DNA from: a virus
Length of the DNA: 40,660 bases
Direction: 5' to 3' (one strand)
Virus genome (UHGV): UHGV-0383422
In this document: positions 1 through 40,660 of the stretch, one piece after another
Layout of the letters: each line of letters starts with the position of its first letter
How positions within the stretch are numbered: position 1 is the first letter of the stretch
Position numbers and translations under genes: made by a program
Notes under the pieces: model-generated
What the model was told of the DNA's origin: nothing
What the model saw: only the letters and a program-made list of their open reading frames with translations
Databases searched by the model: none

Positions 1-15
1 CAGAACTATTAAACG

Positions 16-1266
16 TTATTCCCCCGCCATCCACTTCTCAAACTTCGACGGGGAGAACGGAATCAGATCCGTATGCTCCCCGTCAATCCATGAATCAATC
101 ATATCGGCCCACTGCTGCAACATGTAGGCGCGCTGTCTGGCGTATTCCGCTTTGTTATATACGGCGCGCACACCTTTCTGCTCATGTGCCAGAGCCTTTT
201 CAATCCAGTCTGAAGGATAACCAGCCTCATGCAACAACGTACTGGCTGTACGGCGCATATCATGTACAGTGAAGTCCTGAATATGCTCACCATCTTCATT
301 TATTATTTTCACCGTTCTGTCGATCAGAGAGTTCAGCGCGGCATTAGATAATGGCTTCCGGAAATTGTAACGACCAGGAACCAGATATTCACTTCCACCA
401 GCGCACATCTGCAACCCGACCAATATATCCTGTGCCTGTTTAGGCAGGTAAATAACGTGCGCCCGGCTTCCCTTCATGCGGTCTGGAGGAATTGTCCATG
501 TCCATTTTTTAAAATCTATTTCATCCCACGTTGCATTGGTGAATTCGCCCTTACGAACCATAGTGATAAGCACCAGTTTTAAAGCCATTTTCATAGTGCC
601 CATAGCACCAATGGCATCCAGCGTGCGGAAGAACAGGCCAATTTCTTCTGGTGCCAGTGTTCGCTCTCGTGGTTTAAATATGGCGATAGACGAAGGTTTA
701 ATGTCAGCCGCAGGATTAAACAAACCATGACCACGGTCATTGGCGTGACGGTATACGCTACTGATGATCTCCCTGGCCTGCACTGCTGTTGCCCGGCCAC
801 CGCGTTCGACAATCCGGTCACACAAATCACGAACCATCGATGTGGTAATTTCAGCCATCATTTTATTGCCAAGAACCGGAAGTATGTCACGGTCGATCAC
901 CGCCTGTTTCATTGCGCGGGTACTGTCAGCCAGGATGACGTGTTTCATATAACTGTCGGTATGTACCGCAAACGTCTCGGCACCACGAATCTTTTTGATA
1001 CCGTCACGTTTAGCCGCAGCCGGTGACTGGCCTGCTTTAAGCAGCTTCTTTGCAGCAATCAGTTCTTCTCGCGCTTCTGCCAGGCTGATACCGTCACGCC
1101 CATACTGCCCGATTACCAGTGTTTCGCGGCGACCGTTGATACGGTAGTCATAGCGAAACGAGACCGTGCCTGACGTAAGCACAGCTACATACAGCCCGTC
1201 ACGATCGGAGACCTTGTACAGTTTGTCCTGCGGCTTGAGGTTTTTTAATTTTGTATCGGTAAGCAC
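16..1266 (-). CDS. int: tyrosine integrase (P4-like phage integrase family)
   Basis: 416-aa ORF; C-terminal HDMRRT (HxxR) and catalytic-Tyr region RAVYNKAEY typical of tyrosine recombinases; located at the phage end. Confidence 0.9.
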   Translation of the reverse strand: MLTDTKLKNLKPQDKLYKVSDRDGLYVAVLTSGTVSFRYDYRINGRRETLVIGQYGRDGISLAEAREELIAAKKLLKAGQSPAAAKRDGIKKIRGAETFAVHTDSYMKHVILADSTRAMKQAVIDRDILPVLGNKMMAEITTSMVRDLCDRIVERGGRATAVQAREIISSVYRHANDRGHGLFNPAADIKPSSIAIFKPRERTLAPEEIGLFFRTLDAIGAMGTMKMALKLVLITMVRKGEFTNATWDEIDFKKWTWTIPPDRMKGSRAHVIYLPKQAQDILVGLQMCAGGSEYLVPGRYNFRKPLSNAALNSLIDRTVKIINEDGEHIQDFTVHDMRRTASTLLHEAGYPSDWIEKALAHEQKGVRAVYNKAEYARQRAYMLQQWADMIDSWIDGEHTDLIPFSPSKFEKWMAGE

Positions 1267-1307
1267 AATTCACCCGTATAGAAACCATTTTCATGACGGT
1301 ATGAGAG

Positions 1308-1324
1308 TATACCTTTAAGGTAAT
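1308..1324. promoter_or_regulatory. operator-like palindrome TATACCT-TTA-AGGTAAT upstream of int
   Basis: Member of the dispersed ATTACCT-N3-AGGTAAT family; 42-58 bp upstream of the int start codon; flanked by 9-bp inverted repeat TGACGGTAT/ATACCGTCA (1294-1302, 1323-1331). Confidence 0.45.
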
Positions 1325-1373
1325 ACCGTCACCTGTACCGACGAAAAATATGGTGTATAGTGAATAGAAATGA

Positions 1374-1410
1374 ATACATAAAAACAAAAACCCTCTGTTT
1401 TTACAGAGGG
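1374..1410 (-). terminator. rho-independent terminator after the lysis cassette
   Basis: Stem CCCTCTG/CAGAGGG (1391-1397/1404-1410) followed on the minus strand by TTTTTGTTTTTAT. Confidence 0.7.
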
Positions 1411-1583
1411 TTAAATTAGTATCTGAATAGGAATGAGTTGCTATGAGTTAGCTGTTAATCATTCCCACTCAATTATTTACGATAACCATAACCAATTGAG
1501 TGATAACATTTTTCCAAATCTCAATTTTTCCCGTACCGTTTTATATACCGTCACCGGAAATCAGTACCATGAAAAATGCCATG

Positions 1584-2066
1584 CTATCTGGTCAAAGTGT
1601 CGTACTGTTTTTCGCAGACTCTTCCGGCTTCGGCTGCCCGGTCAGCATACTCTGCCAGTTGTCTGTTTCTCTCGAGAGATTTGCTGAGCACGTCGGCAAG
1701 CAAAACTCCGGTGTCTGCGGCTGACGACCCAGCGCCGACAATGGCGTTATACTGCCTGAGCTGCTCACGGATGGCAAAGAGTTGTTGCTGCAACCGGCCA
1801 GCGCTAGCGGCAGCATCAAGAGCATCATTGCGCGCCTGGTCGATCCTCTGCTGAGCTTCACGTTCATTGGTCACTTTCTCCTGTTCGTAGTACTGACGAA
1901 CTTTGTCTTCTTCGGCTTTGCGGTCTTCTTCCGCCTGAGCATACCCGGCATCGTACTGGCGACTGCCGTGTATATTCCAGGCAACCACTCCTGATATGAC
2001 CAGAACAGCAAGCACTGCCACGATAAGAAACTGTTTCCAGTATGCTTTTACGAATGCCCAGATCAT
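1584..2066 (-). CDS. inner-membrane spanin subunit (Rz-like)
   Basis: 160 aa; N-terminal transmembrane segment then charged coiled-coil-like region; last gene of lysis cassette; start overlaps endolysin stop. Confidence 0.75.
1592..1828 (-). CDS. outer-membrane lipoprotein spanin subunit (Rz1-like), embedded in Rz in another frame
   Basis: ORF fully inside Rz; N-terminus [14 protein letters not shown] has signal peptide and lipobox (LAGC); Pro-rich mature part; start Met chosen at the internal MM. Confidence 0.65.
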   Translation of the reverse strand: MMLLMLPLALAGCSNNSLPSVSSSGSITPLSALGRQPQTPEFCLPTCSANLSRETDNWQSMLTGQPKPEESAKNSTTL

Positions 2067-2692
2067 ACCGCCAGCACCTTACTGGCAGTGATGTACCGCG
2101 CTCGCCGGTCGTCGATGCCGTTCCGGCCACCATTGATAATCAGAGTTACACGTGCAATATCGCCGGTATACTTCATGCATCCTTTGCTGGCGAAGAACCA
2201 CGCCGCGCTACGAGCCGCATATTCGTCCTGCGCCAGCAGTTCAGGGCTCTCCAGCAGGTCAACCTTCAGACCGTTTCCGCAATCACGATAGTTATTCAAA
2301 CCGGTAATCTGGATAAGTCCGCGCCCTCGGTAATTCCAGCCATCACCAGGGGCATTGTTCCCCATGCGTTTGCTGTATACCAGATTTGCGATCGCGCGCT
2401 GGCGCTCAAGTGGCAATGGTGGTTCACCAGCACGGCGCCCCAGTGCATTAGCCTGCCCCTGAGTGAGACGCCCAGCCCGAACGAAGTTAGCCAGTCCGCT
2501 GACACTGTAGTTGAAATTCTCCTGCAACCTGGTGAAGCCCCCAGACTCATGCCCGACTTGAGCAATAAACATTGCCTGATCTTCTGCTTTGCTGATACCA
2601 AACTCTTTCATCGCAGAAGTTATATGCGAGAACCAGCGTGCGGCCAGTGCCTCGCTGATACCAGCAGCTCGCTGGAATTGTTTAATCTCCAT
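2063..2692 (-). CDS. endolysin, glycoside hydrolase family 19 (chitinase-like lysozyme)
   Basis: 209 aa from internal Met ([11 protein letters not shown]...) with GAGGT Shine-Dalgarno upstream; GH19-like motifs ([22 protein letters not shown]); the listed 264-aa version overlaps the upstream gene and is rejected. Confidence 0.8.
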
Positions 2693-2990
2693 GTTTAGAC
2701 CTCGATACTTTAAAAATTTGAACGACGTTACCGCGCGTTTTAATAACCGCAGCCAGCATGACAGCGTTGATAATGACCTCAGATAAATCCACAGCCATTG
2801 GCGTACGTAACCAGATTGCATAGGCGACTCGAACAGGAATACTGGCCGCAGCAACAATCAGGAAATAAGCAAGCCATCCTCCCCACCTTCGATGTTGAGA
2901 GCCGTTACGCCGGAATGTGACAACGCGAATTGCTATGCCAGTGCAAATAACTGCATTGGTGATAAGCAAAAAAAACTCATGCGTTACCAT
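2682..2990 (-). CDS. second holin-like / lysis-accessory membrane protein
   Basis: 102 aa with about three hydrophobic helices; sits between holin and endolysin with overlapping ends. Confidence 0.5.
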
Positions 2991-3381
2991 CGTCTTTTCT
3001 CCCCGGAATTAACTCGCGTGGATTATCGGAACGGTGATAGAGCCATATACCAATACGCACAGCGACAATTGCTGACACGAATGCGCCTGCAGAGAAAACA
3101 ATCCCTTTTTCAAAAGAGTCCTGCGTGATGGTAGGGATCAGGCTGGCTATGCCGATAAGAATTGATGCTGCTGGTTTGTAAAAGAGAAGGCCGCAAAGAA
3201 AGCTGAGCATCGACAGGAGCACCCGGCGACGGATGGGGTACTCTACTGCAGAGGTAACAAAAATTACCGCCCCAGCCAAAGCCCCTAAAGCAACCTCCGG
3301 AGGGGCACCTGCAATAACCGCAGCAAGAGAACTAAAACTAAGCAACTGATTTAATTGCTCACTTGTTACTTGAGCAGACAT
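2977..3381 (-). CDS. holin-like membrane protein
   Basis: 134 aa, multiple transmembrane segments, charged C-terminus; first gene of lysis cassette; AGGAGAAAGT Shine-Dalgarno upstream. Confidence 0.6.
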   Translation of the reverse strand: MSAQVTSEQLNQLLSFSSLAAVIAGAPPEVALGALAGAVIFVTSAVEYPIRRRVLLSMLSFLCGLLFYKPAASILIGIASLIPTITQDSFEKGIVFSAGAFVSAIVAVRIGIWLYHRSDNPRELIPGRKDDGNA

Positions 3382-3662
3382 ACTTTCTCCTGTTTACTAT
3401 CTATAAGCCAGTCAATTATTGATGACTAAACCCGCATAGTAAACCATATATGAATCATTATTGTTCCATATCATATATCTCAATAAAAGTACTAATGATT
3501 TTACAGAACGAGCCAGCAGAGTGGGGGCAGTTGTACAGGAACCATAGACTTAATTTTGTATTTAATAATGCTATGGTGTAATAAACCTGAACATGTATTT
3601 AAAATACGTACTGATTCATGATAGAATTCAAAGATAACTTTTCACAAACTCCGTTTTTGATA

Positions 3663-3689
3663 CCCGCAAAATATTGCGGGCTTTTTTTT
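3663..3689 (+). terminator. intrinsic-terminator-like hairpin oriented for plus-strand transcription, at the tailspike 3' end
   Basis: Stem CCCGCAA/TTGCGGG followed by eight T on the plus strand; on the minus strand the hairpin is preceded, not followed, by the T/A run. Confidence 0.45.
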
Positions 3690-6600
3690 AACGTTCTTCC
3701 AGAGACTGAATCCGCTCTTTTATCTTATCCATTTCTCTGCGCTGCCATGCTGCCTCGATATAGAATAAGAGATCAGGTCTGACCCCCCATCTAGATCCTG
3801 CTGGCGTTATTTCAACGCGCTCAATGATGTCTTCCATTACCATCACTGGATTATCATCCTCATCAACAATGATGCTCCCGTCATTATCAGTCAGCGGCAT
3901 TTCCCTTTGGCCAGTAATGACGTCATCATATACTGCGGGATAATCGTCATAGCAAAGAAAGGCATAGCGGCATGTTGTGCTTTCTTCTTCCATGAGTCCG
4001 TGAGAAATAAGAACATCACGAAGTTGCTGCGCGATTACACCATGATGTATCCTCGCCCCTTCTTCCCCCTTTATAGCGACAGCGTTCAGCCATTTATAAG
4101 CGATATACCTGACGTCACCCCAGGCATCCAGCAATGCTTCGTCAGGAGAGACCGGCTCTGTCTTTAATGTTCCGTCACTGGTAACCACAGGATTGGAGCC
4201 AAGATAAACTGTCGAGAACCTGTTTCCCGGACCACCAAGAGCATTTACATTATCAAGATAAGGTTTAACATCTCCGTTCTCAAAAAGATGTTCGAGTGCG
4301 TTATATACCGCGCGACGTGGAGTACTGCTTCCGGAACCATGCAACGTTATCATTGCACCATCTGCTGAAGACGTTGTTTCACCGCCGCTAACGATTAATC
4401 TCTGAGCGGTAACATCATCAGACGGTACTTTCTTCGCAATAATGGCGTAATTACCCTCAAGTTTGACTTCCGCGCGAACTTGTCCTGATGTACCTGCATG
4501 GACAGTCAGTGACTGGACGGCAACATCATCTGTGAAATCAACGGGTACAGGAACCGTCCTCACGCCTGACGTCGACATAAAAGTAGGAAGCGTTCTGTTA
4601 GGAGTGGCTCCGTAGACAAAATCCCTTGAAACAAATTCTTCCTGTTTAATTTTCACCCTGAAACAATACAAATCAGCCGGGTGACCATCGTGAACATAAG
4701 GATATTTTCTGTTGTTATCCCCTATGCTCCATGGGTTTAGAAAGTCTTCCCCACCGAAAATGTAGTACAGCCAGTTGTCTTTGATACAAACTGAACCAAC
4801 ACCAACTGCAGAGTTAACTATTCCGCCCTGATAAATCTGATCAGTAACATTAACCCACTCTACATTATCCAGACTCCACTCATTGACGTTAACTCTGGTC
4901 ATAAATGTTCTTGGATAATTTCCTGCATAACGGTTATCAGGTTCTCCTCCTTCCCACTCACCAAATGCGCGCTCACTGCCAAAAATAATCAGCTCATCGC
5001 CAACTTTGGCAAAAGGAAGGTTTGAGTGATGAACATTATTTGGGAAGCGAAGAGAATTCCATGATGTACCTAAATCAGAGCTTCTGTGCAATGAACTACC
5101 GGGTTGAGTACTTAATGTCCCCCTGGTCGTCAGATACAGAATGCCATCATAATATTTTACACATGGCTCAGATGCATTCGCCTCATATTCTGCAGGTATG
5201 CGTCTGCGAACAAAGCTACCAGGAGAACCGAAAGCATCAGAGAAATAGAGTATCCCAAGCTCGCGTGGACCAATATCACCATTATGGTAGCCAACAGCAA
5301 AACTGTTATCGCTAATCGTCGCAAAACTGTGAATCTCAGTAACAGGAGTGCTTCCGTCAACAAAAGAAGGAATAGTTCCAAGACTGGTTTTTCTCCATGG
5401 TGACGAGTGAAATGATGTACCAAAACTCCAGTATCTACCCTCGTTATTCTGATCCACATCCTGGGTATTTTGCGTCGTAACTGTAAAAGTATTTTTATCA
5501 ATAACAGTAGTCACCGTCATATTCCCGGTAACACCTGTAACACCAGAGTTTGAGAAGTTGACAAAATCACCAGCAAATAATCCGTGATCAGTAATGCGAA
5601 TATAAGCGACTTGCTGATTTGCTGCTTTCGTTATACCACCATAAGCGCGAAGGCTGCGACTCATTGGGCGATCCCACAACTCTGCAACCTGCAGTTTATT
5701 TCCGCTCACGGTCCGCGTCTCAATTACAGCAAAAAGGCGATTTCTGACAACCCCCATACTCATGCAGTGATAGTTAACTGTGGGATAGTTTTCATGTAAA
5801 TCTGTAAGCCATTCCGGCGTTGTCCAGGTCTTCCCGTCATCTCCTGAGCGAACCCATGCAACATGGAGGTTATTTACACCATGGCGGTCTCCAGCCATAA
5901 AAGGCGCATAGATGACATTGTCATATACAAACGTTTTATCCTGCGTCCAGGCGTTGTACCACGGTGTATCTGTAATTTTAAATAACTCTCCCTGGATAAA
6001 ATCTTCAGAAGCATAAAAAAGAGGCTGGCCCGGTATTCTCTCAAATAAAAAACGAGCATTTTTAAATCGACTGACATCCGGAAGAGTTGATACTTTAAAA
6101 GTAAGCCCTAATCCGTCAATTTTATAACCTGGAGATGAGGCTTCAAGGCACGCGCTTATTGCAGTGGAATCGTCATTTATACCATCACCAACAGCTCCAA
6201 AATCTTTGGGGCTAATAGCATCACGCATTTTATCCTGGAACGTTCGGTACACAGCCCCAGAACCATACTGAATAAACCAACCAAAACCACCAACAACCCC
6301 GGCGATTGCAGCATCGACATAATTACGCATTGAGCGATTATTTACAGCGTCCTGCTCAAATGATGGATCTGCAAGGTTAGAAATTTTGTTTTGCTTTGCA
6401 TCGTAATATTTTGCAAGCAAAGATGGTTTCATCAATGCACGTCTGAACCACCCAAAACATTGCTGGATCAGCATCGTCAGGTAGTCAAAGGCATCTTCAT
6501 GCACTTCGGGGAAAAATTTTCCCTGATTGCGAAGGTCTGTCTCCTGCACTACATCAAGCACACGATCTATCGTAATTCGCCATCCAGTAGCAAGCGGAGA

Positions 6601-6807
6601 CGGAAGAACCACAGAACCGCCACTATAAGTGCCCGCCCCAGTTACCGTATAACCGGTATCCAGAACCAATTCTGTTACGTTTCCGTTCAGGTCAGACACC
6701 TGAACAACCAGGTCTGATTTTCTGAAAATTCGAAAAGTATACGGAAACGATGTCGTAACGCCGTTACCAGTGTATTCGTTGTGGTCAACTTCGGTTGAGA
6801 CCGTCAT
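3688..6807 (-). CDS. tailspike, endosialidase-like (endo-N-acetylneuraminidase) with C-terminal intramolecular chaperone domain
   Basis: 1039 aa; N-terminal particle-binding-like domain; sialidase Asp-boxes (SGDDGKTW, SSDLGTSW); C-terminal region (LGSNPVVTSDG...RIHHGVIAQQLRD...) resembles self-cleaving chaperone domains of endosialidase tailspikes (recollection, not searched). Confidence 0.8.
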   Translation of the reverse strand: MTVSTEVDHNEYTGNGVTTSFPYTFRIFRKSDLVVQVSDLNGNVTELVLDTGYTVTGAGTYSGGSVVLPSPLATGWRITIDRVLDVVQETDLRNQGKFFPEVHEDAFDYLTMLIQQCFGWFRRALMKPSLLAKYYDAKQNKISNLADPSFEQDAVNNRSMRNYVDAAIAGVVGGFGWFIQYGSGAVYRTFQDKMRDAISPKDFGAVGDGINDDSTAISACLEASSPGYKIDGLGLTFKVSTLPDVSRFKNARFLFERIPGQPLFYASEDFIQGELFKITDTPWYNAWTQDKTFVYDNVIYAPFMAGDRHGVNNLHVAWVRSGDDGKTWTTPEWLTDLHENYPTVNYHCMSMGVVRNRLFAVIETRTVSGNKLQVAELWDRPMSRSLRAYGGITKAANQQVAYIRITDHGLFAGDFVNFSNSGVTGVTGNMTVTTVIDKNTFTVTTQNTQDVDQNNEGRYWSFGTSFHSSPWRKTSLGTIPSFVDGSTPVTEIHSFATISDNSFAVGYHNGDIGPRELGILYFSDAFGSPGSFVRRRIPAEYEANASEPCVKYYDGILYLTTRGTLSTQPGSSLHRSSDLGTSWNSLRFPNNVHHSNLPFAKVGDELIIFGSERAFGEWEGGEPDNRYAGNYPRTFMTRVNVNEWSLDNVEWVNVTDQIYQGGIVNSAVGVGSVCIKDNWLYYIFGGEDFLNPWSIGDNNRKYPYVHDGHPADLYCFRVKIKQEEFVSRDFVYGATPNRTLPTFMSTSGVRTVPVPVDFTDDVAVQSLTVHAGTSGQVRAEVKLEGNYAIIAKKVPSDDVTAQRLIVSGGETTSSADGAMITLHGSGSSTPRRAVYNALEHLFENGDVKPYLDNVNALGGPGNRFSTVYLGSNPVVTSDGTLKTEPVSPDEALLDAWGDVRYIAYKWLNAVAIKGEEGARIHHGVIAQQLRDVLISHGLMEEESTTCRYAFLCYDDYPAVYDDVITGQREMPLTDNDGSIIVDEDDNPVMVMEDIIERVEITPAGSRWGVRPDLLFYIEAAWQRREMDKIKERIQSLEER

Positions 6808-6910
6808 GTTAAATCTCCAGATAGTCGCAGCACCCGTTGCGCCGCATATCTGGTTATTCTATTACCTGGAAAACCACATATGGATAGAAAGGCTGTAAAT
6901 ACGAATAGAT

Positions 6911-6927
6911 ATTACCTTTCAGGTAAT
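6911..6927. promoter_or_regulatory. operator-like palindrome ATTACCT-TTC-AGGTAAT (perfect 7-3-7)
   Basis: In the divergent intergenic region between tailspike and the LexA-controlled gene. Confidence 0.5.
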
Positions 6928-6963
6928 TTGCAAAACGTGCTGGATAGCAAACAAATTATTTGA

Positions 6964-6983
6964 TACTGTATAAATATACAGTT
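6964..6983 (+). promoter_or_regulatory. LexA (SOS) box TACTGTATAAATATACAGTT
   Basis: Perfect CTGT-N8-ACAG (6966-6981) with AT-rich spacer, about 20 bp upstream of the start codon at 7003; -35-like TTGATA at 6960-6965. Confidence 0.8.
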
Positions 6984-7002
6984 ATTGCATGGAGAAGATA
7001 AG

Positions 7003-7260
7003 ATGCAGCAGTATCACTATCCACTGGAAGACGGATTTACCGAAAGGATTCACACGCCGGGAGGCGTCAGGTCACTGGTGGAGGGATCGCACTTGATGAA
7101 ATTACTCCGGGATCTCGATAAGGATGGATTTAATGTCGATGGCCCACTTGCCGAACTGACTGCACTGATTAACTACGTCACCAGCTCACAGATGTCTATG
7201 CAGGATCTGCAAACACATCTCGACTATTGTGCCGAACAATTACGAAAACAAACCCGGTAA
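7003..7260 (+). CDS. small SOS-controlled antirepressor-like protein
   Basis: 85 aa from ATG at 7003 with GGAGA Shine-Dalgarno; LexA box upstream; clearly homologous to the C-terminal approx 80 aa of the Bro-N protein at 8409-9119. Confidence 0.7.
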   Translation: MQQYHYPLEDGFTERIHTPGGVRSLVEGSHLMKLLRDLDKDGFNVDGPLAELTALINYVTSSQMSMQDLQTHLDYCAEQLRKQTR

Positions 7261-7266
7261 ATTTAA

Positions 7267-7284
7267 AGGCCGCAAGAGCGGCCT
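7267..7284. terminator. hairpin between convergent genes (possible bidirectional terminator)
   Basis: Stem AGGCCGC/GCGGCCT with AAGA loop; T-rich flanks on both sides. Confidence 0.45.
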
Positions 7285-8011
7285 ATCGTTTCGCTTTGTG
7301 CTCGTCCCAGCACGTTTTGCACCATGCCATTAAGCCGTCCGCATTTTGATTATTAGGGTAAAAGCTGGTCCGTTTTCTGCGGACATTACAAATTGGGCAC
7401 CACTTCATATGGCGTGTATTCTTTGGGCCATCGAGACACCTTGCACACCACTTAGTCAATCCATCTGGATTTTTTGACGATTTCCGGAATTTGTCATATG
7501 GAAGGTTTATTCTGCATCGCAAACACTGCTTGCGGCCACTTGAAACTCTGTTAGCTGATTCTTCTTTTGGCGGCGATACAGAAGGTATTCTTGCTGGCTC
7601 TGATACTGCCTGAGGTGCTTTTTTAGATGACTGAGACGATATGTCATCACCAGGGAATCTTCCATGATATGCCGGACGCATTGATACTCCAGGTGGAAGC
7701 TCAGCTGTAAACGGCTTTGGCTGAATCAGTTGCCTCTCTTTTGCTAACTCCTGCTGTTTACAATATGTCTGGATTACCGCACTATCATAAGCAGGAGGTG
7801 CGGAAATATTAGGCGCATTACCTCCAGTTTTTTGAAACTGAGTAGAGGTGTGTTCTATCACCTGTGTACGATTAATCGTTATCTCCCCATCTTCGGTCTT
7901 TATCGTTTTGTTATGATTAACGACCGTACGATCAGAGATCTTAGTCTTGTTCTGGTTGATAACGTAAATAATCACCGCAACCACACCAACAACTATCCAG
8001 AAAACTTCCAT
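7283..8011 (-). CDS. membrane-anchored protein with C-terminal tandem Cys4 zinc-ribbon repeats (function unknown)
   Basis: 242 aa; N-terminal transmembrane helix; two approx 30-aa repeats each CxxC...DGL..WC..C; GAGGAA Shine-Dalgarno. Confidence 0.65.
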   Translation of the reverse strand: MEVFWIVVGVVAVIIYVINQNKTKISDRTVVNHNKTIKTEDGEITINRTQVIEHTSTQFQKTGGNAPNISAPPAYDSAVIQTYCKQQELAKERQLIQPKPFTAELPPGVSMRPAYHGRFPGDDISSQSSKKAPQAVSEPARIPSVSPPKEESANRVSSGRKQCLRCRINLPYDKFRKSSKNPDGLTKWCARCLDGPKNTRHMKWCPICNVRRKRTSFYPNNQNADGLMAWCKTCWDEHKAKR

Positions 8012-8030
8012 TGCTTTTCCTCACAATAAC

Positions 8031-8047
8031 ATTACCTTAAAGGTAAT
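8031..8047. promoter_or_regulatory. operator-like palindrome ATTACCT-TAA-AGGTAAT (perfect)
   Basis: 20-36 bp upstream of the start codon of the 7283-8011 gene; a weaker copy ATTACCT-TTG-CGGTAAA lies at 8124-8140. Confidence 0.5.
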
Positions 8048-8408
8048 ATCTTGCTTTCAGGTGATCAAGCGTTAAACGCCACCAACCAAATACGGTTGAT
8101 TTTGATATTTCTCCGCGTTTATCATTACCTTTGCGGTAAATTTACATCGCACTCCTCTTGTGCCATAGTAATCGGGCACTGGCAAAATCCAGTGCCGGGA
8201 TTGGCGTCCCGGGTTACTAAGTGGCGCATACCACGCCAGACGTGGTTTTTTTATGCGTTAAGCACAGCTATATCCGAATTATGGTGGGCTGGGCAGGGGT
8301 CCGAAAGGACGCCGGTACCACTTAGGCCGGTACGCCAACCTTGTCCAGTTCACCACCAGTAATTGGCGTTGCGGTGGTGATTAAAATCACTAAGTGGAGA
8401 TAACCACC

Positions 8409-9119
8409 ATGGCTAATGCTCAAACTTCCATCTTCAAATTTGAATCTGTTAACCCTATCCGTTCCATCATTATCGATGGCCAACCATGGTTTGTAGCCCA
8501 AGACGTTTGTAGTGCGCTGCGTATCCAAAACGTCACCCAAGCACTTGAAAAACTGGATGATGATGAAAGGTCTATGTTCAACATAGGGCATGAACATCGT
8601 GCAATTTTTGACAGCCGAGTAAAAGAGATCAACATCATCTCCGAGTCAGGCCTCTACACACTGATCCTCCGCTGCCGCGACGCAGTGACACCAGGCACTA
8701 TCCCCTACCGCTTTCGTAAATGGGTTACGGGTGAGGTTCTTCCTCAGATCCGCCGCACCGGAAGCTACATTAAAAACTCGCTCCCGCAGGAAGAACGCAT
8801 AAAGATGGTTGCCGACCAGGTGGCCAACGCCACGGCGTCAGCAGTAATGCAGGCGATGAAGATAGAGAACAAAACCTACAGCGCCCCACTGAATCCCGGC
8901 TACCGCAGCCTGATTCATTCGCCGTCTGGTGTTCTCGGCCTGACGGAGAACTCACTGCTGATGAATCTGCTGAACCAGTTACAGGACGACGGGCACGACG
9001 TATCGGGCGCGGCGGCGGAGCTGACCACCATGTTCTGCTACATCGTCGGTGTGAGCAAATGCCTGCGTGATATCCAGACCCACGCGGAATACATCAACGA
9101 CAAGGCAGGGTTCTTCTGA
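8409..9119 (+). CDS. Bro-N domain antirepressor-like protein
   Basis: 236 aa from ATG at 8409 with GGAGA Shine-Dalgarno; N-terminal Bro-N/KilA-N-like region; C-terminal domain homologous to the 7003-7260 product. Confidence 0.7.
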   Translation: MANAQTSIFKFESVNPIRSIIIDGQPWFVAQDVCSALRIQNVTQALEKLDDDERSMFNIGHEHRAIFDSRVKEINIISESGLYTLILRCRDAVTPGTIPYRFRKWVTGEVLPQIRRTGSYIKNSLPQEERIKMVADQVANATASAVMQAMKIENKTYSAPLNPGYRSLIHSPSGVLGLTENSLLMNLLNQLQDDGHDVSGAAAELTTMFCYIVGVSKCLRDIQTHAEYINDKAGFF

Positions 9120-9126
9120 CGGGCGG

Positions 9127-9152
9127 TGGCACAGGGATGTGCCTTTAAATAA
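9127..9152 (+). terminator. rho-independent terminator after the Bro-N gene
   Basis: Stem GGCACA/TGTGCC with GGGA loop followed by TTTAAATAATT. Confidence 0.55.
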
Positions 9153-9190
9153 TTCTGTACAGATTGCAGACTGTGGGTGAATAGCGTACT

Positions 9191-9207
9191 ATTACCTTAA
9201 AGGTAAA
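9191..9207. promoter_or_regulatory. operator-like palindrome ATTACCT-TAA-AGGTAAA
   Basis: Immediately upstream of the GGAGG Shine-Dalgarno and ATG (9219) of the 55-aa gene. Confidence 0.5.
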
Positions 9208-9218
9208 GGAGGCGCGAT

Positions 9219-9386
9219 ATGACAGCGTTGAAAAATCGTACTCAGCACAATGAACAAGCCAAGCAATGCTGGGATGTCATTGGAAAAGTTATGCTTGGCC
9301 GCGCAAGCAAAGAGCGCGACAAGGATATGGTTTACCAGACAGGAACATCTTTCAGCGACTTCAAGGCGGCATTTCGCTCCAAATAG
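9219..9386 (+). CDS. hypothetical small protein (55 aa)
   Basis: ATG with strong AAAGGAGG Shine-Dalgarno; hydrophilic; not in the supplied track (below 60 aa); overlaps the N-terminal extension of listed ORF 9266-9847, which I reject. Confidence 0.55.
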   Translation: MTALKNRTQHNEQAKQCWDVIGKVMLGRASKERDKDMVYQTGTSFSDFKAAFRSK

Positions 9387-9406
9387 AAGCACATCAGGAG
9401 TTTTCC

Positions 9407-9847
9407 TTGAAGTTTAACATTAGAATATCTAATAGTTTTCTACATGGGGAAAGCAACACCCCTTTCGCTGTAGACGGACCTTTCCTTACTGATGATGAAA
9501 TAAAAATCATACAAAGTTTTTTAGAGGATGTTGCCAATGGAAGGGCGCTTGTTGGAAAAAACAAGCCCTCGTGGGTTGATGATAACCATGATAAAATTCC
9601 CGGCTCAGACAATTATGAGCAAGAGAATTATTGGCATTATCATTGTGGGCCAACATGGTATCCAAACACATTTAAGAATTATACCATTAACTTAAATTTC
9701 AACCCTGGCGGAAGGCATTCTAATGAATGCATTCATTATGCAAAAAATGATAATGAAATTGTCATTGTTGGATTTTCAAGAGAACACATACCTTTCCTTT
9801 CATCAGATGGAAACAACAATCCGCTTTTTAATGATGAAGAAGAATAG
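9407..9847 (+). CDS. hypothetical protein, AT-rich accessory gene (about 146 aa)
   Basis: Same frame as listed ORF 9266-9847, but start placed at in-frame TTG 9407 six nt after AGGAG; no in-frame ATG in the AT-rich part; sharp drop in GC from about 9400; terminator follows. Confidence 0.5.
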   Translation: MKFNIRISNSFLHGESNTPFAVDGPFLTDDEIKIIQSFLEDVANGRALVGKNKPSWVDDNHDKIPGSDNYEQENYWHYHCGPTWYPNTFKNYTINLNFNPGGRHSNECIHYAKNDNEIVIVGFSREHIPFLSSDGNNNPLFNDEEE

Positions 9848-9867
9848 CCCGCGCTGCGGGCTTTTTT
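9847..9867 (+). terminator. rho-independent terminator
   Basis: Stem GCCCGC/GCGGGC with GCT loop followed by TTTTTT. Confidence 0.75.
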
Positions 9868-9939
9868 GTGGACGAAACAAAAGTCAGTGCTACACTCATT
9901 GACGCCACATTGAGGTGGCTTATAGATGGAAATTTCACA

Positions 9940-10101
9940 ATGAAAAAAGCATTTGCTGCACTGTTCGTTTTGTTGTCTCTGGTAGCTTCAACTCAGGCCT
10001 TTGCCGGTCGTTGTCAGCACGACAGCGACACTGCTGCTGACGGCTCCCGCTGCGGTGGGCGTTCTGCGGACTCCCGTCCGGGCGGCGGTGGCATTCGTTA
10101 A
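9940..10101 (+). CDS. small secreted peptide (signal peptide plus approx 31-aa Cys-containing mature part)
   Basis: MKKAFAALFVLLSLVASTQAFA signal-like N-terminus, then GRCQHDSDTAADGSRCGG...; internal Met chosen because the longer form overlaps the upstream terminator. Confidence 0.45.
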   Translation: MKKAFAALFVLLSLVASTQAFAGRCQHDSDTAADGSRCGGRSADSRPGGGGIR

Positions 10102-10123
10102 AAACAAGGCCGCGAAAGCGGCC
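10096..10123 (-). terminator. hairpin terminator for the minus-strand structural operon
   Basis: Stem GGCCGC/GCGGCC with GAAA loop (10108-10123); T-run on the minus strand. Confidence 0.55.
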
Positions 10124-10124
10124 T

Positions 10125-10136
10125 GTGACATGTCAC
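10125..10136. repeat. 12-bp perfect palindrome GTGACATGTCAC (copy 1 of 3)
   Basis: Exact palindrome between convergent accessory genes and the ejection operon. Confidence 0.6.
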
Positions 10137-10143
10137 GCTCACG

Positions 10144-10284
10144 TTATGACAAGCCTATGTACCCTGCTACACCAGATAATATCATAATAACTGCAACAGC
10201 AAATTCGCCATCGTCAATGATACATTTACGGTTCATAACGCCAAGTGCAACAAGCGCAAACACAACAAGAATAAAAGCAATCAT
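10144..10284 (-). CDS. small hydrophobic membrane peptide (46 aa)
   Basis: MIAFILVVFALVALGVMNRKCIIDDGEFAVAVIMILSGVAGYIGLS; AAGGATGAG Shine-Dalgarno; just downstream of the 824-aa ejection-protein gene; not in supplied track. Confidence 0.45.
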   Translation of the reverse strand: MIAFILVVFALVALGVMNRKCIIDDGEFAVAVIMILSGVAGYIGLS

Positions 10285-10293
10285 TTCTCATCC

Positions 10294-12768
10294 TTATTGC
10301 GGAGTGACATCCTGTGGTCGCCACCAGTATGTCTGGTTAAACTCTTTCTTCGAACGTTGCTCCATTTTACGCAAATAACCTGGTGAAAAATACTCCTGCA
10401 TCTGGTTAAAGATCATGTGATCGAGAGCCGCCTTCAAGTACCAGAGATTCGCACCTGGCATCAGACCTTTCCCCAGCTTAACCAGATCACCACCAGTCTG
10501 CTCACTCTTCCCTTCCACAGCATTTAACGGTATGCCCTGAGCAATCTTCACTACGTCATCAACCAGACCAGCTACCGGGCCAAGCATCGACGCCAGCGCG
10601 CCGCTTCCGTACCTAGTGTGATCTGACAATAAAAAGTCACCGTAAAGGCCAAGACCACCACCTTTCAGTAGAGCACCAAGCCAAAATTTAGCAGCATCTT
10701 CTCCTGTCATCTCGCGAGGATTACGACCAGACGCAAGGTCGTTAAGTTGCTGCGACAAAGCGCCAAGAATGGTCGTACTGGCAATAAACGTCGCAATATA
10801 TGCCGCACGCCCACCAGCAGACGGCATACCCATAGCGCGTGACCAGTGACGCATAACCACCGAGATAGGGAACGATTTAAACAGGAAAACACTTCTCGTT
10901 AATTCACCTTTCCATGTTCCACGCTGAATACCAGAACCGGTTATCAGTTGCTCACGTGCTCCCGGTGTAATAACAGCCATATCAACTTCTTCAGTTACGG
11001 CACCGAGCAGTTTACGCATTGCCTCAAATTTCACGCGTTCAGGCTCACCAAGATGTTTAACTGCTGAATCAGGGATACGCATAATGCTTTCCGGTGTCAG
11101 CATCGTATTATTACCGTTCCCCCAGTCCTCCTGTTTCGCCAGCTTCCATACGCTCCAGTCTGTGTCAGTAATCCCTTTGCTTTTCAGGATACGAAAATCA
11201 GAGTCATCGAGGCTACGAAGGTCTGGTGTACGTGACACTACTTCTCCCAGGCTTCCCATCATGGTTACGCCATAGGCGCGCTTGTGCGCATCTGACCATG
11301 CTGTAAGCCCACTGGCACGCATTACCGCCGTTGCCGCCCAACGAGACACTGACGGCCCCATATTATCCATCGCCCAGCGGTTAACGCTGCCAAGTAGAGA
11401 TTCCATCGCCAGACCAGCGCGGCGCGCCCGCGCAAGTTCTGTACGGTTCGTTGGGTCCATAGCTTCAAGCTGGTTGCGGAATAACTGGTTCATTGGAAGG
11501 TTGGTAACCTTCGCAGACAGATACATGGTTCCAAGATCAGAGAACGATGACAGCAACGCGGATCCGAGTCTGCTGGCAACCAGCCAGTTGCGGATATTGT
11601 CAGACCATCGCGCGATGTGCGGATTCGCTACAGGCTGTGTCTTTCCGGAAATAAAGTTGTACAGATTCTCTGTGTTGTTCGCCAGCCGCTCGACTTTACC
11701 GGTTTTACTCGGGTTAGCTGTTGCCGTTTCTGCCTTCACCTGATCAAGAAGAGAGCGGAAAACATGATCGGGGTTTGGGCCATATGTTTCCACCAGTGCA
11801 ATATCTTTACTGATACCTTCCAGGTGACCGACCATGATTTCCCATAGAGAGCGATCGCCATAAAGTTGCTGATATTGCAGATAGGAATCTGCATCTTTGA
11901 AATGTATCTGTCGTGATGCATTACCACGGTTAGCACGTGCGCCGGAAATTCGCATTCCGGTATCAGTAAGCTTATTCAGCCCACCAGTAGCGATCGTGTT
12001 ATAAGCCTCTCCAAGAAATGAAGACAACTCGGCATCGTTCATCAGTTGTCCATCGGCTCGGATATAATATTTGCGATCCAGCTTACCTATAACATCGCTA
12101 ACCCACTTATCCTTTGATACTGCCCCAACCTTTTCCATAGAATGATGTTGAGGGATCCCCCAGTTTTCGAGATAGCCAATGTCCCCACCAGCATCATTAA
12201 ACCGGCGGCGCAGCAGCTCTGTAACTTCTCTCCACGCCTTAGCACCGTTTCTTGCTTTAGCATTGCCAGTATTTTGCCCCCGCATTTCATATACCAGGTC
12301 ACGTACGCCCGCTTCATCTTCAAACAGACCAAAAAAGCGAGGATCAACTGCTTCGAATGCCTCCTGCAATTGACTCAATGCATAATCACGGGTGGCTTTT
12401 GTTCTGGATTCAACAGAGAGGAAATTAGATTTACCGTCTGCATTAAAAGCTATAGTACGGTTAAGAGCGCCAAGTTTCCCATCAGCCCCTTGATAGCTAT
12501 TGATAAATTTATCCAATCTCTGACGCGCGGCTATAGTGAGAGCCACACGACGTTTCTTTAATGCCGCTTCTCGCTGTAATTCTTCAGATGCCAATTGTGC
12601 TGCTCGATATAGCCGCTCTGATTCGGAAAGTTGTCTCCACGACATCGGGTCATCACGAGCAATGGAGCGCATATTTCGATAAATGCGGTCTTCAATGTTC
12701 TGTATTTCTCGCGCCGTTAACGTGCGCTGCGCCGCCTGCTGGACCGCTTGTATACATTCCTGTCTCAT
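10294..12768 (-). CDS. internal virion / DNA-ejection protein (large)
   Basis: 824 aa; last of three consecutive large genes at the distal end of the morphogenesis operon. Confidence 0.6.
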   Translation of the reverse strand: MRQECIQAVQQAAQRTLTAREIQNIEDRIYRNMRSIARDDPMSWRQLSESERLYRAAQLASEELQREAALKKRRVALTIAARQRLDKFINSYQGADGKLGALNRTIAFNADGKSNFLSVESRTKATRDYALSQLQEAFEAVDPRFFGLFEDEAGVRDLVYEMRGQNTGNAKARNGAKAWREVTELLRRRFNDAGGDIGYLENWGIPQHHSMEKVGAVSKDKWVSDVIGKLDRKYYIRADGQLMNDAELSSFLGEAYNTIATGGLNKLTDTGMRISGARANRGNASRQIHFKDADSYLQYQQLYGDRSLWEIMVGHLEGISKDIALVETYGPNPDHVFRSLLDQVKAETATANPSKTGKVERLANNTENLYNFISGKTQPVANPHIARWSDNIRNWLVASRLGSALLSSFSDLGTMYLSAKVTNLPMNQLFRNQLEAMDPTNRTELARARRAGLAMESLLGSVNRWAMDNMGPSVSRWAATAVMRASGLTAWSDAHKRAYGVTMMGSLGEVVSRTPDLRSLDDSDFRILKSKGITDTDWSVWKLAKQEDWGNGNNTMLTPESIMRIPDSAVKHLGEPERVKFEAMRKLLGAVTEEVDMAVITPGAREQLITGSGIQRGTWKGELTRSVFLFKSFPISVVMRHWSRAMGMPSAGGRAAYIATFIASTTILGALSQQLNDLASGRNPREMTGEDAAKFWLGALLKGGGLGLYGDFLLSDHTRYGSGALASMLGPVAGLVDDVVKIAQGIPLNAVEGKSEQTGGDLVKLGKGLMPGANLWYLKAALDHMIFNQMQEYFSPGYLRKMEQRSKKEFNQTYWWRPQDVTPQ

Positions 12769-12773
12769 TTAAT

Positions 12774-14576
12774 TTAACCTCTCAAGAAACACGCCACAGC
12801 GACATCAAACAGGCTGGAATCCTGTATTGCCTGCTCACTTTCCCTGTTCGCTTCATCCAGTACTTCACGCGCGCTGCGCGATTGTGGATTACCATCATCA
12901 TCCAGCACGGTGATTATCATGTCCGGATATTCAAGCAGCGAGTCTTCAGCTATACGCAGATCAATATCTCCTGCCGGATCTGCCATCATTTTTTGTTCTG
13001 TCTGTTGCAATATCTTACCGGGATCAAAAGGAGCTACTTCGTCTGGCGTCCTGACCTCTGCTGTTTTATAGAATGAAACAGCCTGAGCATTAAGTTCACT
13101 TTCTGCCTGCTGTCTCCGAGCCAGTTCTGCTCGAGCTTCAAAAAACTGACCGCCAGGCTCATGCGGTGCCAACGCGTTACGGGAAAATTCCAGGCGTTCT
13201 TGTGCCTGCCGGATTCGTTGGTCAATATCCCGAAGTCTGGCCTGTTTATCTGATCGAGCACGAGACAAAGCTTTACCGCTACCGGCTGGATCTTCTGCAA
13301 GAATTTGTGCGCGCTGTTCAGTGAGATTTTCAATAATTCGTTGGCTATTAGCGATTTCAGACTGGTAAACCTGTCTATCGCCACGCGGCAAAAGCTGCGC
13401 GGCCTGTTCTTCAAGCAACCGATTTTCTATAGCGCGCGCCGTTACTCCATCATCTACAGATGACAGAGCCTCATTAACTGCCTGAGACAGCAGACTCTTG
13501 CGTCCAGGAATTTCACTGAAAGATGCAGACTCAACAATGCTGGCAACGTCTACAGGTCTCCCCTGGCTAACATCAGACATGGCTTTTCGCAGAGCCTGAA
13601 TGTGCGAATTACGCGAAAGCACGTTGATCGGCACGCCGGGAGCAATATCAATTTCAGCATGATGAGCGGCATTCGCCGCCAGTGCAGCATCGATATCAAC
13701 TGGTGAAAAATTTGGTGCGCTTGTAGACTCGCCGCGAGAGTTAATAAATCTGCCGACACCACCAAACGCCACCCCAAGAACAGCATCAATAGCAATTGCC
13801 TGTCGATCCAACACATCATACTGGTTAGCCATTTCGCTATAGCCACCATCACGAAGCGTTTTTGCAGTAAGCCCACGCTGTGCCATACCGAACGCAATAT
13901 TTGTACCTGCGGCATAGGCAATATCTGGCGTTGCACGTACTGCTGTTGCTGCGGCGCGTCGCACTGAACTTTCACCCGTCCGCGCAAGCTGAGCCGCCAC
14001 ACCTTCCGCCAGCGCACCACCAGCACGTAACCCGAGGCTCATAGGGATCAGTGTTCCGGCACCAGCAGTAATACCCTGCACTAATCCCGCTTCCTGCGCC
14101 GTCCTGAAATCAACACCCTGTGCTGTAAGCCGTTCAAACTCAGAAAAACCCTGTAGAGAAGTTACCGCCGCAGCACCTCCGACCGGACCACCGAGCGTTG
14201 TACCGACAACAGCCTGCCCGCCCATATCGAACAACCCATAAAGGACCTGCCCGGCGGTTCCGGTTGTCGCGGCATCAGGCGTCAGCCGCTTAACCTGCTG
14301 CTCTGCTAGTTTTCTCTGCTCAGCAATGTATGAAACTGAAGTGTCATTGATCGAGGTGTTTTCGTTAACAAACTGAGCAATCGGGGATACGATTTTATCC
14401 ATCCCTGCCCATAGCAACTGATCTGGCTTTGCCACCAGCCCGGAGTACAAACCAGACAATGCCGCTCCTACAGCATTGTCGAAAAAACCAACATCGCTGT
14501 TAAAGCCAGCTGGATTTGATGCTGCTTCGTCAAGCTGCTGATTCTGGTTTACTGGATTAAGGCCAAAGTAACTCAT
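12774..14576 (-). CDS. internal virion / DNA-ejection protein
   Basis: 600 aa, Ala/Gly-rich; position in structural operon. Confidence 0.55.
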   Translation of the reverse strand: MSYFGLNPVNQNQQLDEAASNPAGFNSDVGFFDNAVGAALSGLYSGLVAKPDQLLWAGMDKIVSPIAQFVNENTSINDTSVSYIAEQRKLAEQQVKRLTPDAATTGTAGQVLYGLFDMGGQAVVGTTLGGPVGGAAAVTSLQGFSEFERLTAQGVDFRTAQEAGLVQGITAGAGTLIPMSLGLRAGGALAEGVAAQLARTGESSVRRAAATAVRATPDIAYAAGTNIAFGMAQRGLTAKTLRDGGYSEMANQYDVLDRQAIAIDAVLGVAFGGVGRFINSRGESTSAPNFSPVDIDAALAANAAHHAEIDIAPGVPINVLSRNSHIQALRKAMSDVSQGRPVDVASIVESASFSEIPGRKSLLSQAVNEALSSVDDGVTARAIENRLLEEQAAQLLPRGDRQVYQSEIANSQRIIENLTEQRAQILAEDPAGSGKALSRARSDKQARLRDIDQRIRQAQERLEFSRNALAPHEPGGQFFEARAELARRQQAESELNAQAVSFYKTAEVRTPDEVAPFDPGKILQQTEQKMMADPAGDIDLRIAEDSLLEYPDMIITVLDDDGNPQSRSAREVLDEANRESEQAIQDSSLFDVAVACFLRG

Positions 14577-17086
14577 TGCGGAATATCTCCGGAGAATCTC
14601 TGACGCTTCTGTGTCAGATTAAGAACAACGGGAGAACCATCATCTTTCAGCAGATAACCAGTACCAAGTTTCACCAGGTACTGACTATCGCCGTAACTTT
14701 GCAAACCATACTGACCAGGCGGTGTTTTTATCCCGGAGCCGACAACTTGTTCATTCCAAGCCTGATTAACCTGCTTATCGAATTGCTCTGCAGACATTCC
14801 CCACGGCAAAAGGACATTCCCCATTCCGTTATAGTCATGCACGCCACCTGTAGCTACGTTAACAGCCTGTTTCCAGACATCATTGTCAATTTCGCCTGAT
14901 ACCACGCCTTTTTTCGCCATCACACCAGCGTAATAATCCTTTGCGATCTCGTATGCCATTGATGCGCCCTGAGCGTCACCAGCAAATGCATCCTTCACCA
15001 TGTCAGAAAACTCAAGGCGAAGATCAGCATCTTTAGGCATCGGAATACCTTTCGCATCATCAGTACCTTTACGAGCCGCCGCGCCAGCAAGAATTGTCTG
15101 CGCAGCGGTTTCAGGAGACACGGAAACATCCGGATTAAACCAGTTTTTTTCTGCCAAAATACCACCAGGCTTATCCATCAGTATCCCGGCAACGGCAGCA
15201 GATGGAGCGTTGGCACTGATCTGCTGTAGTGCTGACATATACACCTGCCCACCACCAGTGCTCTGCCTGATGGTATCGAGATATGCTGCCTGTTGGGAAA
15301 CTGGAGCATCACGAAAGAAAACACCGATCTGATTGGCCTCGTCTTTGGAAAAGAACGTCAGTGGAGTGCCATATGACTTAGCAAGGTCACTGACCTGAGC
15401 GGCACGCAAGGCAACGCTCTGTCCAAAGTTATCCTTATTGCTCATGTCGATAGGCTTTGCCTGTCGGGAGGCAAGAGAGAACTGCACAGGATCCGACTGC
15501 CGCTGCTTTATCACCTGATTTGCAGCCGAAACAACGTTGTCATAAAGAGTTGCGCGTGCCGCATACCCCTCCCCTGTATCACCAGTATCCGGGCGTAATT
15601 GCTCAACATATGCTGTAATGCTGCTTGTCGGCATGTTGCGGAAAGAGCCTATATACTGTCCGGCGATCTGCGTATTCTTAAACTCGGTATATCGCAGGTT
15701 TCCTTCTCTGACTCCATAAGCTGCAATAAAATCATCCTCACCAGGTGGGTTAGGAAATTCAATGCCACGCATATACGCAGCCGTCGCATCGCGAACCCGG
15801 CTGTCGAGCATCGTTTTATATTCAGCCTGCTGTTGTCTGGCTAGTGCATCAGTCTGTCGCAACACGCTGGCCTGATCTGATTCACTTAAAGCATCGAACC
15901 AGGCTACACCGGTATAACGTTTATTTTTTGTCGGTAGCTGAGAAAGCCCCAGCGCAGCACTAACACCTGCAGTTAACTGCTGATCACTGTATGGCTGGCT
16001 ACCGTTTTCATGATGGATAATGGCTGCACAAAGCGCCTTCAGGGTATCAGGATTTGATGCATCGAGAGGCTCATCAGCAGAAACGCCAAGTTGTTCGCAC
16101 ACTGCTTTGATATACGACATAGTGTCATTTTTATCAGTAGGCGGTGCCCAGCGATTAATTATCTCGCTGACGGTATCAATACCCTGCCGCTGATACGACA
16201 TCAGGTTCCGCCCTAATGCACGAATACCGTGTTCAGGGGTTTCGAATTTGGCAAAGCGACCATCATCACCAGTCTGCCCAACCCACGGATTAGTTTTGCT
16301 GTATTCAAGATTGCCGGGGTTATTGTTGCGTATACCGCGGGTACGATCGGAAGAGCCACTATCTGCTACAGCACGGCGAGAACCAGCAGCAGTATCGCTT
16401 AACTCGCCGTTTTGCTGTCTTACCTGAAGATAGTTTGCTCCAATAGCATTTTGAGCAGTTGCTTTTGCTGTTGCTTCTTTAAACTCGATTTTCTTGGCCT
16501 GGATTTGCTCGTCACTCCAGCCATGTGCAATGCCGTAATCCTCAATTTGCTGGAAAGTTTGCTTATTAGCCAATACGTATGCGGCGTTGTCGCCATACAA
16601 TGCTGCGGCATTTTTACCATTGTTCAGCAGCGTAGCCTGAAACTGGCCTTCTTCGTAGGCATTTATTTGCCCTATCTCGTGCCGCCCGGCCTGCGTAGTG
16701 AACTGAATGCGCTGCTGCTGCGCCTGCTGCATGAAAGCATTACGAGCCTGTTCATCCGGCAGCGACATAGCCAGTTGTTCGACCTGAGCATCAAACTGCT
16801 GCGTATACTCCTGACCTTTTCCAATAGCATTTTTCCCTTTCAGGTTAAGCAAACCTGTTTCAGGGTTATTCAGCAGATCGCTGCTTATCTGGCTTAAGCT
16901 AAGAGAAGCATCCTGAGCCATAGCAACATTCGCACGCTGTTTTGCCTGCGCAATAATACCTGCATATTGCTCTGCAACATCGCCAAGTACATCACCGACA
17001 TTTGGTGTCTGAAACGATGAGAATCCCTGCGTCGAAATCCCTCTGCTCTGAACCTGACGGCCCGATGTTGTTGGTACAACTGGCAT
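14573..17086 (-). CDS. internal virion / DNA-ejection protein (large)
   Basis: 837 aa; Gln/Ala-rich coiled regions; position in structural operon; any cell-wall-hydrolase domain is unverified. Confidence 0.55.
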   Translation of the reverse strand: MPVVPTTSGRQVQSRGISTQGFSSFQTPNVGDVLGDVAEQYAGIIAQAKQRANVAMAQDASLSLSQISSDLLNNPETGLLNLKGKNAIGKGQEYTQQFDAQVEQLAMSLPDEQARNAFMQQAQQQRIQFTTQAGRHEIGQINAYEEGQFQATLLNNGKNAAALYGDNAAYVLANKQTFQQIEDYGIAHGWSDEQIQAKKIEFKEATAKATAQNAIGANYLQVRQQNGELSDTAAGSRRAVADSGSSDRTRGIRNNNPGNLEYSKTNPWVGQTGDDGRFAKFETPEHGIRALGRNLMSYQRQGIDTVSEIINRWAPPTDKNDTMSYIKAVCEQLGVSADEPLDASNPDTLKALCAAIIHHENGSQPYSDQQLTAGVSAALGLSQLPTKNKRYTGVAWFDALSESDQASVLRQTDALARQQQAEYKTMLDSRVRDATAAYMRGIEFPNPPGEDDFIAAYGVREGNLRYTEFKNTQIAGQYIGSFRNMPTSSITAYVEQLRPDTGDTGEGYAARATLYDNVVSAANQVIKQRQSDPVQFSLASRQAKPIDMSNKDNFGQSVALRAAQVSDLAKSYGTPLTFFSKDEANQIGVFFRDAPVSQQAAYLDTIRQSTGGGQVYMSALQQISANAPSAAVAGILMDKPGGILAEKNWFNPDVSVSPETAAQTILAGAAARKGTDDAKGIPMPKDADLRLEFSDMVKDAFAGDAQGASMAYEIAKDYYAGVMAKKGVVSGEIDNDVWKQAVNVATGGVHDYNGMGNVLLPWGMSAEQFDKQVNQAWNEQVVGSGIKTPPGQYGLQSYGDSQYLVKLGTGYLLKDDGSPVVLNLTQKRQRFSGDIPQ

Positions 17087-17098
17087 CTTATTATCCCC

Positions 17099-17638
17099 TT
17101 ATCGACCGGTTGGAGTGCCAACAGCAGCAGAAATCGGCGCAGCCTTCTGAGAGAACGGGCTCCACGTTCCGCCGCCCATCTGGTATGCACCGTATGCTTT
17201 TAGTGGTGCCGTTAACAAAGTGCTGGTCATCGATGATTTAGCAGCCGACTGAGCAGCAGCCCCCTGTGCCTGAGCATTCATTCCCTGAACCTGATACCCA
17301 TATGCCTCACGCTGAGCATTATTCACTGTCGTTAACGCATCAAGAGTGCCGAACTGAGCATTATCCGCAAAAACGTCAAGAGCTGTTCCGCTACTTAATT
17401 CCGCACCGGTAGCCCCCATAGTGGCCGCCGCAGTGCCTGAGCGTTGACGCATTTCACGACGACGCTGATCCGCTTCAATATTCCCACGATTGATTGAATC
17501 CTGTGCCTGAGCTTCAGCAATTTCAGCATTCCGATCAGCTATGGCTGACTGGTATTTTGCCTGCTTGCTCTGGCTGTACATTGACGCGGCTGTGGATGCC
17601 ACTGTGACGGCAACCAAAGCGATGGCTGGGTTACACAT
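17099..17638 (-). CDS. virion structural protein with N-terminal hydrophobic segment
   Basis: 179 aa; Ala/Gln-rich; structural operon. Confidence 0.5.
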   Translation of the reverse strand: MCNPAIALVAVTVASTAASMYSQSKQAKYQSAIADRNAEIAEAQAQDSINRGNIEADQRRREMRQRSGTAAATMGATGAELSSGTALDVFADNAQFGTLDALTTVNNAQREAYGYQVQGMNAQAQGAAAQSAAKSSMTSTLLTAPLKAYGAYQMGGGTWSPFSQKAAPISAAVGTPTGR

Positions 17639-18102
17639 TATTTTCTCTCCATGTGAAATCTGTGGAAATTAAGACCAAGAGCACCATAAGGCGCGGCTTC
17701 TTCAAGCCTGAATCCAAGCCAGTGCAGCCATGCTTTGGCAACATGGTTTCGCTCGTCGACGTAGTTTTCCAGGCGCGGATAAACTGCCAGCATCTGCTGC
17801 AATACAGGGCGGCAGTGGCGAAGAAATGTCTTCTGATATTTTTCAATACGGCTGGTTCCTACCAGCCAGGGCGTACCATTGCCACCGATCATTGACGCCG
17901 GAGATACGCCAAACATGGTTACCAGTTCTCCGTTCGCAAATCCTGACCAGGCCATAGTCGCAGTACGCAGACCAACACGCAGCGCATCTTCGGTAGTCAT
18001 CAGTGATACCGCATACAGTTCGTCAATATCAGCCTGACGAACATCCGGCAAAATCATCTGAAGATGCTCTTCGGTTGCGGGAATAATTTGAACATCGATC
18101 AT
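17638..18102 (-). CDS. hypothetical protein in structural module
   Basis: 154 aa; translationally coupled to neighbours. Confidence 0.5.
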   Translation of the reverse strand: MIDVQIIPATEEHLQMILPDVRQADIDELYAVSLMTTEDALRVGLRTATMAWSGFANGELVTMFGVSPASMIGGNGTPWLVGTSRIEKYQKTFLRHCRPVLQQMLAVYPRLENYVDERNHVAKAWLHWLGFRLEEAAPYGALGLNFHRFHMERK

Positions 18103-20573
18103 CAGAACCCACCAACAGTAAGGCGAGGAATAACGGCAAGAACAGACAGCGGCAACGGATCAAGCTGACGGATTTTTACACGTCCGTTTTTGCCCCAGTT
18201 ACTGTCCAGTTTCACTTCTACTTTTCCGGTAGCATCATCAACAGGATCATCGTAGAACTCGAATTCACGCTGTGGATATTCGTACCATTTACCGCCGGGC
18301 GTAGTCGCCCAGATGCCGCGACTGGCATTCACAACCAGAGTAACGGACGGGATCACCTGTTTTTTGTCCAGCAGCGTTTCCTGTCCGTTAATGTTGATAT
18401 CCAGTGTTTCGAATTCAGCAGTTATTGGCAGGCCGATGTGCACTACAGCCCCCGGTGATTCCAGCGTGACGGCACATCCGGAAACCACTTTCTGTGGTTC
18501 CACGTTCGCATCAGAGAGAATGTTTACGGTCTGGCCTTCAAGATGAGACAGGCCTCCAAATGTCCGGCGCGCCATCTGCCAGTTCGTGGTGGCCACATTC
18601 CTGAGGGATGGCGGGACGTTCCTGTTAGCACGAACCACTACAGCGGTATTGCTGGTTACAGAAATAATGTCGCAACGTAATTCTTTTGACACCTCATCGC
18701 CAGTATCAGGATCAGTTCCGGTATAAGGGAACTGTAGTTGCGCGCCGACATCACTACTGGTGAAGTACGCACCACCAGAAACACTGATTGTATATTCCGC
18801 GCGGTAATCCCATTCGCCAGAACCACCAGTGATGATCATCGTTCTGTCAGACGTATTTCTTCCATCATAGCTAAGGCCAGAATCAACAAAGAAAGCATCT
18901 TCATCGCTGGTAAATAAACGGCTGGACAGTCGCTCGATGTATCTCACTGTTTGCCCGTTAACGGTTCGGTTAACGACGAAATACACCGCATCTTCATTGC
19001 CTTCGCTGATACTGCATGTGCTTTCATATTTTCCGGTACTGGATTGTGGTGCCCATGCAAAAACCTGCTGATCACGCAAATAGGTCATCACCAGTAATTT
19101 ACCGTCATCACGGATGCAGAAGGCGCTGGAGTAAGGGACTATTGAGAAGCACCAGTCAACAATGCTGTGCTTCTGAAAAAGATGATTGGCAAGGATAGTA
19201 AGGTCGTTCCCCTGATAGCCGTCAACATCGAATGAGTAGGCCAGATCACGGACAACACTGCCTTTCTCCTGGACGAACAGAGCAATATTCGCCACGGCAA
19301 TTGGTGGGACATTGCTCGAGCCATTTGATCCCTGAGAGCTGAATGCAAATGATGATGGGGTAAGCACTTTGTTCTGGTCGCCAGTGATGACGTACTCACC
19401 TCCGGAAGTCAGCGCCACCAGCGAACCAACATCAATCAGGTGACGGATCTCATTAACCTGACGCCCGGCATAGGTGTAGATAATTCTGTCGTCATCCTGC
19501 GTAGGATTGCTTTTGCCAAAATCCTTATAATCCCCAGTACGGCTGGCCCAGATAGTCTGAGGGAACGCAGTCGATGCGGCGAAGTAAAGACGCTGTTGAT
19601 AATAAACAACAGTGCCAGGATAACCATTAACACTGTTCCAGGCATATTTAGCCCATTTATAGCTGGCATTATCCTCGCCAACGACCTGCGAAGGGATATA
19701 GGAAATCACCTCGGCAGTTGCAGTAGTGCCATTTGCAGCAGTGATACGGGCAATGCCAAAACCACTGTGCAGATACTCCCACTCAATGCCAGTATCATCA
19801 TCACCGGATCCGCCCCAGCCATCCCATGATGTGCCTTCTGTATGCGAAGGGCGCAAAGTACCTGTTTTGCCTGCTGTAACGGCGCGATAGTAGTTACTGT
19901 CTGCACGGCGAATATCGCCAATCGACGTACTCTTACTGGTTTCCCATACAGGTACTGAATCCACTGCAGGCTGTTCCAGATAGAACAATTTGCCTACCTG
20001 CTCCGCGCCAAAAATAGAGACGCTTGCCGTTAACGTAATTGTCCCGGTGCTGGCGCTGGCATAAACCGTCACTGACTCATCAATATTGATATCTTCAAAT
20101 GGCCCGTTCTTCGTTACCACATCAACCAGTTGCCAGTTGTCATGCGCATAGCGACGCAACTCTTTCGGCGGGTATGCCGGATGAACAAGCGTAAGCACGT
20201 CTGCGCTTTGCGTGAATTTAATTCGGAACAGATCGGCTTCAGTATATGGCGTGGCAATTTCATAAATAACATTGCTGCTGTTCAGCACCAACGCACCATC
20301 TTTGATAACGCGCATGTACTGGTGTCCGAACTCCAGAGCATAGGTCTGAACCGTCGAGAACTGGAACGGGATCAGGCGGCATTTCCGATTTGGGTATTTG
20401 GCGGCACCGACAAAACGCGTACCAGGTCGATTCTCAACGCCGCCATACTGCCGCACGATAAAGTTATCGCACTTGCGCAATGCCACCTGGTACTTCGCCA
20501 TGTCGATACGTCCGTACAACGACGGTCCAATCTCACCACCAGCAAAGCTGGGCTGGATCCAACTGATAGCCAT
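18102..20573 (-). CDS. large tail/nozzle structural protein
   Basis: 823 aa; position between adaptor-like and internal virion genes. Confidence 0.55.
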   Translation of the reverse strand: MAISWIQPSFAGGEIGPSLYGRIDMAKYQVALRKCDNFIVRQYGGVENRPGTRFVGAAKYPNRKCRLIPFQFSTVQTYALEFGHQYMRVIKDGALVLNSSNVIYEIATPYTEADLFRIKFTQSADVLTLVHPAYPPKELRRYAHDNWQLVDVVTKNGPFEDINIDESVTVYASASTGTITLTASVSIFGAEQVGKLFYLEQPAVDSVPVWETSKSTSIGDIRRADSNYYRAVTAGKTGTLRPSHTEGTSWDGWGGSGDDDTGIEWEYLHSGFGIARITAANGTTATAEVISYIPSQVVGEDNASYKWAKYAWNSVNGYPGTVVYYQQRLYFAASTAFPQTIWASRTGDYKDFGKSNPTQDDDRIIYTYAGRQVNEIRHLIDVGSLVALTSGGEYVITGDQNKVLTPSSFAFSSQGSNGSSNVPPIAVANIALFVQEKGSVVRDLAYSFDVDGYQGNDLTILANHLFQKHSIVDWCFSIVPYSSAFCIRDDGKLLVMTYLRDQQVFAWAPQSSTGKYESTCSISEGNEDAVYFVVNRTVNGQTVRYIERLSSRLFTSDEDAFFVDSGLSYDGRNTSDRTMIITGGSGEWDYRAEYTISVSGGAYFTSSDVGAQLQFPYTGTDPDTGDEVSKELRCDIISVTSNTAVVVRANRNVPPSLRNVATTNWQMARRTFGGLSHLEGQTVNILSDANVEPQKVVSGCAVTLESPGAVVHIGLPITAEFETLDININGQETLLDKKQVIPSVTLVVNASRGIWATTPGGKWYEYPQREFEFYDDPVDDATGKVEVKLDSNWGKNGRVKIRQLDPLPLSVLAVIPRLTVGGF

Positions 20574-21181
20574 CAGGACAACCTCGCAATGGTAAACTCG
20601 TCAACCGGTGGCTGTGGTTCCTGTGATTCATTCTGGCTATGCGAGCCAGCACTAAGAATCACGCGATTGTACATATTGAGAGCAAATGTACCGAGATCCG
20701 CATTCCCAGTCAGCGCCATGTTAATGGCTGCCGCAAGACGCCAGGCCAGCGCCTCCATAAAAATGGCATCAAACATGTTTACATCTGAAACGCGAGAGAC
20801 ATACTTGAGCCATGCCTGAGGCTGGTCTGTGTAGATCAACTTTCCTGTTCCGTTGGTGTCTGCACCAACTTCGTACTGAACGCGCATTGCTGCTGTTGGA
20901 TTGCGTACACCAGGAAGCATAATTTCAGTAATGCGCAGACAATCTGACGGGTACTGGTACGCATATTCCCAGTCAGGCGGTGGATTGCTCGTATCTGCAA
21001 GCGCCACGCGTTTGGTAGCAAAGTTCCAGTCAAAATCAGAAAGCACAGCATCACGGCAGGCCTCAAAGTGCAGCGAACATTCCCCCGCTTCCTTGCTGGC
21101 TTCCGTCAGGCTGTTAATGCTGCGGCTGTTGCCAATATTGGACAGCGCACGATTACAGATCTCTACTACAGAGGCCATCAC
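20573..21181 (-). CDS. head-tail adaptor-like structural protein
   Basis: 202 aa; position; coupled overlaps. Confidence 0.5.
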   Translation of the reverse strand: MMASVVEICNRALSNIGNSRSINSLTEASKEAGECSLHFEACRDAVLSDFDWNFATKRVALADTSNPPPDWEYAYQYPSDCLRITEIMLPGVRNPTAAMRVQYEVGADTNGTGKLIYTDQPQAWLKYVSRVSDVNMFDAIFMEALAWRLAAAINMALTGNADLGTFALNMYNRVILSAGSHSQNESQEPQPPVDEFTIARLS

Positions 21182-21507
21182 TCACCTCCGTTACCGTACA
21201 GAGTTTCAGCCGCTGATTTTTCTACATCCCCGGAAACAGGAGCGATCGCCATATCAGTGATCTGCAGATCGGCGCTGCGATTAACACCATCGTCAGTTTC
21301 TTTGGCAGACAGGCCTCGAATAACAGCCTTTGCAGTTATCATCACTTCTGTTCCGACGCCCTGAGGTTGCGCCTTCAGCTTATTCAATGTGTCGTTATTA
21401 AGAGTGATGCACAGCCCCCACGGGTATTCATCGCGAGTTCTGGTTTCTCCGCTCTCATCCTGGTAGCTGTCAGTGCCGGTTTTGAGGTTTACGAGTTCCA
21501 TATACAC
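21178..21507 (-). CDS. hypothetical virion protein
   Basis: 109 aa; preceded by a UUCG-loop hairpin and AGGAG Shine-Dalgarno. Confidence 0.5.
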   Translation of the reverse strand: MYMELVNLKTGTDSYQDESGETRTRDEYPWGLCITLNNDTLNKLKAQPQGVGTEVMITAKAVIRGLSAKETDDGVNRSADLQITDMAIAPVSGDVEKSAAETLYGNGGE

Positions 21508-21518
21508 TCCTGCAATAA

Positions 21519-21534
21519 AGGGGCCGAAGCCCCT
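21519..21534 (-). other. RNA stem-loop (AGGGGC-UUCG-GCCCCU) between structural genes
   Basis: Six-bp GC stem with UUCG tetraloop on the minus-strand transcript, directly before a ribosome-binding site. Confidence 0.4.
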
Positions 21535-21551
21535 TGTCTGATCCGCGAGGC

Positions 21552-21896
21552 TTACACGCCCAGTTCTTTACGCTTATCTGCGATCTTCTCGCGGAGCGTT
21601 TCGGCTTTGGCGTTATGGTGTGGCTTCTCGTTAAAGAGCAATTCGTACTCTTCACGGAGCTTATCCAGTTCACCATCATCTGACACGTCGTTGATGATTT
21701 TGGTGCTGGTTGCTGCCATTGACACCTTTCCTGCAACTTTTGCTTTTGCCTGTCTGGCTGCATCGTTAACAGGTTCCAGTGCGCTACCAGGCTCACCTTC
21801 GTATTCGATTTCTGCCCCCTCCGGCCACAGAGTGTTATGGATATGAGAGAGGCGCAGAACGCGGTATCTTGGTTTCTCACCTGACATCGATATCAC
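21552..21896 (-). CDS. hypothetical virion protein
   Basis: 114 aa; preferred over overlapping 21470-21880 ORF by coupling to neighbours and composition. Confidence 0.45.
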   Translation of the reverse strand: MISMSGEKPRYRVLRLSHIHNTLWPEGAEIEYEGEPGSALEPVNDAARQAKAKVAGKVSMAATSTKIINDVSDDGELDKLREEYELLFNEKPHHNAKAETLREKIADKRKELGV

Positions 21897-21897
21897 C

Positions 21898-22335
21898 TTA
21901 ACCAGTTACTTTTGAGCGGATCGGATACGGCGTATTGGCATCAACATCAAGACTGATACCAGCAGTGAATTCGCCAGCCGTTAGTGGGCCAGTTGCGACG
22001 GAGTAGTTAACACGCAGATATCGCTGAACACCGGCAGGCACCTTTGCAGAAACAACTCGTTTACCTGCTGTCAGGGCGGTCTTTGCCAGTGCGCCACTAT
22101 CATAAATAGTGGTCCATGAGCTGTTATTCTCACTCGTCTGCAACTGGATGTTTACAGTTGCATCACCGCTTGCTGCGGCGGCTGTGTTAACCAGCGCCCA
22201 AAACTCAAGCGGGTAACCCACGCCGATATCACGACGTTTTCCGTCAATTGGACCGAGATCGATTACGTCAGTAGAAGCCGCGGTATTCGTAACCGCCTGA
22301 GCTTCGGAGAACATCAACAGTTTGTCGGTGATCAT
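21898..22335 (-). CDS. hypothetical virion protein (possible capsid decoration)
   Basis: 145 aa; immediately after major capsid gene. Confidence 0.45.
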   Translation of the reverse strand: MITDKLLMFSEAQAVTNTAASTDVIDLGPIDGKRRDIGVGYPLEFWALVNTAAAASGDATVNIQLQTSENNSSWTTIYDSGALAKTALTAGKRVVSAKVPAGVQRYLRVNYSVATGPLTAGEFTAGISLDVDANTPYPIRSKVTG

Positions 22336-22350
22336 CTTCTTTCTCCATTA

Positions 22351-22370
22351 GTGGGTCTGTTACGACCCAC
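22351..22370 (-). other. stem-loop after major capsid gene (possible attenuator or stability element)
   Basis: Stem GTGGGTC/GACCCAC; no T-run; followed by GGAGAAAG Shine-Dalgarno of next gene. Confidence 0.4.
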
Positions 22371-22386
22371 AGGTTAATAACAGGCG

Positions 22387-23379
22387 TTACACCACGCGGG
22401 CTTCTGTTTCCAGAAGCGCATCAGTTTCACGGATTGGTACACCACGGAATGAAGTCCACCACTCGCCTTCTGTCTCTTTTACGCTGATAGCCAGAGATGT
22501 TTTCTCCAGAGACTGCAGATCAAGAGCCTGGCCTACAGTGCGGTTCATGTAGAACACCGGGCGGCCCATGCCACGGTTTGGAATGCGATGTAGTGCTTTA
22601 ACCATCAACTTCGCAATATTTGCGGCAGAGGATGGTTCTGAAAGATTGCTGACATCGATGTTTGCAATGCGAACAACATAACGCCAGTCACGCAGAGCAA
22701 GTCCGTTATCCCATTTGTAATGGGTGCGATAGCCTTCGTACTTGCCGCCATTAGCATCTTCCAGTGTCACCTGGCCTTTATCTTCCATCTGGATGCCAGC
22801 CTTCTGCCCTTTCGGGAAGATGCCATGCACGGTGTTTTCGCCCCACACCACTAACCAGATTGAGGTGTTATCTGTACCCGTGCCACCAGCATCAATGATG
22901 TTCTGAGCATTACCCGCAGACAGGCTGGAATAGCGGGAGGACAGTCCCATAAACTGCTGAGGGTTAACGCTGGAATCACCATAAAACAGCGTCTGCGCCA
23001 TCTGCTGATTCATCGCTTCAATAAATGCGCGGTCTTCAGACAGGCGGAATTCGGCGGTATTGCCGTTCAGATCAGCCAGTGACTTATCGACTTCCGCATA
23101 GGTTTCCAGCATGCCAACGGAATCGGTTACCTGCACTGTGGTTGATTTGCTTGGCTGTACGCCATAGTTCAGCAAACGCCAGGTAGCTGAAGGTAAACCA
23201 GAACGAATGGTGGTTCGGTGTCCGGTAGGAAGGTTCCCTTCGACAAAAGGCATATCCTGAAGGATCGGGTTAGTTTGACCGAGAAGCTCGATAATCTTAT
23301 CGACTTTCCCGTTTGGATCGACGCGCTTACCCCAGTCAGCCAGCGTTAGCGCAGTTAAGCCTTTAACAGCCATTGTCAT
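22387..23379 (-). CDS. major capsid protein
   Basis: 330 aa; directly after the scaffolding gene. Confidence 0.75.
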   Translation of the reverse strand: MTMAVKGLTALTLADWGKRVDPNGKVDKIIELLGQTNPILQDMPFVEGNLPTGHRTTIRSGLPSATWRLLNYGVQPSKSTTVQVTDSVGMLETYAEVDKSLADLNGNTAEFRLSEDRAFIEAMNQQMAQTLFYGDSSVNPQQFMGLSSRYSSLSAGNAQNIIDAGGTGTDNTSIWLVVWGENTVHGIFPKGQKAGIQMEDKGQVTLEDANGGKYEGYRTHYKWDNGLALRDWRYVVRIANIDVSNLSEPSSAANIAKLMVKALHRIPNRGMGRPVFYMNRTVGQALDLQSLEKTSLAISVKETEGEWWTSFRGVPIRETDALLETEARVV

Positions 23380-23387
23380 TTCCTCTC

Positions 23388-24089
23388 TTATTTGCCATAG
23401 AGCACTTCGGCCGCACTACGCTGGCCTTCATTACCACCGGTGACCATGCCATCTTCAGACATCGCCTTTCCGATTTTCACGAACGTTTTGACCAGATCAG
23501 GGTGATTACCCAGCCCGGTGGTGTTCAGATATTCTTTGAGTTCAGGTGTCCCGAACTGGTCAAGCGCACGCTGTGCGGCGCTAAGGTTAGAAATCAACTT
23601 GTCGCCACCGATTTCTTTGTCGGCTTTTACATCCGCAGCCCACTGCTCGGTTGTTTTCTGCCAGGCTTCTGCCTGGCGCTGCTGAACACCTGCCAGAATC
23701 TTCGGATAAGCATCAACCAGCTTTTGCGCTTGCTCGTTGGTCAGGTTTAGTTCTCGCGCCACCGGCTCGAATTCCTTCAACGCTTCTGTATCCAGCTCTA
23801 CGCCTTCGGCAGCCTGAAACTCGTACTTTTCAGGCGCACCCTCTGGTTTATCGCCGTCCTTTTTTTCATCCTGCTTATCGTTTTCAGGCTTTTTGTCATC
23901 AGCAGGTTTATCGCCATCAGCAACAGGTTGTGGCTTATCACCTTCCTGTTGTGATGGATCACCAACTGGAGCAGGGTTATCACCTGCAGGCGCTGACGGT
24001 TCTGACGCAGCCGGAGCTGCTCCACCATCGACTGGTTGCTCATTGCAAAGACGGCGATACAGCAAACGCTCAAATAAATTCATGATCAC
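23388..24089 (-). CDS. head scaffolding protein
   Basis: 233 aa; Pro/Asp/Lys-rich acidic low-complexity N-terminal half; between portal and capsid. Confidence 0.7.
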   Translation of the reverse strand: MIMNLFERLLYRRLCNEQPVDGGAAPAASEPSAPAGDNPAPVGDPSQQEGDKPQPVADGDKPADDKKPENDKQDEKKDGDKPEGAPEKYEFQAAEGVELDTEALKEFEPVARELNLTNEQAQKLVDAYPKILAGVQQRQAEAWQKTTEQWAADVKADKEIGGDKLISNLSAAQRALDQFGTPELKEYLNTTGLGNHPDLVKTFVKIGKAMSEDGMVTGGNEGQRSAAEVLYGK

Positions 24090-24382
24090 TCCTGTTCACT
24101 GGCCTCTTTGGCCATCTTCAAATACTGTTCAGGGCAATGCGCCATAACGCGCTGAAACAGTTCCAGCGCCAGATTGCGTTGCCCCTCATTAAATGCCATT
24201 GCCATAGCATCCATCGGAGAGATAGCGGAAAACACCCGGCCTTTCTCCAGCACCGACCAGACAACGCGACGCCCCTGTTCACTGCTCATGACAAAGCGAA
24301 TGTCATCAATTTCACGCTGTGCCATGTCACGTTGCTTACGGGCGTTTTCTTCTTTCAGTTGATCGTCTTCGAAATCTGTCAT
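24086..24382 (-). CDS. hypothetical head-morphogenesis protein
   Basis: 98 aa; coupled between portal and scaffold. Confidence 0.5.
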   Translation of the reverse strand: MTDFEDDQLKEENARKQRDMAQREIDDIRFVMSSEQGRRVVWSVLEKGRVFSAISPMDAMAMAFNEGQRNLALELFQRVMAHCPEQYLKMAKEASEQE

Positions 24383-26058
24383 TGTGATTGCCCACCCTGA
24401 CCACTAACTGCATTCGCCATAGCTGACAAAACACTCGGATCCGAAGTTTTAGCTTCGCTTAGCGTCTTGGCACCCTGTGCCGCCGCCATCCCCATCGCCA
24501 TCATTTGTTGCTGCTGTTGTTGCTGTGCCCGTTGCTGGCGAGCCTGCTCAACCTGTTCCTGCGGAACAATGACGGTTGGAGACACTCCGGACATATCAGC
24601 GAATGCATCGATCGCCTGATCAACGTTGAGTTTGTCGAGAGCTTCTGGTTTCGCTTGCGCAAGTTGACCAATGAAGTTAACCGTGGACGCCAGACTGGAC
24701 AGGCCGATAGACTTCTGCGCCTGAGCCATGACGGAAATGTATTCGACCTTCAGGGGCATGCCTTCCATCGCGTCAGGCGGTGTCGGCAGCATGTTTTTAC
24801 GCACCATCATCGAGAAAGCGCGGTCAATGAGAGGATTAAGACATTCGTCGTTCAGACGCTCCAGAACCGGCCCCAACATCAGAAGTTTTTCTTCTTTCAT
24901 TTCGATCACCGCTTCAACAGGCATCGAGCGGGTATTGATGTTCTGCAACATCATGAACAGATCGACAAAGTAGGCGCTGTTAATGATTTGACGGGTGTCC
25001 TGAATGTCTGCCACCAAATCTGCTGTACTGGGGTTAACCAGATAAGCAGGCCTGAAACCATCCTGACCAGTAATCTGATCGATATACGTGATGTCGCCAG
25101 GAAGAAGGGAGGCACGCTGATTCTTGAGGGAAGTCGGAGCAACCATCGGCGGATTGGTGGCTTTATCAATCAACTGCGACTTGCGCTTCTGGAGAAGCTG
25201 CAATGCCTTAACAGGTCCAAGCGCCAGCATACCCGGGCATGATGATCCATAAACATCTTCGCCGTTAACTTCCCAGCGCGGAGCCATAATTGGAAACTCA
25301 TCGAATCCGGACTCACGCAACAACTTGTCGTTATCGCCACCAACCTCGTAATAAACCGATTTGAATGGCTTGTTCTTGCTATCCAGCTTCGATGTATCGC
25401 GGTCAATGTTCGGGTAAACCGAATGCATCACTTCAATCCACTTCTCGTAGGTGCCGCTTTCCCACATGCTTTTTACGGATTCGCTGACGTTATTTAGCCC
25501 GAACTCCTGAACAAGCTGACGAACAGTCATAGAGAACTTGCGAAAACAGGTGTCCACACTGCCACGAGGTGAGTTAGCCAGGTAGTAACTGCCTATCGGG
25601 AATGGCATTGTGCGAATGATGTCCTCGTCATCCTCCAGCACCGCCATTGCACCAGTGCTGTATGTGCCGAGGCTTCCGTATAACTGCGGAAGAGACTGGT
25701 AGAGATTCGACTTATTGAACATATCGTTCATGCGGTTCTGAACTGCCTCAAGCCACAACTTAACAGGGCCATAGTCCATCATTTCAGGATCTGGCGTAGC
25801 CAGGCGAAACCACGGACGGGCGGGGCTTGTTATGCCTGACATCATGCCGCTGGCAAGAGTGCGCGCCGCCATAGTCCCGGTCGAATCAATAATGCGTGTA
25901 TTGCGTCGATCGTTACGGTTAACCTCAGAAGTCAGAAAGCGGGAACCACGCGGGTTGATGTAATCACTCAACTCGCGCCAGTGCGGCTCGAACGACTGAC
26001 GCTCGCTTTCAAGTTGTGCGAACTGTTTGTTCAATCGCTCTTTAGTTGTTTCCGCCAT
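24379..26058 (-). CDS. portal protein
   Basis: 559 aa; poly-Gln/Ala C-terminal tail; position next to terminase and scaffold. Confidence 0.8.
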   Translation of the reverse strand: MAETTKERLNKQFAQLESERQSFEPHWRELSDYINPRGSRFLTSEVNRNDRRNTRIIDSTGTMAARTLASGMMSGITSPARPWFRLATPDPEMMDYGPVKLWLEAVQNRMNDMFNKSNLYQSLPQLYGSLGTYSTGAMAVLEDDEDIIRTMPFPIGSYYLANSPRGSVDTCFRKFSMTVRQLVQEFGLNNVSESVKSMWESGTYEKWIEVMHSVYPNIDRDTSKLDSKNKPFKSVYYEVGGDNDKLLRESGFDEFPIMAPRWEVNGEDVYGSSCPGMLALGPVKALQLLQKRKSQLIDKATNPPMVAPTSLKNQRASLLPGDITYIDQITGQDGFRPAYLVNPSTADLVADIQDTRQIINSAYFVDLFMMLQNINTRSMPVEAVIEMKEEKLLMLGPVLERLNDECLNPLIDRAFSMMVRKNMLPTPPDAMEGMPLKVEYISVMAQAQKSIGLSSLASTVNFIGQLAQAKPEALDKLNVDQAIDAFADMSGVSPTVIVPQEQVEQARQQRAQQQQQQQMMAMGMAAAQGAKTLSEAKTSDPSVLSAMANAVSGQGGQSQ

Positions 26059-26072
26059 TTCAATGACTCCGG

Positions 26073-26279
26073 TTACTGACCAAGCAGCGTTTTACCGCTG
26101 GTATTAGCGGTTGATGTGTCGCCCTGAGAACCGGTAAGCAGCGTAGAACTACGACCAGCAGCAGCGCGACGGCGACGAGTTTCTTCGTCGCGGGCATCAA
26201 CAACGGCGGCATCCTGCTCCTGTGGTGCTGCCTGAACTTCTGGTGTTGCAGGCACTGATGGTGAGCTACCCATGCACAT
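26073..26279 (-). CDS. hypothetical small protein upstream of portal
   Basis: 68 aa, low complexity; shares the GGAGTCATTGA ribosome-binding segment with the portal gene. Confidence 0.4.
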   Translation of the reverse strand: MCMGSSPSVPATPEVQAAPQEQDAAVVDARDEETRRRRAAAGRSSTLLTGSQGDTSTANTSGKTLLGQ

Positions 26280-26367
26280 ATCAATGACTCCGTACGCAAT
26301 TAAATTATTACCAATTTAACCATATATGATTTATTTATCGTAGGTAGTTGACATTTAACGCACAAAT

Positions 26368-26384
26368 TATTACCTTTCAGGTAA
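26368..26384. promoter_or_regulatory. operator-like palindrome ATTACCT-TTC-AGGTAAC
   Basis: Dispersed motif family member, in the terminase-portal accessory island. Confidence 0.45.
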
Positions 26385-26706
26385 CCAAAGAGTTCATTCC
26401 GGTTACTAACCTGACTGGCTTGTCGTTAAATTGAACAGGTGGAGTGAGCTTTTATTTTGAGCAGTACGGCGTATGGCACATGCGCCGATAGCGGTCTGGA
26501 TACGTTTAAGGGGCACCCTCCCTTGCTCGGGCAAACGAACCAGGTAGCCGGAATGTGCAAGTCGAGCGGTTTTATTCCGCGCACGGGGATTCACCATCCC
26601 GGCGATTCGGTGTGACGCCTCGGAAGAGACGAGGGTACAACGATGAGAGCATTTATGGAGCCGCGACAAAGTGTGGCGCCTTAACAGGCTAAGTGCTCTC
26701 AGCGTT

Positions 26707-26783
26707 GTGGCATTAGCTCAGTTGGACAGAGCAACCGCCTTCTAAGCGGTTGGTCGCAGGTTCGAATCCTGCATGCCACGCCA
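26707..26783 (+). tRNA. tRNA-Arg (anticodon UCU)
   Basis: Folded by hand: acceptor GTGGCAT/ATGCCAC, D-arm GCTC/GAGC, anticodon stem ACCGC/GCGGT with loop CTTCTAA (anticodon TCT), T-arm GCAGG-TTCGAAT-CCTGC, discriminator G and CCA. Confidence 0.9.
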
Positions 26784-26826
26784 GAATCACGCCTAAGGAC
26801 CGTGATGCCAGAAGTTCCAGGTGCTT

Positions 26827-26868
26827 GGCGGTGATGGTTTCCCTTGAAGGACTATCACCGCCCTTTTT
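26827..26868 (+). terminator. hairpin terminator downstream of tRNA
   Basis: Stem GGCGGTGAT/ATCACCGCC followed by CTTTTT. Confidence 0.55.
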
Positions 26869-26946
26869 ACAGCAGGACGCCATTGCGATGACTTCATGCT
26901 GTAAACCAGTACAGCCACGGAAGGCATAACTCATTGCTTCCAGTTC

Positions 26947-26971
26947 GCCCGGTTCGTCCGGGCATTTTTTT
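26947..26971 (+). terminator. rho-independent terminator
   Basis: Stem GCCCGG/CCGGGC with TTCGT loop followed by ATTTTTTT; next ATG only 13 nt downstream. Confidence 0.65.
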
Positions 26972-26983
26972 AAGGTGAAAATC

Positions 26984-27316
26984 ATGAAAGAGAAGACTGC
27001 AGCTGAGCGCTATGCCGCAGCTATCAATGCCGCGATGGCGATTGTAAACCTGCGTGAAGAGATTAAAGATCTCCTTGCAATTATCCATAACAACCTGACA
27101 TGTACAGAGTTGCTTGGCGGTCAGTACAACGGTGAGGCGGTGAAGGAGGCATTTAAAAATGCCGAGGTAGGAATAATTCCAGCAAACTATGTCAAGGCTG
27201 AATGTGTGCTCCTAAAGGCACGAGTGAGTCTGCATGAAGATCCTGGTAATCTCGGTCGAACTGCAATGCGTTACGTGATAGACGAGTCGAATGCCAAACA
27301 CAATCTACCGAAATAA
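26984..27316 (+). CDS. hypothetical protein (110 aa), accessory gene
   Basis: ATG at 26984 with AAGGTGA Shine-Dalgarno; convergent with large terminase; palindrome copy just after the stop. Confidence 0.55.
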   Translation: MKEKTAAERYAAAINAAMAIVNLREEIKDLLAIIHNNLTCTELLGGQYNGEAVKEAFKNAEVGIIPANYVKAECVLLKARVSLHEDPGNLGRTAMRYVIDESNAKHNLPK

Positions 27317-27320
27317 CACC

Positions 27321-27332
27321 GTGACATGTCAC
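27321..27332. repeat. 12-bp perfect palindrome GTGACATGTCAC (copy 2 of 3)
   Basis: Exact palindrome four nt after the stop of 26984-27316. Confidence 0.6.
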
Positions 27333-27406
27333 AAACAGACAGCCTATGAGCTGGCTTTGTTTTATCCTCACCAGAGGATATCAACGACATTATCCCCACC
27401 AGCGGA

Positions 27407-28882
27407 TTAAGCATAGGGATCGTAATCTGTGATGGCCTTGCCTTGCTGGTTCTGCTGACCGGGAATTCGCAGACGCTTCGACACAGGGAACGCAAACGTC
27501 AGCAGTAGCGCATCGCCTTTACCAGGAGAACGCCCAAGTCGCTCTTTGATATCTTCCTTCGGTTCGATAACGATTTTACCGTCCACTCGAACTTTGTACT
27601 CTGCTGCCGACAGGTCGTCCGCTGTTTCCTGGTCATCCAGCATGCCGCCCAGCCTCAGCCATGTCTTGCATGAATTGAACATCTCCCCACGCTTGTTGAG
27701 CATCTGCGGGTCAGTAGACGCGCCACCGAACGGAACAAGTTGCCATGTACGACCCCATCCGTCACCGATTGACTTCAGACCGGTTCCGTAACCGAAGTCG
27801 ATGAACACCGCGTCAGCCTGATACTGGTCTTCAAAGTCAGCGATACGCTTCGCCATAATCAGATCGTCGGTAGTCTTGTTGCCAGTCCACAGCACCTTAC
27901 TGTGTAGCCCCTGCCGCAGGTATATCACCGCGTCATCAACGCCTGAATATGCCGGGTCAACACCGATTATCACCGGAGCATGCGCCACCTGCGCAGCGGT
28001 TACCACCCGTTTCATTGCCTCATCAGTAAGACCGGTAGGGATAAACTGCAATTCAGATGCATCAGGGAATATGCCGCGCACACGGATTTTAACGAAGTCG
28101 CTGTCTTCCCCGTAGTCATCAACCCATTTCTGCAACTGCTGTTTGTTAGTGCCTTCCACCGTTCGGCTGTCAATCTGCGCAGTTTTCCAGCGGTGTTTAT
28201 ATTTGCGGAAACATTCGCGGAAACGTCCGGTATTACGCGTCGGGTTTCCGAACGCCACCCAGATAATCTCAGTGTCTTCGTCCGTTAGTGCACCCTCGGC
28301 AACTTCCCACACCAGATCCGCAATGTTCGACGCTTCATCGAATACCACGATGATGCGTTTGCGCTCGTTGTGTAGTCCGGCGAATGCCTCAGTGTTGTGC
28401 TCAGACCAGGGGATTGCGTCAGCTCGCCACCGCTTGTCGTGTCCAGGATCATTGCTGTACATCGCGGTAGCGGTACAGGTAAACCAGTCTTTCGTGATAG
28501 CAAGGTTCGACCACTTGATAATTTCCGGCCAGGTCTTCGTTCGTAGCTGGTTGTCGGTGTTGGCGGTCACCACGACCTTACAATCCTCGCAAGTGGACAT
28601 GCCCCAGTTGATCAGCATTGAGATGAATGCGGATTTACCAATACCGTGACCCGAAGCACGTGCCAGCATAAGCGGCTGATAGCGCGTCTCTGGATTCTGC
28701 AGGTGATCACGTATCTCTCGGAACGCATCAGCCTGCCACTGACGTGGGCCGGTAGCATGTGCCAGTTCAGTCCCCTCTTCCCCCCACGGGAACGCATAGA
28801 GGGCATAGCCAAGCGGATCGTGAGTGAACCCTGCAATATCCTCGATCAACTGCTCTTCAGGAGATAACGCTGTATCTGTCAC
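27407..28882 (-). CDS. terminase large subunit
   Basis: 491 aa; Walker A-like ASGHGIGKS; acidic nuclease-region motifs; coupled to small subunit. Confidence 0.85.
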   Translation of the reverse strand: MTDTALSPEEQLIEDIAGFTHDPLGYALYAFPWGEEGTELAHATGPRQWQADAFREIRDHLQNPETRYQPLMLARASGHGIGKSAFISMLINWGMSTCEDCKVVVTANTDNQLRTKTWPEIIKWSNLAITKDWFTCTATAMYSNDPGHDKRWRADAIPWSEHNTEAFAGLHNERKRIIVVFDEASNIADLVWEVAEGALTDEDTEIIWVAFGNPTRNTGRFRECFRKYKHRWKTAQIDSRTVEGTNKQQLQKWVDDYGEDSDFVKIRVRGIFPDASELQFIPTGLTDEAMKRVVTAAQVAHAPVIIGVDPAYSGVDDAVIYLRQGLHSKVLWTGNKTTDDLIMAKRIADFEDQYQADAVFIDFGYGTGLKSIGDGWGRTWQLVPFGGASTDPQMLNKRGEMFNSCKTWLRLGGMLDDQETADDLSAAEYKVRVDGKIVIEPKEDIKERLGRSPGKGDALLLTFAFPVSKRLRIPGQQNQQGKAITDYDPYA

Positions 28883-29553
28883 TGATTACCATCCTGACGT
28901 TCTTTGAGTCGCTTCCTGGCTGCTGCTATGCGATCAGCAATTGTCACATTCACATTAACATCCAGACGTTCTTTGAACGCGTTGACATCAACATGCTTAC
29001 CAATCAGCTCAAGGTTCTTCACCTTGTCAGGCCATTTAATTTTTTTGAGGATTGTCTCTATCGAATCCTCGTTCATGTTCATGATGGTCGATGACAGATC
29101 AAAGCCACTAAGCGTAGTGCGCCAGATTTTCGGCCACTCACGGATTGGTTTAAGGCTCCCATCGTCGTTGAGGATGTCGATCACGTCCATCTGGTCGATC
29201 TCCACCAGGCGCATGAGAACGTAATCAGCACTGACGCGCATTCGTTTGTTGCGCTCCTCCATCAACTCGGCAATCCGTTTTTGAATGCGTTCATCGCGCA
29301 TCATGACACTGGCTTTAACTGCCGCTGTATTTGGGGAGAATCCTGCGTTAATCGCTGCCTGAGTCTGGTTTTCAGGCGTTTTGATGTATGACTGGCAATA
29401 AGCCTCCTGCATTGCTGTTAGTGGCTTAAATTGCGTTGATTTGCGTTTATAGGTTTTAGGTTCAGCAGGCATCATAACCACCGTGGTAATAGTTACCGTT
29501 GTGGTAATAGTACCATGCAAAATAAAGCCGCCATAGTTGGCGGCAGTATTCAA
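28879..29553 (-). CDS. terminase small subunit
   Basis: 224 aa; N-terminal HTH-like region (AMQEAYCQSYIKTPENQTQAAINAGFSPNTAAVKA); likelier start may be the internal MM at 29475, as the listed N-terminus is encoded by a direct-repeat region. Confidence 0.8.
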   Translation of the reverse strand: MNTAANYGGFILHGTITTTVTITTVVMMPAEPKTYKRKSTQFKPLTAMQEAYCQSYIKTPENQTQAAINAGFSPNTAAVKASVMMRDERIQKRIAELMEERNKRMRVSADYVLMRLVEIDQMDVIDILNDDGSLKPIREWPKIWRTTLSGFDLSSTIMNMNEDSIETILKKIKWPDKVKNLELIGKHVDVNAFKERLDVNVNVTIADRIAAARKRLKERQDGNQ

Positions 29554-29585
29554 AACCCATCAAATTCATCATGCATAATCTACTC

Positions 29586-29597
29586 GTGACATGTCAC
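29586..29597. repeat. 12-bp perfect palindrome GTGACATGTCAC (copy 3 of 3)
   Basis: Exact palindrome between the upstream gene stop and the small-terminase start region. Confidence 0.6.
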
Positions 29598-29941
29598 ACT
29601 ATTAATTTCGTTTCATGCCAGCCTTTAGTCACCCAGCATTGCGAGTCACCATTACACGGGCATGAATTAACTGGAACTCTCTCGCCGCACTTACCGCAAC
29701 ATTTTCTGCTGATCGATTTTATACGCCCGCGCACGCGTGCATCATCCTGGCGGATCAGTAACGCGATGTACTCGGCCATTTCATAGGGATCGCGACCAGG
29801 GCGCCGGGCGGCGCAGTTCCGCGCCAGCATTTCCTGCTCCTGCTTATCCAGCACCAGTTCAATTTTGCGCTCACCGGCGGCGGACTGCCGAGCGCGCTGC
29901 GCGGCTTTGCGTTCTGCGGGGGATTTAGCCACGAATCGCAC
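29594..29941 (-). CDS. hypothetical protein with Cys-rich C-terminus (start uncertain)
   Basis: Listed ORF starts at GTG; internal ATG (MLARN...) has AGGAG Shine-Dalgarno; C-terminus CCGKCGERVPVNSCPCNGDSQCW; GC-rich segment. Confidence 0.4.
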   Translation of the reverse strand: MRFVAKSPAERKAAQRARQSAAGERKIELVLDKQEQEMLARNCAARRPGRDPYEMAEYIALLIRQDDARVRGRIKSISRKCCGKCGERVPVNSCPCNGDSQCWVTKGWHETKLIV

Positions 29942-30047
29942 TCCACGCCAGATTGATTAATGACTCCCAGGTAATATAAACCCGGATACCAGCAGCCAGG
30001 CCGAAACCAATCACCATGGCATAAAGCAGAGCGTTGCACTTGTTCAT
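29925..30047 (-). CDS. small membrane peptide (40 aa)
   Basis: MNKCNALLYAMVIGFGLAAGIRVYITWESLINLAWSAIRG; AGGAGGTGA Shine-Dalgarno; ATG overlaps upstream stop. Confidence 0.45.
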   Translation of the reverse strand: MNKCNALLYAMVIGFGLAAGIRVYITWESLINLAWSAIRG

Positions 30048-30829
30048 CACTTCACCTCCTGCGGCGGTTCTGGTAGCGGCATCCAGAACAAGGCGTTCCC
30101 TAACCACGATAAAGTGCCGTCGCTCAACTCCACGTATTCCCCTTGTACCTGTCCTGCCATATACTCGCCGTGCTTTGAATAAATTAAAATCCAATCATCT
30201 TGAGGGGGCATTCGCTCACTACAGCTTATCCAACCATCCGGAGTCACCGGAAGCGAGAACGGCAGCACATCTCTGTGAACAAGTTTTTGCTGTGACAGGT
30301 TATCCAGAACTTTCTGTACTGCTGCATCACCGAATACACCAAGCGCATCTGCCATAACTCCTACAACCTGATAAGCCTCAGCGCATACCGTGGATAAACC
30401 ATCCGGAATTACCGGAGAGTTGCCGGGTTCTTTAATGTGCAAGCGAGGCTCACCATCTTTTGGCTCAGGCCACTGGCGCTCCATGTTGATCTTCAATTTA
30501 TCTTCCATAGCAACGGTAATTTCAGCATCGCTGATGCCAGCACGGCGCTGTGCATCCCACAACAGAAACTGCATATCAGCCCACTCGCTAAGATCGTCTG
30601 GTTCGGCTGCGGCTTCCAGTGCCTCTTTTGAGAGGTGTTTCAGTGGACCAATGGGGCCAACGCAGCCAAATGTGGAGTCAGACCATTTGGCATGCTCGTG
30701 GCGAATCTGTTCGCGTTCCAGTGATGCCAGTGCAATTCGTGCTAGTTCCATTTGTTCGCCACGAGTAAGCCCGTTTTCAAGCGGATTTTTAATGAACAAT
30801 TCAATACGTTCTTTGGTAATAGTGGTCAT
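30047..30829 (-). CDS. hypothetical protein (nin-region type)
   Basis: 260 aa; early-operon position; no motif recognised with confidence. Confidence 0.5.
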   Translation of the reverse strand: MTTITKERIELFIKNPLENGLTRGEQMELARIALASLEREQIRHEHAKWSDSTFGCVGPIGPLKHLSKEALEAAAEPDDLSEWADMQFLLWDAQRRAGISDAEITVAMEDKLKINMERQWPEPKDGEPRLHIKEPGNSPVIPDGLSTVCAEAYQVVGVMADALGVFGDAAVQKVLDNLSQQKLVHRDVLPFSLPVTPDGWISCSERMPPQDDWILIYSKHGEYMAGQVQGEYVELSDGTLSWLGNALFWMPLPEPPQEVK

Positions 30830-30839
30830 GTGTTACTCC

Positions 30840-31103
30840 TTAACCCGCAGTGCTTTCAACTGATGAGGGGAACAAAATCTTTTCATCAAACCCTGCATTC
30901 ATATCATTGACAGCAACACACCAATCCATTGACGAACGATTATCAAGAGCCTCCATGATTTCATCCATGCGGCGCAGGTCATACAGGTAAATGCTTTTAT
31001 CGCCAATGGTGTAAAAACCAATTTTTTTCGGTGATGGGCAGCGATCAAGAACGTCCTGTAATTCGCTCAACCATGCTTGTTCTTTTTTTGTCAAAGTTGC
31101 CAT
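30840..31103 (-). CDS. hypothetical protein
   Basis: 87 aa; start lies directly after the conserved junction repeat. Confidence 0.5.
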   Translation of the reverse strand: MATLTKKEQAWLSELQDVLDRCPSPKKIGFYTIGDKSIYLYDLRRMDEIMEALDNRSSMDWCVAVNDMNAGFDEKILFPSSVESTAG

Positions 31104-31104
31104 A

Positions 31105-31596
31105 TCACTCTCCTTTGATGCGAATGCCAGTGGTACTCATTCTCCTGATTTCCCAGAGCACACGAGGAACACCACCGTTTCCGACCGGATCGCGTTTACT
31201 CCGCAGGGCGACGCTTGATTCCGCCCAGCTTTTTCTTGGAGGAAGCTCTTTCACACGAACAAAACCAGCTGCGCGGAGAGATGCTCCTGATTCATCTGCC
31301 TGGGTGTACGTAATACAACGTTGATAACCCATAGCCTTTGCTGCCCGCCAGACAGCACCATAAAGCGCGCTGTTAGCGTTGCGTTCTCCTGTGGTACATG
31401 TGCGATTTACTTCAAGCGTTAATCCATCGTCCAAATGTCGTGCAACAGGTCTACCGGCTGTCGCCACACCTATCAATTCTCCGGCATCATTTCTCAGACC
31501 AATGCTGAATTTATGCCCCACCGGGGGTTTATTGTGTCGGTGATGTCTGGATATAAACGCCTTCGCAACACGAAGAGTAACCGGTGAAATTTGCAT
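31105..31596 (-). CDS. hypothetical protein with His/Arg-rich N-terminus; ends GIRIKGE
   Basis: Start set at ATG 31596 with GGAGAG Shine-Dalgarno (listed ORF begins at GTG); C-terminal heptapeptide shared with the upstream gene. Confidence 0.5.
   Translation of the reverse strand: MQISPVTLRVAKAFISRHHRHNKPPVGHKFSIGLRNDAGELIGVATAGRPVARHLDDGLTLEVNRTCTTGERNANSALYGAVWRAAKAMGYQRCITYTQADESGASLRAAGFVRVKELPPRKSWAESSVALRSKRDPVGNGGVPRVLWEIRRMSTTGIRIKGE
31106..31130. repeat. 25-bp direct repeat (junction copy 1) CACTCTCCTTTGATGCGAATGCCAG
   Basis: Identical 25-mer at 31600-31624; encodes C-terminal GIRIKGE plus stop plus Shine-Dalgarno of next gene. Confidence 0.7.
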
Positions 31597-31598
31597 TC

Positions 31599-32285
31599 TC
31601 ACTCTCCTTTGATGCGAATGCCAGCGGCACGGGAATCATTCCATCGCTTTACTTCTTCACGAATTACGTCAATGCATTCTTTCGAATCCATTAGGTAATC
31701 TTCATCAAAAAGCCTTTCCTGTTCGTTTTCTATCGCAACAATGATTGCTTCAACTAACTTTTGTGCCTGAGAACCACTTTCTAACTCTGCAATGCGCTTC
31801 TCTGCGGCTTCCAGCTTCTCGCGCATATCGTCAACGTACTCGACCAGAGATCCGCCAGCAGGAATTTCGCACTCCTCGACCAGTTGGAAGTAGATATCAG
31901 CTGCGGCCCGTGTGTTGCTATGCCTAGCGTCGCCCATCTCACCTTCACGAAGAGCATCGCGTTCGGCGGTAAGATTGGCTATTTTGCTGTCTTTGCCTTC
32001 CAGCTCAACGCGAAGCCTCCCAACCGTAAGCGCAATATCCTCGTTCTCCTGGTCGCGGCGTTTGATGTATTGCAGGTTTCTTTCCCGTTCATCCAGCAGC
32101 GTCAGCACGGTTTCTGGTCCGGTCAGAAATTTGAAGGCGTTGAGCGCATCAATATCCACACCATAATCTTTAAGTTCCTGTTCACTTAACAAATCATCAT
32201 CAGCTGGCAACATTAACAGGCGTTCCATTGCTGGAATTGCACGTTCTGCCGCCTCACGCAGTGCCTGATAGTTAATTTTGGTCAT
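31599..32285 (-). CDS. Ea22-like early protein
   Basis: 228 aa, acidic coiled-coil-like; C-terminal GIRIKGE; prophage early-region position. Confidence 0.55.
   Translation of the reverse strand: MTKINYQALREAAERAIPAMERLLMLPADDDLLSEQELKDYGVDIDALNAFKFLTGPETVLTLLDERERNLQYIKRRDQENEDIALTVGRLRVELEGKDSKIANLTAERDALREGEMGDARHSNTRAAADIYFQLVEECEIPAGGSLVEYVDDMREKLEAAEKRIAELESGSQAQKLVEAIIVAIENEQERLFDEDYLMDSKECIDVIREEVKRWNDSRAAGIRIKGE
31600..31624. repeat. 25-bp direct repeat (junction copy 2)
   Basis: Identical to 31106-31130. Confidence 0.7.
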
Positions 32286-32286
32286 A

Positions 32287-32586
32287 TCACATCACCCTGA
32301 AGCCGTTGCATTTACGTAAAAAATCGCAGATATAGCCCTTCATTTTTTCGTGCCAATCTCGATCATTCCCATTGCACCAACCATCAGGTGGAGTCCAGTT
32401 TTCTATCAGAGCAGCCATTTTCTTTGCTTTCGCCGGAGTAGCTGTTGCGGTATCGCAGTAATGACGAGTGTCAACCAACGTATCCATACCATCGATATCA
32501 AGTACGCAAAACCATGTGTGATTCGGCATTTCAACAGATGGTATTTGTTGCCCGCGTCGACGTTTATCAATAAGACATACAGTCAC
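32287..32586 (-). CDS. hypothetical protein
   Basis: 99 aa; coupled in early operon. Confidence 0.45.
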   Translation of the reverse strand: MTVCLIDKRRRGQQIPSVEMPNHTWFCVLDIDGMDTLVDTRHYCDTATATPAKAKKMAALIENWTPPDGWCNGNDRDWHEKMKGYICDFLRKCNGFRVM

Positions 32587-33188
32587 TGGTTGCCTCCTTT
32601 GCGAAGCTGGGCAGCAAAGTCAACTAACCACTCAGTCATTTCAACCTTCCCTACCAGGTCTGAACCAGGGTGCATACAGCAATCACTCTGCGCCGCTTTG
32701 AAATCCTTATACTCATATTCTTGGGCCACCAGATTTTTTGCAGCTTCTATAGCAGCATCCACCCCCTGCGCCCGAACTTCAGCCAGGAAAGCGTCGGTGG
32801 CTTGGGTTTCGATATCGTTAATTTCAGGAAGAATCTCTTCCCATGTAGCGATATCGCCATTCAAATGCCATCCGGCAATTCCACTGGAGTTATCCGCAAC
32901 ACTGCGAACGGCTTCAATAGTTTCATGCATTGCCGCATTCTCCGCTGCCAGCGCCGAAAACTTCTCGTGTGCCAACTTAACAGCCGCATCAGCCTGCTTA
33001 ATTGACTCAATCGCTTTCTGCTGGTCTTCGGCCAGCGCATTAGCACGCACCAGTTGCACTTCCAGTTGCGTTGCCAAATCGCTGATCAGCTTTGCCACAC
33101 TGCGCATATCAACGGCACCACATTCTGCTTTCAGTTCCGAAGCCATCTCATGCCCGGCGGCAACTAACCCTTTGATATTACTTTCCAT
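32583..33188 (-). CDS. hypothetical protein
   Basis: 201 aa, acidic/Ala-rich; early operon. Confidence 0.5.
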   Translation of the reverse strand: MESNIKGLVAAGHEMASELKAECGAVDMRSVAKLISDLATQLEVQLVRANALAEDQQKAIESIKQADAAVKLAHEKFSALAAENAAMHETIEAVRSVADNSSGIAGWHLNGDIATWEEILPEINDIETQATDAFLAEVRAQGVDAAIEAAKNLVAQEYEYKDFKAAQSDCCMHPGSDLVGKVEMTEWLVDFAAQLRKGGNQ

Positions 33189-33249
33189 CTTTACCCTCGC
33201 TTATCCACATAACTTATTGATTACATTGATAACTAAAAAGATCGTCGAT

Positions 33250-33594
33250 TCAGAACTCTTCGATGTTCCAGCCACCACCTGCTTTCTTTGGTTTAACCGT
33301 TACCCCGATGATTCGGAACGGATACTGATCTGCGGCGACTTTGGTTTTCACCCTGGCGTCGTCGGTCCAGAAACCTTTCACTTCGTGCAGTTCCATCTCT
33401 CCGGTGGCGAGCATCACAGCGAAATCGGGCGTATAGAACGTGTTGTCAGCTAACCGCAGCTTGATACCCTCGAATCGATACCAGGCGATTTCCCCTGCAC
33501 GTTTACGCTGCTCAAGGTGCTGGCAATACGCAGATTCTGTTTTGTTCATCTGGCCTGTTTTGAGTCGACCAAGAGCCTGTATCTGTTTTCTCAT
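33250..33594 (-). CDS. hypothetical protein (possible small nuclease-like nin-region protein)
   Basis: 114 aa; start codon two nt from an operator-like palindrome that supplies its GAGGT Shine-Dalgarno. Confidence 0.5.
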   Translation of the reverse strand: MRKQIQALGRLKTGQMNKTESAYCQHLEQRKRAGEIAWYRFEGIKLRLADNTFYTPDFAVMLATGEMELHEVKGFWTDDARVKTKVAADQYPFRIIGVTVKPKKAGGGWNIEEF

Positions 33595-33596
33595 GA

Positions 33597-33613
33597 TTTA
33601 CCTCTAAGGTAAT
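33597..33613. promoter_or_regulatory. operator-like palindrome TTTACCT-CTA-AGGTAAT
   Basis: Dispersed motif family; overlaps the ribosome-binding region of 33250-33594. Confidence 0.45.
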
Positions 33614-33658
33614 TAAAAACCATATAAGACACGAAATCAATAGAGTTTAGAATATTTT

Positions 33659-33675
33659 GTTACCTTGTAGGTAAT
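33659..33675. promoter_or_regulatory. operator-like palindrome GTTACCT-TGT-AGGTAAT
   Basis: Second copy 62 bp from the previous one, between replication and nin-like modules. Confidence 0.45.
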
Positions 33676-33711
33676 TGTTGAGGCGTAAAAAAATGCGCTA
33701 TCGCGCTGGTA

Positions 33712-34488
33712 TTACTTGATAAATCCTGCCGCCTTTCCCCGCCTGTATTCCTCCATCAGCCACTGCGCCGGTGTTATTCCCCCAAGGGTGGCGGCGTTAG
33801 GCATGCACCCGAAACTTCGCCCTGGTGGATGGTAAACGTCTCTCCCTGTGTCCGGAGGTGTACTCATGGGCTCTGGCTTTGCCTGTATGCTGATCACCGG
33901 ATCGGGTATCTGCTGTCCGGAAGCCACCTTTTTCGCCCAATCATCGAGCAGCCTGCGCGCGTGTTTCTCAACCTCACTCTCGCTAAGCTGGCGCTGATAC
34001 ATTGCACGACGGGTATCACATACGACCCAGTACATAACCGGATGCCGCCACGGGAATCTTTCGGGACCACCAGGATATAAACTTTTTTCCTTGCTGTACC
34101 GGTGAAACTCCGCCATCACATCGTCAATGGTGACGCCAAGAACCATCTTGCTGTCTTTGCACCACTTGATGAATTGCCCTGGCGACGGCCAGAACGGAGA
34201 TTCACTGGCGCGGGCGTGGCGCATACCAGCGTTAACCTGTTCCATTGTAGTGATCCCATTCTCCAGAAACGCAAGCATCCATTGCTTACGGAATTCATTA
34301 AGTTTGTTCTGCTCCCTTATGGTCGAAACGCTTGCAGGAAATGCAGCCTGTAACTGGACAAATAGTTCATTGAAAATTCTAGCAACCTGCTCCTTTTTGC
34401 CATTGCTGTCACGCCGCTCTTCATGCACAGCAACACCATGCTCACGTAAGCGATCGTACTCATTGAGAAGTTCTGGAGTTGATTTCAT
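33712..34488 (-). CDS. replication protein (P-like helicase-loader candidate)
   Basis: 258 aa, downstream of and overlapping the initiator-like gene; no Walker A; assignment by position. Confidence 0.5.
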   Translation of the reverse strand: MKSTPELLNEYDRLREHGVAVHEERRDSNGKKEQVARIFNELFVQLQAAFPASVSTIREQNKLNEFRKQWMLAFLENGITTMEQVNAGMRHARASESPFWPSPGQFIKWCKDSKMVLGVTIDDVMAEFHRYSKEKSLYPGGPERFPWRHPVMYWVVCDTRRAMYQRQLSESEVEKHARRLLDDWAKKVASGQQIPDPVISIQAKPEPMSTPPDTGRDVYHPPGRSFGCMPNAATLGGITPAQWLMEEYRRGKAAGFIK

Positions 34489-35302
34489 CCCACACCCCTT
34501 CTATCCAGTCAGTGTTATTCCAGTCAAGCTCATCGCTTTTCCCGGCATTTTTTGATTTTCCCCTGATATGATTTACGTGCCTGGCGAATTTTTGTTCCCA
34601 CTGAACCTGCGTGAACACTTTGCCCTCAGCCATCCAGTAATCCCGGAATGCAGCAAGTTCAGCAGGTGTAAATTCCGGTTCCGGCAGGGCCGTTCCCCAC
34701 AGCGCAGCACGCCGCCGAAAATCTGGCGACGGTAGCCAGCCATCTGTCATCGGAAATTTCCCGATGGGTTCACTCAGGCCATCCAGAAATTCAGGTTCTG
34801 CCACCTGCAACGGCGTACTGTTCGCTTCACTGGTCGGAGCACCCTCGCGCACGTGCGCTATGTGTGGGGTTTTATATATATCTTCCTCTTCCTCTGGTAA
34901 CTCCTTTTGTAACGCTGTTGGCGTTACTTTTTGCGTTACTCGTTTTCTATGCTCTGCCACTCTTCTATTCGTAAGTGCACGTTTTTTCGATGATTCTCCA
35001 TTATGTCGCTCAAAGTTTGGAAGAATTAGTTTGCCGTCATGATAAGCAAGCCATCCGACGCTAATGAGGGCGTCAGCAAATCCTGTAATAAAAGCGAGTC
35101 TATCAAGTACTCCTTTTGTAACGCTGCCAGCGTTACCGTCTATTGTTTGCTGGTCAGCCCATGCCCATATACGAACCAGCTTTCCAAGAACAGCATCTGG
35201 ATCAATACCCAGAATTTCTGCTATCTGAAAAATTTCAGGTTTATCAGGAGTGATAACTTCAACCTTAATCCAGCTGCTTGCCATAGGTTTCCCCTCTTGC
35301 AC
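34460..35302 (-). CDS. replication initiator / replisome organizer (O-like) with DnaT-like C-terminal region
   Basis: 280 aa; contains internal iteron-like repeats in different reading frames plus an AT-rich tract. Confidence 0.6.
   Translation of the reverse strand: MQEGKPMASSWIKVEVITPDKPEIFQIAEILGIDPDAVLGKLVRIWAWADQQTIDGNAGSVTKGVLDRLAFITGFADALISVGWLAYHDGKLILPNFERHNGESSKKRALTNRRVAEHRKRVTQKVTPTALQKELPEEEEDIYKTPHIAHVREGAPTSEANSTPLQVAEPEFLDGLSEPIGKFPMTDGWLPSPDFRRRAALWGTALPEPEFTPAELAAFRDYWMAEGKVFTQVQWEQKFARHVNHIRGKSKNAGKSDELDWNNTDWIEGVWDEINSRTSQ
34895..35138. repeat. candidate origin: iteron-like repeats (GTAACGC/GCGTTAC) and AT-rich tract inside the initiator gene
   Basis: 26-bp repeat TCCTTTTGTAACGCTG..GCGTTAC at 34901-34926 and 35111-35136, each an inverted repeat; extra GCGTTAC at 34932-34938; TTTTATATATAT at 34870-34881. 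Confidence 0.5.
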
Positions 35303-35477
35303 TCTTTAGTGCACAAGCAAATTCATTACGATGGCGGTTGGCGCTATTCATTGCACATTCAACACATGTTCCGTTCAGAACATACCTTTCAGAGAGATGG
35401 CCGTGACGGCACCGCTTTCCTGTGAAATAGCGATTTAACCCGGCTTTTGCGGCCTCCATTCTGGTTACTATCTTCAA
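35265..35477 (-). CDS. hypothetical small Cys/His-containing protein
   Basis: 70 aa; CRHGH...CVEC...C pattern suggests metal binding; between cro-like and replication genes. Confidence 0.45.
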   Translation of the reverse strand: MKIVTRMEAAKAGLNRYFTGKRCRHGHLSERYVLNGTCVECAMNSANRHRNEFACALKSARGETYGKQLD

Positions 35478-35571
35478 TTTTTCCGCCCCTTTTTGTTATT
35501 GATATTGGCTATTTTGCACAATTGGAAAATTTGATCAACCAGATTTGGTTTTTTATTACCCTTAAGGTGCG

Positions 35572-35603
35572 AATAGATATGAAAAGACCGCCGGATGGCG
35601 GTC
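35572..35603 (-). terminator. rho-independent terminator immediately after the cro-like gene
   Basis: Stem GACCGCC/GGCGGTC with GGAT loop followed on the minus strand by TTTTCATATCTATT. Confidence 0.6.
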
Positions 35604-35625
35604 TACAGAGGGTTGTGGCTGGATA

Positions 35626-35856
35626 TCATGAGTAGAAGAAGTATGCCAGTTCTGCTTTTGAGCGCAGCCATTGTCTTGTTTTACAGGCTTTAAAAAGCCC
35701 ATTCATCAATACTTTACCTGGCATTTTGCGCTTGCCTGTTAAGTGAGTCTGGATATAGTGACTCGTCGTTCCGGCTTCCTGTGCGAAGGCTTCACGCTCA
35801 TCCGGAGTAAGTGCAAGCCAGTGCTTTTTGAAATCGAAATGTCCGTTATCGCTCAT
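35626..35856 (-). CDS. Cro-like HTH regulator
   Basis: 76 aa; HTH-like segment FAQEAGTTSHYIQTHLTGKRK; divergent from the CI-like gene across an operator cluster. Confidence 0.6.
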   Translation of the reverse strand: MSDNGHFDFKKHWLALTPDEREAFAQEAGTTSHYIQTHLTGKRKMPGKVLMNGLFKACKTRQWLRSKAELAYFFYS

Positions 35857-35891
35857 AGCTATTGCCTGATATTTATTTCAGATAATAAATA

Positions 35892-35956
35892 TTCACCCAT
35901 AAGGTAACAAAAATCAAGGATAGTTACCTATGAGGTGCATTTACCTGTTGGGTAAT
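35892..35956. promoter_or_regulatory. operator cluster: three palindromes of the ATTACCT-N3-AGGTAAT family at the cro/cI divergent region
   Basis: 35892-35908 TTCACCC-ATA-AGGTAAC; 35923-35939 GTTACCT-ATG-AGGTGCA; 35940-35956 TTTACCT-GTT-GGGTAAT. Confidence 0.6.
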
Positions 35957-36010
35957 ATTGCTTTAAATTGAATCATCTACTGATTCATATATGAGGCGAT
36001 TTTCCAGAAA

Positions 36011-36595
36011 ATGAAAAGTATCCAGGACGTCCGCAGGCAAAATCTCAACGACTTGATCGACCGTGAATTCAATGGTGTTCAGACGCGGATGGCAGAAAAA
36101 CTTGGAACTCAGGCAAATCTGGTAAACCGCTGGGCTCTTGGCAAGAAGGTTATCGGCGACCAGGTTGCACGAAAAATTGAAGCTGCCGCCAATAAACCCC
36201 GTAACTGGCTTGATATTGATCGTTCGCTTTCTCAGGAGGGTTTTCAGCCTGTCGGCCCGAGCGATATAGGTCAGCTGGCGGCTCACAACCTGGAACGCTG
36301 GATGAGCGAAAGCCGCGACCTTTCAACACAGGGAAAACTTCACCGCGCATCCGGCGTCGCCCAGGTGACAATCAGCCGCCTGTTAAACAATGAGGTCAGC
36401 GTTTCCATTTCCACCCTGGAGAATGTTGCATCCGCATTCGGGCGTCACGGATATGAACTACTGATTCACCCGCACGACCCTGCGACTATCAACTATGACC
36501 GCTCACGCTACGCATTGTTACCCGAAACCGAGAAAGCAAAGATCGAAAGTTACATTGAATTTGTCATCAACCAGAACGAAAAAAGCAAACAATAA
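36011..36595 (+). CDS. CI-like repressor candidate (HTH; no LexA-type self-cleavage domain evident)
   Basis: 194 aa; HTH-like segments; no Ser-Lys peptidase motif; divergent from cro-like gene; own terminator. Confidence 0.55.
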   Translation: MKSIQDVRRQNLNDLIDREFNGVQTRMAEKLGTQANLVNRWALGKKVIGDQVARKIEAAANKPRNWLDIDRSLSQEGFQPVGPSDIGQLAAHNLERWMSESRDLSTQGKLHRASGVAQVTISRLLNNEVSVSISTLENVASAFGRHGYELLIHPHDPATINYDRSRYALLPETEKAKIESYIEFVINQNEKSKQ

Positions 36596-36616
36596 AACTA
36601 TAGTTTTCAGTAAGTA

Positions 36617-36641
36617 AGCCGCCTCATGGCGGCTTTTTTAT
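36617..36641 (+). terminator. rho-independent terminator after the CI-like gene
   Basis: Stem AGCCGCC/GGCGGCT with TCAT loop followed by TTTTTTA. Confidence 0.8.
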
Positions 36642-36652
36642 TGCCAGATAGA

Positions 36653-36669
36653 TTACCTTACGGGTAATT
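36653..36669. promoter_or_regulatory. operator-like palindrome ATTACCT-TAC-GGGTAAT
   Basis: Between the CI terminator and the promoter of the rightward recombination operon; weaker related copy at 36714-36730. Confidence 0.5.
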
Positions 36670-36686
36670 TTTTTAACTCATATCTA

Positions 36687-36715
36687 TTGACACCAAACCA
36701 AATAAGCATAATTAT
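36687..36715 (+). promoter_or_regulatory. candidate sigma70 promoter for rightward early operon
   Basis: TTGACA (36687-36692), 17-bp spacer, AATTAT-like -10; sits between terminator/operator and the first ORF. Confidence 0.35.
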
Positions 36716-36748
36716 TACCCCAACGGTAACAGACCGAGGTAACAAGTT

Positions 36749-36901
36749 ATGCAGTGGAAAATCATCAACGGTTGGTACTGCGTTACTGCATGCGGATTCA
36801 TGAGCTGGAAGTTCCGCACCTTACAGGAAGGCATTAAGTGGGCTTTCGTCAGCAAAGAAGCTCGCGATGTAGCCAACGATAACGAGATATGGGAGGGCTG
36901 A
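36749..36901 (+). CDS. hypothetical small protein (50 aa, Trp/Cys-containing)
   Basis: ATG with GAGGT Shine-Dalgarno; MQWKIINGWYCVTACGFMSWKF...; not in supplied track. Confidence 0.4.
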   Translation: MQWKIINGWYCVTACGFMSWKFRTLQEGIKWAFVSKEARDVANDNEIWEG

Positions 36902-36903
36902 TA

Positions 36904-37203
36904 ATGAACGTTAATCAGCAGAAAAATCTTCAAAAAATCATGCTGGCATTCGACAAGGACTACCGCCTGTCAGAACAGCTATATGACCGACAAGTTGAAC
37001 TGATTGAGAGCATCCGACTTCATCAACTGTCCTCAACTTTCGACGTTGTAACAGGCAAAGGCGTTCGTCAGGAAGTGCTGGAGGCTGCTAAAGACAGCCC
37101 TGAGTTCGAAGAACTGATGGATGCCTACCGGCGCGAGGCAATGGCAATTATAGCGCGCTGGGATCTGGCGGATCAGCTTGATGGGCAGAGGGACGCGGCA
37201 TGA
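36904..37203 (+). CDS. hypothetical protein
   Basis: 99 aa from ATG 36904 with GGGAGGG Shine-Dalgarno; coupled to exonuclease gene. Confidence 0.5.
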   Translation: MNVNQQKNLQKIMLAFDKDYRLSEQLYDRQVELIESIRLHQLSSTFDVVTGKGVRQEVLEAAKDSPEFEELMDAYRREAMAIIARWDLADQLDGQRDAA

Positions 37204-38099
37204 TGCGGAACGCTGGAATCATGGATAGAACAAAATACATCGGAGGAAGCGATGTTGCAGGGATTCTTGGAATTAGCCCATGGCGCACCCCGCTTGAGGT
37301 TTATCTGGATAAGGTCCAGCCACGTGTCAAACCAGTAGACCCAAGCAAGCAGAAAGTTTTCACGCGTGGCCAGCGTATGGAGCCATACGTAATAGACCTG
37401 CTTTCTGAGGAAACAGGGATGGAAATCGTTCATCGCGGAAACCGCTATATCCACCGTGATTACGATTTTATTGCAGCTGAGATCGATGCAGAAGCAGCGT
37501 CAGGCGAGAACATTGAGATCAAAACAGTTAGTCCGTTCAAAGCCAAAGAATGGGGAGAAATCCAGACAGATGCAATTCCTGTGCATTACACGGCCCAGGC
37601 CATGCACGGGTTGATGGTTACAAACAAACAGGTATGCGTTTTCGGTGTGCTTATCGGTGGCGACGACTTCCGAATCTATCGGGTTGAGCGTGATGAAGAA
37701 ACTATCCAGGCGATCTTAGAAAAAGAAATCGCTTTCTGGGACCGAGTGAAAAATCTTAACCCGCCGGAAGCTACCAGCGTAAGCGATGTATCGCTGATGT
37801 TTGAGAAAGATGCCGGGACAAGTATCGAGGCTGACGGAAAGGCACTCGCACTATTCAACGATCTACGAGACATGAAATCACGCAGAAAATCACTGGAAGA
37901 AGAAATAGCTATATCAGAAGAGAAGCTGAAGATGTACATGCAAGAGCACTCAGTCCTGACCCTGGACGGAAAGCCGCTCTGCACATGGAAATCTCAGATC
38001 AGCAACAGATTCGACCAGAAGCTATTCCAGTCAGTACACCCTGAGTTATTCGAAAAATTCAAAACAACAACGACACAACGCGTCTTCAGAATGAAGTAA
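37200..38099 (+). CDS. YqaJ-type recombination exonuclease
   Basis: 299 aa; N-terminal YIGGSDVAGILGISPWRTPLEVY motif; directly upstream of RecT-like gene. Confidence 0.8.
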   Translation: MMRNAGIMDRTKYIGGSDVAGILGISPWRTPLEVYLDKVQPRVKPVDPSKQKVFTRGQRMEPYVIDLLSEETGMEIVHRGNRYIHRDYDFIAAEIDAEAASGENIEIKTVSPFKAKEWGEIQTDAIPVHYTAQAMHGLMVTNKQVCVFGVLIGGDDFRIYRVERDEETIQAILEKEIAFWDRVKNLNPPEATSVSDVSLMFEKDAGTSIEADGKALALFNDLRDMKSRRKSLEEEIAISEEKLKMYMQEHSVLTLDGKPLCTWKSQISNRFDQKLFQSVHPELFEKFKTTTTQRVFRMK

Positions 38100-38108
38100 G
38101 GAGAAAAA

Positions 38109-39131
38109 ATGTCTATCAATGCACTTAAGGCAGCGGCTACCGGTAACCAAGTTGCACATCATAATGAGAAACCAACAACTCTGGCCGGACTTCTGGCAGA
38201 CCCAAAAATTAAAGCTCAGATGGCTTTGGCACTTCCAAAGCACATGACAGCAGACCGTCTGGCGCGCATAGCAACCACAGAGATCAGAAAGGTTCCAAAA
38301 CTTGCATCATGCGACCAAGCCAGCTTCCTGGGGGCAATTATGCAATGTGCCCAATTGGGTCTTGAACCAGGCGGAGCTCTTGGACACGCTTACCTGATAC
38401 CGTTCGACAAACGCCAGAAAGTAAATGGAAGATGGGAAACCGTATCTACAGAAGCACAGCTGATTATCGGCTATCGCGGAATGATTGACCTTGCCCGCCG
38501 CTCTGGGCAGATCCTGAGTATCTCGGCTCGTACCGTACATACAAACGACAAATTCAGCTACTCATACGGCCTGGAAGAAACGCTCGAGCATTTACCTTGC
38601 GAAACAGGTGACCGCGGAGAATTAACGCACGTTTACGCCGTTGCACGACTGAAAGATGGCGGAGTCCAATTTGAAGTTATGAGCCGGGCAGACGTTGAGA
38701 AAGTTCGTGCACTGAGCAAAGCCGGTAGCAGTGGCCCATGGGTTGATCACTTCGATGAGATGGCTAAAAAAACAGTAATTCGCCGACTGTTCAAATATCT
38801 TCCTGTTTCTATTGAAATGCAGAAGGCTGTTGTTATGGATGAGCGCGCTGAAGCTGGACTTAGCCAAGATAACGCAGCTGTTATCACTGGTGAATATTCC
38901 GTAGTTGACGATGAGCGTCAACACCTGTCGCCAATTTCAGATTCAGAACGAGAAGAAGCTCGAGAATATATCATCGCGATACTTAATAGCCTGGATCCAT
39001 CTGCTGAAGATGCAAAAACGATGTTCAAGCGCGCTGAAAATGAAATTAACACCATGGCTGAAAAGCTCGGTGATGAATATCACCAAAAATTCATGATGAC
39101 GCTTAACGATATGCGTCCAGAATTCGAGTAA
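38109..39131 (+). CDS. RecT-family single-strand annealing recombinase
   Basis: 340 aa; RecT-like core (GLEPGG...AYLIPF...IIGYRG); paired with exonuclease. Confidence 0.8.
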   Translation: MSINALKAAATGNQVAHHNEKPTTLAGLLADPKIKAQMALALPKHMTADRLARIATTEIRKVPKLASCDQASFLGAIMQCAQLGLEPGGALGHAYLIPFDKRQKVNGRWETVSTEAQLIIGYRGMIDLARRSGQILSISARTVHTNDKFSYSYGLEETLEHLPCETGDRGELTHVYAVARLKDGGVQFEVMSRADVEKVRALSKAGSSGPWVDHFDEMAKKTVIRRLFKYLPVSIEMQKAVVMDERAEAGLSQDNAAVITGEYSVVDDERQHLSPISDSEREEAREYIIAILNSLDPSAEDAKTMFKRAENEINTMAEKLGDEYHQKFMMTLNDMRPEFE

Positions 39132-39180
39132 CCACCACCGCGGCGCCACGTGCGCCGCACTGCAACCAAGAGAGGTATTC

Positions 39181-39429
39181 ATGAAAGGTGCATTAGGTAA
39201 GAAAGAACTCCTGGCGGTGGTGCCACTGTCATGGAGCACTATCGACCGTATGGAGCGCGCAGGGGAATTTCCTAAACGCTGGTATATCACCGATAAACGC
39301 TGCGCATGGAACCGTGATGAAGTTGAGCGTTGGCTTGATGAACGTCAGGCAGCAAGCCCGGCAGAGTTCCAGGGTAAAAAGCCTCCTGTTCAGCAACGTG
39401 TATATCGTCCCGTGAGCAACGCTGCATGA
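39181..39429 (+). CDS. AlpA-like HTH regulator (possible excisionase/directionality factor)
   Basis: 82 aa; LLAVVPLSWSTIDRMERAGEFPK then WNRDEVERWL pattern typical of AlpA-type small DNA-binding proteins. Confidence 0.55.
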   Translation: MKGALGKKELLAVVPLSWSTIDRMERAGEFPKRWYITDKRCAWNRDEVERWLDERQAASPAEFQGKKPPVQQRVYRPVSNAA

Positions 39430-39538
39430 GTGCGCTGCTAAGGCACTGGAGCAAATGGTCAGGATGGTACTTATTCCTGGCCTCTGTTTCAGCATGGCTT
39501 TATCTGCTGGCATTAATTTTCAGAGAGGGTTGGATTAA

Positions 39539-39838
39539 GTGAGAAAGTTAAGCCGACTTGAAAAATATCACATGAATAAGGTTTCAATGCGCAGTCCGTC
39601 AAAGATTGTCGCCGTTACTCCTGCGGCGATAGAGATCGAAAAACGCGCGATTGAAAGAGAGAAAAAAGGGCAATTCCGCATTGCCGCTCACCTTTGGCTT
39701 CAGTGTATGGATGTTGCTTCTGGTGATGTTGAACGTGCAAGGATCGCGGTTCGCAGGGACCAATGTATCACAAAAGGTAACGGCCTTCGCCGTGGCGACT
39801 ATAGCGGCATAGGATGTTGTGGGGTGGTTTATGACTAA
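39539..39838 (+). CDS. hypothetical protein
   Basis: 99 aa; coupled to methyltransferase gene. Confidence 0.45.
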   Translation: MRKLSRLEKYHMNKVSMRSPSKIVAVTPAAIEIEKRAIEREKKGQFRIAAHLWLQCMDVASGDVERARIAVRRDQCITKGNGLRRGDYSGIGCCGVVYD

Positions 39839-40481
39839 GAAATACACACTAATCTATGCAGATCCACCCTGGGTATACCGGGACAAAGCCGCAGATGGTA
39901 ATCGCGGTGCCGGTTTTAAATATCCGGTTATGAGTGTGCTGGATATCTGCCGCCTTCCTGTGTGGGATTTGGCCGATGAAAACTGTCTGTTGGCCATGTG
40001 GTGGGTGCCAACACAACCACTCGAAGCACTAAAAGTTGTTGAAGCCTGGGGATTCCGTCTGATGACGATGAAGGGCTTCACGTGGATAAAATGTGGTAGT
40101 CGACAACCAGATAAACTGGTTATGGGTATGGGACACATGACTCGCGCCAATAGTGAAGATTGCCTGTTTGCGGTAAAGGGAAAACTACCTACGCGCATTA
40201 ATGCAGGGATCGTTCAGTCATTTACCGCACCGCGGCTTGAGCATTCAAGAAAGCCAGATATCGTTCGTGAAAAACTTGTGCAATTATTAGGCGATATTTC
40301 TCGCATTGAACTGTTCGCCCGCCAGACGTCTCATGGCTTTGATGTTTGGGGTAATCAGTGCGAAGACCCGGCAGTGCAACTACACCCTGGATACGCGTTG
40401 GATATTGGCGGATTAACAAATGCATTCAGCAATGCTCCGCTGTCACCAACAGACATCCAGGGGCGGGAGCGTGCTGCATGA
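39831..40481 (+). CDS. DNA N6-adenine methyltransferase, MT-A70 family
   Basis: 216 aa from ATG 39831; catalytic DPPW motif in YADPPWVYRD. Confidence 0.8.
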   Translation: MTKKYTLIYADPPWVYRDKAADGNRGAGFKYPVMSVLDICRLPVWDLADENCLLAMWWVPTQPLEALKVVEAWGFRLMTMKGFTWIKCGSRQPDKLVMGMGHMTRANSEDCLFAVKGKLPTRINAGIVQSFTAPRLEHSRKPDIVREKLVQLLGDISRIELFARQTSHGFDVWGNQCEDPAVQLHPGYALDIGGLTNAFSNAPLSPTDIQGRERAA

Positions 40482-40660
40482 ACAGGGCATCACCAGCAGA
40501 TTTAAGAAAATGCCTTGAAACTGCAAACATGCTTGCACACAGCGGGATCAGGTTTGTTCCAATTCCCGCTGTCACTGATGCTGAATTTGCAACACTGTCA
40601 GCAATATTCGAAAACAAAATTGAATCACTGGCAGCAGAAGCAGAGATGGAAGAAAATCAG
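40478..40660 (+). CDS. hypothetical protein, 3' end truncated by window edge
   Basis: ATG overlaps methyltransferase stop (ATGA); ORF runs to end of window. Confidence 0.4.
   Translation, partial: MNRASPADLRKCLETANMLAHSGIRFVPIPAVTDAEFATLSAIFENKIESLAAEAEMEENQ

What the first reader, a model, noticed from the sequence alone, without database searches (positions are those of the whole stretch)
29594..29941. GC-rich gene with Cys-rich C-terminus immediately upstream of the late operon
The ORF upstream of small terminase is unusually GC-rich in its 5' half, has an ambiguous start (GTG versus internal ATG with AGGAG), and ends in a Cys cluster (CCGKCGERVPVNSCPCNGDSQCW) suggestive of metal binding. 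Its stop codon overlaps palindrome copy 3. By position it is a candidate late-gene regulator.
Basis: inference. Interest (0 to 1): 0.3.

Follow-up and report, generated by a model that had tools for sequence, protein, structure and literature searches.

The report
Phage DNA-binding zinc protein with its site
The gene is real and encodes a small, uncharacterised DNA-binding zinc protein whose probable 12-base binding site sits on its own stop codon in many unrelated temperate phages, so it looks like a portable regulator-plus-site unit, not the phage's dedicated late-gene switch.

Summary
The ORF is real. It lies on the minus strand in an epsilon15/phiV10-like (Uetakevirus) prophage and equals epsilon15 gp49 / phiV10 p55 / N15 gp46 (PHROG 536). 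The true start is the second GTG (29932, 112 aa). The 5' half is GC-rich (65% vs 49%). Four Cys (C79, C82, C91, C99) are conserved across the family.

Residues 8-70 match the ribbon-helix-helix protein YbfE (hhalign 94%). Residues 46-105 weakly resemble the TraR/DksA zinc finger (81%), but the second CxxC is missing and Pfam gives no hit.

The main new result concerns the dyad GTGAC-N2-GTCAC on the stop codon. It is kept in about 78 of 80 close relatives whatever lies downstream. It recurs in or next to the gene in 10 of 14 distant lineages (N15-like, P2-like, Mu-like, lambdoid, Vibrio), where about 0.0005 per lineage is expected. Each full genome examined has about three dyads. In this window all three lie beside intrinsic terminators at operon ends. 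The arms match E. coli matS with one base less spacing, but there is no homology to MatP.

Homologues coexist with Q, Mor and Ogr, and the late operons here carry repressor operators. A dedicated late activator is therefore unlikely. A site-specific regulator acting at operon boundaries is the best reading, and it is untested.

The parts
29594..29932 (-). Coding sequence, 112 aa plus TGA (epsilon15 gp49 / phiV10 p55 / N15 gp46 family, PHROG 536). The start is the second GTG.
29933..29941 (-). In-frame upstream GTG extension of the mechanical ORF (3 codons). Probably not translated.
   Evidence: Homologues are 112 aa and start at the position of 29932. GGAG lies 8 nt before 29932.
29723..29911 (-). 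Residues 8-70: a basic helix (RKAAQRARQ), then strand-helix-helix. This is a ribbon-helix-helix DNA-binding domain of the YbfE type.
   Evidence: hhalign with YbfE: 93.9%, E 1.6e-7. YbfE was verified as RHH_1. AF2 helices 5-18, 30-42 and 52-74. Weak RHH Pfam hits in some family members.
29624..29707 (-). Residues 76-103: a C4 zinc knuckle, C79-x2-C82-x8-C91-x7-C99, with motif CGxx[LIV]P...GDxxCW.
   Evidence: Conservation. Weak similarity to TraR/YbiI. pLDDT about 90.
29828..29841 (-). Internal AGGAG-N6-ATG (Met35). A possible but unproven internal start.
   Evidence: These bases encode the conserved QEQEM.
29586..29597 (.). Dyad 1, GTGACATGTCAC, containing the TGA stop of the gene. Inferred cognate binding site.
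29517..29544 (-). Intrinsic terminator (GCCGCCA-ACTA-TGGCGGC plus U run), 41 nt after dyad 1. It ends the early-right operon.
   Evidence: Conserved in relatives. Annotated in epsilon15 and phiV10.
29492..29508 (.). Phage repressor operator ATTACC-N5-GGTAAC, between the terminator and the terS start (ATG at 29472).
   Evidence: Matches the epsilon15 'repressor' site at 12-27.
27321..27332 (.). Dyad 2, 75 nt after the large-terminase stop. It overlaps the U-tail of a weak hairpin (27340-27353) and lies 5 nt after the stop of the opposite-strand ORF 26975-27316.
   Evidence: Same place in epsilon15 and in most relatives.
10125..10136 (.). Dyad 3, at the end of the structural operon. It lies 8 nt after a 46-aa membrane ORF and directly abuts the terminator at 10100-10124.
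   Evidence: In epsilon15 the equivalent dyad overlaps the gp18 stop.

Best explanation
The gene encodes a small protein made of a basic helix, a ribbon-helix-helix domain and a C-terminal four-cysteine zinc knuckle. It most likely binds double-stranded DNA as a dimer at the dyad GTGAC-N2-GTCAC.

Gene and site travel together as a cassette, and the ancestral position of the dyad is on the gene's own TGA stop. Because the site sits at the 3' end of the gene, the protein is released next to its target, and it acts on what lies downstream, not on its own promoter.

In this phage the three dyads sit beside intrinsic terminators: at the end of the early-right operon (before terS), after terL, and at the end of the structural operon. 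The bound protein is therefore inferred to modulate passage of RNA polymerase across operon boundaries. It could do so as a roadblock or insulator, or by altering termination. The sign of the effect is unknown.

Shown: the gene is coding; its domain relationships; the statistical coupling of gene and dyad; the placement of dyads next to terminators.

Inferred: that this protein binds the dyad; zinc binding; dimerisation; any effect on transcription.
For: - Coding status and family.
- RHH domain: hhalign 93.9% (E 1.6e-7) to YbfE, itself verified as NCBIfam 'LexA regulated protein' and Pfam RHH_1. The AF2 model has pLDDT 89 with matching secondary structure.
- Zinc site: four conserved Cys.
- Dyad in this window: three exact copies against 0 expected, and only the N=2 spacing occurs.
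- Dyad in close relatives: invariant at the stop codon in about 78 of 80, across four unrelated kinds of downstream sequence.
- Dyad in distant lineages: an exact GTGAC-N2-GTCAC within gene +/-60 nt in 10 of 14, against 4.7e-4 expected per lineage. In 5 of these, 4 of them independent phage groups, it sits exactly on the TGA stop. Six further dyads occur in 125 kb of flanks, against 0.12 expected.
- Regulon pattern: within one genome the dyads are identical or nearly so, namely the window and epsilon15 with AT centres, phiKO2 with TG/CA, K308 with GC/AC.
- Dyads beside terminators in the window and in epsilon15.
- In other lineages dyads abut ribosome-binding sites or start codons, including those of the gene itself (L097, Aeromonas). 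This fits an operator or roadblock.
Against: - There is no experimental evidence for binding, and no literature on the family or the 12-mer.
- Pfam and NCBIfam give no significant hit for this protein. Foldseek gives no significant PDB match; the best is TTHA0139 at E 1.0.
- Four of 14 lineages lack an exact nearby dyad (one of them has a one-mismatch copy just upstream of its start), and one close relative (L046) lacks both downstream dyads.
- SPN1S has a different N-terminus without the conserved basic helix, yet it keeps the dyad.
- The order of dyad and terminator differs between the three sites.
- Terminators do not accompany the dyad in N15-like, P2-like or Mu-like phages. The terminator link may therefore be specific to this phage group.
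Confidence: 0.45

Rival explanations
1. It is the dedicated late-gene switch. The protein would be a Q-like or RinA-like activator or antiterminator. It would load at the dyad just downstream of its own gene and let RNA polymerase pass the terminator into terS-terL and the rest of the late genes.
For: - It is the last gene of the early-right operon. The order gene, site, terminator, late genes resembles lambda Q-qut-tR'.
- No recognisable Q, Mor or Ogr-type regulator was found among the early-right genes of this phage.
- A weak promoter-like match, GTGACA-18-CATGAT, overlaps the dyad.
- The protein is a Zn-binding DNA binder.
Against: - Homologues coexist with Q, Mor or Ogr in other phages, far from late promoters.
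- The late operons here have their own repressor operators.
- The sequence between dyad and terminator is not conserved (41 or 22 nt), and the putative -10 differs between classes.
- Relatives have extra genes inserted between the dyad and terS.
- There is no homology to Q, Ogr or Mor families.
Confidence: 0.15
2. It is a TraR/DksA-like modulator of host RNA polymerase, like lambda Orf73 in the nin region. The long helix plus zinc finger would bind the secondary channel and reprogramme host transcription. The dyad would then be incidental or serve another factor.
For: - The family profile hits TraR and YbiI in the PDB at E about 0.05.
- hhalign to TraR gives 65%, rising to 81% (E 1.2e-5) against a TraR family alignment, over almost the whole of TraR.
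- The C-x2-C-G-x2-[IL]-P ... F-x-G-x3-C spacing is identical.
- The gene sits in a nin-like position at the end of the early operon.
- The conserved acidic PYxxxEY motif aligns with the TraR N-terminal tip.
Against: - Pfam zf-dskA_traR does not match any of 57 members, nor 10 isolated C-terminal domains.
- The second CxxC pair is absent.
- Foldseek does not retrieve TraR or DksA.
- The aligned 'tip' lies inside a loop between two helices, not at a free end.
- This reading does not explain the very strong coupling of gene and dyad.
Confidence: 0.1
3. It is an architectural or cis-acting DNA-handling protein and not a transcription factor. It would be a phage 'mini-MatP' that bridges or marks the roughly three dyads per genome for condensation, exclusion of host SMC complexes, partition, replication or packaging.
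For: - The dyad arms are identical to E. coli matS, GTGAC[AG]N[TC]GTCAC, the site of the RHH protein MatP (for the consensus).
- There are about three dyads per genome in four genomes.
- In this window the dyads flank terS-terL, and one lies 31 nt before terS in Vibrio phage K308.
- In phiKO2 one dyad lies inside the replicase gene.
- Small DUF1441 (Nu1-like) proteins are neighbours in three lineages.
- All named hosts belong to enterobacteria, Vibrio or Aeromonas.
Against: - There is no detectable homology to MatP (hhalign 0.5%).
- The spacing is 12 bp, not 13, and no 13-bp matS occurs in the window.
- No coiled-coil tetramerisation region is present.
- Gene and dyad are far from cos, pac or terminase in P2-like, Mu-like and N15-like phages.
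- Several dyads per genome do not fit a unique packaging site.
Confidence: 0.15
4. It is an RNA-binding translational regulator. The protein would bind the transcribed dyad as a small hairpin next to ribosome-binding sites, as Mu Com does for mom, and so control translation of the downstream gene.
For: - In several lineages the dyad abuts a Shine-Dalgarno sequence or start codon: phiKO2/Kpn74 gp46, K308 terS and gene 0032, a class of close relatives, and the gene itself in L097 and the Aeromonas phage.
- The protein has a zinc finger and an arginine-rich N-terminus.
Against: - The arm sequence is conserved with no covariation, which is the mark of a dimer reading duplex DNA.
- A 5-bp stem with a 2-nt loop cannot form, and the predicted hairpin is only 4-5 bp.
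- RHH domains bind duplex DNA.
- In this window none of the three dyads abuts a start codon.
Confidence: 0.07

Closest known systems
E. coli YbfE (LexA-regulated protein; Pfam RHH_1 / CopG-type ribbon-helix-helix)
   Same: A basic helix followed by strand-helix-helix. hhalign 93.9% over residues 8-70, and the strand KIELVL aligns with RVELKL.
   Different: YbfE has no zinc-finger extension and no known site. This protein does not reach the Pfam RHH thresholds by itself.
TraR / DksA C4 zinc-finger family (F-plasmid TraR, lambda Orf73, YbiI)
   Same: A long helix followed by CxxCGxx[IL]P...FxG...C with identical spacing. hhalign 81%. Encoded at the distal end of a phage early operon, as I recall for lambda orf73 (my own knowledge, not checked here).
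   Different: The second CxxC is replaced by a single Cys, and another Cys at +8 probably serves as the fourth ligand. There is no Pfam hit. An N-terminal RHH is present. The gene is tightly linked to a DNA dyad, which TraR does not need.
MatP / matS of enterobacteria
   Same: An RHH protein preceded by a basic helix, recognising a dyad with the arms GTGAC/GTCAC. A few sites are spread over a replicon.
   Different: There is no sequence homology. The centre is 2 nt, not 3. There is a zinc knuckle where MatP has a four-helix bundle and coiled coil. Prophages avoid true matS (PMC3603311).
Lambda Q-qut-tR' and other late switches next to terS (RinA of staphylococcal phages, Ogr/Delta of P2/P4)
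   Same: A regulator gene directly upstream of the late or packaging operon, with a site just downstream of the gene and then a terminator. Q and Ogr also bind zinc.
   Different: There is no homology. The family coexists with Q, Ogr and Mor elsewhere. No conserved promoter lies at the dyad. The late operons here have repressor operators.
Phage P22 Arc/Mnt and plasmid CopG/omega RHH repressors
   Same: Small RHH dimers that read short dyads and control neighbouring transcription units.
   Different: Those bind operators at promoters upstream of their own genes. Here the site is at the 3' end of the gene, inside operons, and the protein carries a zinc module.

Membership tests
Ribbon-helix-helix (RHH_1/CopG-like) DNA-binding proteins | Sequence profile match to an RHH family | tested here: inconclusive
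   hhalign of the family profile against YbfE (verified RHH_1): 93.9%, E 1.6e-7. Pfam RHH models give no hit for this protein, and only weak hits (E 0.013-0.07) in a few relatives. CopG alone scores 2%.
Ribbon-helix-helix (RHH_1/CopG-like) DNA-binding proteins | N-terminal strand followed by two helices; the strands of two subunits pair into a ribbon | tested here: inconclusive
   AF2 monomer: extended 19-29, helices 30-42 and 52-74, pLDDT about 90. The best PDB fold match is not significant (E 1.0, probability 0.87). A dimer could not be modelled.
Ribbon-helix-helix (RHH_1/CopG-like) DNA-binding proteins | Binds a short dyad or repeated site on duplex DNA | not testable with these tools
   Only indirect: the conserved GTGAC-N2-GTCAC is coupled to the gene in 10 of 14 lineages.
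DksA/TraR C4-type zinc finger (Pfam PF01258) | CxxC-x17-CxxC zinc site | tested here: not met
   The first CxxC and the Cys at +18 are present, but the last Cys is absent. A different Cys (+8) is conserved instead.
DksA/TraR C4-type zinc finger (Pfam PF01258) | Match to the family model | tested here: not met
   There is no PF01258 hit among 57 members or 10 isolated C-terminal domains. Only profile-level similarity exists: E about 0.05 against PDB sequences, hhalign 65-81%.
DksA/TraR C4-type zinc finger (Pfam PF01258) | Binds the RNA polymerase secondary channel through an acidic helix tip | not testable with these tools
   The conserved D/E-P-Y-x3-E-Y aligns with the TraR tip but lies in an inter-helix loop.
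Lambdoid Q antiterminators | Homology to a Q family (Pfam Phage_antitermQ, Phage_antiter_Q, or the lambda Q family) | tested here: not met
   No Pfam hit. Homologues coexist with Q genes.
Lambdoid Q antiterminators | Binding element within a late promoter, followed by a pause site and a terminator | tested here: inconclusive
   A terminator is present 41 nt downstream. Only a weak promoter-like match overlaps the dyad, and it is not conserved between downstream classes.
Ogr/Delta late activators | Ogr_Delta zinc-finger domain | tested here: not met
   No hit. The Yersinia P2-like phage has both a true Ogr_Delta protein (76 bits) and a homologue of this gene.
MatP (macrodomain Ter protein) | Homology to MatP | tested here: not met
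   hhalign probability 0.5% against the verified MatP sequence. No MatP hit in the PDB profile search.
MatP (macrodomain Ter protein) | 13-bp site GTGAC[AG]N[TC]GTCAC | tested here: not met
   All dyads found have a 2-nt centre. No 13-bp matS occurs in the window or in phiKO2.
PHROG 536 (epsilon15 gp49 / N15 gp46 family) | Full-length profile match | tested here: met
   E 6e-54, residues 5-114 of the 115-aa ORF against profile positions 3-114 of 115. 82-87% identity to epsilon15 gp49 and phiV10 p55.

The most novel reading that the evidence does not exclude
The protein is a DNA-tethered secondary-channel factor. An RHH domain would park a TraR-like helix-plus-zinc-finger module on matS-like 12-bp dyads at operon ends. 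The module would be handed to RNA polymerase as it passes, changing pausing or termination at the adjacent terminators. This would be a portable, self-contained 'gene plus site' boundary element shared by Uetakevirus, P2-like, Mu-like, N15-like and lambdoid phages. It might also cross-talk with the host MatP/matS system.
Probability: 0.1. Interest if true: 0.8.

Novelty: new variant of a known kind. Interest (0 to 1): 0.5.

Why it matters
The family is common in prophages of E. coli, Salmonella, Klebsiella, Yersinia and Vibrio, and it is annotated only as 'hypothetical' or, without evidence, as 'transcriptional regulator'.

The gene carries its own conserved 12-bp site on its stop codon across very different phage types. 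That gives a concrete hypothesis that a simple gel shift can test: protein X binds sequence Y. It also gives a handle on how epsilon15-like phages, which have no known Q-type late switch, delimit their early and late transcription units.

If the resemblance to matS or to TraR is functional, it would link phage gene control to host chromosome organisation or to regulation through the RNA polymerase secondary channel.

Tried and rejected
- Pfam and NCBIfam scans of the protein: no hit.
- PDB sequence search with the single protein: nothing.
- Foldseek of two AF2 models against the PDB: no significant match. Against viral structures, only a 46-aa fragment of the same family.
- MatP homology: rejected.
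- hhalign against CopB/RepA2 as recalled from memory, and against CopG: no support.
- Pfam zf-dskA_traR on isolated C-terminal domains: no hit.
- The search for related loci with the distant alignments A3 and A5 failed, because no stretch was conserved enough. Lineages were therefore sampled one at a time.
- Literature searches for epsilon15/phiV10 late regulation, SPC32H, the 12-mer, N15 gp46 and RHH-zinc late regulators: nothing on this family.
- CRP, LacI-type, LexA and phage repressor sites were considered for the dyad (the host sites from memory only) and set aside. The spacing and sequence differ, and the phage repressor operator is the separate motif TTACC-N5-GGTAA.
- The apparent direct repeat ACTATTACC before terS turned out to be that repressor operator.
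- A cos or pac role for the dyad was rejected, because there are several copies per genome and they lie far from the terminase genes in other phage types.

Full report
**Observation**

The window is an epsilon15/phiV10/TL-2011b-like (Uetakevirus) prophage read in reverse. The ORF 29594-29941 lies on the minus strand. It is followed in the direction of transcription by the small terminase (Pfam Terminase_2) and the large terminase.

- The 5' half has 64.7% GC, against 49.1% in the 3' half and 48.9% in the window.
- There are two in-frame GTGs and an internal AGGAG-N6-ATG.
- There is a Cys-rich C-terminus.
- The TGA stop lies inside the perfect palindrome GTGACATGTCAC (29586-29597). It has three exact copies in the window, against none in 100 shuffles.

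The gene is clearly coding. Differences from 54 distinct homologues fall 561/301/1502 on codon positions 1/2/3.

The start is the second GTG at 29932.
- Homologues are almost all 112 aa.
- They have ATG (41 of 54) or GTG at that exact position.
- GGAG lies 8 nt upstream.
- The 8-nt overlap with the upstream 40-aa membrane ORF is the same as in phiV10.

**Family and domains**

The protein is epsilon15 gp49 / phiV10 p55, which the epsilon15 record notes as similar to N15 gp46. It matches PHROG 536 end to end (E 6e-54). It has no Pfam, NCBIfam or PDB sequence hit on its own.

The family is small. It has 186 representatives at 50% identity among 1.84 billion proteins. All named members come from enterobacteria, Vibrio and Aeromonas or their phages.

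Family-wide conserved positions are R8, R13, Y50, E54, L59, P87 and four cysteines: C79, C82, C91 and C99.

A deep-alignment AF2 model has mean pLDDT 89. It shows a basic helix (5-18), an extended segment (19-29), helices 30-42 and 52-74, and then a knuckle-like zinc region.

Profile comparison places residues 8-70 on E. coli YbfE with 93.9% probability. I checked that the YbfE sequence I used is NCBIfam 'LexA regulated protein' (169 bits) and carries Pfam RHH_1. The N-terminal two-thirds is therefore a ribbon-helix-helix DNA-binding domain preceded by a basic helix.

Residues 46-105 resemble TraR/YbiI.
- The profile against PDB sequences gives E about 0.05.
- hhalign gives 65% against TraR alone and 81% against a TraR alignment.
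- The C-x2-C-G-x2-[IL]-P...F-x-G-x3-C spacing is identical.

Against membership, the second CxxC is missing, Pfam zf-dskA_traR never hits, and Foldseek does not retrieve TraR or DksA. I treat this as a possible distant relationship, not membership.

**The dyad is coupled to the gene**

In 80 close relatives from viral contigs the 12-mer sits on the stop codon in about 78. The exceptions are a deletion variant, a record cut at the stop, and one relative (L046) with a TAG stop and no dyads.

The sequence after ...GTGACATGTCACGA falls into at least four unrelated classes:
- terminator plus terS at two different spacings;
- another ORF starting 11 nt later;
- two different LexA-box promoters, at least one of which drives a UmuD'-like gene.

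The dyad therefore belongs with the gene, not with terS.

I then sampled distant homologues (28-45% identity) in other phage types. An exact GTGAC-N2-GTCAC lies on the TGA stop in these:
- phiKO2 gp45 and Kpn74 (N15-like);
- a Yersinia P2-like phage;
- Vibrio phage 10N.237.

In other lineages its position differs:
- 15 nt after the stop in L084;
- 4 nt before the start in L097;
- inside the gene in Mu-like L003 and in L087/L100;
- 226 nt downstream in Vibrio K308;
- a one-mismatch copy 25 nt before the start in an Aeromonas phage.

Overall, 10 of 14 lineages have an exact dyad within gene +/-60 nt, where 4.7e-4 is expected per lineage. Six more dyads occur in 125 kb of flanks, where 0.12 is expected.

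Only the 2-nt spacing occurs. Within a genome the copies are the same or nearly the same 12-mer, and there are about three per genome (window, epsilon15, phiKO2, K308). This is the pattern of a small regulon read by one dimeric protein. The RHH protein encoded at the site is the obvious candidate, but binding itself is inferred.

**Where the dyads sit here**

- Dyad 1 is followed after 41 nt by a strong intrinsic terminator. Then come a phage repressor operator and terS.
- Dyad 3 (10125) directly abuts a terminator at the end of the structural operon.
- Dyad 2 (27321) overlaps the U-tail of a weak hairpin after terL. It also lies 5 nt after the stop of an opposite-strand ORF.

Epsilon15 has the same three dyads at the same three places, two of them on stop codons.

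The repressor operator TTACC-N5-GGTAA occurs 11 times in the window (0.01 expected). Copies lie upstream of terS, the portal operon and the tailspike, and the epsilon15 record annotates such sites. The late operons therefore appear to be directly repressor-controlled.

**Is it the late regulator?**

By position it could be, and no Q, Mor or Ogr-like gene was found in the early-right operon. The family, however, coexists with known late regulators:
- Q in phiKO2, Kpn74, L087 and L088;
- Mor in Mu-like L003;
- a bona fide Ogr_Delta protein in the Yersinia phage.

In those phages the gene lies at the distal end of early or replication operons, far from late promoters. Taken with the repressor operators and the extra genes inserted between the dyad and terS in relatives, a dedicated late activator is unlikely (about 0.15).

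**Most likely mechanism**

The protein is most likely a dimeric RHH-zinc protein that binds its dyad on duplex DNA. In this picture the conserved basic helix would read the invariant arms and the variable strand would lie over the variable centre. That assignment is inference.

Placing the site on the stop codon would favour action in cis and would put the control point on whatever lies downstream. In this phage group that means transcription across operon boundaries next to terminators. In other lineages it means the next gene, or the gene itself where the dyad abuts a ribosome-binding site.

Whether the protein blocks or promotes read-through cannot be decided from sequence.

**Comparison with known systems**

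The arms of the dyad equal those of matS, GTGAC[AG]N[TC]GTCAC (PMC3603311). matS is the site of MatP, another RHH protein with a preceding basic helix. There is no homology to MatP and the spacing is one base shorter. That paper also reports that prophages avoid true matS. The resemblance is a lead, not a classification.

**Verdict**

The protein is an uncharacterised variant of RHH regulators with a zinc module. The conserved gene-plus-site cassette appears not to have been described.

Interest is moderate. The hypothesis is concrete and cheap to test, and it bears on how epsilon15-like phages separate early from late transcription.

Noticed in passing
window 6912, 8032, 8125, 9192, 26370, 29493, 33598, 33660, 35941, 36653, 36715: There are eleven copies of the inverted repeat TTACC-N5-GGTAA (0.01 expected). 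They match the sites annotated as repressor-binding in epsilon15. They lie in the immunity region and also upstream of terS, the portal operon, the tailspike and the antirepressor region. This suggests the late operons are directly repressor-controlled.
   Followed up: partly
L041, L044, L055, L056, L062 (about 5-90 nt after the gene's stop): In some close relatives, a promoter with a perfect LexA box (TACTGT-N8-ACAGTA) is inserted right after the dyad. In four of the five it drives a UmuD'-like ORF (MGFPSPA.DY). These are SOS-controlled inserted genes between gp49 and terS.
   Followed up: no
window 31105-31602 (-): A 165-aa ORF matches PHROG 1384, 'Mom-like DNA modification protein' (E 1.5e-42), in the nin-like region.
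   Followed up: no
window 8394-9119 (+): A Bro-N domain protein (Pfam 1e-19), the likely antirepressor, is encoded opposite to the late genes. Its transcription unit ends near dyad 3.
   Followed up: no
window 30047-30829 (-): A 260-aa protein fuses a dATP/dGTP pyrophosphohydrolase domain (PF04447, 9e-42) to DUF551.
   Followed up: no
window 29925-30047 (-): A 40-aa hydrophobic ORF (PHROG 5525, E 7e-29) has a stop that overlaps the start of the gene by 8 nt. In relatives this upstream neighbour is replaced by other genes (DUF2591, ASCH).
   Followed up: partly
L101 (Salmonella phage SPN1S) 1429-1737: The SPN1S and SPC32N versions of the gene have a different N-terminus (MATTTTRRQN...) in place of the conserved basic helix. 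They keep the rest of the protein and the dyad on the stop codon. There is a mosaic joint inside the gene.
   Followed up: partly
L084 4597-4782, L097 133-309, L099 148-327: A 58-61-aa DUF1441 protein (Pfam PF07278; I take it to be a Nu1-like DNA-binding domain, which was not tested) sits directly or closely upstream of distant homologues in three lineages. In L097 the dyad overlaps its stop codon.
   Followed up: no
L105 (phiKO2) 31182 and 36062: phiKO2 has two further identical dyads (GTGACTGGTCAC and its complement). One lies inside the replicase gene gp35. The other lies between gp31 and the terminator that precedes the icd-antA-antB antirepressor operon.
   Followed up: no
L087 224-235: In a lambdoid contig that carries a 31%-identical homologue, an exact GTGACATGTCAC lies 24 nt upstream of the Q antiterminator start and overlaps the stop of the preceding gene.
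   Followed up: no
L031 3903-4300: One relative has a deletion that removes the last five codons, the dyad and the spacer. This fuses the gene to the terminator region, and it is probably a decaying prophage.
   Followed up: no

What the first reader, a model, noticed from the sequence alone, without database searches (positions are those of the whole stretch)
31106..31624. Identical 25-bp junction repeat ending two unrelated early genes
CACTCTCCTTTGATGCGAATGCCAG occurs at 31106-31130 and 31600-31624. On the coding strand each copy encodes the last residues GIRIKGE, the stop codon and the Shine-Dalgarno of the next gene. Two otherwise unrelated proteins therefore share their final heptapeptide. 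This is the signature of linker sequences that mediate modular gene swapping.
Basis: seen in the sequence. Interest (0 to 1): 0.35.

Follow-up and report, generated by a model that had tools for sequence, protein, structure and literature searches.

The report
Shared gene-end linker for phage gene swapping
A 26-base sequence that ends two unrelated prophage genes is a widespread junction in E. coli and Salmonella phages, where many different genes are joined in many combinations; it is a clean example of the already proposed linker model of phage mosaicism, not a new kind of element.

Summary
The repeat is exact for 26 bp (31105-31130 and 31599-31624) and no copies are expected by chance. On the minus strand each copy encodes GIRIKGE, a TGA stop and the AAGGAG Shine-Dalgarno of the next gene. 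The two genes are an Ead/Ea22-family protein and an XF1762 (Mom-like) protein, and they share only the heptapeptide.

- The exact 25-mer occurs in at least 120 viral contigs. It joins 14 unrelated upstream flanks to 20 unrelated downstream flanks in 53 combinations.
- Samples chosen through the flanking genes, not the repeat, give the same picture.
- Breakpoints of phage matches fall on the two copies.
- Some relatives have the same Ea22 end, one linker and the 87-aa gene, with the 494-bp XF1762 cassette precisely absent.
- Diverged XF1762 homologues lack the tail.

The island is sharply bounded (median shared run 28 bp). This is about the minimal pairing length reported for Red-beta-type recombinases, and the window encodes RecT and a YqaJ exonuclease.

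The element also offers an explanation for the unexplained K/R-G-E end of Ea22 proteins: it is the embedded ribosome-binding site. The concept dates from 1978 and 2001, so novelty is modest. That recombination actually occurs at the linker is inferred, not shown.

The parts
31599..31624 (-). Linker copy A. It carries the last 7 codons (GIRIKGE) and the TGA of the Ea22-family gene, and the SD (GGAG at 31607-31604) for the XF1762-family gene whose ATG is at 31596.
   Evidence: Exact 26-bp repeat. GGAGAGTGA..ATG architecture located.
31105..31130 (-). Linker copy B. It carries the last 7 codons (GIRIKGE) and the TGA of the XF1762-family gene, and the SD (GGAG at 31113-31110) for the 87-aa gene whose ATG is at 31103.
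31599..32285 (-). Ead/Ea22-family gene, 228 aa, ending ...RAAGIRIKGE. It is mosaic: N-terminal part, coiled-coil island (about 31997-32111), variable C-terminal domain and linker tail.
   Evidence: PF13935, E=4.5e-26. PHROG 250. Internal breakpoint peaks at 31980-32114.
31105..31596 (-). XF1762-family (Mom-like) gene, 163 aa. This is the cassette lying between the two linker copies. The tail MSTTGIRIKGE is an add-on that diverged homologues lack.
   Evidence: NCBIfam NF045478, E=5e-61, covering residues 3-136 only. PHROG 1384 'Mom-like DNA modification protein'. Pfam Mom scores 22.4 bits, below its 27.1 cutoff. Homologues at 81-87% identity end ...VLWEIRR(MK/GV/AV)*.
30840..31103 (-). 87-aa gene of unknown function, immediately downstream of linker copy B.
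   Evidence: PHROG 1714, E=2.4e-50. No Pfam or NCBIfam match.
30047..30829 (-). dATP/dGTP pyrophosphohydrolase + DUF551 gene. Its conserved 5' segment (about 30705-30839) is another breakpoint hotspot.
   Evidence: PF04447, E=9e-42, and PF04448. HSP-end peaks.
37200..39131 (+). YqaJ-like exonuclease (37200-38099) and RecT-family single-strand annealing protein (38109-39131). This is the prophage's own recombination module and a candidate catalyst of linker crossovers.
   Evidence: PF09588, E=2.7e-23, and PF03837, E=4.4e-57.

Best explanation
The repeat is a conserved gene-boundary 'linker' of enterobacterial temperate phages, and it has two roles.

1. Translation. Its 3' half (AAAGGAGAG-TGA-n-ATG) is the ribosome-binding site of the downstream gene, embedded in the last codons of the upstream gene. 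The stop lies 1-2 nt from the next start, so whatever gene sits downstream is translated, probably by coupling.

2. Recombination. The whole island of 26-33 bp is a patch of perfect identity shared by otherwise unrelated genomes. It can be used for homologous crossovers by phage single-strand-annealing recombinases (RecT here; Red-beta and Erf elsewhere) or by RecA. This can happen between co-resident prophages or between a prophage and an infecting phage. Each crossover re-pairs everything upstream with everything downstream, in frame and with expression intact.

In this window two copies flank the XF1762 cassette. The arrangement differs from 'empty-site' relatives (same Ea22 end, one linker, 87-aa gene) by exactly one cassette plus one linker. 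That is what a crossover between linkers at different positions would give, for gain or for loss.

Shown: the repeat, its coding content, its distribution, the reassorted flanks, the sharp bounds, the empty site and the tail-less XF1762 homologues.
Inferred: that crossovers occur in the linker, which enzyme acts, and that translation is coupled.
For: - Distribution: at least 120 viral contigs carry the exact 25-mer. The 33-mer matches 385 phage records across lambda, HK620, Stx phages, P22-like phages and the P1-like SJ46, and 3,032 of 5,426 E. coli genomes, with a median of 2 and up to 11 places per genome.
- Reassortment: 14 upstream and 20 downstream flank classes occur in 53 combinations among 117 junctions.
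- Samples not chosen by the linker:
  - Of 79 loci found through the window's Ea22 C-terminal domain, 56 carry the exact 26-mer, and 33 distinct 24-nt downstream starts follow the stop codon across the 79 loci.
  - Of 79 loci found through the 87-aa gene, 19 have the canonical linker and about 31 have close variants, behind at least 8 different upstream genes.
- Breakpoints:
  - 24 of the 40 listed phage matches end inside a copy. The match in Wanchaivirus PDP110P2 covers only 31095-31620, which is the cassette with both linkers.
  - HSP-end peaks fall at 31095-31139 and 31605-31634.
- Empty site: L088, L183, L184 and L189 lack the cassette precisely.
- The tail is an add-on: diverged XF1762 homologues end at ...EIRR(MK/GV/AV)*, and the NCBIfam model stops at residue 136.
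- Sharp island: the exact run shared by junctions with unrelated flanks on both sides has minimum 26, median 28 and mean 29.7 bp. Conservation falls to background within about 7 nt on the 5' side and about 5 nt on the 3' side.
- Length against known requirements: the minimal efficient pairing segment is 23-27 bp for Red-beta and 31-34 bp for RecA (PMC3945230). The window encodes RecT and YqaJ.
- Crossovers inside the linker are plausible: two variable sites 7 nt apart occur in all four combinations, and single upstream classes carry both alleles.
- Translation role: the stop-to-start spacer is 1 nt at 110 of the 112 junctions where a start codon was found; the window's copy A has 2 nt. The linker is always in frame at the end of a long ORF. 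A minimal ...KGE* core recurs on unrelated tails.
Against: - No recombination event was observed. The pattern shows only that breakpoints and the island coincide.
- 26-28 bp is at the very threshold of efficient pairing, so rates could be low.
- The region has other breakpoint hotspots that are longer conserved islands: the Ea22 coiled-coil segment and the N-terminal segment of the DUF550-type genes. The linker is one of several exchange points, not a unique one.
- 25 of the 79 junctions upstream of the 87-aa gene use an unrelated sequence, ATAAGGAAAACTGAT, so the linker is not required for joining.
- Selection on the ribosome-binding site could by itself explain conservation of the 3' 12 nt.
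- Sampling of viral contigs is redundant and dominated by E. coli, so the combination counts are not independent events.
Confidence: 0.72

Rival explanations
1. Functional convergence only. The shared sequence is conserved because it must supply a ribosome-binding site and stop for the next gene, or because the GIRIKGE peptide is useful. Mosaic joints arise by illegitimate recombination followed by selection at gene boundaries (the Hendrix model), and the linker plays no part in recombination.
For: - The stop-to-start spacer is 1 nt at almost every junction where a start codon was found.
- The linker is always in frame.
- The ...KGE* core (AAAGGAGAGTGA) recurs on otherwise different tails such as AMLHGKGE, NHLRTKGE and ILRSNKGE.
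- All Ea22 proteins end in K/R-G-E (PMC7093339).
- The illegitimate-recombination model is well established (PMC3233612).
Against: - The 5' 14 nt (CTGGCATTCGCATC) have no ribosome-binding role. Yet in the sample drawn through the Ea22 C-terminal domain, not through the linker, 56 of 79 loci carry the exact 26-mer, synonymous positions included.
- The peptide is not conserved as a peptide. Common variants are nonsynonymous: DIRIKGE, DIGIKGE, GIGIKGE, NIGIKGE, GIRTKGE.
- Random joints would not repeatedly fall in frame at the 5' edge of the same 26 bp inside ORFs of at least 14 different sequences.
- Identity on both partners is, by definition, a substrate for homologous exchange.
Confidence: 0.15
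2. A local event in this genome: a target-site duplication made by insertion of a mobile XF1762 cassette (by a transposon or homing endonuclease), or a leftover of a tandem duplication of the Ea22 3' end.
For: - Direct repeats flank a single gene. Empty-site alleles exist.
- One contig has an HNH endonuclease gene carrying the same tail (L064).
- The repeat extends to 47 nt at 85% identity.
Against: - The same 26-mer ends many unrelated genes in phages that lack XF1762.
- In most XF1762-bearing contigs the upstream copy is a diverged variant (VNIGIKGE, or AAGIKEESE) and not an exact duplicate. Only 5 of 77 have the canonical 26-mer on both sides.
- There is no transposase, no terminal inverted repeats, and 26 bp is far longer than known target duplications.
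- The HNH case is a single contig whose upstream junction is not the linker.
Confidence: 0.04
3. A cis-acting nucleic-acid element recognised by a protein or folded as RNA, for example a site-specific recombination site like an integron attC, a regulatory RNA or a terminator.
For: High nucleotide-level conservation of a short sequence at cassette boundaries resembles attC-bounded cassettes.
Against: - No Rfam family matches there.
- Folding of 91 nt around each copy is no better than shuffles, with z = -0.80 and 0.00.
- The sequence is not palindromic.
- No integrase or recombinase gene is consistently adjacent. The genomic contexts differ: lambda exo-xis, this replication-to-terminase region, and a P1-like plasmid prophage.
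Confidence: 0.04

Closest known systems
Conserved boundary ('linker') sequences of lambdoid phages (Susskind & Botstein 1978 modular theory; Clark, Inwood, Cloutier & Dhillon 2001, HK620 genome, J Mol Biol 311:657)
   Same: It is a short conserved sequence at a gene border, shared by a subset of related phages, with non-homologous modules on either side, and it is proposed to target homologous recombination (as summarised in PMC2327257, PMC3233612 and PMC3528268). HK620 itself carries this linker at the hkaG to hkaF junction.
   Different: I could not read Clark et al. (not held), so I cannot say whether this particular 26-mer was among their examples. Added here: the scale (over half of complete E. 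coli genomes), the reach beyond lambdoid phages into P1-like plasmid prophages and into a different operon, capture by non-Ea22 genes, and the overlap with the ribosome-binding site.
The K/R-G-E ('+GE') C-terminal motif of Ea22 proteins (Dydecka et al. 2020, PMC7093339) and the mosaic Ea22 domain structure (PMC10834534)
   Same: It is the same gene family and the same terminal residues. Those authors noted that Ea22 proteins with unrelated C-terminal domains all end in +GE and stated that its significance is unknown. They also describe portable C-terminal domains.
   Different: The motif is explained here at the DNA level: AAA GGA GAG TGA is the AAGGAG ribosome-binding site plus stop for the next gene. 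It lies inside a 26-33 nt island that non-Ea22 genes (XF1762, HNH endonuclease) have also acquired.
Relaxed homologous recombination by Rad52-like phage recombinases (Martinsohn et al. 2008, PMC2327257; De Paepe et al. 2014, PMC3945230)
   Same: It provides the enzymology. Red-beta, RecT and Erf recombine short or diverged homologies between phages and resident prophages, with a minimal efficient pairing segment of 23-27 bp for Red-beta. The window encodes RecT and YqaJ.
   Different: Those experiments used homologies of hundreds of bp containing short identical runs. An isolated 26-33 bp island flanked by unrelated DNA on both sides has not been tested here.
Integron gene cassettes bounded by attC sites
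   Same: There is a functional analogy: single promoterless genes, bounded by a recurring short sequence, are stacked in one operon and reassorted.
   Different: There is no integrase, no attC-like palindrome or fold, and the boundary lies inside the upstream ORF. Exchange would be by general homologous recombination, not site-specific recombination.
'Junction' sequences flanking shared regions in staphylococcal PVL phages (reviewed in PMC3528268)
   Same: They are conserved sequences at module borders, proposed as substrates for homologous exchange.
   Different: Different hosts and sequences. No embedded ribosome-binding site or shared peptide tail is described in the passage read.

Membership tests
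Lambdoid-phage boundary/linker sequence (Susskind-Botstein / Clark model) | Short conserved sequence located at a gene or module boundary | tested here: met
   The 26-bp exact island covers the last 7 codons, the stop and the next gene's ribosome-binding site. Conservation falls to background within about 7 nt on the 5' side and about 5 nt on the 3' side.
Lambdoid-phage boundary/linker sequence (Susskind-Botstein / Clark model) | Shared among related phages, with non-homologous sequence on either side in different combinations | tested here: met
   14 upstream and 20 downstream classes in 53 combinations. Samples chosen through the flanking genes agree.
Lambdoid-phage boundary/linker sequence (Susskind-Botstein / Clark model) | Mosaic breakpoints coincide with the sequence | tested here: met
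   24 of 40 listed phage matches end within a copy. HSP-end peaks fall at both copies. The empty-site allele is bounded by the linker.
Lambdoid-phage boundary/linker sequence (Susskind-Botstein / Clark model) | Long enough to support homologous recombination | tested here: inconclusive
   The shared run has minimum 26 and median 28 bp. Reported minimal efficient pairing segments are 23-27 bp for Red-beta and 31-34 bp for RecA (PMC3945230). This is at threshold for phage recombinases and below it for RecA in most pairs.
Lambdoid-phage boundary/linker sequence (Susskind-Botstein / Clark model) | Recombination actually occurs within it | not testable with these tools
   Only indirect evidence: all four combinations of two variable sites 7 nt apart inside the linker. 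Crosses are needed.
Ead/Ea22-like protein family (PF13935), gene 31599..32285 | Match to the family profile above its curated cutoff | tested here: met
   92.5 bits against a cutoff of 27, E=4.5e-26, residues 3-169.
XF1762 family (NCBIfam NF045478), gene 31105..31596 | Match to the equivalog model above its cutoff | tested here: met
   204.7 bits against a cutoff of 50, E=5e-61, residues 3-136. The tail lies outside the model.
Mom protein family (PF25680), gene 31105..31596 | Match above Pfam's gathering score | tested here: not met
   22.4 bits against a cutoff of 27.1. PHROG 1384 'Mom-like' matches at E=4.4e-42. I therefore call it Mom-like, not Mom.
Translationally coupled gene junction | Shine-Dalgarno core 5-9 nt upstream of the start, inside the upstream ORF, with the stop codon within a few nt of the start | tested here: met
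   AAGGAG lies 6-7 nt before the ATG. The spacer after TGA is 1 nt at 110 of the 112 junctions where a start codon was found, and 2 nt at the window's copy A.
Translationally coupled gene junction | Downstream translation depends on upstream translation | not testable with these tools
   Needs reporter assays.
Transposon or insertion target-site duplication | Duplicate created at insertion, specific to the inserted element, with a transposase or terminal inverted repeats | tested here: not met
   The same sequence ends many unrelated genes in phages without the cassette. Only 5 of 77 XF1762 genes have exact copies on both sides. There is no transposase between the copies.
Integron attC-bounded cassette | Imperfect palindromic attC that folds as a hairpin, with an IntI integrase nearby | tested here: not met
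   No fold better than shuffles, no Rfam hit, and no integrase in the neighbourhood.

The most novel reading that the evidence does not exclude
The 26-33 nt island is a self-perpetuating cassette boundary that needs no dedicated recombinase. It fuses a ribosome-binding site and stop (which guarantees expression of any gene placed downstream) to a just-sufficient homology patch for RecT, Red-beta or Erf. On this reading it defines an integron-like array of accessory genes that is shared and reshuffled among lambdoid, P22-like and P1-like phages and between different operons. It could then be used as a sequence anchor to harvest early accessory genes, which are largely uncharacterised and may include DNA-modification or anti-defence functions. 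It would also serve as a natural, minimal test bed to settle the dispute between linker-targeted and illegitimate recombination, in phage lambda itself.
Probability: 0.3. Interest if true: 0.55.

Novelty: new member of a known kind. Interest (0 to 1): 0.4.

Why it matters
Whether phage mosaicism comes from homologous exchange at short conserved boundary sequences or from random illegitimate joints filtered by selection has been debated since 1978.

This linker is an unusually clean and abundant natural case for the first mechanism:
- It is in lambda itself and in more than half of complete E. coli genomes, often in several copies per cell.
- It is sharply bounded.
- Its length is right at the pairing threshold of phage annealing proteins.

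That makes the question experimentally tractable: recode the linker, delete recT or red-beta, and count recombinants.

It also offers a simple explanation for the unexplained K/R-G-E terminus of Ea22 proteins. It warns that this C-terminal 'motif' is a DNA-level by-product and not a protein feature. It also marks a hotspot where mostly uncharacterised early accessory genes are swapped: XF1762/Mom-like, an HNH endonuclease, ClpX-zinc-finger and DUF551 proteins, and many proteins with no family match.

Tried and rejected
- Chance repeat: rejected, 0 expected.
- RNA element: no Rfam family at the site, and folding is no better than shuffles.
- Shared ancestry of the two proteins: rejected. BLASTP finds only the heptapeptide and the two genes belong to different families.
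- Target-site duplication or transposon: rejected on distribution.
- Homing-endonuclease insertion: only one HNH-bearing contig (L064), and its upstream junction is not the linker.
- Taxon range from one genome per species: the scan gave 36 hits, but 33 are the phage-lambda Ea22 context in non-enteric assemblies, which is contamination. The scan says little beyond Escherichia and Shimwellia.
- Naming the cassettes: Pfam and NCBIfam found nothing for most downstream genes.
- Reading Clark et al. 2001 to see whether this exact sequence is already described: the paper is not held. A full-text search for GIRIKGE found no paper.
- No structure prediction or large protein search was run. They would not bear on a DNA-level junction.
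Full report
**1. The observation**

The 25-mer CACTCTCCTTTGATGCGAATGCCAG is present exactly twice, at 31106-31130 and 31600-31624. No match occurred in any of 100 shuffles, even with three mismatches allowed. The exact identity is really 26 bp (31105-31130 and 31599-31624). It lies in a 47-nt stretch of 85% identity, and the two copies are 494 bp apart.

The genes are on the minus strand.
- Copy A ends the 228-aa gene 31599..32285 (...RAAGIRIKGE, TGA). After two bases comes the ATG at 31596 of a 163-aa gene.
- Copy B ends that 163-aa gene (...STTGIRIKGE, TGA at 31107-31105). After one base comes the ATG at 31103 of an 87-aa gene.
- GGAG lies 6-7 nt before each start.

**2. What the genes are**

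- The first gene is an Ead/Ea22-family protein (PF13935, E=4.5e-26).
- The second is an XF1762-family protein (NCBIfam NF045478, E=5e-61, residues 3-136). It also matches PHROG 1384 'Mom-like DNA modification protein'. Pfam's Mom model scores below its cutoff.
- BLASTP of the two proteins aligns only GIRIKGE.
- Downstream follow the 87-aa gene (PHROG 1714 only) and a dATP/dGTP pyrophosphohydrolase + DUF551 gene.

The operon context is: small terminase (28879-29553) <- accessory genes <- DUF1064 <- lambda-P-like replication protein (33712-34488) <- DnaT-like protein (34460-35302). On the other arm lie a divergent repressor, a YqaJ exonuclease (37200-38099), RecT (38109-39131) and an MT-A70 methylase. 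The annotated relative L121 has the same layout.

So in this prophage the linker-bearing genes sit between the replication genes and the terminase. They are not in the exo-xis region.

**3. Distribution**

- A 33-mer (CGCGCCG + the 26-mer) matches 385 of 50,697 phage records. These include lambda (Ea22), HK620 (hkaG), many Stx phages, Salmonella P22-like phages ('EaA') and the P1-like Punavirus SJ46.
- It also matches 3,032 of 5,426 complete E. coli genomes, with a median of 2 and up to 11 places per genome. 426 places are on plasmids.
- In HK620 the linker joins hkaG to hkaF in the leftward operon near int. In SJ46 it joins gp094 to gp093.
- The scan of one genome per species gave 36 hits. 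Of these, 33 are the lambda Ea22 context in non-enteric assemblies, including contigs of about 48.4-48.5 kb. This is lambda contamination, not biology. The non-lambda hits are an Escherichia sp., Shimwellia and a Collinsella MAG contig.

**4. Are mosaic breakpoints there?**

Yes.
- I anchored the 122 exact copies (120 contigs plus the window's two) and clustered 200 nt on each side. This gave 14 upstream classes and 20 downstream classes, joined in 53 different combinations among 117 junctions.
- Upstream genes include several Ea22 C-terminal-domain variants (one is lambda's), the XF1762 gene, an HNH endonuclease and several ORFs with no family. Downstream genes include DUF551 proteins, a ClpX-zinc-finger protein, zinc-ribbon proteins and many unknowns.
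- Loci found through the window's Ea22 C-terminal domain, independently of the linker (n=79), carry the exact 26-mer in 56 cases. Across the 79 loci, 33 distinct 24-nt downstream starts follow the stop codon.
- Loci found through the 87-aa gene (n=79) have the canonical linker in 19 and close variants in about 31, behind at least 8 different upstream genes. Another 25 use an unrelated junction.
- In a megablast of 30800-32300 against phages, no record covers 80% of the query. 24 of the 40 listed matches end inside one of the copies. One (Wanchaivirus PDP110P2) matches only 31095-31620, which is the cassette with both linkers.
- HSP ends against the fetched loci peak at 31095-31139 and 31605-31634.
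- Four contigs have the same Ea22 3' end, one linker and the 87-aa gene, with the 494-bp cassette precisely missing.

**5. The tail is an add-on**

XF1762 homologues at 81-87% identity end ...VLWEIRR(MK/GV/AV)* and have no GIRIKGE. The E. coli lambdoid versions read on through MSTTGIRIKGE*. The linker is always in frame at the end of a long ORF, while the other two frames are closed. About half of the upstream ORFs carry the Ea22 coiled-coil motif. The tail is therefore probably native to Ea22 genes and was captured by the others.

**6. Nucleotide or protein constraint?**

- The island is sharply bounded. Junctions with unrelated flanks on both sides share an exact run with minimum 26, median 28 and mean 29.7 nt.
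- The common variants are nonsynonymous: DIRIKGE, DIGIKGE, GIGIKGE, NIGIKGE, GIRTKGE. The peptide itself is therefore not conserved.
- The 3' core AAAGGAGAGTGA recurs on otherwise different tails (...GKGE*...TKGE*...NKGE*).
- The spacer to the next start is 1 nt at almost every junction where a start codon was found. This points to a translation-initiation or coupling role for the 3' half.
- This offers an explanation for the remark of Dydecka et al. that all Ea22 proteins end in K/R-G-E with 'significance unknown' (PMC7093339).
- The 5' 14 nt have no such role, yet the exact 26-mer, synonymous positions included, is present in 56 of the 79 loci sampled through the Ea22 C-terminal domain.
- Two variable sites 7 nt apart inside the linker occur in all four combinations, and single upstream classes carry both alleles. 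This is as expected if crossovers resolve inside the linker, although recurrent mutation is not excluded.
- There is no Rfam hit and no fold better than shuffles.

**7. Mechanism**

The best-supported reading is a dual-purpose junction. One part is an embedded ribosome-binding site and stop that keep any downstream gene expressed. The other is a 26-33 bp identity patch used for homologous crossovers between co-resident or co-infecting phages.

The length matches the minimal efficient pairing segment reported for Red-beta (23-27 bp). It is below that for RecA (31-34 bp) in most pairs (PMC3945230). The prophage encodes RecT and YqaJ. E. coli genomes commonly hold several copies.

The two copies in this window bracket one cassette. 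Gain or loss by crossover between linkers at different positions would produce exactly the difference seen from the empty-site relatives.

The steps 'crossover occurs here', 'RecT does it' and 'translation is coupled' are inferences.

**8. Limits**

- The linker is one of several exchange points in this region. The others are the Ea22 coiled-coil island at 31980-32114, the Ea22 start, and the 5' segment of the DUF550-type gene at 30705-30839.
- Some junctions do without it.
- The contig sample is redundant.

**9. Comparison with what is known**

This is the boundary-sequence ('linker') model of Susskind & Botstein and of Clark et al. 2001, as summarised in PMC2327257, PMC3233612 and PMC3528268. 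HK620, the phage of Clark et al., carries this very linker. I could not read that paper, and no held paper contains 'GIRIKGE'.

I therefore file it as a new, well-documented member of a known kind. The useful additions are:
- its scale;
- its spread into P1-like phages and into a different operon;
- its capture by non-Ea22 genes;
- its overlap with the ribosome-binding site;
- the proposed explanation of the +GE motif.

**10. Verdict**

Interest is moderate (0.4).

Noticed in passing
L281-L316 (genome-contig hits): 33 of 36 species-representative genomes holding the 26-mer are non-enteric (Streptomyces, Bacillus, Shewanella, Prevotella and others). All have the phage-lambda Ea22 context, often on short or low-coverage contigs or on contigs of about 48.4-48.5 kb. 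This looks like lambda DNA contamination of public assemblies.
   Followed up: partly
loci L201-L280, junction upstream of XF1762 homologues; also L319-L398: There is a second, related linker family, GCCGCTGGCATCAAGGAGGAGTCTGAGTGATG (tail AAGIKEESE*, stop overlapping the start). It precedes diverged XF1762 genes behind several unrelated upstream genes. It shares GCCGCTGGCAT and an AGGAG core with the first family. A further variant has the tail RAAGIRI(N/K)GGE*.
   Followed up: partly
loci L122-L200, junction upstream of the 87-aa gene: An unrelated junction, ATAAGGAAAACTGAT-ATG, precedes the 87-aa gene in 25 of 79 loci. It is shared by two different upstream genes (...NPYKEN* and ...RINKEN*), so it may be another small linker.
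   Followed up: no
window 30705-30839 and 31980-32114: Two longer conserved islands are also strong breakpoint hotspots in related contigs. One is the 5' segment of the dATP/dGTP-pyrophosphohydrolase/DUF551-type genes (MTTITKERI...). The other is the Ea22 coiled-coil segment (LLDERERN.QYIKRRDQENEDIALTVG).
   Followed up: partly
L064 (IMGVR_UViG_2925891887_000006): An HNH_3/AP2-type endonuclease gene ends with the same linker tail (...GVAGIRIKGE*). Its upstream junction is a different SD-in-tail overlap (...RKGGKQ*, GTGA).
   Followed up: partly
window 8176-8360 and 26707-26780: Rfam matches above the gathering score: isrK Hfq-binding RNA (8176-8252) directly followed by C4 antisense RNA (8277-8360), and a tRNA (26707-26780). 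A tRNA-Arg is annotated between the portal and terminase genes of relative L121.
   Followed up: no
window 34900-34927 and 35109-35136: A 28-nt direct repeat (89% identity, 209 bp apart) lies inside the DnaT-like replication gene. It may be origin iterons.
   Followed up: no
window 27320-27333 and 29585-29598: An exact 14-nt near-palindrome, CGTGACATGTCACA, occurs twice, 2,265 bp apart. One copy lies at the 3' end of ORF 29594-29941, just upstream of the small terminase gene.
   Followed up: no
L121 7638-8177 (NZ_CM142779.1): In a close relative, PGAP annotates the Ea22-like gene and a neighbouring gene as pseudogenes ('incomplete; missing C-terminus').
   Followed up: no
window 39819-40481: An MT-A70-family methyltransferase gene lies downstream of RecT on the leftward arm. 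The same prophage thus carries two candidate DNA-modification genes, this one and the XF1762/Mom-like cassette.
   Followed up: no

What the first reader, a model, noticed from the sequence alone, without database searches (positions are those of the whole stretch)
34895..35138. Candidate replication origin inside the initiator gene: iterons read in different frames
Two 26-bp repeats (34901-34926 and 35111-35136) differ at three central bases and each contains an inverted repeat of GTAACGC/GCGTTAC; an extra GCGTTAC lies at 34932-34938 and an AT-rich tract at 34870-34881. On the coding strand the two copies are translated in different reading frames (NAGSVTKG versus VTPTALQKE), which argues for selection on the DNA sequence itself.
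Basis: seen in the sequence. Interest (0 to 1): 0.4.

Follow-up and report, generated by a model that had tools for sequence, protein, structure and literature searches.

The report
Phage replication origin inside initiator gene
The repeats are real and are very probably the binding sites of a prophage's replication-starting protein, written inside that protein's own gene; this layout is already known from phage lambda, but here it belongs to a large protein family that has not been studied.

Summary
GTAACGC-N5-GCGTTAC occurs exactly twice in 40.6 kb (0.13 expected), 209 bp apart, both inside a 274-aa replisome-organizer gene that lies upstream of a lambda-P-like helicase-loader gene. The repeated unit is really a 7-bp half-site with a 12-bp period. 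The window has a four-unit convergent array (34897-34939) abutting a homopurine GA tract (34881-96) and the least stable AT tract of the two replication genes (34870-81). It also has a distal palindrome (35118-36) inside the part of the gene that codes for the DNA-binding domain.

Comparison with 82 distinct related loci, from enterobacterial to planctomycete genomes, shows selection on the DNA itself:
- Codon choice is fixed at the sites.
- The sites are read in different frames in different homologs.
- All 154 perfect palindromes lie within -60..+430 of the gene start.
- Divergent homologs carry a different heptamer, changed at both positions together.

Only the N-terminal winged-helix domain is constant across loci. 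The C-terminal domains and the helicase or loader partners vary.

Best reading (about 0.75): a lambda/SPP1-style origin bound by its own initiator. Binding and origin firing are inferred, not shown. I file it as a new member of a known kind, of moderate interest.

The parts
34460..35284 (-). Replisome-organizer (lambda-O-analogue) gene, 274 aa. It has an N-terminal winged-helix domain (aa 1-~118), a GA-encoded acidic linker, and a C-terminal DnaT-like domain with a lambda-O-like tail. The real start is probably ATG 35284, not the GTG at 35302 listed by the ORF finder.
   Evidence: ORF; PF17948 DnaT, aa 183-253, 1.6e-18; PHROG 2509, 'replication initiation protein', 1.6e-127; all homologs start MASSWIK / MAGDWIK; winged-helix model; replisome-organizer structural neighbours; tail LDWNNTDWIEGV vs lambda O LDLTNTDWIYGV.
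34897..34939 (.). Proximal array of four heptamer half-sites with a 12-bp period, in convergent orientation. On the + strand: GTAACTC (34897-903, degenerate) CTTTT GTAACGC (34909-15) TGTTG GCGTTAC (34921-27) TTTTT GCGTTAC (34933-39). It codes for the inter-domain linker (VTQKVTPTALQKEL).
   Evidence: The same arrangement is seen in homologs. It is read in frame 0 here but in frame 1 in most homologs.
34909..34927 (.). Core palindrome of the proximal array, GTAACGC-TGTTG-GCGTTAC.
   Evidence: The arms are invariant and the central N5 is free in relatives.
35118..35136 (.). Distal palindrome GTAACGC-TGCCA-GCGTTAC (a perfect 9+1+9 dyad), 209 bp from the proximal one. It lies in the codons for the loop D49-T56 (DGNAGSVT) of the DNA-binding domain.
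   Evidence: Codon choice is fixed as xGT-AAC-GCn-nnn-xGC-GTT-ACn in 20 of 22 distinct loci, the two exceptions each missing one arm base. Synonymous-codon identity is 0.85-1.0 here against 0.2-0.5 elsewhere. The peptide falls in a loop between helices in the AF2 model.
34881..34896 (.). Homopurine/homopyrimidine tract (coding strand CAGAGGAAGAGGAAGA), directly abutting the last half-site. It encodes PEEEED. The (GAGGAA)n length is polymorphic among close relatives.
   Evidence: The tract stays GA-rich while the peptide changes (EEEEE in enterics, EKRREEK elsewhere). Codons for L-P-E are 0.8-1.0 identical across loci.
34870..34881 (.). AT tract TTTTATATATAT, the candidate DNA-unwinding element.
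   Evidence: lowest nearest-neighbour stability in 33712-35302; top 0.15% of the window. AT-rich sequence follows the GA tract in relatives.
34847..34858 (.). Perfect 12-bp GC palindrome GCGCACGTGCGC just beyond the AT tract. It may be part of the origin; this is tentative.
   Evidence: GCGCGCG recurs at this position in enterobacterial relatives. Not tested further.
33712..34488 (-). Lambda-P-like helicase-loader gene, the functional partner of the organizer.
   Evidence: PF06992, 5.1e-56; PHROG 109; 39% identity to lambda P, 7e-50.

Best explanation
The region is the replication origin of a lambdoid-organised Uetakevirus-like (phiV10/TL-2011b/ZX5-type) prophage, embedded in the gene of its own initiator.

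Proposed mechanism, with shown and inferred steps marked:
1. The 274-aa replisome organizer is made from the early rightward-type operon, in the order cro-like, small Zn-ribbon-like ORF, organizer, P-like gene. The gene order is shown.
2. Its N-terminal winged-helix domain binds the 7-bp half-site GTAACGC, probably as dimers on the GTAACGC-N5-GCGTTAC dyads and cooperatively on the flanking half-sites spaced 12 bp apart. This is inferred from co-inheritance and co-variation.
3. Occupancy of the four-unit array (34897-34939) builds an O-some-like nucleoprotein complex. The distal dyad 209 bp away (35118-36, about 19.9 helical turns) may contribute through a loop. This is inferred.
4. The complex strains and melts the adjacent homopurine tract and AT tract (34870-34896). 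This is inferred; low duplex stability is shown.
5. The C-terminal DnaT-like domain and lambda-O-like tail recruit the P-like loader carrying host DnaB onto the opened DNA. This is inferred from homology to lambda O/P.

Because the sites lie in coding DNA, they dictate the peptides GNAxSVT (a loop of the DNA-binding domain) and VT..ALQ / ALPE (the linker).
For: Observation statistics:
- The pattern has 2 hits against 0.13 expected.
- Heptamers cluster in this region.

Gene identity:
- PHROG 2509 'replication initiation protein' and a DnaT domain.
- The downstream gene is 39% identical to lambda P.
- The C-terminal tail resembles the lambda O tail.
- The neighbourhood has lambda-like synteny: cI-like, cro-like, a tR1-like terminator, organizer, P-like gene.

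DNA-level selection:
- At the distal site, 20 of 22 distinct loci use xGT-AAC-GCn-nnn-xGC-GTT-ACn, and the other two (L016, L026) each miss one arm base. The first residue varies G/C/S yet always keeps the GT.
- AAC is used 22/22 against a background of 0.60. GTT is used 22/22 against 0.40. Serine is AGC 15/16 against 0.21.
- Synonymous-codon identity jumps from 0.2-0.5 to 0.85-1.0 exactly at the two sites and at the L-P-E codons.
- Linker half-sites are read in frame 1 in most loci but in frame 0 in this window and four others.

Specific location:
- In 82 distinct loci (350,619 bp), all 154 perfect palindromes lie within -60..+430 of the gene start.

Co-variation:
- Divergent homologs carry a different heptamer: GTTGCGG, GTAGACG, GTTACGC/GTTGCGC, TGTCACA or CTAACGG.
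- In each locus the same heptamer occurs both at the loop-coding site and in the linker array, where for three of the five (L109, L110, L111) the last inverted copy abuts CAGAG(GA)n.
- Loop and linker peptides also co-vary among 143 representatives that share at most 50% identity.

Only the N-domain is constant:
- C-terminal domains and upstream genes vary.
- Downstream partners are lambda-P-like, DnaC/IstB-like or DnaB helicases.

Fold:
- The AF2 model is a winged helix.
- Foldseek matches phage 'replisome organizer' proteins.

Origin anatomy:
- The order is array, then GA homopurine tract, then least-stable AT tract, in the direction of transcription.
- Lambda has iterons at +348..+432 of O followed by an A/G-rich AT region. 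The array here lies at +345..+388.
- Precedents for origins inside initiator genes: lambda and Stx phages (PMC7466680) and SPP1 oriL in gene 38 (PMC6316719).
Against: - No experiment was available. Binding by the N-domain and origin firing are both inferred.
- The AT tract is only about 12 bp, much shorter than the unwinding element of lambda.
- Only one array of four half-sites plus one distant dyad is present. The lambda origin has four full dyad iterons in tandem.
- Palindromic sites are also what operators look like. In 11 of 58 viral and about 5 of 25 genomic loci a further palindrome sits 20-45 bp upstream of the start codon, which suggests autoregulation.
- On the + strand the proximal palindrome is followed by TTTTT and scores as terminator-like.
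Confidence: 0.75

Rival explanations
1. The sites are operators only. The organizer, or another regulator, binds the palindromes to repress or roadblock transcription of the replication operon, and the origin lies elsewhere.
For: The sites have dyad symmetry. A further palindrome lies 20-45 bp upstream of the start codon in a minority of loci. Plasmid Rep proteins are known to autoregulate through inverted repeats (established knowledge).
Against: In this window no site is near a promoter; the nearest promoter-like match is about 600 bp upstream. The conserved juxtaposition of array, homopurine tract and AT tract, together with tandem same-orientation half-sites, is origin anatomy rather than operator anatomy. 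No other repeat cluster for this protein exists in the window. A dual role, origin plus autoregulation, is quite possible and does not conflict with the main explanation.
Confidence: 0.12
2. The sites are bound by a different protein, either a host factor or another phage protein, and not by the organizer's N-domain.
For: No binding experiment has been done. The small Zn-ribbon-like ORF upstream (35265-35477) is conserved in the closest relatives.
Against: The N-domain is the only gene segment shared by all loci that carry the sites. Upstream genes, C-terminal domains and downstream partners all vary. The identical heptamer occurs in hosts from different phyla, and the heptamer changes together with N-domain divergence.
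Confidence: 0.05
3. The palindromes act as RNA or transcript-level elements, either mRNA hairpins or an intrinsic terminator for an antisense transcript.
For: On the + strand, 34909-34927 is a hairpin followed by TTTTT and is flagged as terminator-like.
Against: Half-sites also occur as tandem direct copies, which cannot pair. The same heptamer is required at separate sites. The T-run is not conserved in distant homologs. Rfam gives no match. No promoter-like site lies between the two palindromes on the + strand.
Confidence: 0.03
4. The repeats reflect protein-level constraint or an internal duplication with no function for the DNA itself.
For: DGNAxSVT is a conserved peptide, and the N-domain protein sequence is highly conserved overall.
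Against: The two copies are in different frames. Synonymous positions are fixed only at the sites. Residue 1 of the motif varies G/C/S but always keeps the bases GT. The linker peptide differs (EEEEE vs EKRREEK) while the DNA stays homopurine.
Confidence: 0.01

Closest known systems
Phage lambda ori (iterons plus AT-rich region inside gene O) with the O/P initiator-loader pair, including the Stx-phage variants
   Same: The origin lies inside the initiator gene, in the codons for the inter-domain linker: +345..+388 here, +348..+432 in lambda. The sites have dyad symmetry and are followed, in the direction of transcription, by a purine-biased AT-rich stretch. The partner gene is a true lambda P homolog (39% identity). 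The C-terminal tail resembles the lambda O tail. Gene order is cro-like, small ORF, O-like, P-like. Extra repeat units add residues to the protein, as described for Stx phages (PMC7466680).
   Different: The N-terminal DNA-binding domain is unrelated in sequence to lambda O (no PF04492 hit; hhalign probability 0.2%). The unit is a 7-bp half-site with a 12-bp period in a convergent array, rather than four 18-19-bp dyad iterons. There is a GA homopurine tract and only a 12-bp AT tract. An additional dyad lies 209 bp upstream, inside the sequence coding for the DNA-binding domain. The C-terminal domain is DnaT-like.
Bacillus phage SPP1 replisome organizer G38P with oriL inside gene 38 (Phage_rep_org_N, PF09681)
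   Same: A replisome organizer binds repeats located within its own gene, next to an AT-rich unwinding element, and is followed by loader and helicase genes (PMC6316719). Foldseek places the N-domain model next to phage 'replisome organizer' and Phage_rep_org_N proteins.
   Different: There is no significant sequence match to PF09681 (best E-value 0.11, in 1 of 34 members). SPP1 uses direct repeats and has a second origin (oriR); no second cluster exists in this window. The hosts and partner proteins are different.
Iteron-plasmid Rep initiators (winged-helix RepA/Pi class)
   Different: There is no sequence relationship. The sites here lie inside the coding sequence. The element is a phage replication module with a separate helicase loader.

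Membership tests
Lambda-type phage origin (ori inside the O-like initiator gene) | The origin lies inside the initiator gene, in the segment between the DNA-binding domain and the loader-interacting domain. | tested here: met
   The array is at gene offset +345..+388, between the winged-helix domain and the DnaT-like domain. Lambda iterons are at +348..+432.
Lambda-type phage origin (ori inside the O-like initiator gene) | Repeated initiator-binding sites (iterons) that are conserved as DNA. | tested here: met
   The repeats and their DNA-level selection are shown. Physical binding by the initiator was not testable.
Lambda-type phage origin (ori inside the O-like initiator gene) | An adjacent AT-rich unwinding region. 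| tested here: inconclusive
   The least stable 20-step window of the two genes lies next to the array, but the pure AT run is only 12 bp. A GA homopurine tract sits in between.
Lambda-type phage origin (ori inside the O-like initiator gene) | The initiator is homologous to lambda O (Pfam Phage_rep_O). | tested here: not met
   There is no Pfam hit for the N-domain. hhalign probability against lambda O is 0.2%. Only the last ~50 residues align weakly (E = 0.003 for a single comparison).
Lambda-type phage origin (ori inside the O-like initiator gene) | A lambda-P-type helicase loader is encoded immediately downstream. | tested here: met
   PF06992 at 5.1e-56; 39% identity to lambda P.
Lambda-type phage origin (ori inside the O-like initiator gene) | The fragment supports initiator-dependent replication. 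| not testable with these tools
   This needs an ori-plasmid assay or marker-frequency analysis.
Phage replisome organizer, N-terminal domain (PF09681, SPP1 G38P type) | Sequence match to the family model above its threshold. | tested here: not met
   The best E-value is 0.11, in 1 of 34 family members.
Phage replisome organizer, N-terminal domain (PF09681, SPP1 G38P type) | The same fold. | tested here: inconclusive
Primosomal protein DnaT | DnaT DNA-binding domain (PF17948). | tested here: met
   aa 183-253, 66.6 bits against a cutoff of 25.
Primosomal protein DnaT | Full-length equivalog (NCBIfam NF002770). | tested here: not met
   92.7 bits against a cutoff of 201, and only aa 169-250 match. 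The GenBank label 'primosomal protein I' on relatives therefore overstates the case.

The most novel reading that the evidence does not exclude
The binding-site code and the protein code are locked together in one gene. The cognate DNA site of this initiator family is written into a surface loop of its own DNA-binding domain and into its linker. When specificity changes, the heptamer and the two peptides change together (GNAxSVT/NAxSVT, NGCG/NGCG, NAPSVSKAL/NAPSVSKAL and so on). The two or three site clusters, spaced about 190-230 bp apart at near-integral numbers of helical turns, would then form a looped or wrapped initiation complex that differs from the compact lambda O-some. If so, this very large family (over 7,000 clusters at 50% identity, spread across several phyla and lacking a Pfam model for the N-domain) would be a natural system for reading out how initiator and origin specificity co-evolve directly from sequence.
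Probability: 0.3. Interest if true: 0.6.

Novelty: new member of a known kind. Interest (0 to 1): 0.45.

Why it matters
It assigns a probable replication origin, and a recognisable sequence signature for it, to a widespread group of temperate phages. About 11% of complete E. coli genomes match this region, and the family reaches relatives in Planctomycetes and Verrucomicrobia. The signature is a heptamer array, then CAGAG(GA)n, then an AT tract, inside the organizer gene. The initiator's N-domain has no Pfam model, and I found no published characterisation of it. The family shows clean, sequence-readable co-variation between an initiator and its sites. It is also a clear case of a DNA-binding site dictating conserved amino acids in the protein that probably binds it. 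In practical terms, the signature could be used to annotate origins in thousands of prophages and to design ori-based vectors or specificity-swap experiments.

Tried and rejected
- Literature searches for the heptamer or palindrome, for DnaT-like phage initiators with iterons, and for phiV10/epsilon15 origins found nothing on this family. The paper describing the 99%-identical phage ZX5 does not discuss an origin.
- PDB sequence search with the family profile gave no hit.
- Rfam gave no RNA family in 34000-36200.
- DnaA boxes: none lies in or next to the element. The nearest perfect box is at 33201-33209, about 1.7 kb away, so DnaA-dependent opening is not indicated.
- Homology of the N-domain to lambda O is rejected.
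- The first attempt to scan genomes with an 18-sequence alignment failed because no stretch was conserved enough. A 6-sequence alignment worked.
- The GCGTTAC at -120 in two relatives (L001, L002) encodes ERY in the upstream gene and is absent from the window, so I treated it as coincidence.
- Helical phasing of the site clusters: the N-site-to-linker distances are 189, 198, 207, 209, 219 and 231 bp, which is 18.0-22.0 turns and always within 0.3 turn of an integer. This is suggestive only. The distance classes are not independent, and each is constrained by the reading frame.

Full report
**1.

The + strand carries ACTCCTTTTGTAACGC-N5-GCGTTAC at 34900-34927 and 35109-35136. The two copies are 25/28 identical, and the three mismatches all lie in the central N5.

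The pattern GTAACGCNNNNNGCGTTAC, even with up to 2 mismatches allowed, matches only these two places in 40,660 bp. The expected number is 0.13, and none of 100 shuffles reaches 2. Five of the 12 GTAACGC heptamers in the window lie within 228 bp here.

The third GCGTTAC is at 34933-34939, one base off the reported position.

The real unit is therefore a 7-bp half-site with a 12-bp period. Four copies form a convergent array (two forward, two reverse) at 34897-34939, and one isolated dyad lies at 35118-35136.

On the coding (-) strand the array runs directly into CAGAGGAAGAGGAAGA (a homopurine tract, 34881-34896) and then ATATATATAAAA (34870-34881). The 20-step window at 34870-34890 has the lowest nearest-neighbour duplex stability in the two replication genes and ranks in the top 0.15% of the whole window.

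The two dyads are translated in different frames, GNAGSVT and VTPTALQ.

**2. Genomic context**

The window is a Uetakevirus-like temperate E. coli phage or prophage. This region is 98.5-99.1% identical to phages vB_EcoP_ZX5, HEMP4 and TL-2011b. Matches occur in 604 of 5,426 complete E. coli genomes.

The repeats lie in a 274-aa gene at 34460-35284 on the - strand. Homologs show that the real start is the ATG at 35284. The protein matches PHROG 2509 'replication initiation protein' (1.6e-127) and has a C-terminal DnaT DNA-binding domain (PF17948). It does not reach the cutoff of the full-length DnaT model.

Immediately downstream is a lambda-P homolog (PF06992; 39% identity to lambda P). Upstream lie a small Zn-ribbon-like ORF, a tR1-like terminator, a cro-like gene and a divergent cI-like repressor. 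This is the lambda early-right layout.

The last ~50 residues of the organizer weakly resemble the C-terminus of lambda O (LDWNNTDWIEGV vs LDLTNTDWIYGV). The N-domain has no Pfam family and no detectable similarity to lambda O (hhalign probability 0.2%).

**3. Selection acts on the DNA, not only on the protein**

I collected 25 genomic loci. They come from Enterobacterales (including Yersinia and Serratia), Planctomycetes, Verrucomicrobia, an Ignavibacteria metagenome-assembled genome (MAG) and Janthinobacterium, at 38-83% protein identity. I also collected 80 viral contigs out of 344 matching ones.

- **Position.** In nearly all loci GTAACGC-N5-GCGTTAC occurs at gene position about +149 and again at +338..+413. 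In 82 distinct loci totalling 350,619 bp, all 154 perfect palindromes lie within -60..+430 of the gene start, and none lies elsewhere.
- **Codon choice at the +149 site.** Twenty of 22 distinct loci use xGT-AAC-GCn-nnn-xGC-GTT-ACn; L016 and L026 each miss one arm base. The first residue varies among G, C and S but always keeps the bases GT. AAC is used 22/22 times against a background of 0.60. GTT is used 22/22 against 0.40. Serine is AGC 15/16 against 0.21.
- **Synonymous-codon profile.** A per-codon profile over 23 loci sits at 0.2-0.5 across the domain. It rises to 0.85-1.0 exactly at D49-T56 and again at the linker codons L-P-E-E (TTA CCA GAG GA..).
- **Reading frame.** In the linker, the half-sites are read as NA / SVT (frame 1) in most loci. 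They are read as VT / ALQ (frame 0) in this window and in L001, L002, L006 and L017.
- **GA tract.** The tract stays homopurine while its translation changes, EEEEE in enterics and EKRREEK elsewhere.

Together these results exclude a purely protein-level explanation.

**4. The sites co-vary with the protein**

Divergent homologs have a different heptamer. In each one the same heptamer appears both at the loop-coding site and in the linker array, and in three of the five (L109, L110, L111) the last inverted copy abuts CAGAG(GA)n:

| Locus | Heptamer |
|---|---|
| L109 | GTTGCGG / CCGCAAC |
| L110 | GTAGACG / CGTCTAC |
| L111 | GTTACGC / GTTGCGC |
| L027 | TGTCACA |
| L019 | CTAACGG...CGTTAG |

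The family contains 7,207 clusters at 50% identity with E ≤ 1e-3. Among 143 representatives, the loop and linker peptides change together. Examples are GNAPSVSKAL with TNAPSVSKAL, GNGVSVT with CNGDGVT, and GNDLSVT with RNDITVT.

Across loci, the only constant gene segment is the N-domain:
- C-terminal domains differ.
- Upstream genes differ.
- The downstream partner is lambda-P-like, DnaC/IstB-like or a DnaB helicase.

Enterobacter phage BUCT554 and a Klebsiella phage share with the window only the segment 34881-35284. That segment is the N-domain plus the sites, and the similarity breaks at the GA/AT tract. This is the modular pattern expected for an origin-binding domain and its origin. It points to the N-domain as the binder.

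**5. Fold of the N-domain**

The AlphaFold2 model (34-sequence alignment, pLDDT 72.6) shows helices at 16-25 and 29-46, a loop at 47-56, helices at 57-64 and 69-76, a beta hairpin at 80-87 and a long basic helix at 98-118. This is a winged helix. The loop at 47-56 is exactly DGNAGSVT.

Foldseek against viral models finds proteins named replisome organizer, Phage_rep_org_N, DUF1376 and DnaD-like.

Extra 12-bp half-site units appear as 4-residue insertions in the loop (GNAKCNAASVT in L004, L005, L007, L008). So the loop tolerates growth of the site array.

**6. Mechanism**

The anatomy parallels lambda. The lambda iterons lie at +348..+432 of gene O and are followed by an A/G-rich AT region. Lambdoid origins are described as iterons plus an AT-rich tract in the middle of O, and two iterons plus the AT region suffice for unwinding (PMC7466680). 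SPP1 gp38 likewise binds repeats of oriL inside gene 38, next to an AT-rich unwinding element (PMC6316719).

I therefore propose the following, all of it inferred:
- The organizer's N-domain binds the half-site array and the distal dyad.
- It assembles an O-some-like complex, possibly looping the roughly 20 helical turns between the two clusters.
- The complex opens the GA/AT tract.
- The C-terminal domain brings in the P-like loader with DnaB.

What is shown: the repeats, the DNA-level selection on them, their co-variation with the protein, their positional specificity, the gene identities and the low duplex stability. What is inferred: who binds the sites, DNA melting and origin firing.

**7. 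Rival explanations**

- **Operator-only role (0.12).** This is favoured by the dyad symmetry and by an extra palindrome just upstream of the start codon in a minority of loci. It is disfavoured by the conserved pairing of the array with GA and AT tracts and by the distance from any promoter-like site in this window. A dual role is plausible.
- **Another binder (0.05).** This is unlikely, because only the N-domain co-occurs with the sites.
- **RNA hairpin or antisense terminator (0.03).** The + strand hairpin followed by TTTTT is flagged. However, tandem direct half-sites cannot pair, the T-run is not conserved, and Rfam gives no match.
- **Protein-only constraint (0.01).** This is refuted.

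**8. Novelty and score**

The kind of element, an origin inside the replisome-organizer gene, is well known. This protein family and its heptamer code appear undescribed in the literature I could search. Two features go beyond the lambda picture: the second site inside the sequence coding for the DNA-binding domain, and the heptamer preserved across phyla.

I file it as a new member of a known kind, with interest 0.45.

Noticed in passing
window 35585-35604 (- strand): Strong intrinsic-terminator-like hairpin AGACCGCC-ATCC-GGCGGTCT followed by TTTTC. It lies between the cro-like gene (35626-35856) and the small ORF and organizer gene. The position is analogous to lambda tR1, which would imply antitermination control of the replication genes. 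phiV10 records annotate a terminator here.
   Followed up: partly
window 34881-34896; loci L029-L108: The (GAGGAA)n homopurine tract varies from 2 to 6 units among otherwise 97-100% identical phages. The window has 2 units, which explains the 6-bp gap relative to most E. coli prophage matches (1407 vs 1401 bp). This is probably replication slippage, and it changes the length of the acidic linker.
   Followed up: partly
window 34881-35284 vs L001 (BUCT554) and L002 (Klebsiella phage ST11-OXA245phi3.2): DNA similarity to these phages covers only the N-domain and the sites and stops at the GA/AT tract. The C-terminal halves differ (DnaT-like in BUCT554, a different domain in the Klebsiella phage, which also lacks a P-like gene). 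The origin region therefore acts as a recombination or module boundary.
   Followed up: partly
window 34847-34858: Perfect 12-bp palindrome GCGCACGTGCGC immediately beyond the AT tract. A GCGCGCG motif recurs at the same place in enterobacterial relatives even where the surrounding sequence has diverged. It may be part of the origin; from memory, lambda also has an inverted repeat beyond its AT region.
   Followed up: no
window 33201-33209: The only perfect DnaA box (TTATCCACA) in the window lies in the short intergenic gap between the DUF1064 gene and the next gene, about 1.7 kb from the candidate origin. One-mismatch DnaA boxes are about twice as frequent as expected across the window (18 vs 9.35).
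   Followed up: no
window 35265-35477 (- strand): A 70-aa ORF in the position of lambda cII has a C-x2-H ... C-x2-C motif (GKRCRHGH...GTCVEC). It belongs to PHROG 1081 (unknown function) and has no Pfam family. It is conserved upstream of the organizer in the closest relatives and overlaps the organizer start by 19 nt.
   Followed up: no
L004, L009/L010, L023, L024, L079, L084-L099 (about -20 to -45 from the start codon): A third perfect GTAACGC-N5-GCGTTAC palindrome lies just upstream of the organizer start codon in a minority of homologous loci, 182-203 bp from the +149/+160 site. The window has none. It suggests autoregulation or a three-cluster origin in those phages.
   Followed up: partly
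L014 and L015 (Stieleria magnilauensis chromosome, about 44 kb apart): Two copies of the organizer locus in one planctomycete chromosome, identical over the stretches examined (the 120 bp upstream of the start and gene offsets +130..+190 and +300..+480). The heptamer is identical to the E. coli phage heptamer, at 58% protein identity over the N-domain.
   Followed up: no
window 35284-35302: The ORF finder lists GTG 35302 as the start (280 aa). All homologs begin at the ATG at 35284 (MASSWIK), which is preceded by GAGGGG, so the 274-aa form is the likely product.
   Followed up: yes

What the first reader, a model, noticed from the sequence alone, without database searches (positions are those of the whole stretch)
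35572..35603. Intrinsic terminator directly after the cro-like gene with no recognisable antiterminator
A strong hairpin plus T-run follows the Cro-like gene, and an operator-like site (35555-35571) follows that. Downstream replication genes therefore need either antitermination or their own repressor-controlled promoter. I could not identify N-like or Q-like antiterminator genes by eye.
Basis: inference. Interest (0 to 1): 0.3.

Follow-up and report, generated by a model that had tools for sequence, protein, structure and literature searches.

The report
Terminator after cro, then separate promoter
The hairpin is a real, conserved transcription stop signal after the cro-like gene of an ε15/phiV10-type E. 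coli phage, already annotated in phiV10, and the replication genes behind it most likely have their own repressor-controlled promoter, so no antiterminator is needed.

Summary
On the minus strand, 21 nt after the cro-like stop codon, lies an 8-bp GC-rich hairpin (35604-35585) followed by TTTCATATCT, then an operator-like site (35570-35556).

The window is an ε15-like (Uetakevirus) temperate podophage, about 98% identical to vB_EcoP_ZX5, HEMP4 and TL-2011b. The identical hairpin is already annotated as a putative rho-independent terminator in phiV10 (DQ126339.2).

The operator belongs to the TTACC-N5-GGTAA family: 11 perfect copies against 0.01 expected. GenBank annotates the same motif as repressor-binding sites in ε15. 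The repressor is a homolog of SPC32H Rep (PDB 5D50).

No N-like or Q-like protein, boxA, or known RNA family was found.

Right after the operator is a promoter-like module: -35 TTGATC, 16 nt, -10 CAAAAT. Its key bases are invariant in 15 relatives from about 10 enterobacterial genera, whereas the terminator's T-tract is lost in several clades. The layout (operator, 17-19 nt, -35, 16-17 nt, -10) recurs at pL and after the P-like gene.

This is ordinary biology in a known phage group, so interest is low.

The parts
35626..35856 (-). cro-like gene (76 aa, HTH), divergent from the repressor gene
   Evidence: ORF. PHROG phrog_35 'transcriptional repressor', E 5.6e-13. No Pfam or NCBIfam hit. 58-100% identical homologs sit at the same position in ε15-like phages.
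35585..35604 (-). terminator hairpin AGACCGCC-ATCC-GGCGGTCT
   Evidence: Identical sequence annotated 'putative rho-independent terminator' in phiV10 DQ126339.2 33078-33100. Stem changes in 43 E. coli haplotypes are wobble-preserving only.
35575..35584 (-). T-tract/tail TTTCATATCT (with the stem's last T: TTTT-C-AT-AT-CT)
   Evidence: T-score is 3.55, which is moderate. The tract is degenerate in the Salmonella, Citrobacter and Klebsiella relatives.
35556..35570 (.). Rep operator-like site O_rep, TTACCCTTAAGGTGC (minus strand GCACCTTAAGGGTAA), centred about -59 from the predicted start of P_rep
   Evidence: Family TTACC-N5-GGTAA: 11 perfect copies against 0.01 expected. PWM rank 15 of about 40,600. 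The same motif is annotated protein_bind 'repressor' in ε15. The GGTAA arm is invariant in 15 relatives.
35537..35550 (.). palindrome AACCAAATCTGGTT (AACC-N6-GGTT) abutting the -35; function unknown (UP-like element or regulator site)
   Evidence: Arms conserved and centre variable in relatives. The 17-mer AACC-N6-GGTTGAT recurs only at 8084-8100, in front of a strong promoter-like site.
35533..35538 (-). predicted -35 hexamer TTGATC of P_rep
   Evidence: GGTTGATC is invariant in 15 relatives. The only E. coli variant is TTGATA, which is closer to consensus. Rough sigma-70 matrix rank 98 of 81,250; best site on this strand in the intergenic region.
35511..35516 (-). predicted -10 hexamer CAAAAT of P_rep (16-nt spacer); start site inferred near 35504
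   Evidence: AAAAT is invariant in 15 relatives at 15-17 nt from the -35, while the spacer sequence diverges. No transcript data: inference.
35265..35477 (-). first gene behind the terminator: 70-aa Cys/His-rich protein (ε15 gp40 homolog, TTG start), function unknown
   Evidence: phrog_1081, E 2e-27. The TTG start is supported by alignment with ATG-started homologs.
34460..35284 (-). replication protein with DnaT DNA-binding domain
   Evidence: Pfam PF17948, E 1.6e-18. ATG at 35284.
33712..34488 (-). lambda P-like replication protein
   Evidence: Pfam PF06992, E 5e-56.
35882..35955 (.). OR region: three operators (35893-35907, 35924-35938, 35941-35955) and pR (-35 TTGTTA 35910-35905, -10 TATTAT 35887-35882, minus strand)
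   Evidence: pR ranks 9 of 81,250.
36011..36595 (+). repressor (Rep), homolog of Salmonella phage SPC32H Rep
   Evidence: PDB 5D50_A, E 3.5e-42 over residues 1-190. Pfam HTH_3.
36616..36729 (+). mirror-image module on the other side of the immunity cassette: terminator 36616-36635, operator 36653-36667, pL (-35 TTGACA 36687-36692, -10 AATTAT 36710-36715), operator 36715-36729
   Evidence: pL ranks 5 of 81,250. Inverted-repeat relation to the cro-side module (I3, I6, D9).
33598..33708 (-). same layout after the P-like gene: weak hairpin plus T7 (33708-33687), operator 33674-33660, -35 TTGATT 33640-33635, -10 TTTAAT 33617-33612, operator 33612-33598, then the DUF1064 gene
   Evidence: phiV10 annotates a terminator at the equivalent place. 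ε15 annotates a repressor site there.

Best explanation
The hairpin plus T-tract is an intrinsic terminator that ends the short pR-cro transcript. The immunity cassette (rep and cro) is therefore closed by a terminator on both sides.

The genes behind it are the gp40-like gene, the DnaT-domain replication gene and the lambda-P-like gene. They are transcribed mainly from their own sigma-70 promoter, P_rep: -35 TTGATC 35538-35533 and -10 CAAAAT 35516-35511. It starts about 80 nt behind the terminator.

The phage repressor (an SPC32H-Rep homolog) controls this promoter through the operator at 35570-35556, centred near -59. It may act by occluding an A/T-rich upstream element or by bridging to other operators as a tetramer. 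No processive antitermination is involved.

The phage is organised, like P1, into several terminator-bounded units that each carry Rep operators.

Shown: hairpin, T-tract, operator family, repressor homology, conservation pattern, absence of known antiterminator signatures.
Inferred: that termination occurs, that P_rep fires, and that Rep represses it from -59.
For: (1) The hairpin and T-tract are real and under selection. phiV10 annotates the identical hairpin as a terminator.

(2) TTACC-N5-GGTAA occurs 11 times perfectly against 0.01 expected, always in intergenic or promoter regions. ε15's record annotates seven such sites as repressor-binding. Rep is homologous to PDB 5D50 Rep, and its antirepressor partner is also present. 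O_rep ranks 15th genome-wide, next to two OR sites.

(3) In 15 relatives from E. coli, Salmonella, Citrobacter, Klebsiella, Enterobacter, Kluyvera, Buttiauxella, Pseudocitrobacter and Scandinavium, the blocks GGTAA, GGTTGATC and AAAAT are invariant at promoter-like spacing. The spacer and the 5' leader diverge.

(4) The terminator's T-tract is degenerate (score below 0) in 9 of those 15, yet the promoter block persists in all.

(5) The same architecture recurs at pL and after the P-like gene: operator, 17-19 nt, -35, 16-17 nt, -10. In most relatives P_rep's -10 is directly followed by a TTACC half-site, as at those promoters.

(6) The 17-mer AACC-N6-GGTTGAT recurs once more, in front of a top-ranking promoter-like site at 8096-8125.

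(7) The only population variant of the -35 (TTGATA) improves the match to consensus.

(8) No N, Q, nut or put-like element was found.
Against: - There are no transcript data.
- P_rep matches the consensus at only 8 of 12 positions and was not listed by the 9-of-12 scan. About 0.18 sites of that quality are expected by chance in this intergenic region, so the case rests on conservation.
- An operator at -59 without a good partner over the -10/+1 is not a classical repression geometry. It could even be an activating position.
- O_rep has two mismatches, and its distal arm is degenerate in Buttiauxella and Scandinavium.
- With only four U before a C, the terminator may be leaky, so read-through from pR could contribute substantially.
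- The primary papers on ε15 and SPC32H regulation could not be read. They may already define or contradict these sites.
Confidence: 0.6

Rival explanations
1. Leaky attenuator. The terminator stops only part of pR transcription, and the replication genes are expressed mainly by unassisted read-through. This resembles the basal read-through of tR1 in lambda, stated from general knowledge. The conserved block behind it would then be a protein-binding site with another role (regulator, roadblock or recombination linker) and not a promoter. Rep bound at O_rep would block residual read-through in the lysogen.
For: - The T-tract is short (TTTT then C; T-score 3.55).
- In Salmonella, Citrobacter and Klebsiella relatives the hairpin has no usable T-tract, so read-through must be common there.
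- O_rep lies between the terminator and the genes, where a bound repressor could act as a roadblock.
- P_rep has only 8 of 12 consensus matches.
Against: - The invariant bases fall exactly on a -35-like and a -10-like hexamer at 15-17 nt spacing, with divergent sequence between them.
- The same layout occurs at pL and at the promoter after the P-like gene.
- The -35 variant seen in the population is an up-mutation type.
Confidence: 0.2
2. Unrecognised antitermination. A phage factor of a family not yet described, protein or RNA, modifies RNA polymerase started at pR so that it passes the terminator.
For: - Many early ORFs have no known function, including the 50-aa and 104-aa first genes of the pL operon and the 70-aa Cys/His protein.
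- An AlpA-family protein is encoded at 39181-39429. One member of that family is known, from my own knowledge, to act as an antiterminator.
- A conserved palindrome, GTGACATGTCAC, sits next to late-region terminators. This shows that unexplained terminator-associated signals exist in this phage.
Against: - No hit to any N or Q family.
- No boxA on the pR transcript and no Rfam hit.
- Only 19 nt of leader and 21 nt between the cro stop and the hairpin, leaving no room for a nut- or put-like site outside the coding sequence. The pR-cro RNA is not unusually structured (z = -1.1).
- The first pL genes lack arginine-rich motifs.
- The AlpA-like gene sits where an excisionase is expected.
Confidence: 0.07
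3. The hairpin's main role is not termination. It would be protection or processing of the 3' end of cro mRNA, with termination an accessory property in some clades.
For: The hairpin is conserved in all 15 relatives, but the T-tract in only about 6.
Against: - In the E. coli, Enterobacter, Buttiauxella and Scandinavium versions the T-tract is good and invariant.
- Protecting a 3' end still requires that an end be made there.
- This overlaps with the main explanation more than it competes with it.
Confidence: 0.08

Closest known systems
Terminator annotated after gene p41 of Escherichia phage phiV10 (GenBank DQ126339.2, 33078-33100)
   Same: Identical hairpin sequence, in the same position after a 100% identical cro-like protein. 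The same record also annotates terminators after the repressor gene and after the P-like gene.
   Different: Nothing at the terminator itself. Downstream of GGTTGATC the window carries a different (mosaic) version of the promoter spacer, gp40 and the start of the replication gene. The phiV10 record does not annotate the operator or a promoter there.
Repressor/antirepressor system of Salmonella phages ε15 and SPC32H (Rep-Ant, PDB 5D50; 'repressor' binding sites in AY150271.2)
   Same: Homologous Rep (E 3.5e-42) and Ant (E 5e-47). Same ATTACC-N5-GGTAAT operator motif spread over the genome. Paired operators are 62 bp apart in both phages.
   Different: ε15's record does not list the site behind gp39 (cro) or the OR sites. 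ε15's hairpin after gp39 lacks a T-tract and is not annotated as a terminator. The window has a second, RNA-controlled antirepressor module.
Lambda tR1 / nutR / N antitermination
   Same: Same map position: a transcription stop between cro and the cII-position gene plus the replication genes. The replication protein is lambda-P-like.
   Different: From general knowledge, lambda tR1 is Rho-dependent and is overcome by N acting at nutR. Here the stop is intrinsic, there is no N, boxA or boxB, and a separate promoter is predicted behind it.
Phage P1 immunity (C1 repressor with many dispersed operators; immI c4 antisense RNA-ant)
   Same: One repressor with about 15 operators at separate transcription units, and no early antitermination. 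A C4-family antisense RNA precedes an antirepressor gene. This describes how it works, not what family it belongs to.
   Different: Rep is an XRE/HTH-type protein homologous to SPC32H Rep. The operator motif is a symmetric palindrome, whereas P1's is asymmetric (my own knowledge). The virion and genome type are podovirus ε15-like.
HK022 put RNA (factor-independent antitermination)
   Same: A lambdoid-like layout without an N protein.
   Different: No structured RNA element lies between pR and the terminator: z = -1.1 and no space in the non-coding parts.

Membership tests
Intrinsic (Rho-independent) terminator | G+C-rich stem-loop immediately followed by a U-rich tract on the transcribed strand | tested here: met
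   8-bp stem, 6 G-C, loop 4, then TTTCATATCT. Score +16.8. The U-tract is only moderate (4 U, C, AUAU).
Intrinsic (Rho-independent) terminator | Located downstream of a gene on the same strand, with conserved placement in relatives | tested here: met
   21 nt after the cro stop. A hairpin at the same place in 15 relatives. Stem variants keep pairing.
Intrinsic (Rho-independent) terminator | RNA 3' ends formed at the U-tract in vivo or in vitro | not testable with these tools
   No transcript data were available.
ε15/SPC32H-type Rep operator | Match to the palindrome (A)TTACC-N5-GGTAA(T) | tested here: inconclusive
   One arm is perfect (TTACC/GGTAA) and the other is GGTGC, with 2 mismatches. 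About 34 such 2-mismatch sites are expected by chance (my calculation). PWM rank is 15 of about 40,600, beside two OR sites. The proximal arm is invariant in relatives.
ε15/SPC32H-type Rep operator | A cognate Rep protein is encoded by the same phage | tested here: met
   PDB 5D50_A, E 3.5e-42.
ε15/SPC32H-type Rep operator | Bound by Rep | not testable with these tools
   Needs EMSA, footprinting or ChIP.
Sigma-70 promoter (P_rep) | -35 and -10 hexamers at 16-18 nt spacing | tested here: met
   TTGATC, 16 nt, CAAAAT: 8 of 12 matches, with A at -11 and T at -7 present. Rank 98 of 81,250. Below the 9-of-12 cut-off of the scan tool.
Sigma-70 promoter (P_rep) | Phylogenetic footprint on the hexamers but not the spacer | tested here: met
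   GGTTGATC and AAAAT are invariant in 15 sequences, and the spacer varies in sequence and by +/-1 nt.
Sigma-70 promoter (P_rep) | Primary transcript 5' end downstream of the -10 | not testable with these tools
   No TSS data.
Lambda N / nut antitermination | N-family protein (arginine-rich motif) as first gene of pL, with boxA/boxB on the pR and pL transcripts | tested here: not met
   The first pL ORFs (50 aa, 104 aa) match PHROGs of unknown function only and have no arginine-rich motif. boxA CGCTCTTA is at chance level, with none on the pR transcript.
Q-type antitermination | Protein of a Q family (Pfam/PHROG/NCBIfam antiterminator Q models) | tested here: not met
   No hit among about 25 early, regulatory and Q-position ORFs. 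The 115-aa Q-position protein has no named homolog, a low-confidence model (pLDDT 62) and no PDB fold match.
HK022 put-type RNA antitermination | Conserved two-stem-loop RNA between promoter and terminator | tested here: not met
   The pR-cro RNA has z = -1.1. Non-coding space is 19 + 21 nt only. No Rfam match, but I did not verify that Rfam holds a put model.

The most novel reading that the evidence does not exclude
ε15-like phages may run their whole lytic programme without processive antitermination of early genes. In this reading the genome is cut into at least 6 terminator-bounded units. Each is gated by a Rep tetramer that bridges two operators exactly 62 bp apart across the promoter.

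P_rep would be a derived version that has lost the proximal operator. It would instead be governed from -59 together with the conserved AACC-N6-GGTT palindrome next to its -35, possibly the site of a lytic-phase activator such as the cro-like or gp40-like protein. The terminator would then be an insulator that lets Cro and replication be switched separately.

A second conserved palindrome, GTGACATGTCAC, lies beside the late-region terminators. It is conserved at equivalent places in ε15. It could mark an undescribed late control system, either activation or antitermination.
Probability: 0.2. Interest if true: 0.45.

Novelty: already known. Interest (0 to 1): 0.15.

Why it matters
It matters little beyond annotation. 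The result explains how a common E. coli prophage type expresses its replication genes without a lambda-style N protein. The intergenic region is present in 460 of 5,426 complete E. coli genomes and is unannotated there.

It adds one probable Rep operator and one probable promoter to the map of ε15/phiV10-like phages. These phages are used as reporter and typing phages and as the model for the SPC32H Rep-Ant switch.

If P_rep is confirmed, it shows that the immunity cassette is insulated by terminators on both sides. It would also show that early control in this group is P1-like (many separately repressed units) and not lambda-like (an antitermination cascade).

Tried and rejected
- **N/Q families.** Pfam, PHROGs and NCBIfam scans of cro, gp40, both first pL ORFs, all right-operon ORFs down to terS, and the AlpA-like, PerC-like and 193-aa ORFs found no antiterminator family.
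- **boxA search.** At chance level (25 hits against 27 expected), with none on the pR or pL transcripts.
- **Rfam.** At gathering and at E<=10 thresholds, only chance-level hits, all on the repressor terminator.
- **put-like structure.** The pR-cro RNA is not unusually stable.
- **Plus-strand (antisense, pRE-like) promoters in the intergenic region.** Candidates TTGTTA-18-CACAAT and TTGATC-17-TATTAC score lower, and their hexamers are not conserved in relatives. Rejected.
- **IHF site or Dam-specific role of the GATC inside the -35.** The IHF consensus does not fit, and several E. coli haplotypes have GATA. Not pursued.
- **A pL-like -35 (TTCGCA) overlapping O_rep**, suggested by the inverted repeat with the pL side (I3). 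No -10 follows it. Rejected.
- **Q-position 115-aa protein.** 748 homologs, all 'hypothetical'. The AF2 model has pLDDT 62, and Foldseek against the PDB gave nothing below E = 1. The top weak hits are ribbon-helix-helix proteins. Inconclusive.
- **Literature.** Kropinski 2007 (ε15), Kim & Ryu 2013 and Kim 2016 (SPC32H) are not held. The ZX5 paper mentions four predicted promoters but no operators or terminators.
- **Covariation test of operator specificity.** Not possible, because all relatives found share the same operator motif.

Full report
**What the window is.** The 3.7 kb around the finding is 97-98.5% identical to Escherichia phages vB_EcoP_ZX5, HEMP4 and TL-2011b, and partly identical to phiV10. 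All are ε15-like temperate podophages of the genus Uetakevirus. The window holds one attP core (1457-1473), an integrase, lysis genes, a tailspike, structural genes, terminase, and an immunity/replication region at 33.6-37 kb.

The 194-aa protein at 36011-36595 (+) is a homolog of the SPC32H repressor Rep (PDB 5D50_A, E 3.5e-42). The 91-aa protein at 6985-7260 is a homolog of its antirepressor Ant (5D50_E, E 5e-47) and is preceded by a LexA box (6964-6983). Divergent from rep lies a 76-aa HTH protein (35856-35626, minus) matching PHROG 35 'transcriptional repressor'. It occupies the cro position.

Downstream on the minus strand follow three genes:
- a 70-aa Cys/His-rich ORF, the ε15 gp40 homolog;
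- a DnaT-domain replication protein;
- a lambda-P-like protein.

**Checking the observation.** On the minus strand, 21 nt after the cro stop, lies AGACCGCCATCCGGCGGTCT (35604-35585), followed by TTTCATATCT. The stem has 8 pairs, 6 of them G-C. The 7-bp core folds at -12.9 kcal/mol, and a d'Aubenton-Carafa-type score is +16.8. The surrounding 101 nt fold with z = -3.0. The complementary strand has no T-run after the hairpin, so the element works in one direction only.

The pattern scan finds such motifs only slightly more often than chance in this region (14 against 9.4 +/- 3.0). This one and the terminator after rep are its two best hits. The case that it is more than chance comes from comparison:
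- A hairpin occupies the same position after cro in 15 non-redundant relatives from E. coli, Enterobacter, Salmonella, Citrobacter, Klebsiella, Kluyvera, Buttiauxella, Pseudocitrobacter and Scandinavium. One of them carries a fully compensated stem, GCCACC/GGTGGC.
- In 80 E. coli viral contigs or prophages (43 haplotypes of this stretch), the 3' arm and the TTTT never vary. The loop varies freely. The only 5'-arm changes are A->G and C->T, which keep G-U pairs.

It is also not new: phiV10's GenBank record annotates exactly this sequence as a 'putative rho-independent terminator', along with terminators after rep and after the P-like gene.

**The operator-like site.** TTACCCTTAAGGTGC (35556-35570) resembles three sites between cro and rep and two sites at the pL side. 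A search for TTACC-N5-GGTR with one mismatch gives 47 hits against 10 +/- 3 expected. The perfect palindrome TTACC-N5-GGTAA occurs 11 times against 0.01 expected. All 11 lie in intergenic or promoter regions.

The ε15 GenBank record annotates seven sites of the same ATTACC-N5-GGTAAT motif as protein_bind 'repressor', so the motif class is known. The site behind the terminator is a weak member, with two mismatches in one arm. That alone would not be significant. However, a matrix trained only on the perfect copies ranks it 15th of about 40,600 positions, directly beside two OR sites. Its promoter-proximal arm GGTAA is invariant in all 15 relatives.

**Looking for antitermination.** Nothing was found:
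- Pfam, PHROGs and NCBIfam scans of about 25 ORFs returned no N- or Q-family hit. The set covered all small early ORFs of both operons, the ORFs in the 'N position' (50 and 104 aa) and the one in the 'Q position' (115 aa).
- The only regulators recognised are a PerC-like protein, an AlpA/excisionase-like protein, and a 115-aa PHROG 'transcriptional regulator'.
- For that 115-aa protein, 748 homologs are all unnamed. Its AF2 model is poor (pLDDT 62), and no PDB fold match falls below E = 1.
- boxA-like octamers are at chance level and none lies on the pR transcript.
- Rfam gives nothing relevant.
- The pR-cro RNA is not unusually structured (z = -1.1). Only 19 + 21 nt of it are non-coding.

**What lies behind the operator.** Aligning the cro-gp40 spacer of the 15 relatives shows three invariant blocks in otherwise diverging sequence. 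These are GGTAA (the operator arm), GGTTGATC, and AAAAT 15-17 nt further on.

Read as a sigma-70 promoter, this gives -35 TTGATC (35538-35533), a 16-nt spacer and -10 CAAAAT (35516-35511). The critical A(-11) and T(-7) are present. The predicted start is near 35504, about 27 nt before the TTG start of the gp40-like ORF.

On a rough matrix it ranks 98th of 81,250 positions and is the best site on this strand in the spacer. pL, pR and a promoter at 8096 rank 5th to 9th. By itself the site is not significant: about 0.18 such sites are expected in the spacer. The argument is therefore the footprint plus five further points:
1. The same order of elements occurs at pL (36653-36729) and after the P-like gene (33674-33598): operator, 17-19 nt of A/T-rich DNA, -35, 16-17 nt, -10. 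In both places a second operator starts on the last base of the -10.
2. In most relatives P_rep's -10 is likewise followed at once by a TTACC half-site, and in BUCT554 by a near-complete operator.
3. The 17-mer AACC-N6-GGTTGAT recurs only once more in the window, in front of the high-scoring promoter at 8096-8125.
4. The only natural variant of the -35 is TTGATA, closer to consensus.
5. The T-tract of the terminator is degenerate (score below 0) in the Salmonella, Citrobacter, Klebsiella, Kluyvera and Pseudocitrobacter versions. The promoter block is kept everywhere.

The two flanks of the immunity cassette are also mirror images: terminator, operator, A/T-rich stretch, -35 (I3, I6, D9).

**Most likely mechanism.** pR makes a short cro message that ends at the hairpin. 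The gp40-like and replication genes are transcribed from P_rep. The repressor keeps P_rep off in the lysogen through O_rep, centred near -59.

How a single upstream site represses is not shown. One option is occlusion of an UP-like A/T tract. Another is bridging by the tetrameric Rep, which according to a secondary source binds DNA as a tetramer. Paired operators at pL and at the 33.6-kb promoter are exactly 62 bp apart, as in ε15. P_rep lacks a good partner site, so its control may differ. A site at -59 could even be activating.

Partial read-through of a terminator with only four U is likely and may add to expression. I give the own-promoter explanation 0.6, pure read-through 0.2, an unknown antiterminator 0.07, and a mainly RNA-stability role 0.08.

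**Comparison with known systems.**
- The element is the same as the phiV10 annotated terminator.
- The operator class and repressor are those of ε15 and SPC32H.
- The map position matches lambda tR1. From general knowledge, tR1 is Rho-dependent and is bypassed by N at nutR. Neither N nor a nut site is present here.
- Functionally the arrangement resembles P1: one repressor, many dispersed operators, separate units, plus a C4-type antisense RNA in front of an antirepressor. The proteins are different.

**Verdict.** This is a correct observation and a sound interpretation of an ordinary regulatory feature in a well-known phage group that is already partly annotated. The added value is a probable Rep operator and a probable replication-operon promoter that I did not find annotated in any record inspected. 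Novelty: already known. Interest: low.

Noticed in passing
window 10125-10136, 27321-27332, 29586-29597 (and 24319-24330 with 1 mismatch); L009 (ε15) 2142, 19517, 39612: A perfect 12-bp palindrome, GTGACATGTCAC, occurs 3 times (4 with one mismatch) against 0.18 expected. Each perfect copy lies beside a terminator-like hairpin of the late operons. One overlaps the stop codon of the 115-aa regulator just before the terS terminator. ε15 has it at the three equivalent places, unannotated. It may be the site of a late regulator, acting by activation or antitermination.
   Followed up: partly
window 8176-8252, 8277-8360 (+), 8394-9119 (+): Rfam isrK (67.7 bits) and C4 antisense RNA (66 bits) lie in tandem in front of a second, 241-aa antirepressor. 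Its C-terminal ~75 aa are 42% identical to the SPC32H-type Ant encoded at 6985-7260. This is a P1 immI / Gifsy-1 IsrK-like RNA-controlled antirepressor module added to the LexA-controlled one. Rep operators lie at 8032 and 8125.
   Followed up: partly
window 6964-6983: A near-consensus LexA box (TACTGTATAAATATACAGTT) lies directly before the Ant homolog (6985-7260), next to a Rep operator at 6912-6926. This is consistent with SOS-controlled antirepression as described for SPC32H.
   Followed up: partly
window 36653/36715 and 33598/33660; L009 32555/32617 and 35907/35969: Paired Rep operators flanking a promoter are exactly 62 bp apart, start to start, in both the window and ε15. This suggests that one Rep tetramer bridges both sites across the -35 region.
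   Followed up: partly
window 29459-29600 (minus strand): The late operon entry reads: palindrome, promoter-like GTGACA-18-CATGAT, strong terminator (29544-29527), a -10-like TACTAT without a -35, two Rep operators (29507-29493, 29489-29475), then the terS ATG (29475). This fits either an activator-dependent late promoter behind an insulating terminator, or a lambda pR'-tR'-like arrangement.
   Followed up: partly
window 35533-35550 and 8084-8101: The block AACCAAAT(C/A)(T/C)GGTTGAT(C/T) is shared by the predicted replication promoter and a promoter upstream of the isrK/C4/ant2 module. The AACC-N6-GGTT arms are conserved across genera while the centre varies. It may be a regulator site next to the -35.
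   Followed up: partly
window ~35532 (just downstream of GGTTGATC); loci L019-L098: E. coli relatives with an identical cro and terminator fall into two types that diverge exactly after the -35 hexamer: the window/TL-2011b type and the phiV10 type. The types differ in spacer, gp40 and the start of the replication gene. This marks a mosaic junction inside the promoter.
   Followed up: partly
window 35969-35987: A perfect 7-bp inverted repeat, TGAATCA-N5-TGATTCA, lies between the OR operators and the rep start codon. It may be a site for the cro-like protein or another regulator of pRM.
   Followed up: no
window 26707-26783 (+), 26370-26384: tRNA-Arg(TCT) lies on the strand opposite to the flanking structural genes. 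It is downstream of a TTGACA -35 hexamer and a perfect Rep operator, and it overlaps a 90-aa minus-strand ORF (26713-26985, phrog_4647).
   Followed up: no
window 1309-1323: An operator-like palindrome (ATACCTTTAAGGTAA) just upstream of the integrase start is embedded in a longer inverted repeat (GACGGTAT...ATACCGTC). ε15 annotates an RNase III site at the equivalent place, so it may be an RNA hairpin and not, or not only, an operator.
   Followed up: no
L010 (NZ_RAVW01000927.1, 408 bp): A 408-bp, low-coverage contig labelled Corallococcus exercitus encodes a 100% identical cro-like protein. This is most likely E. coli phage contamination of that assembly.
   Followed up: no
window 35478-35625: This intergenic stretch is present at 90% identity or more in 460 of 5,426 complete E. 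coli genomes, with no feature annotated under it in RefSeq.
   Followed up: yes
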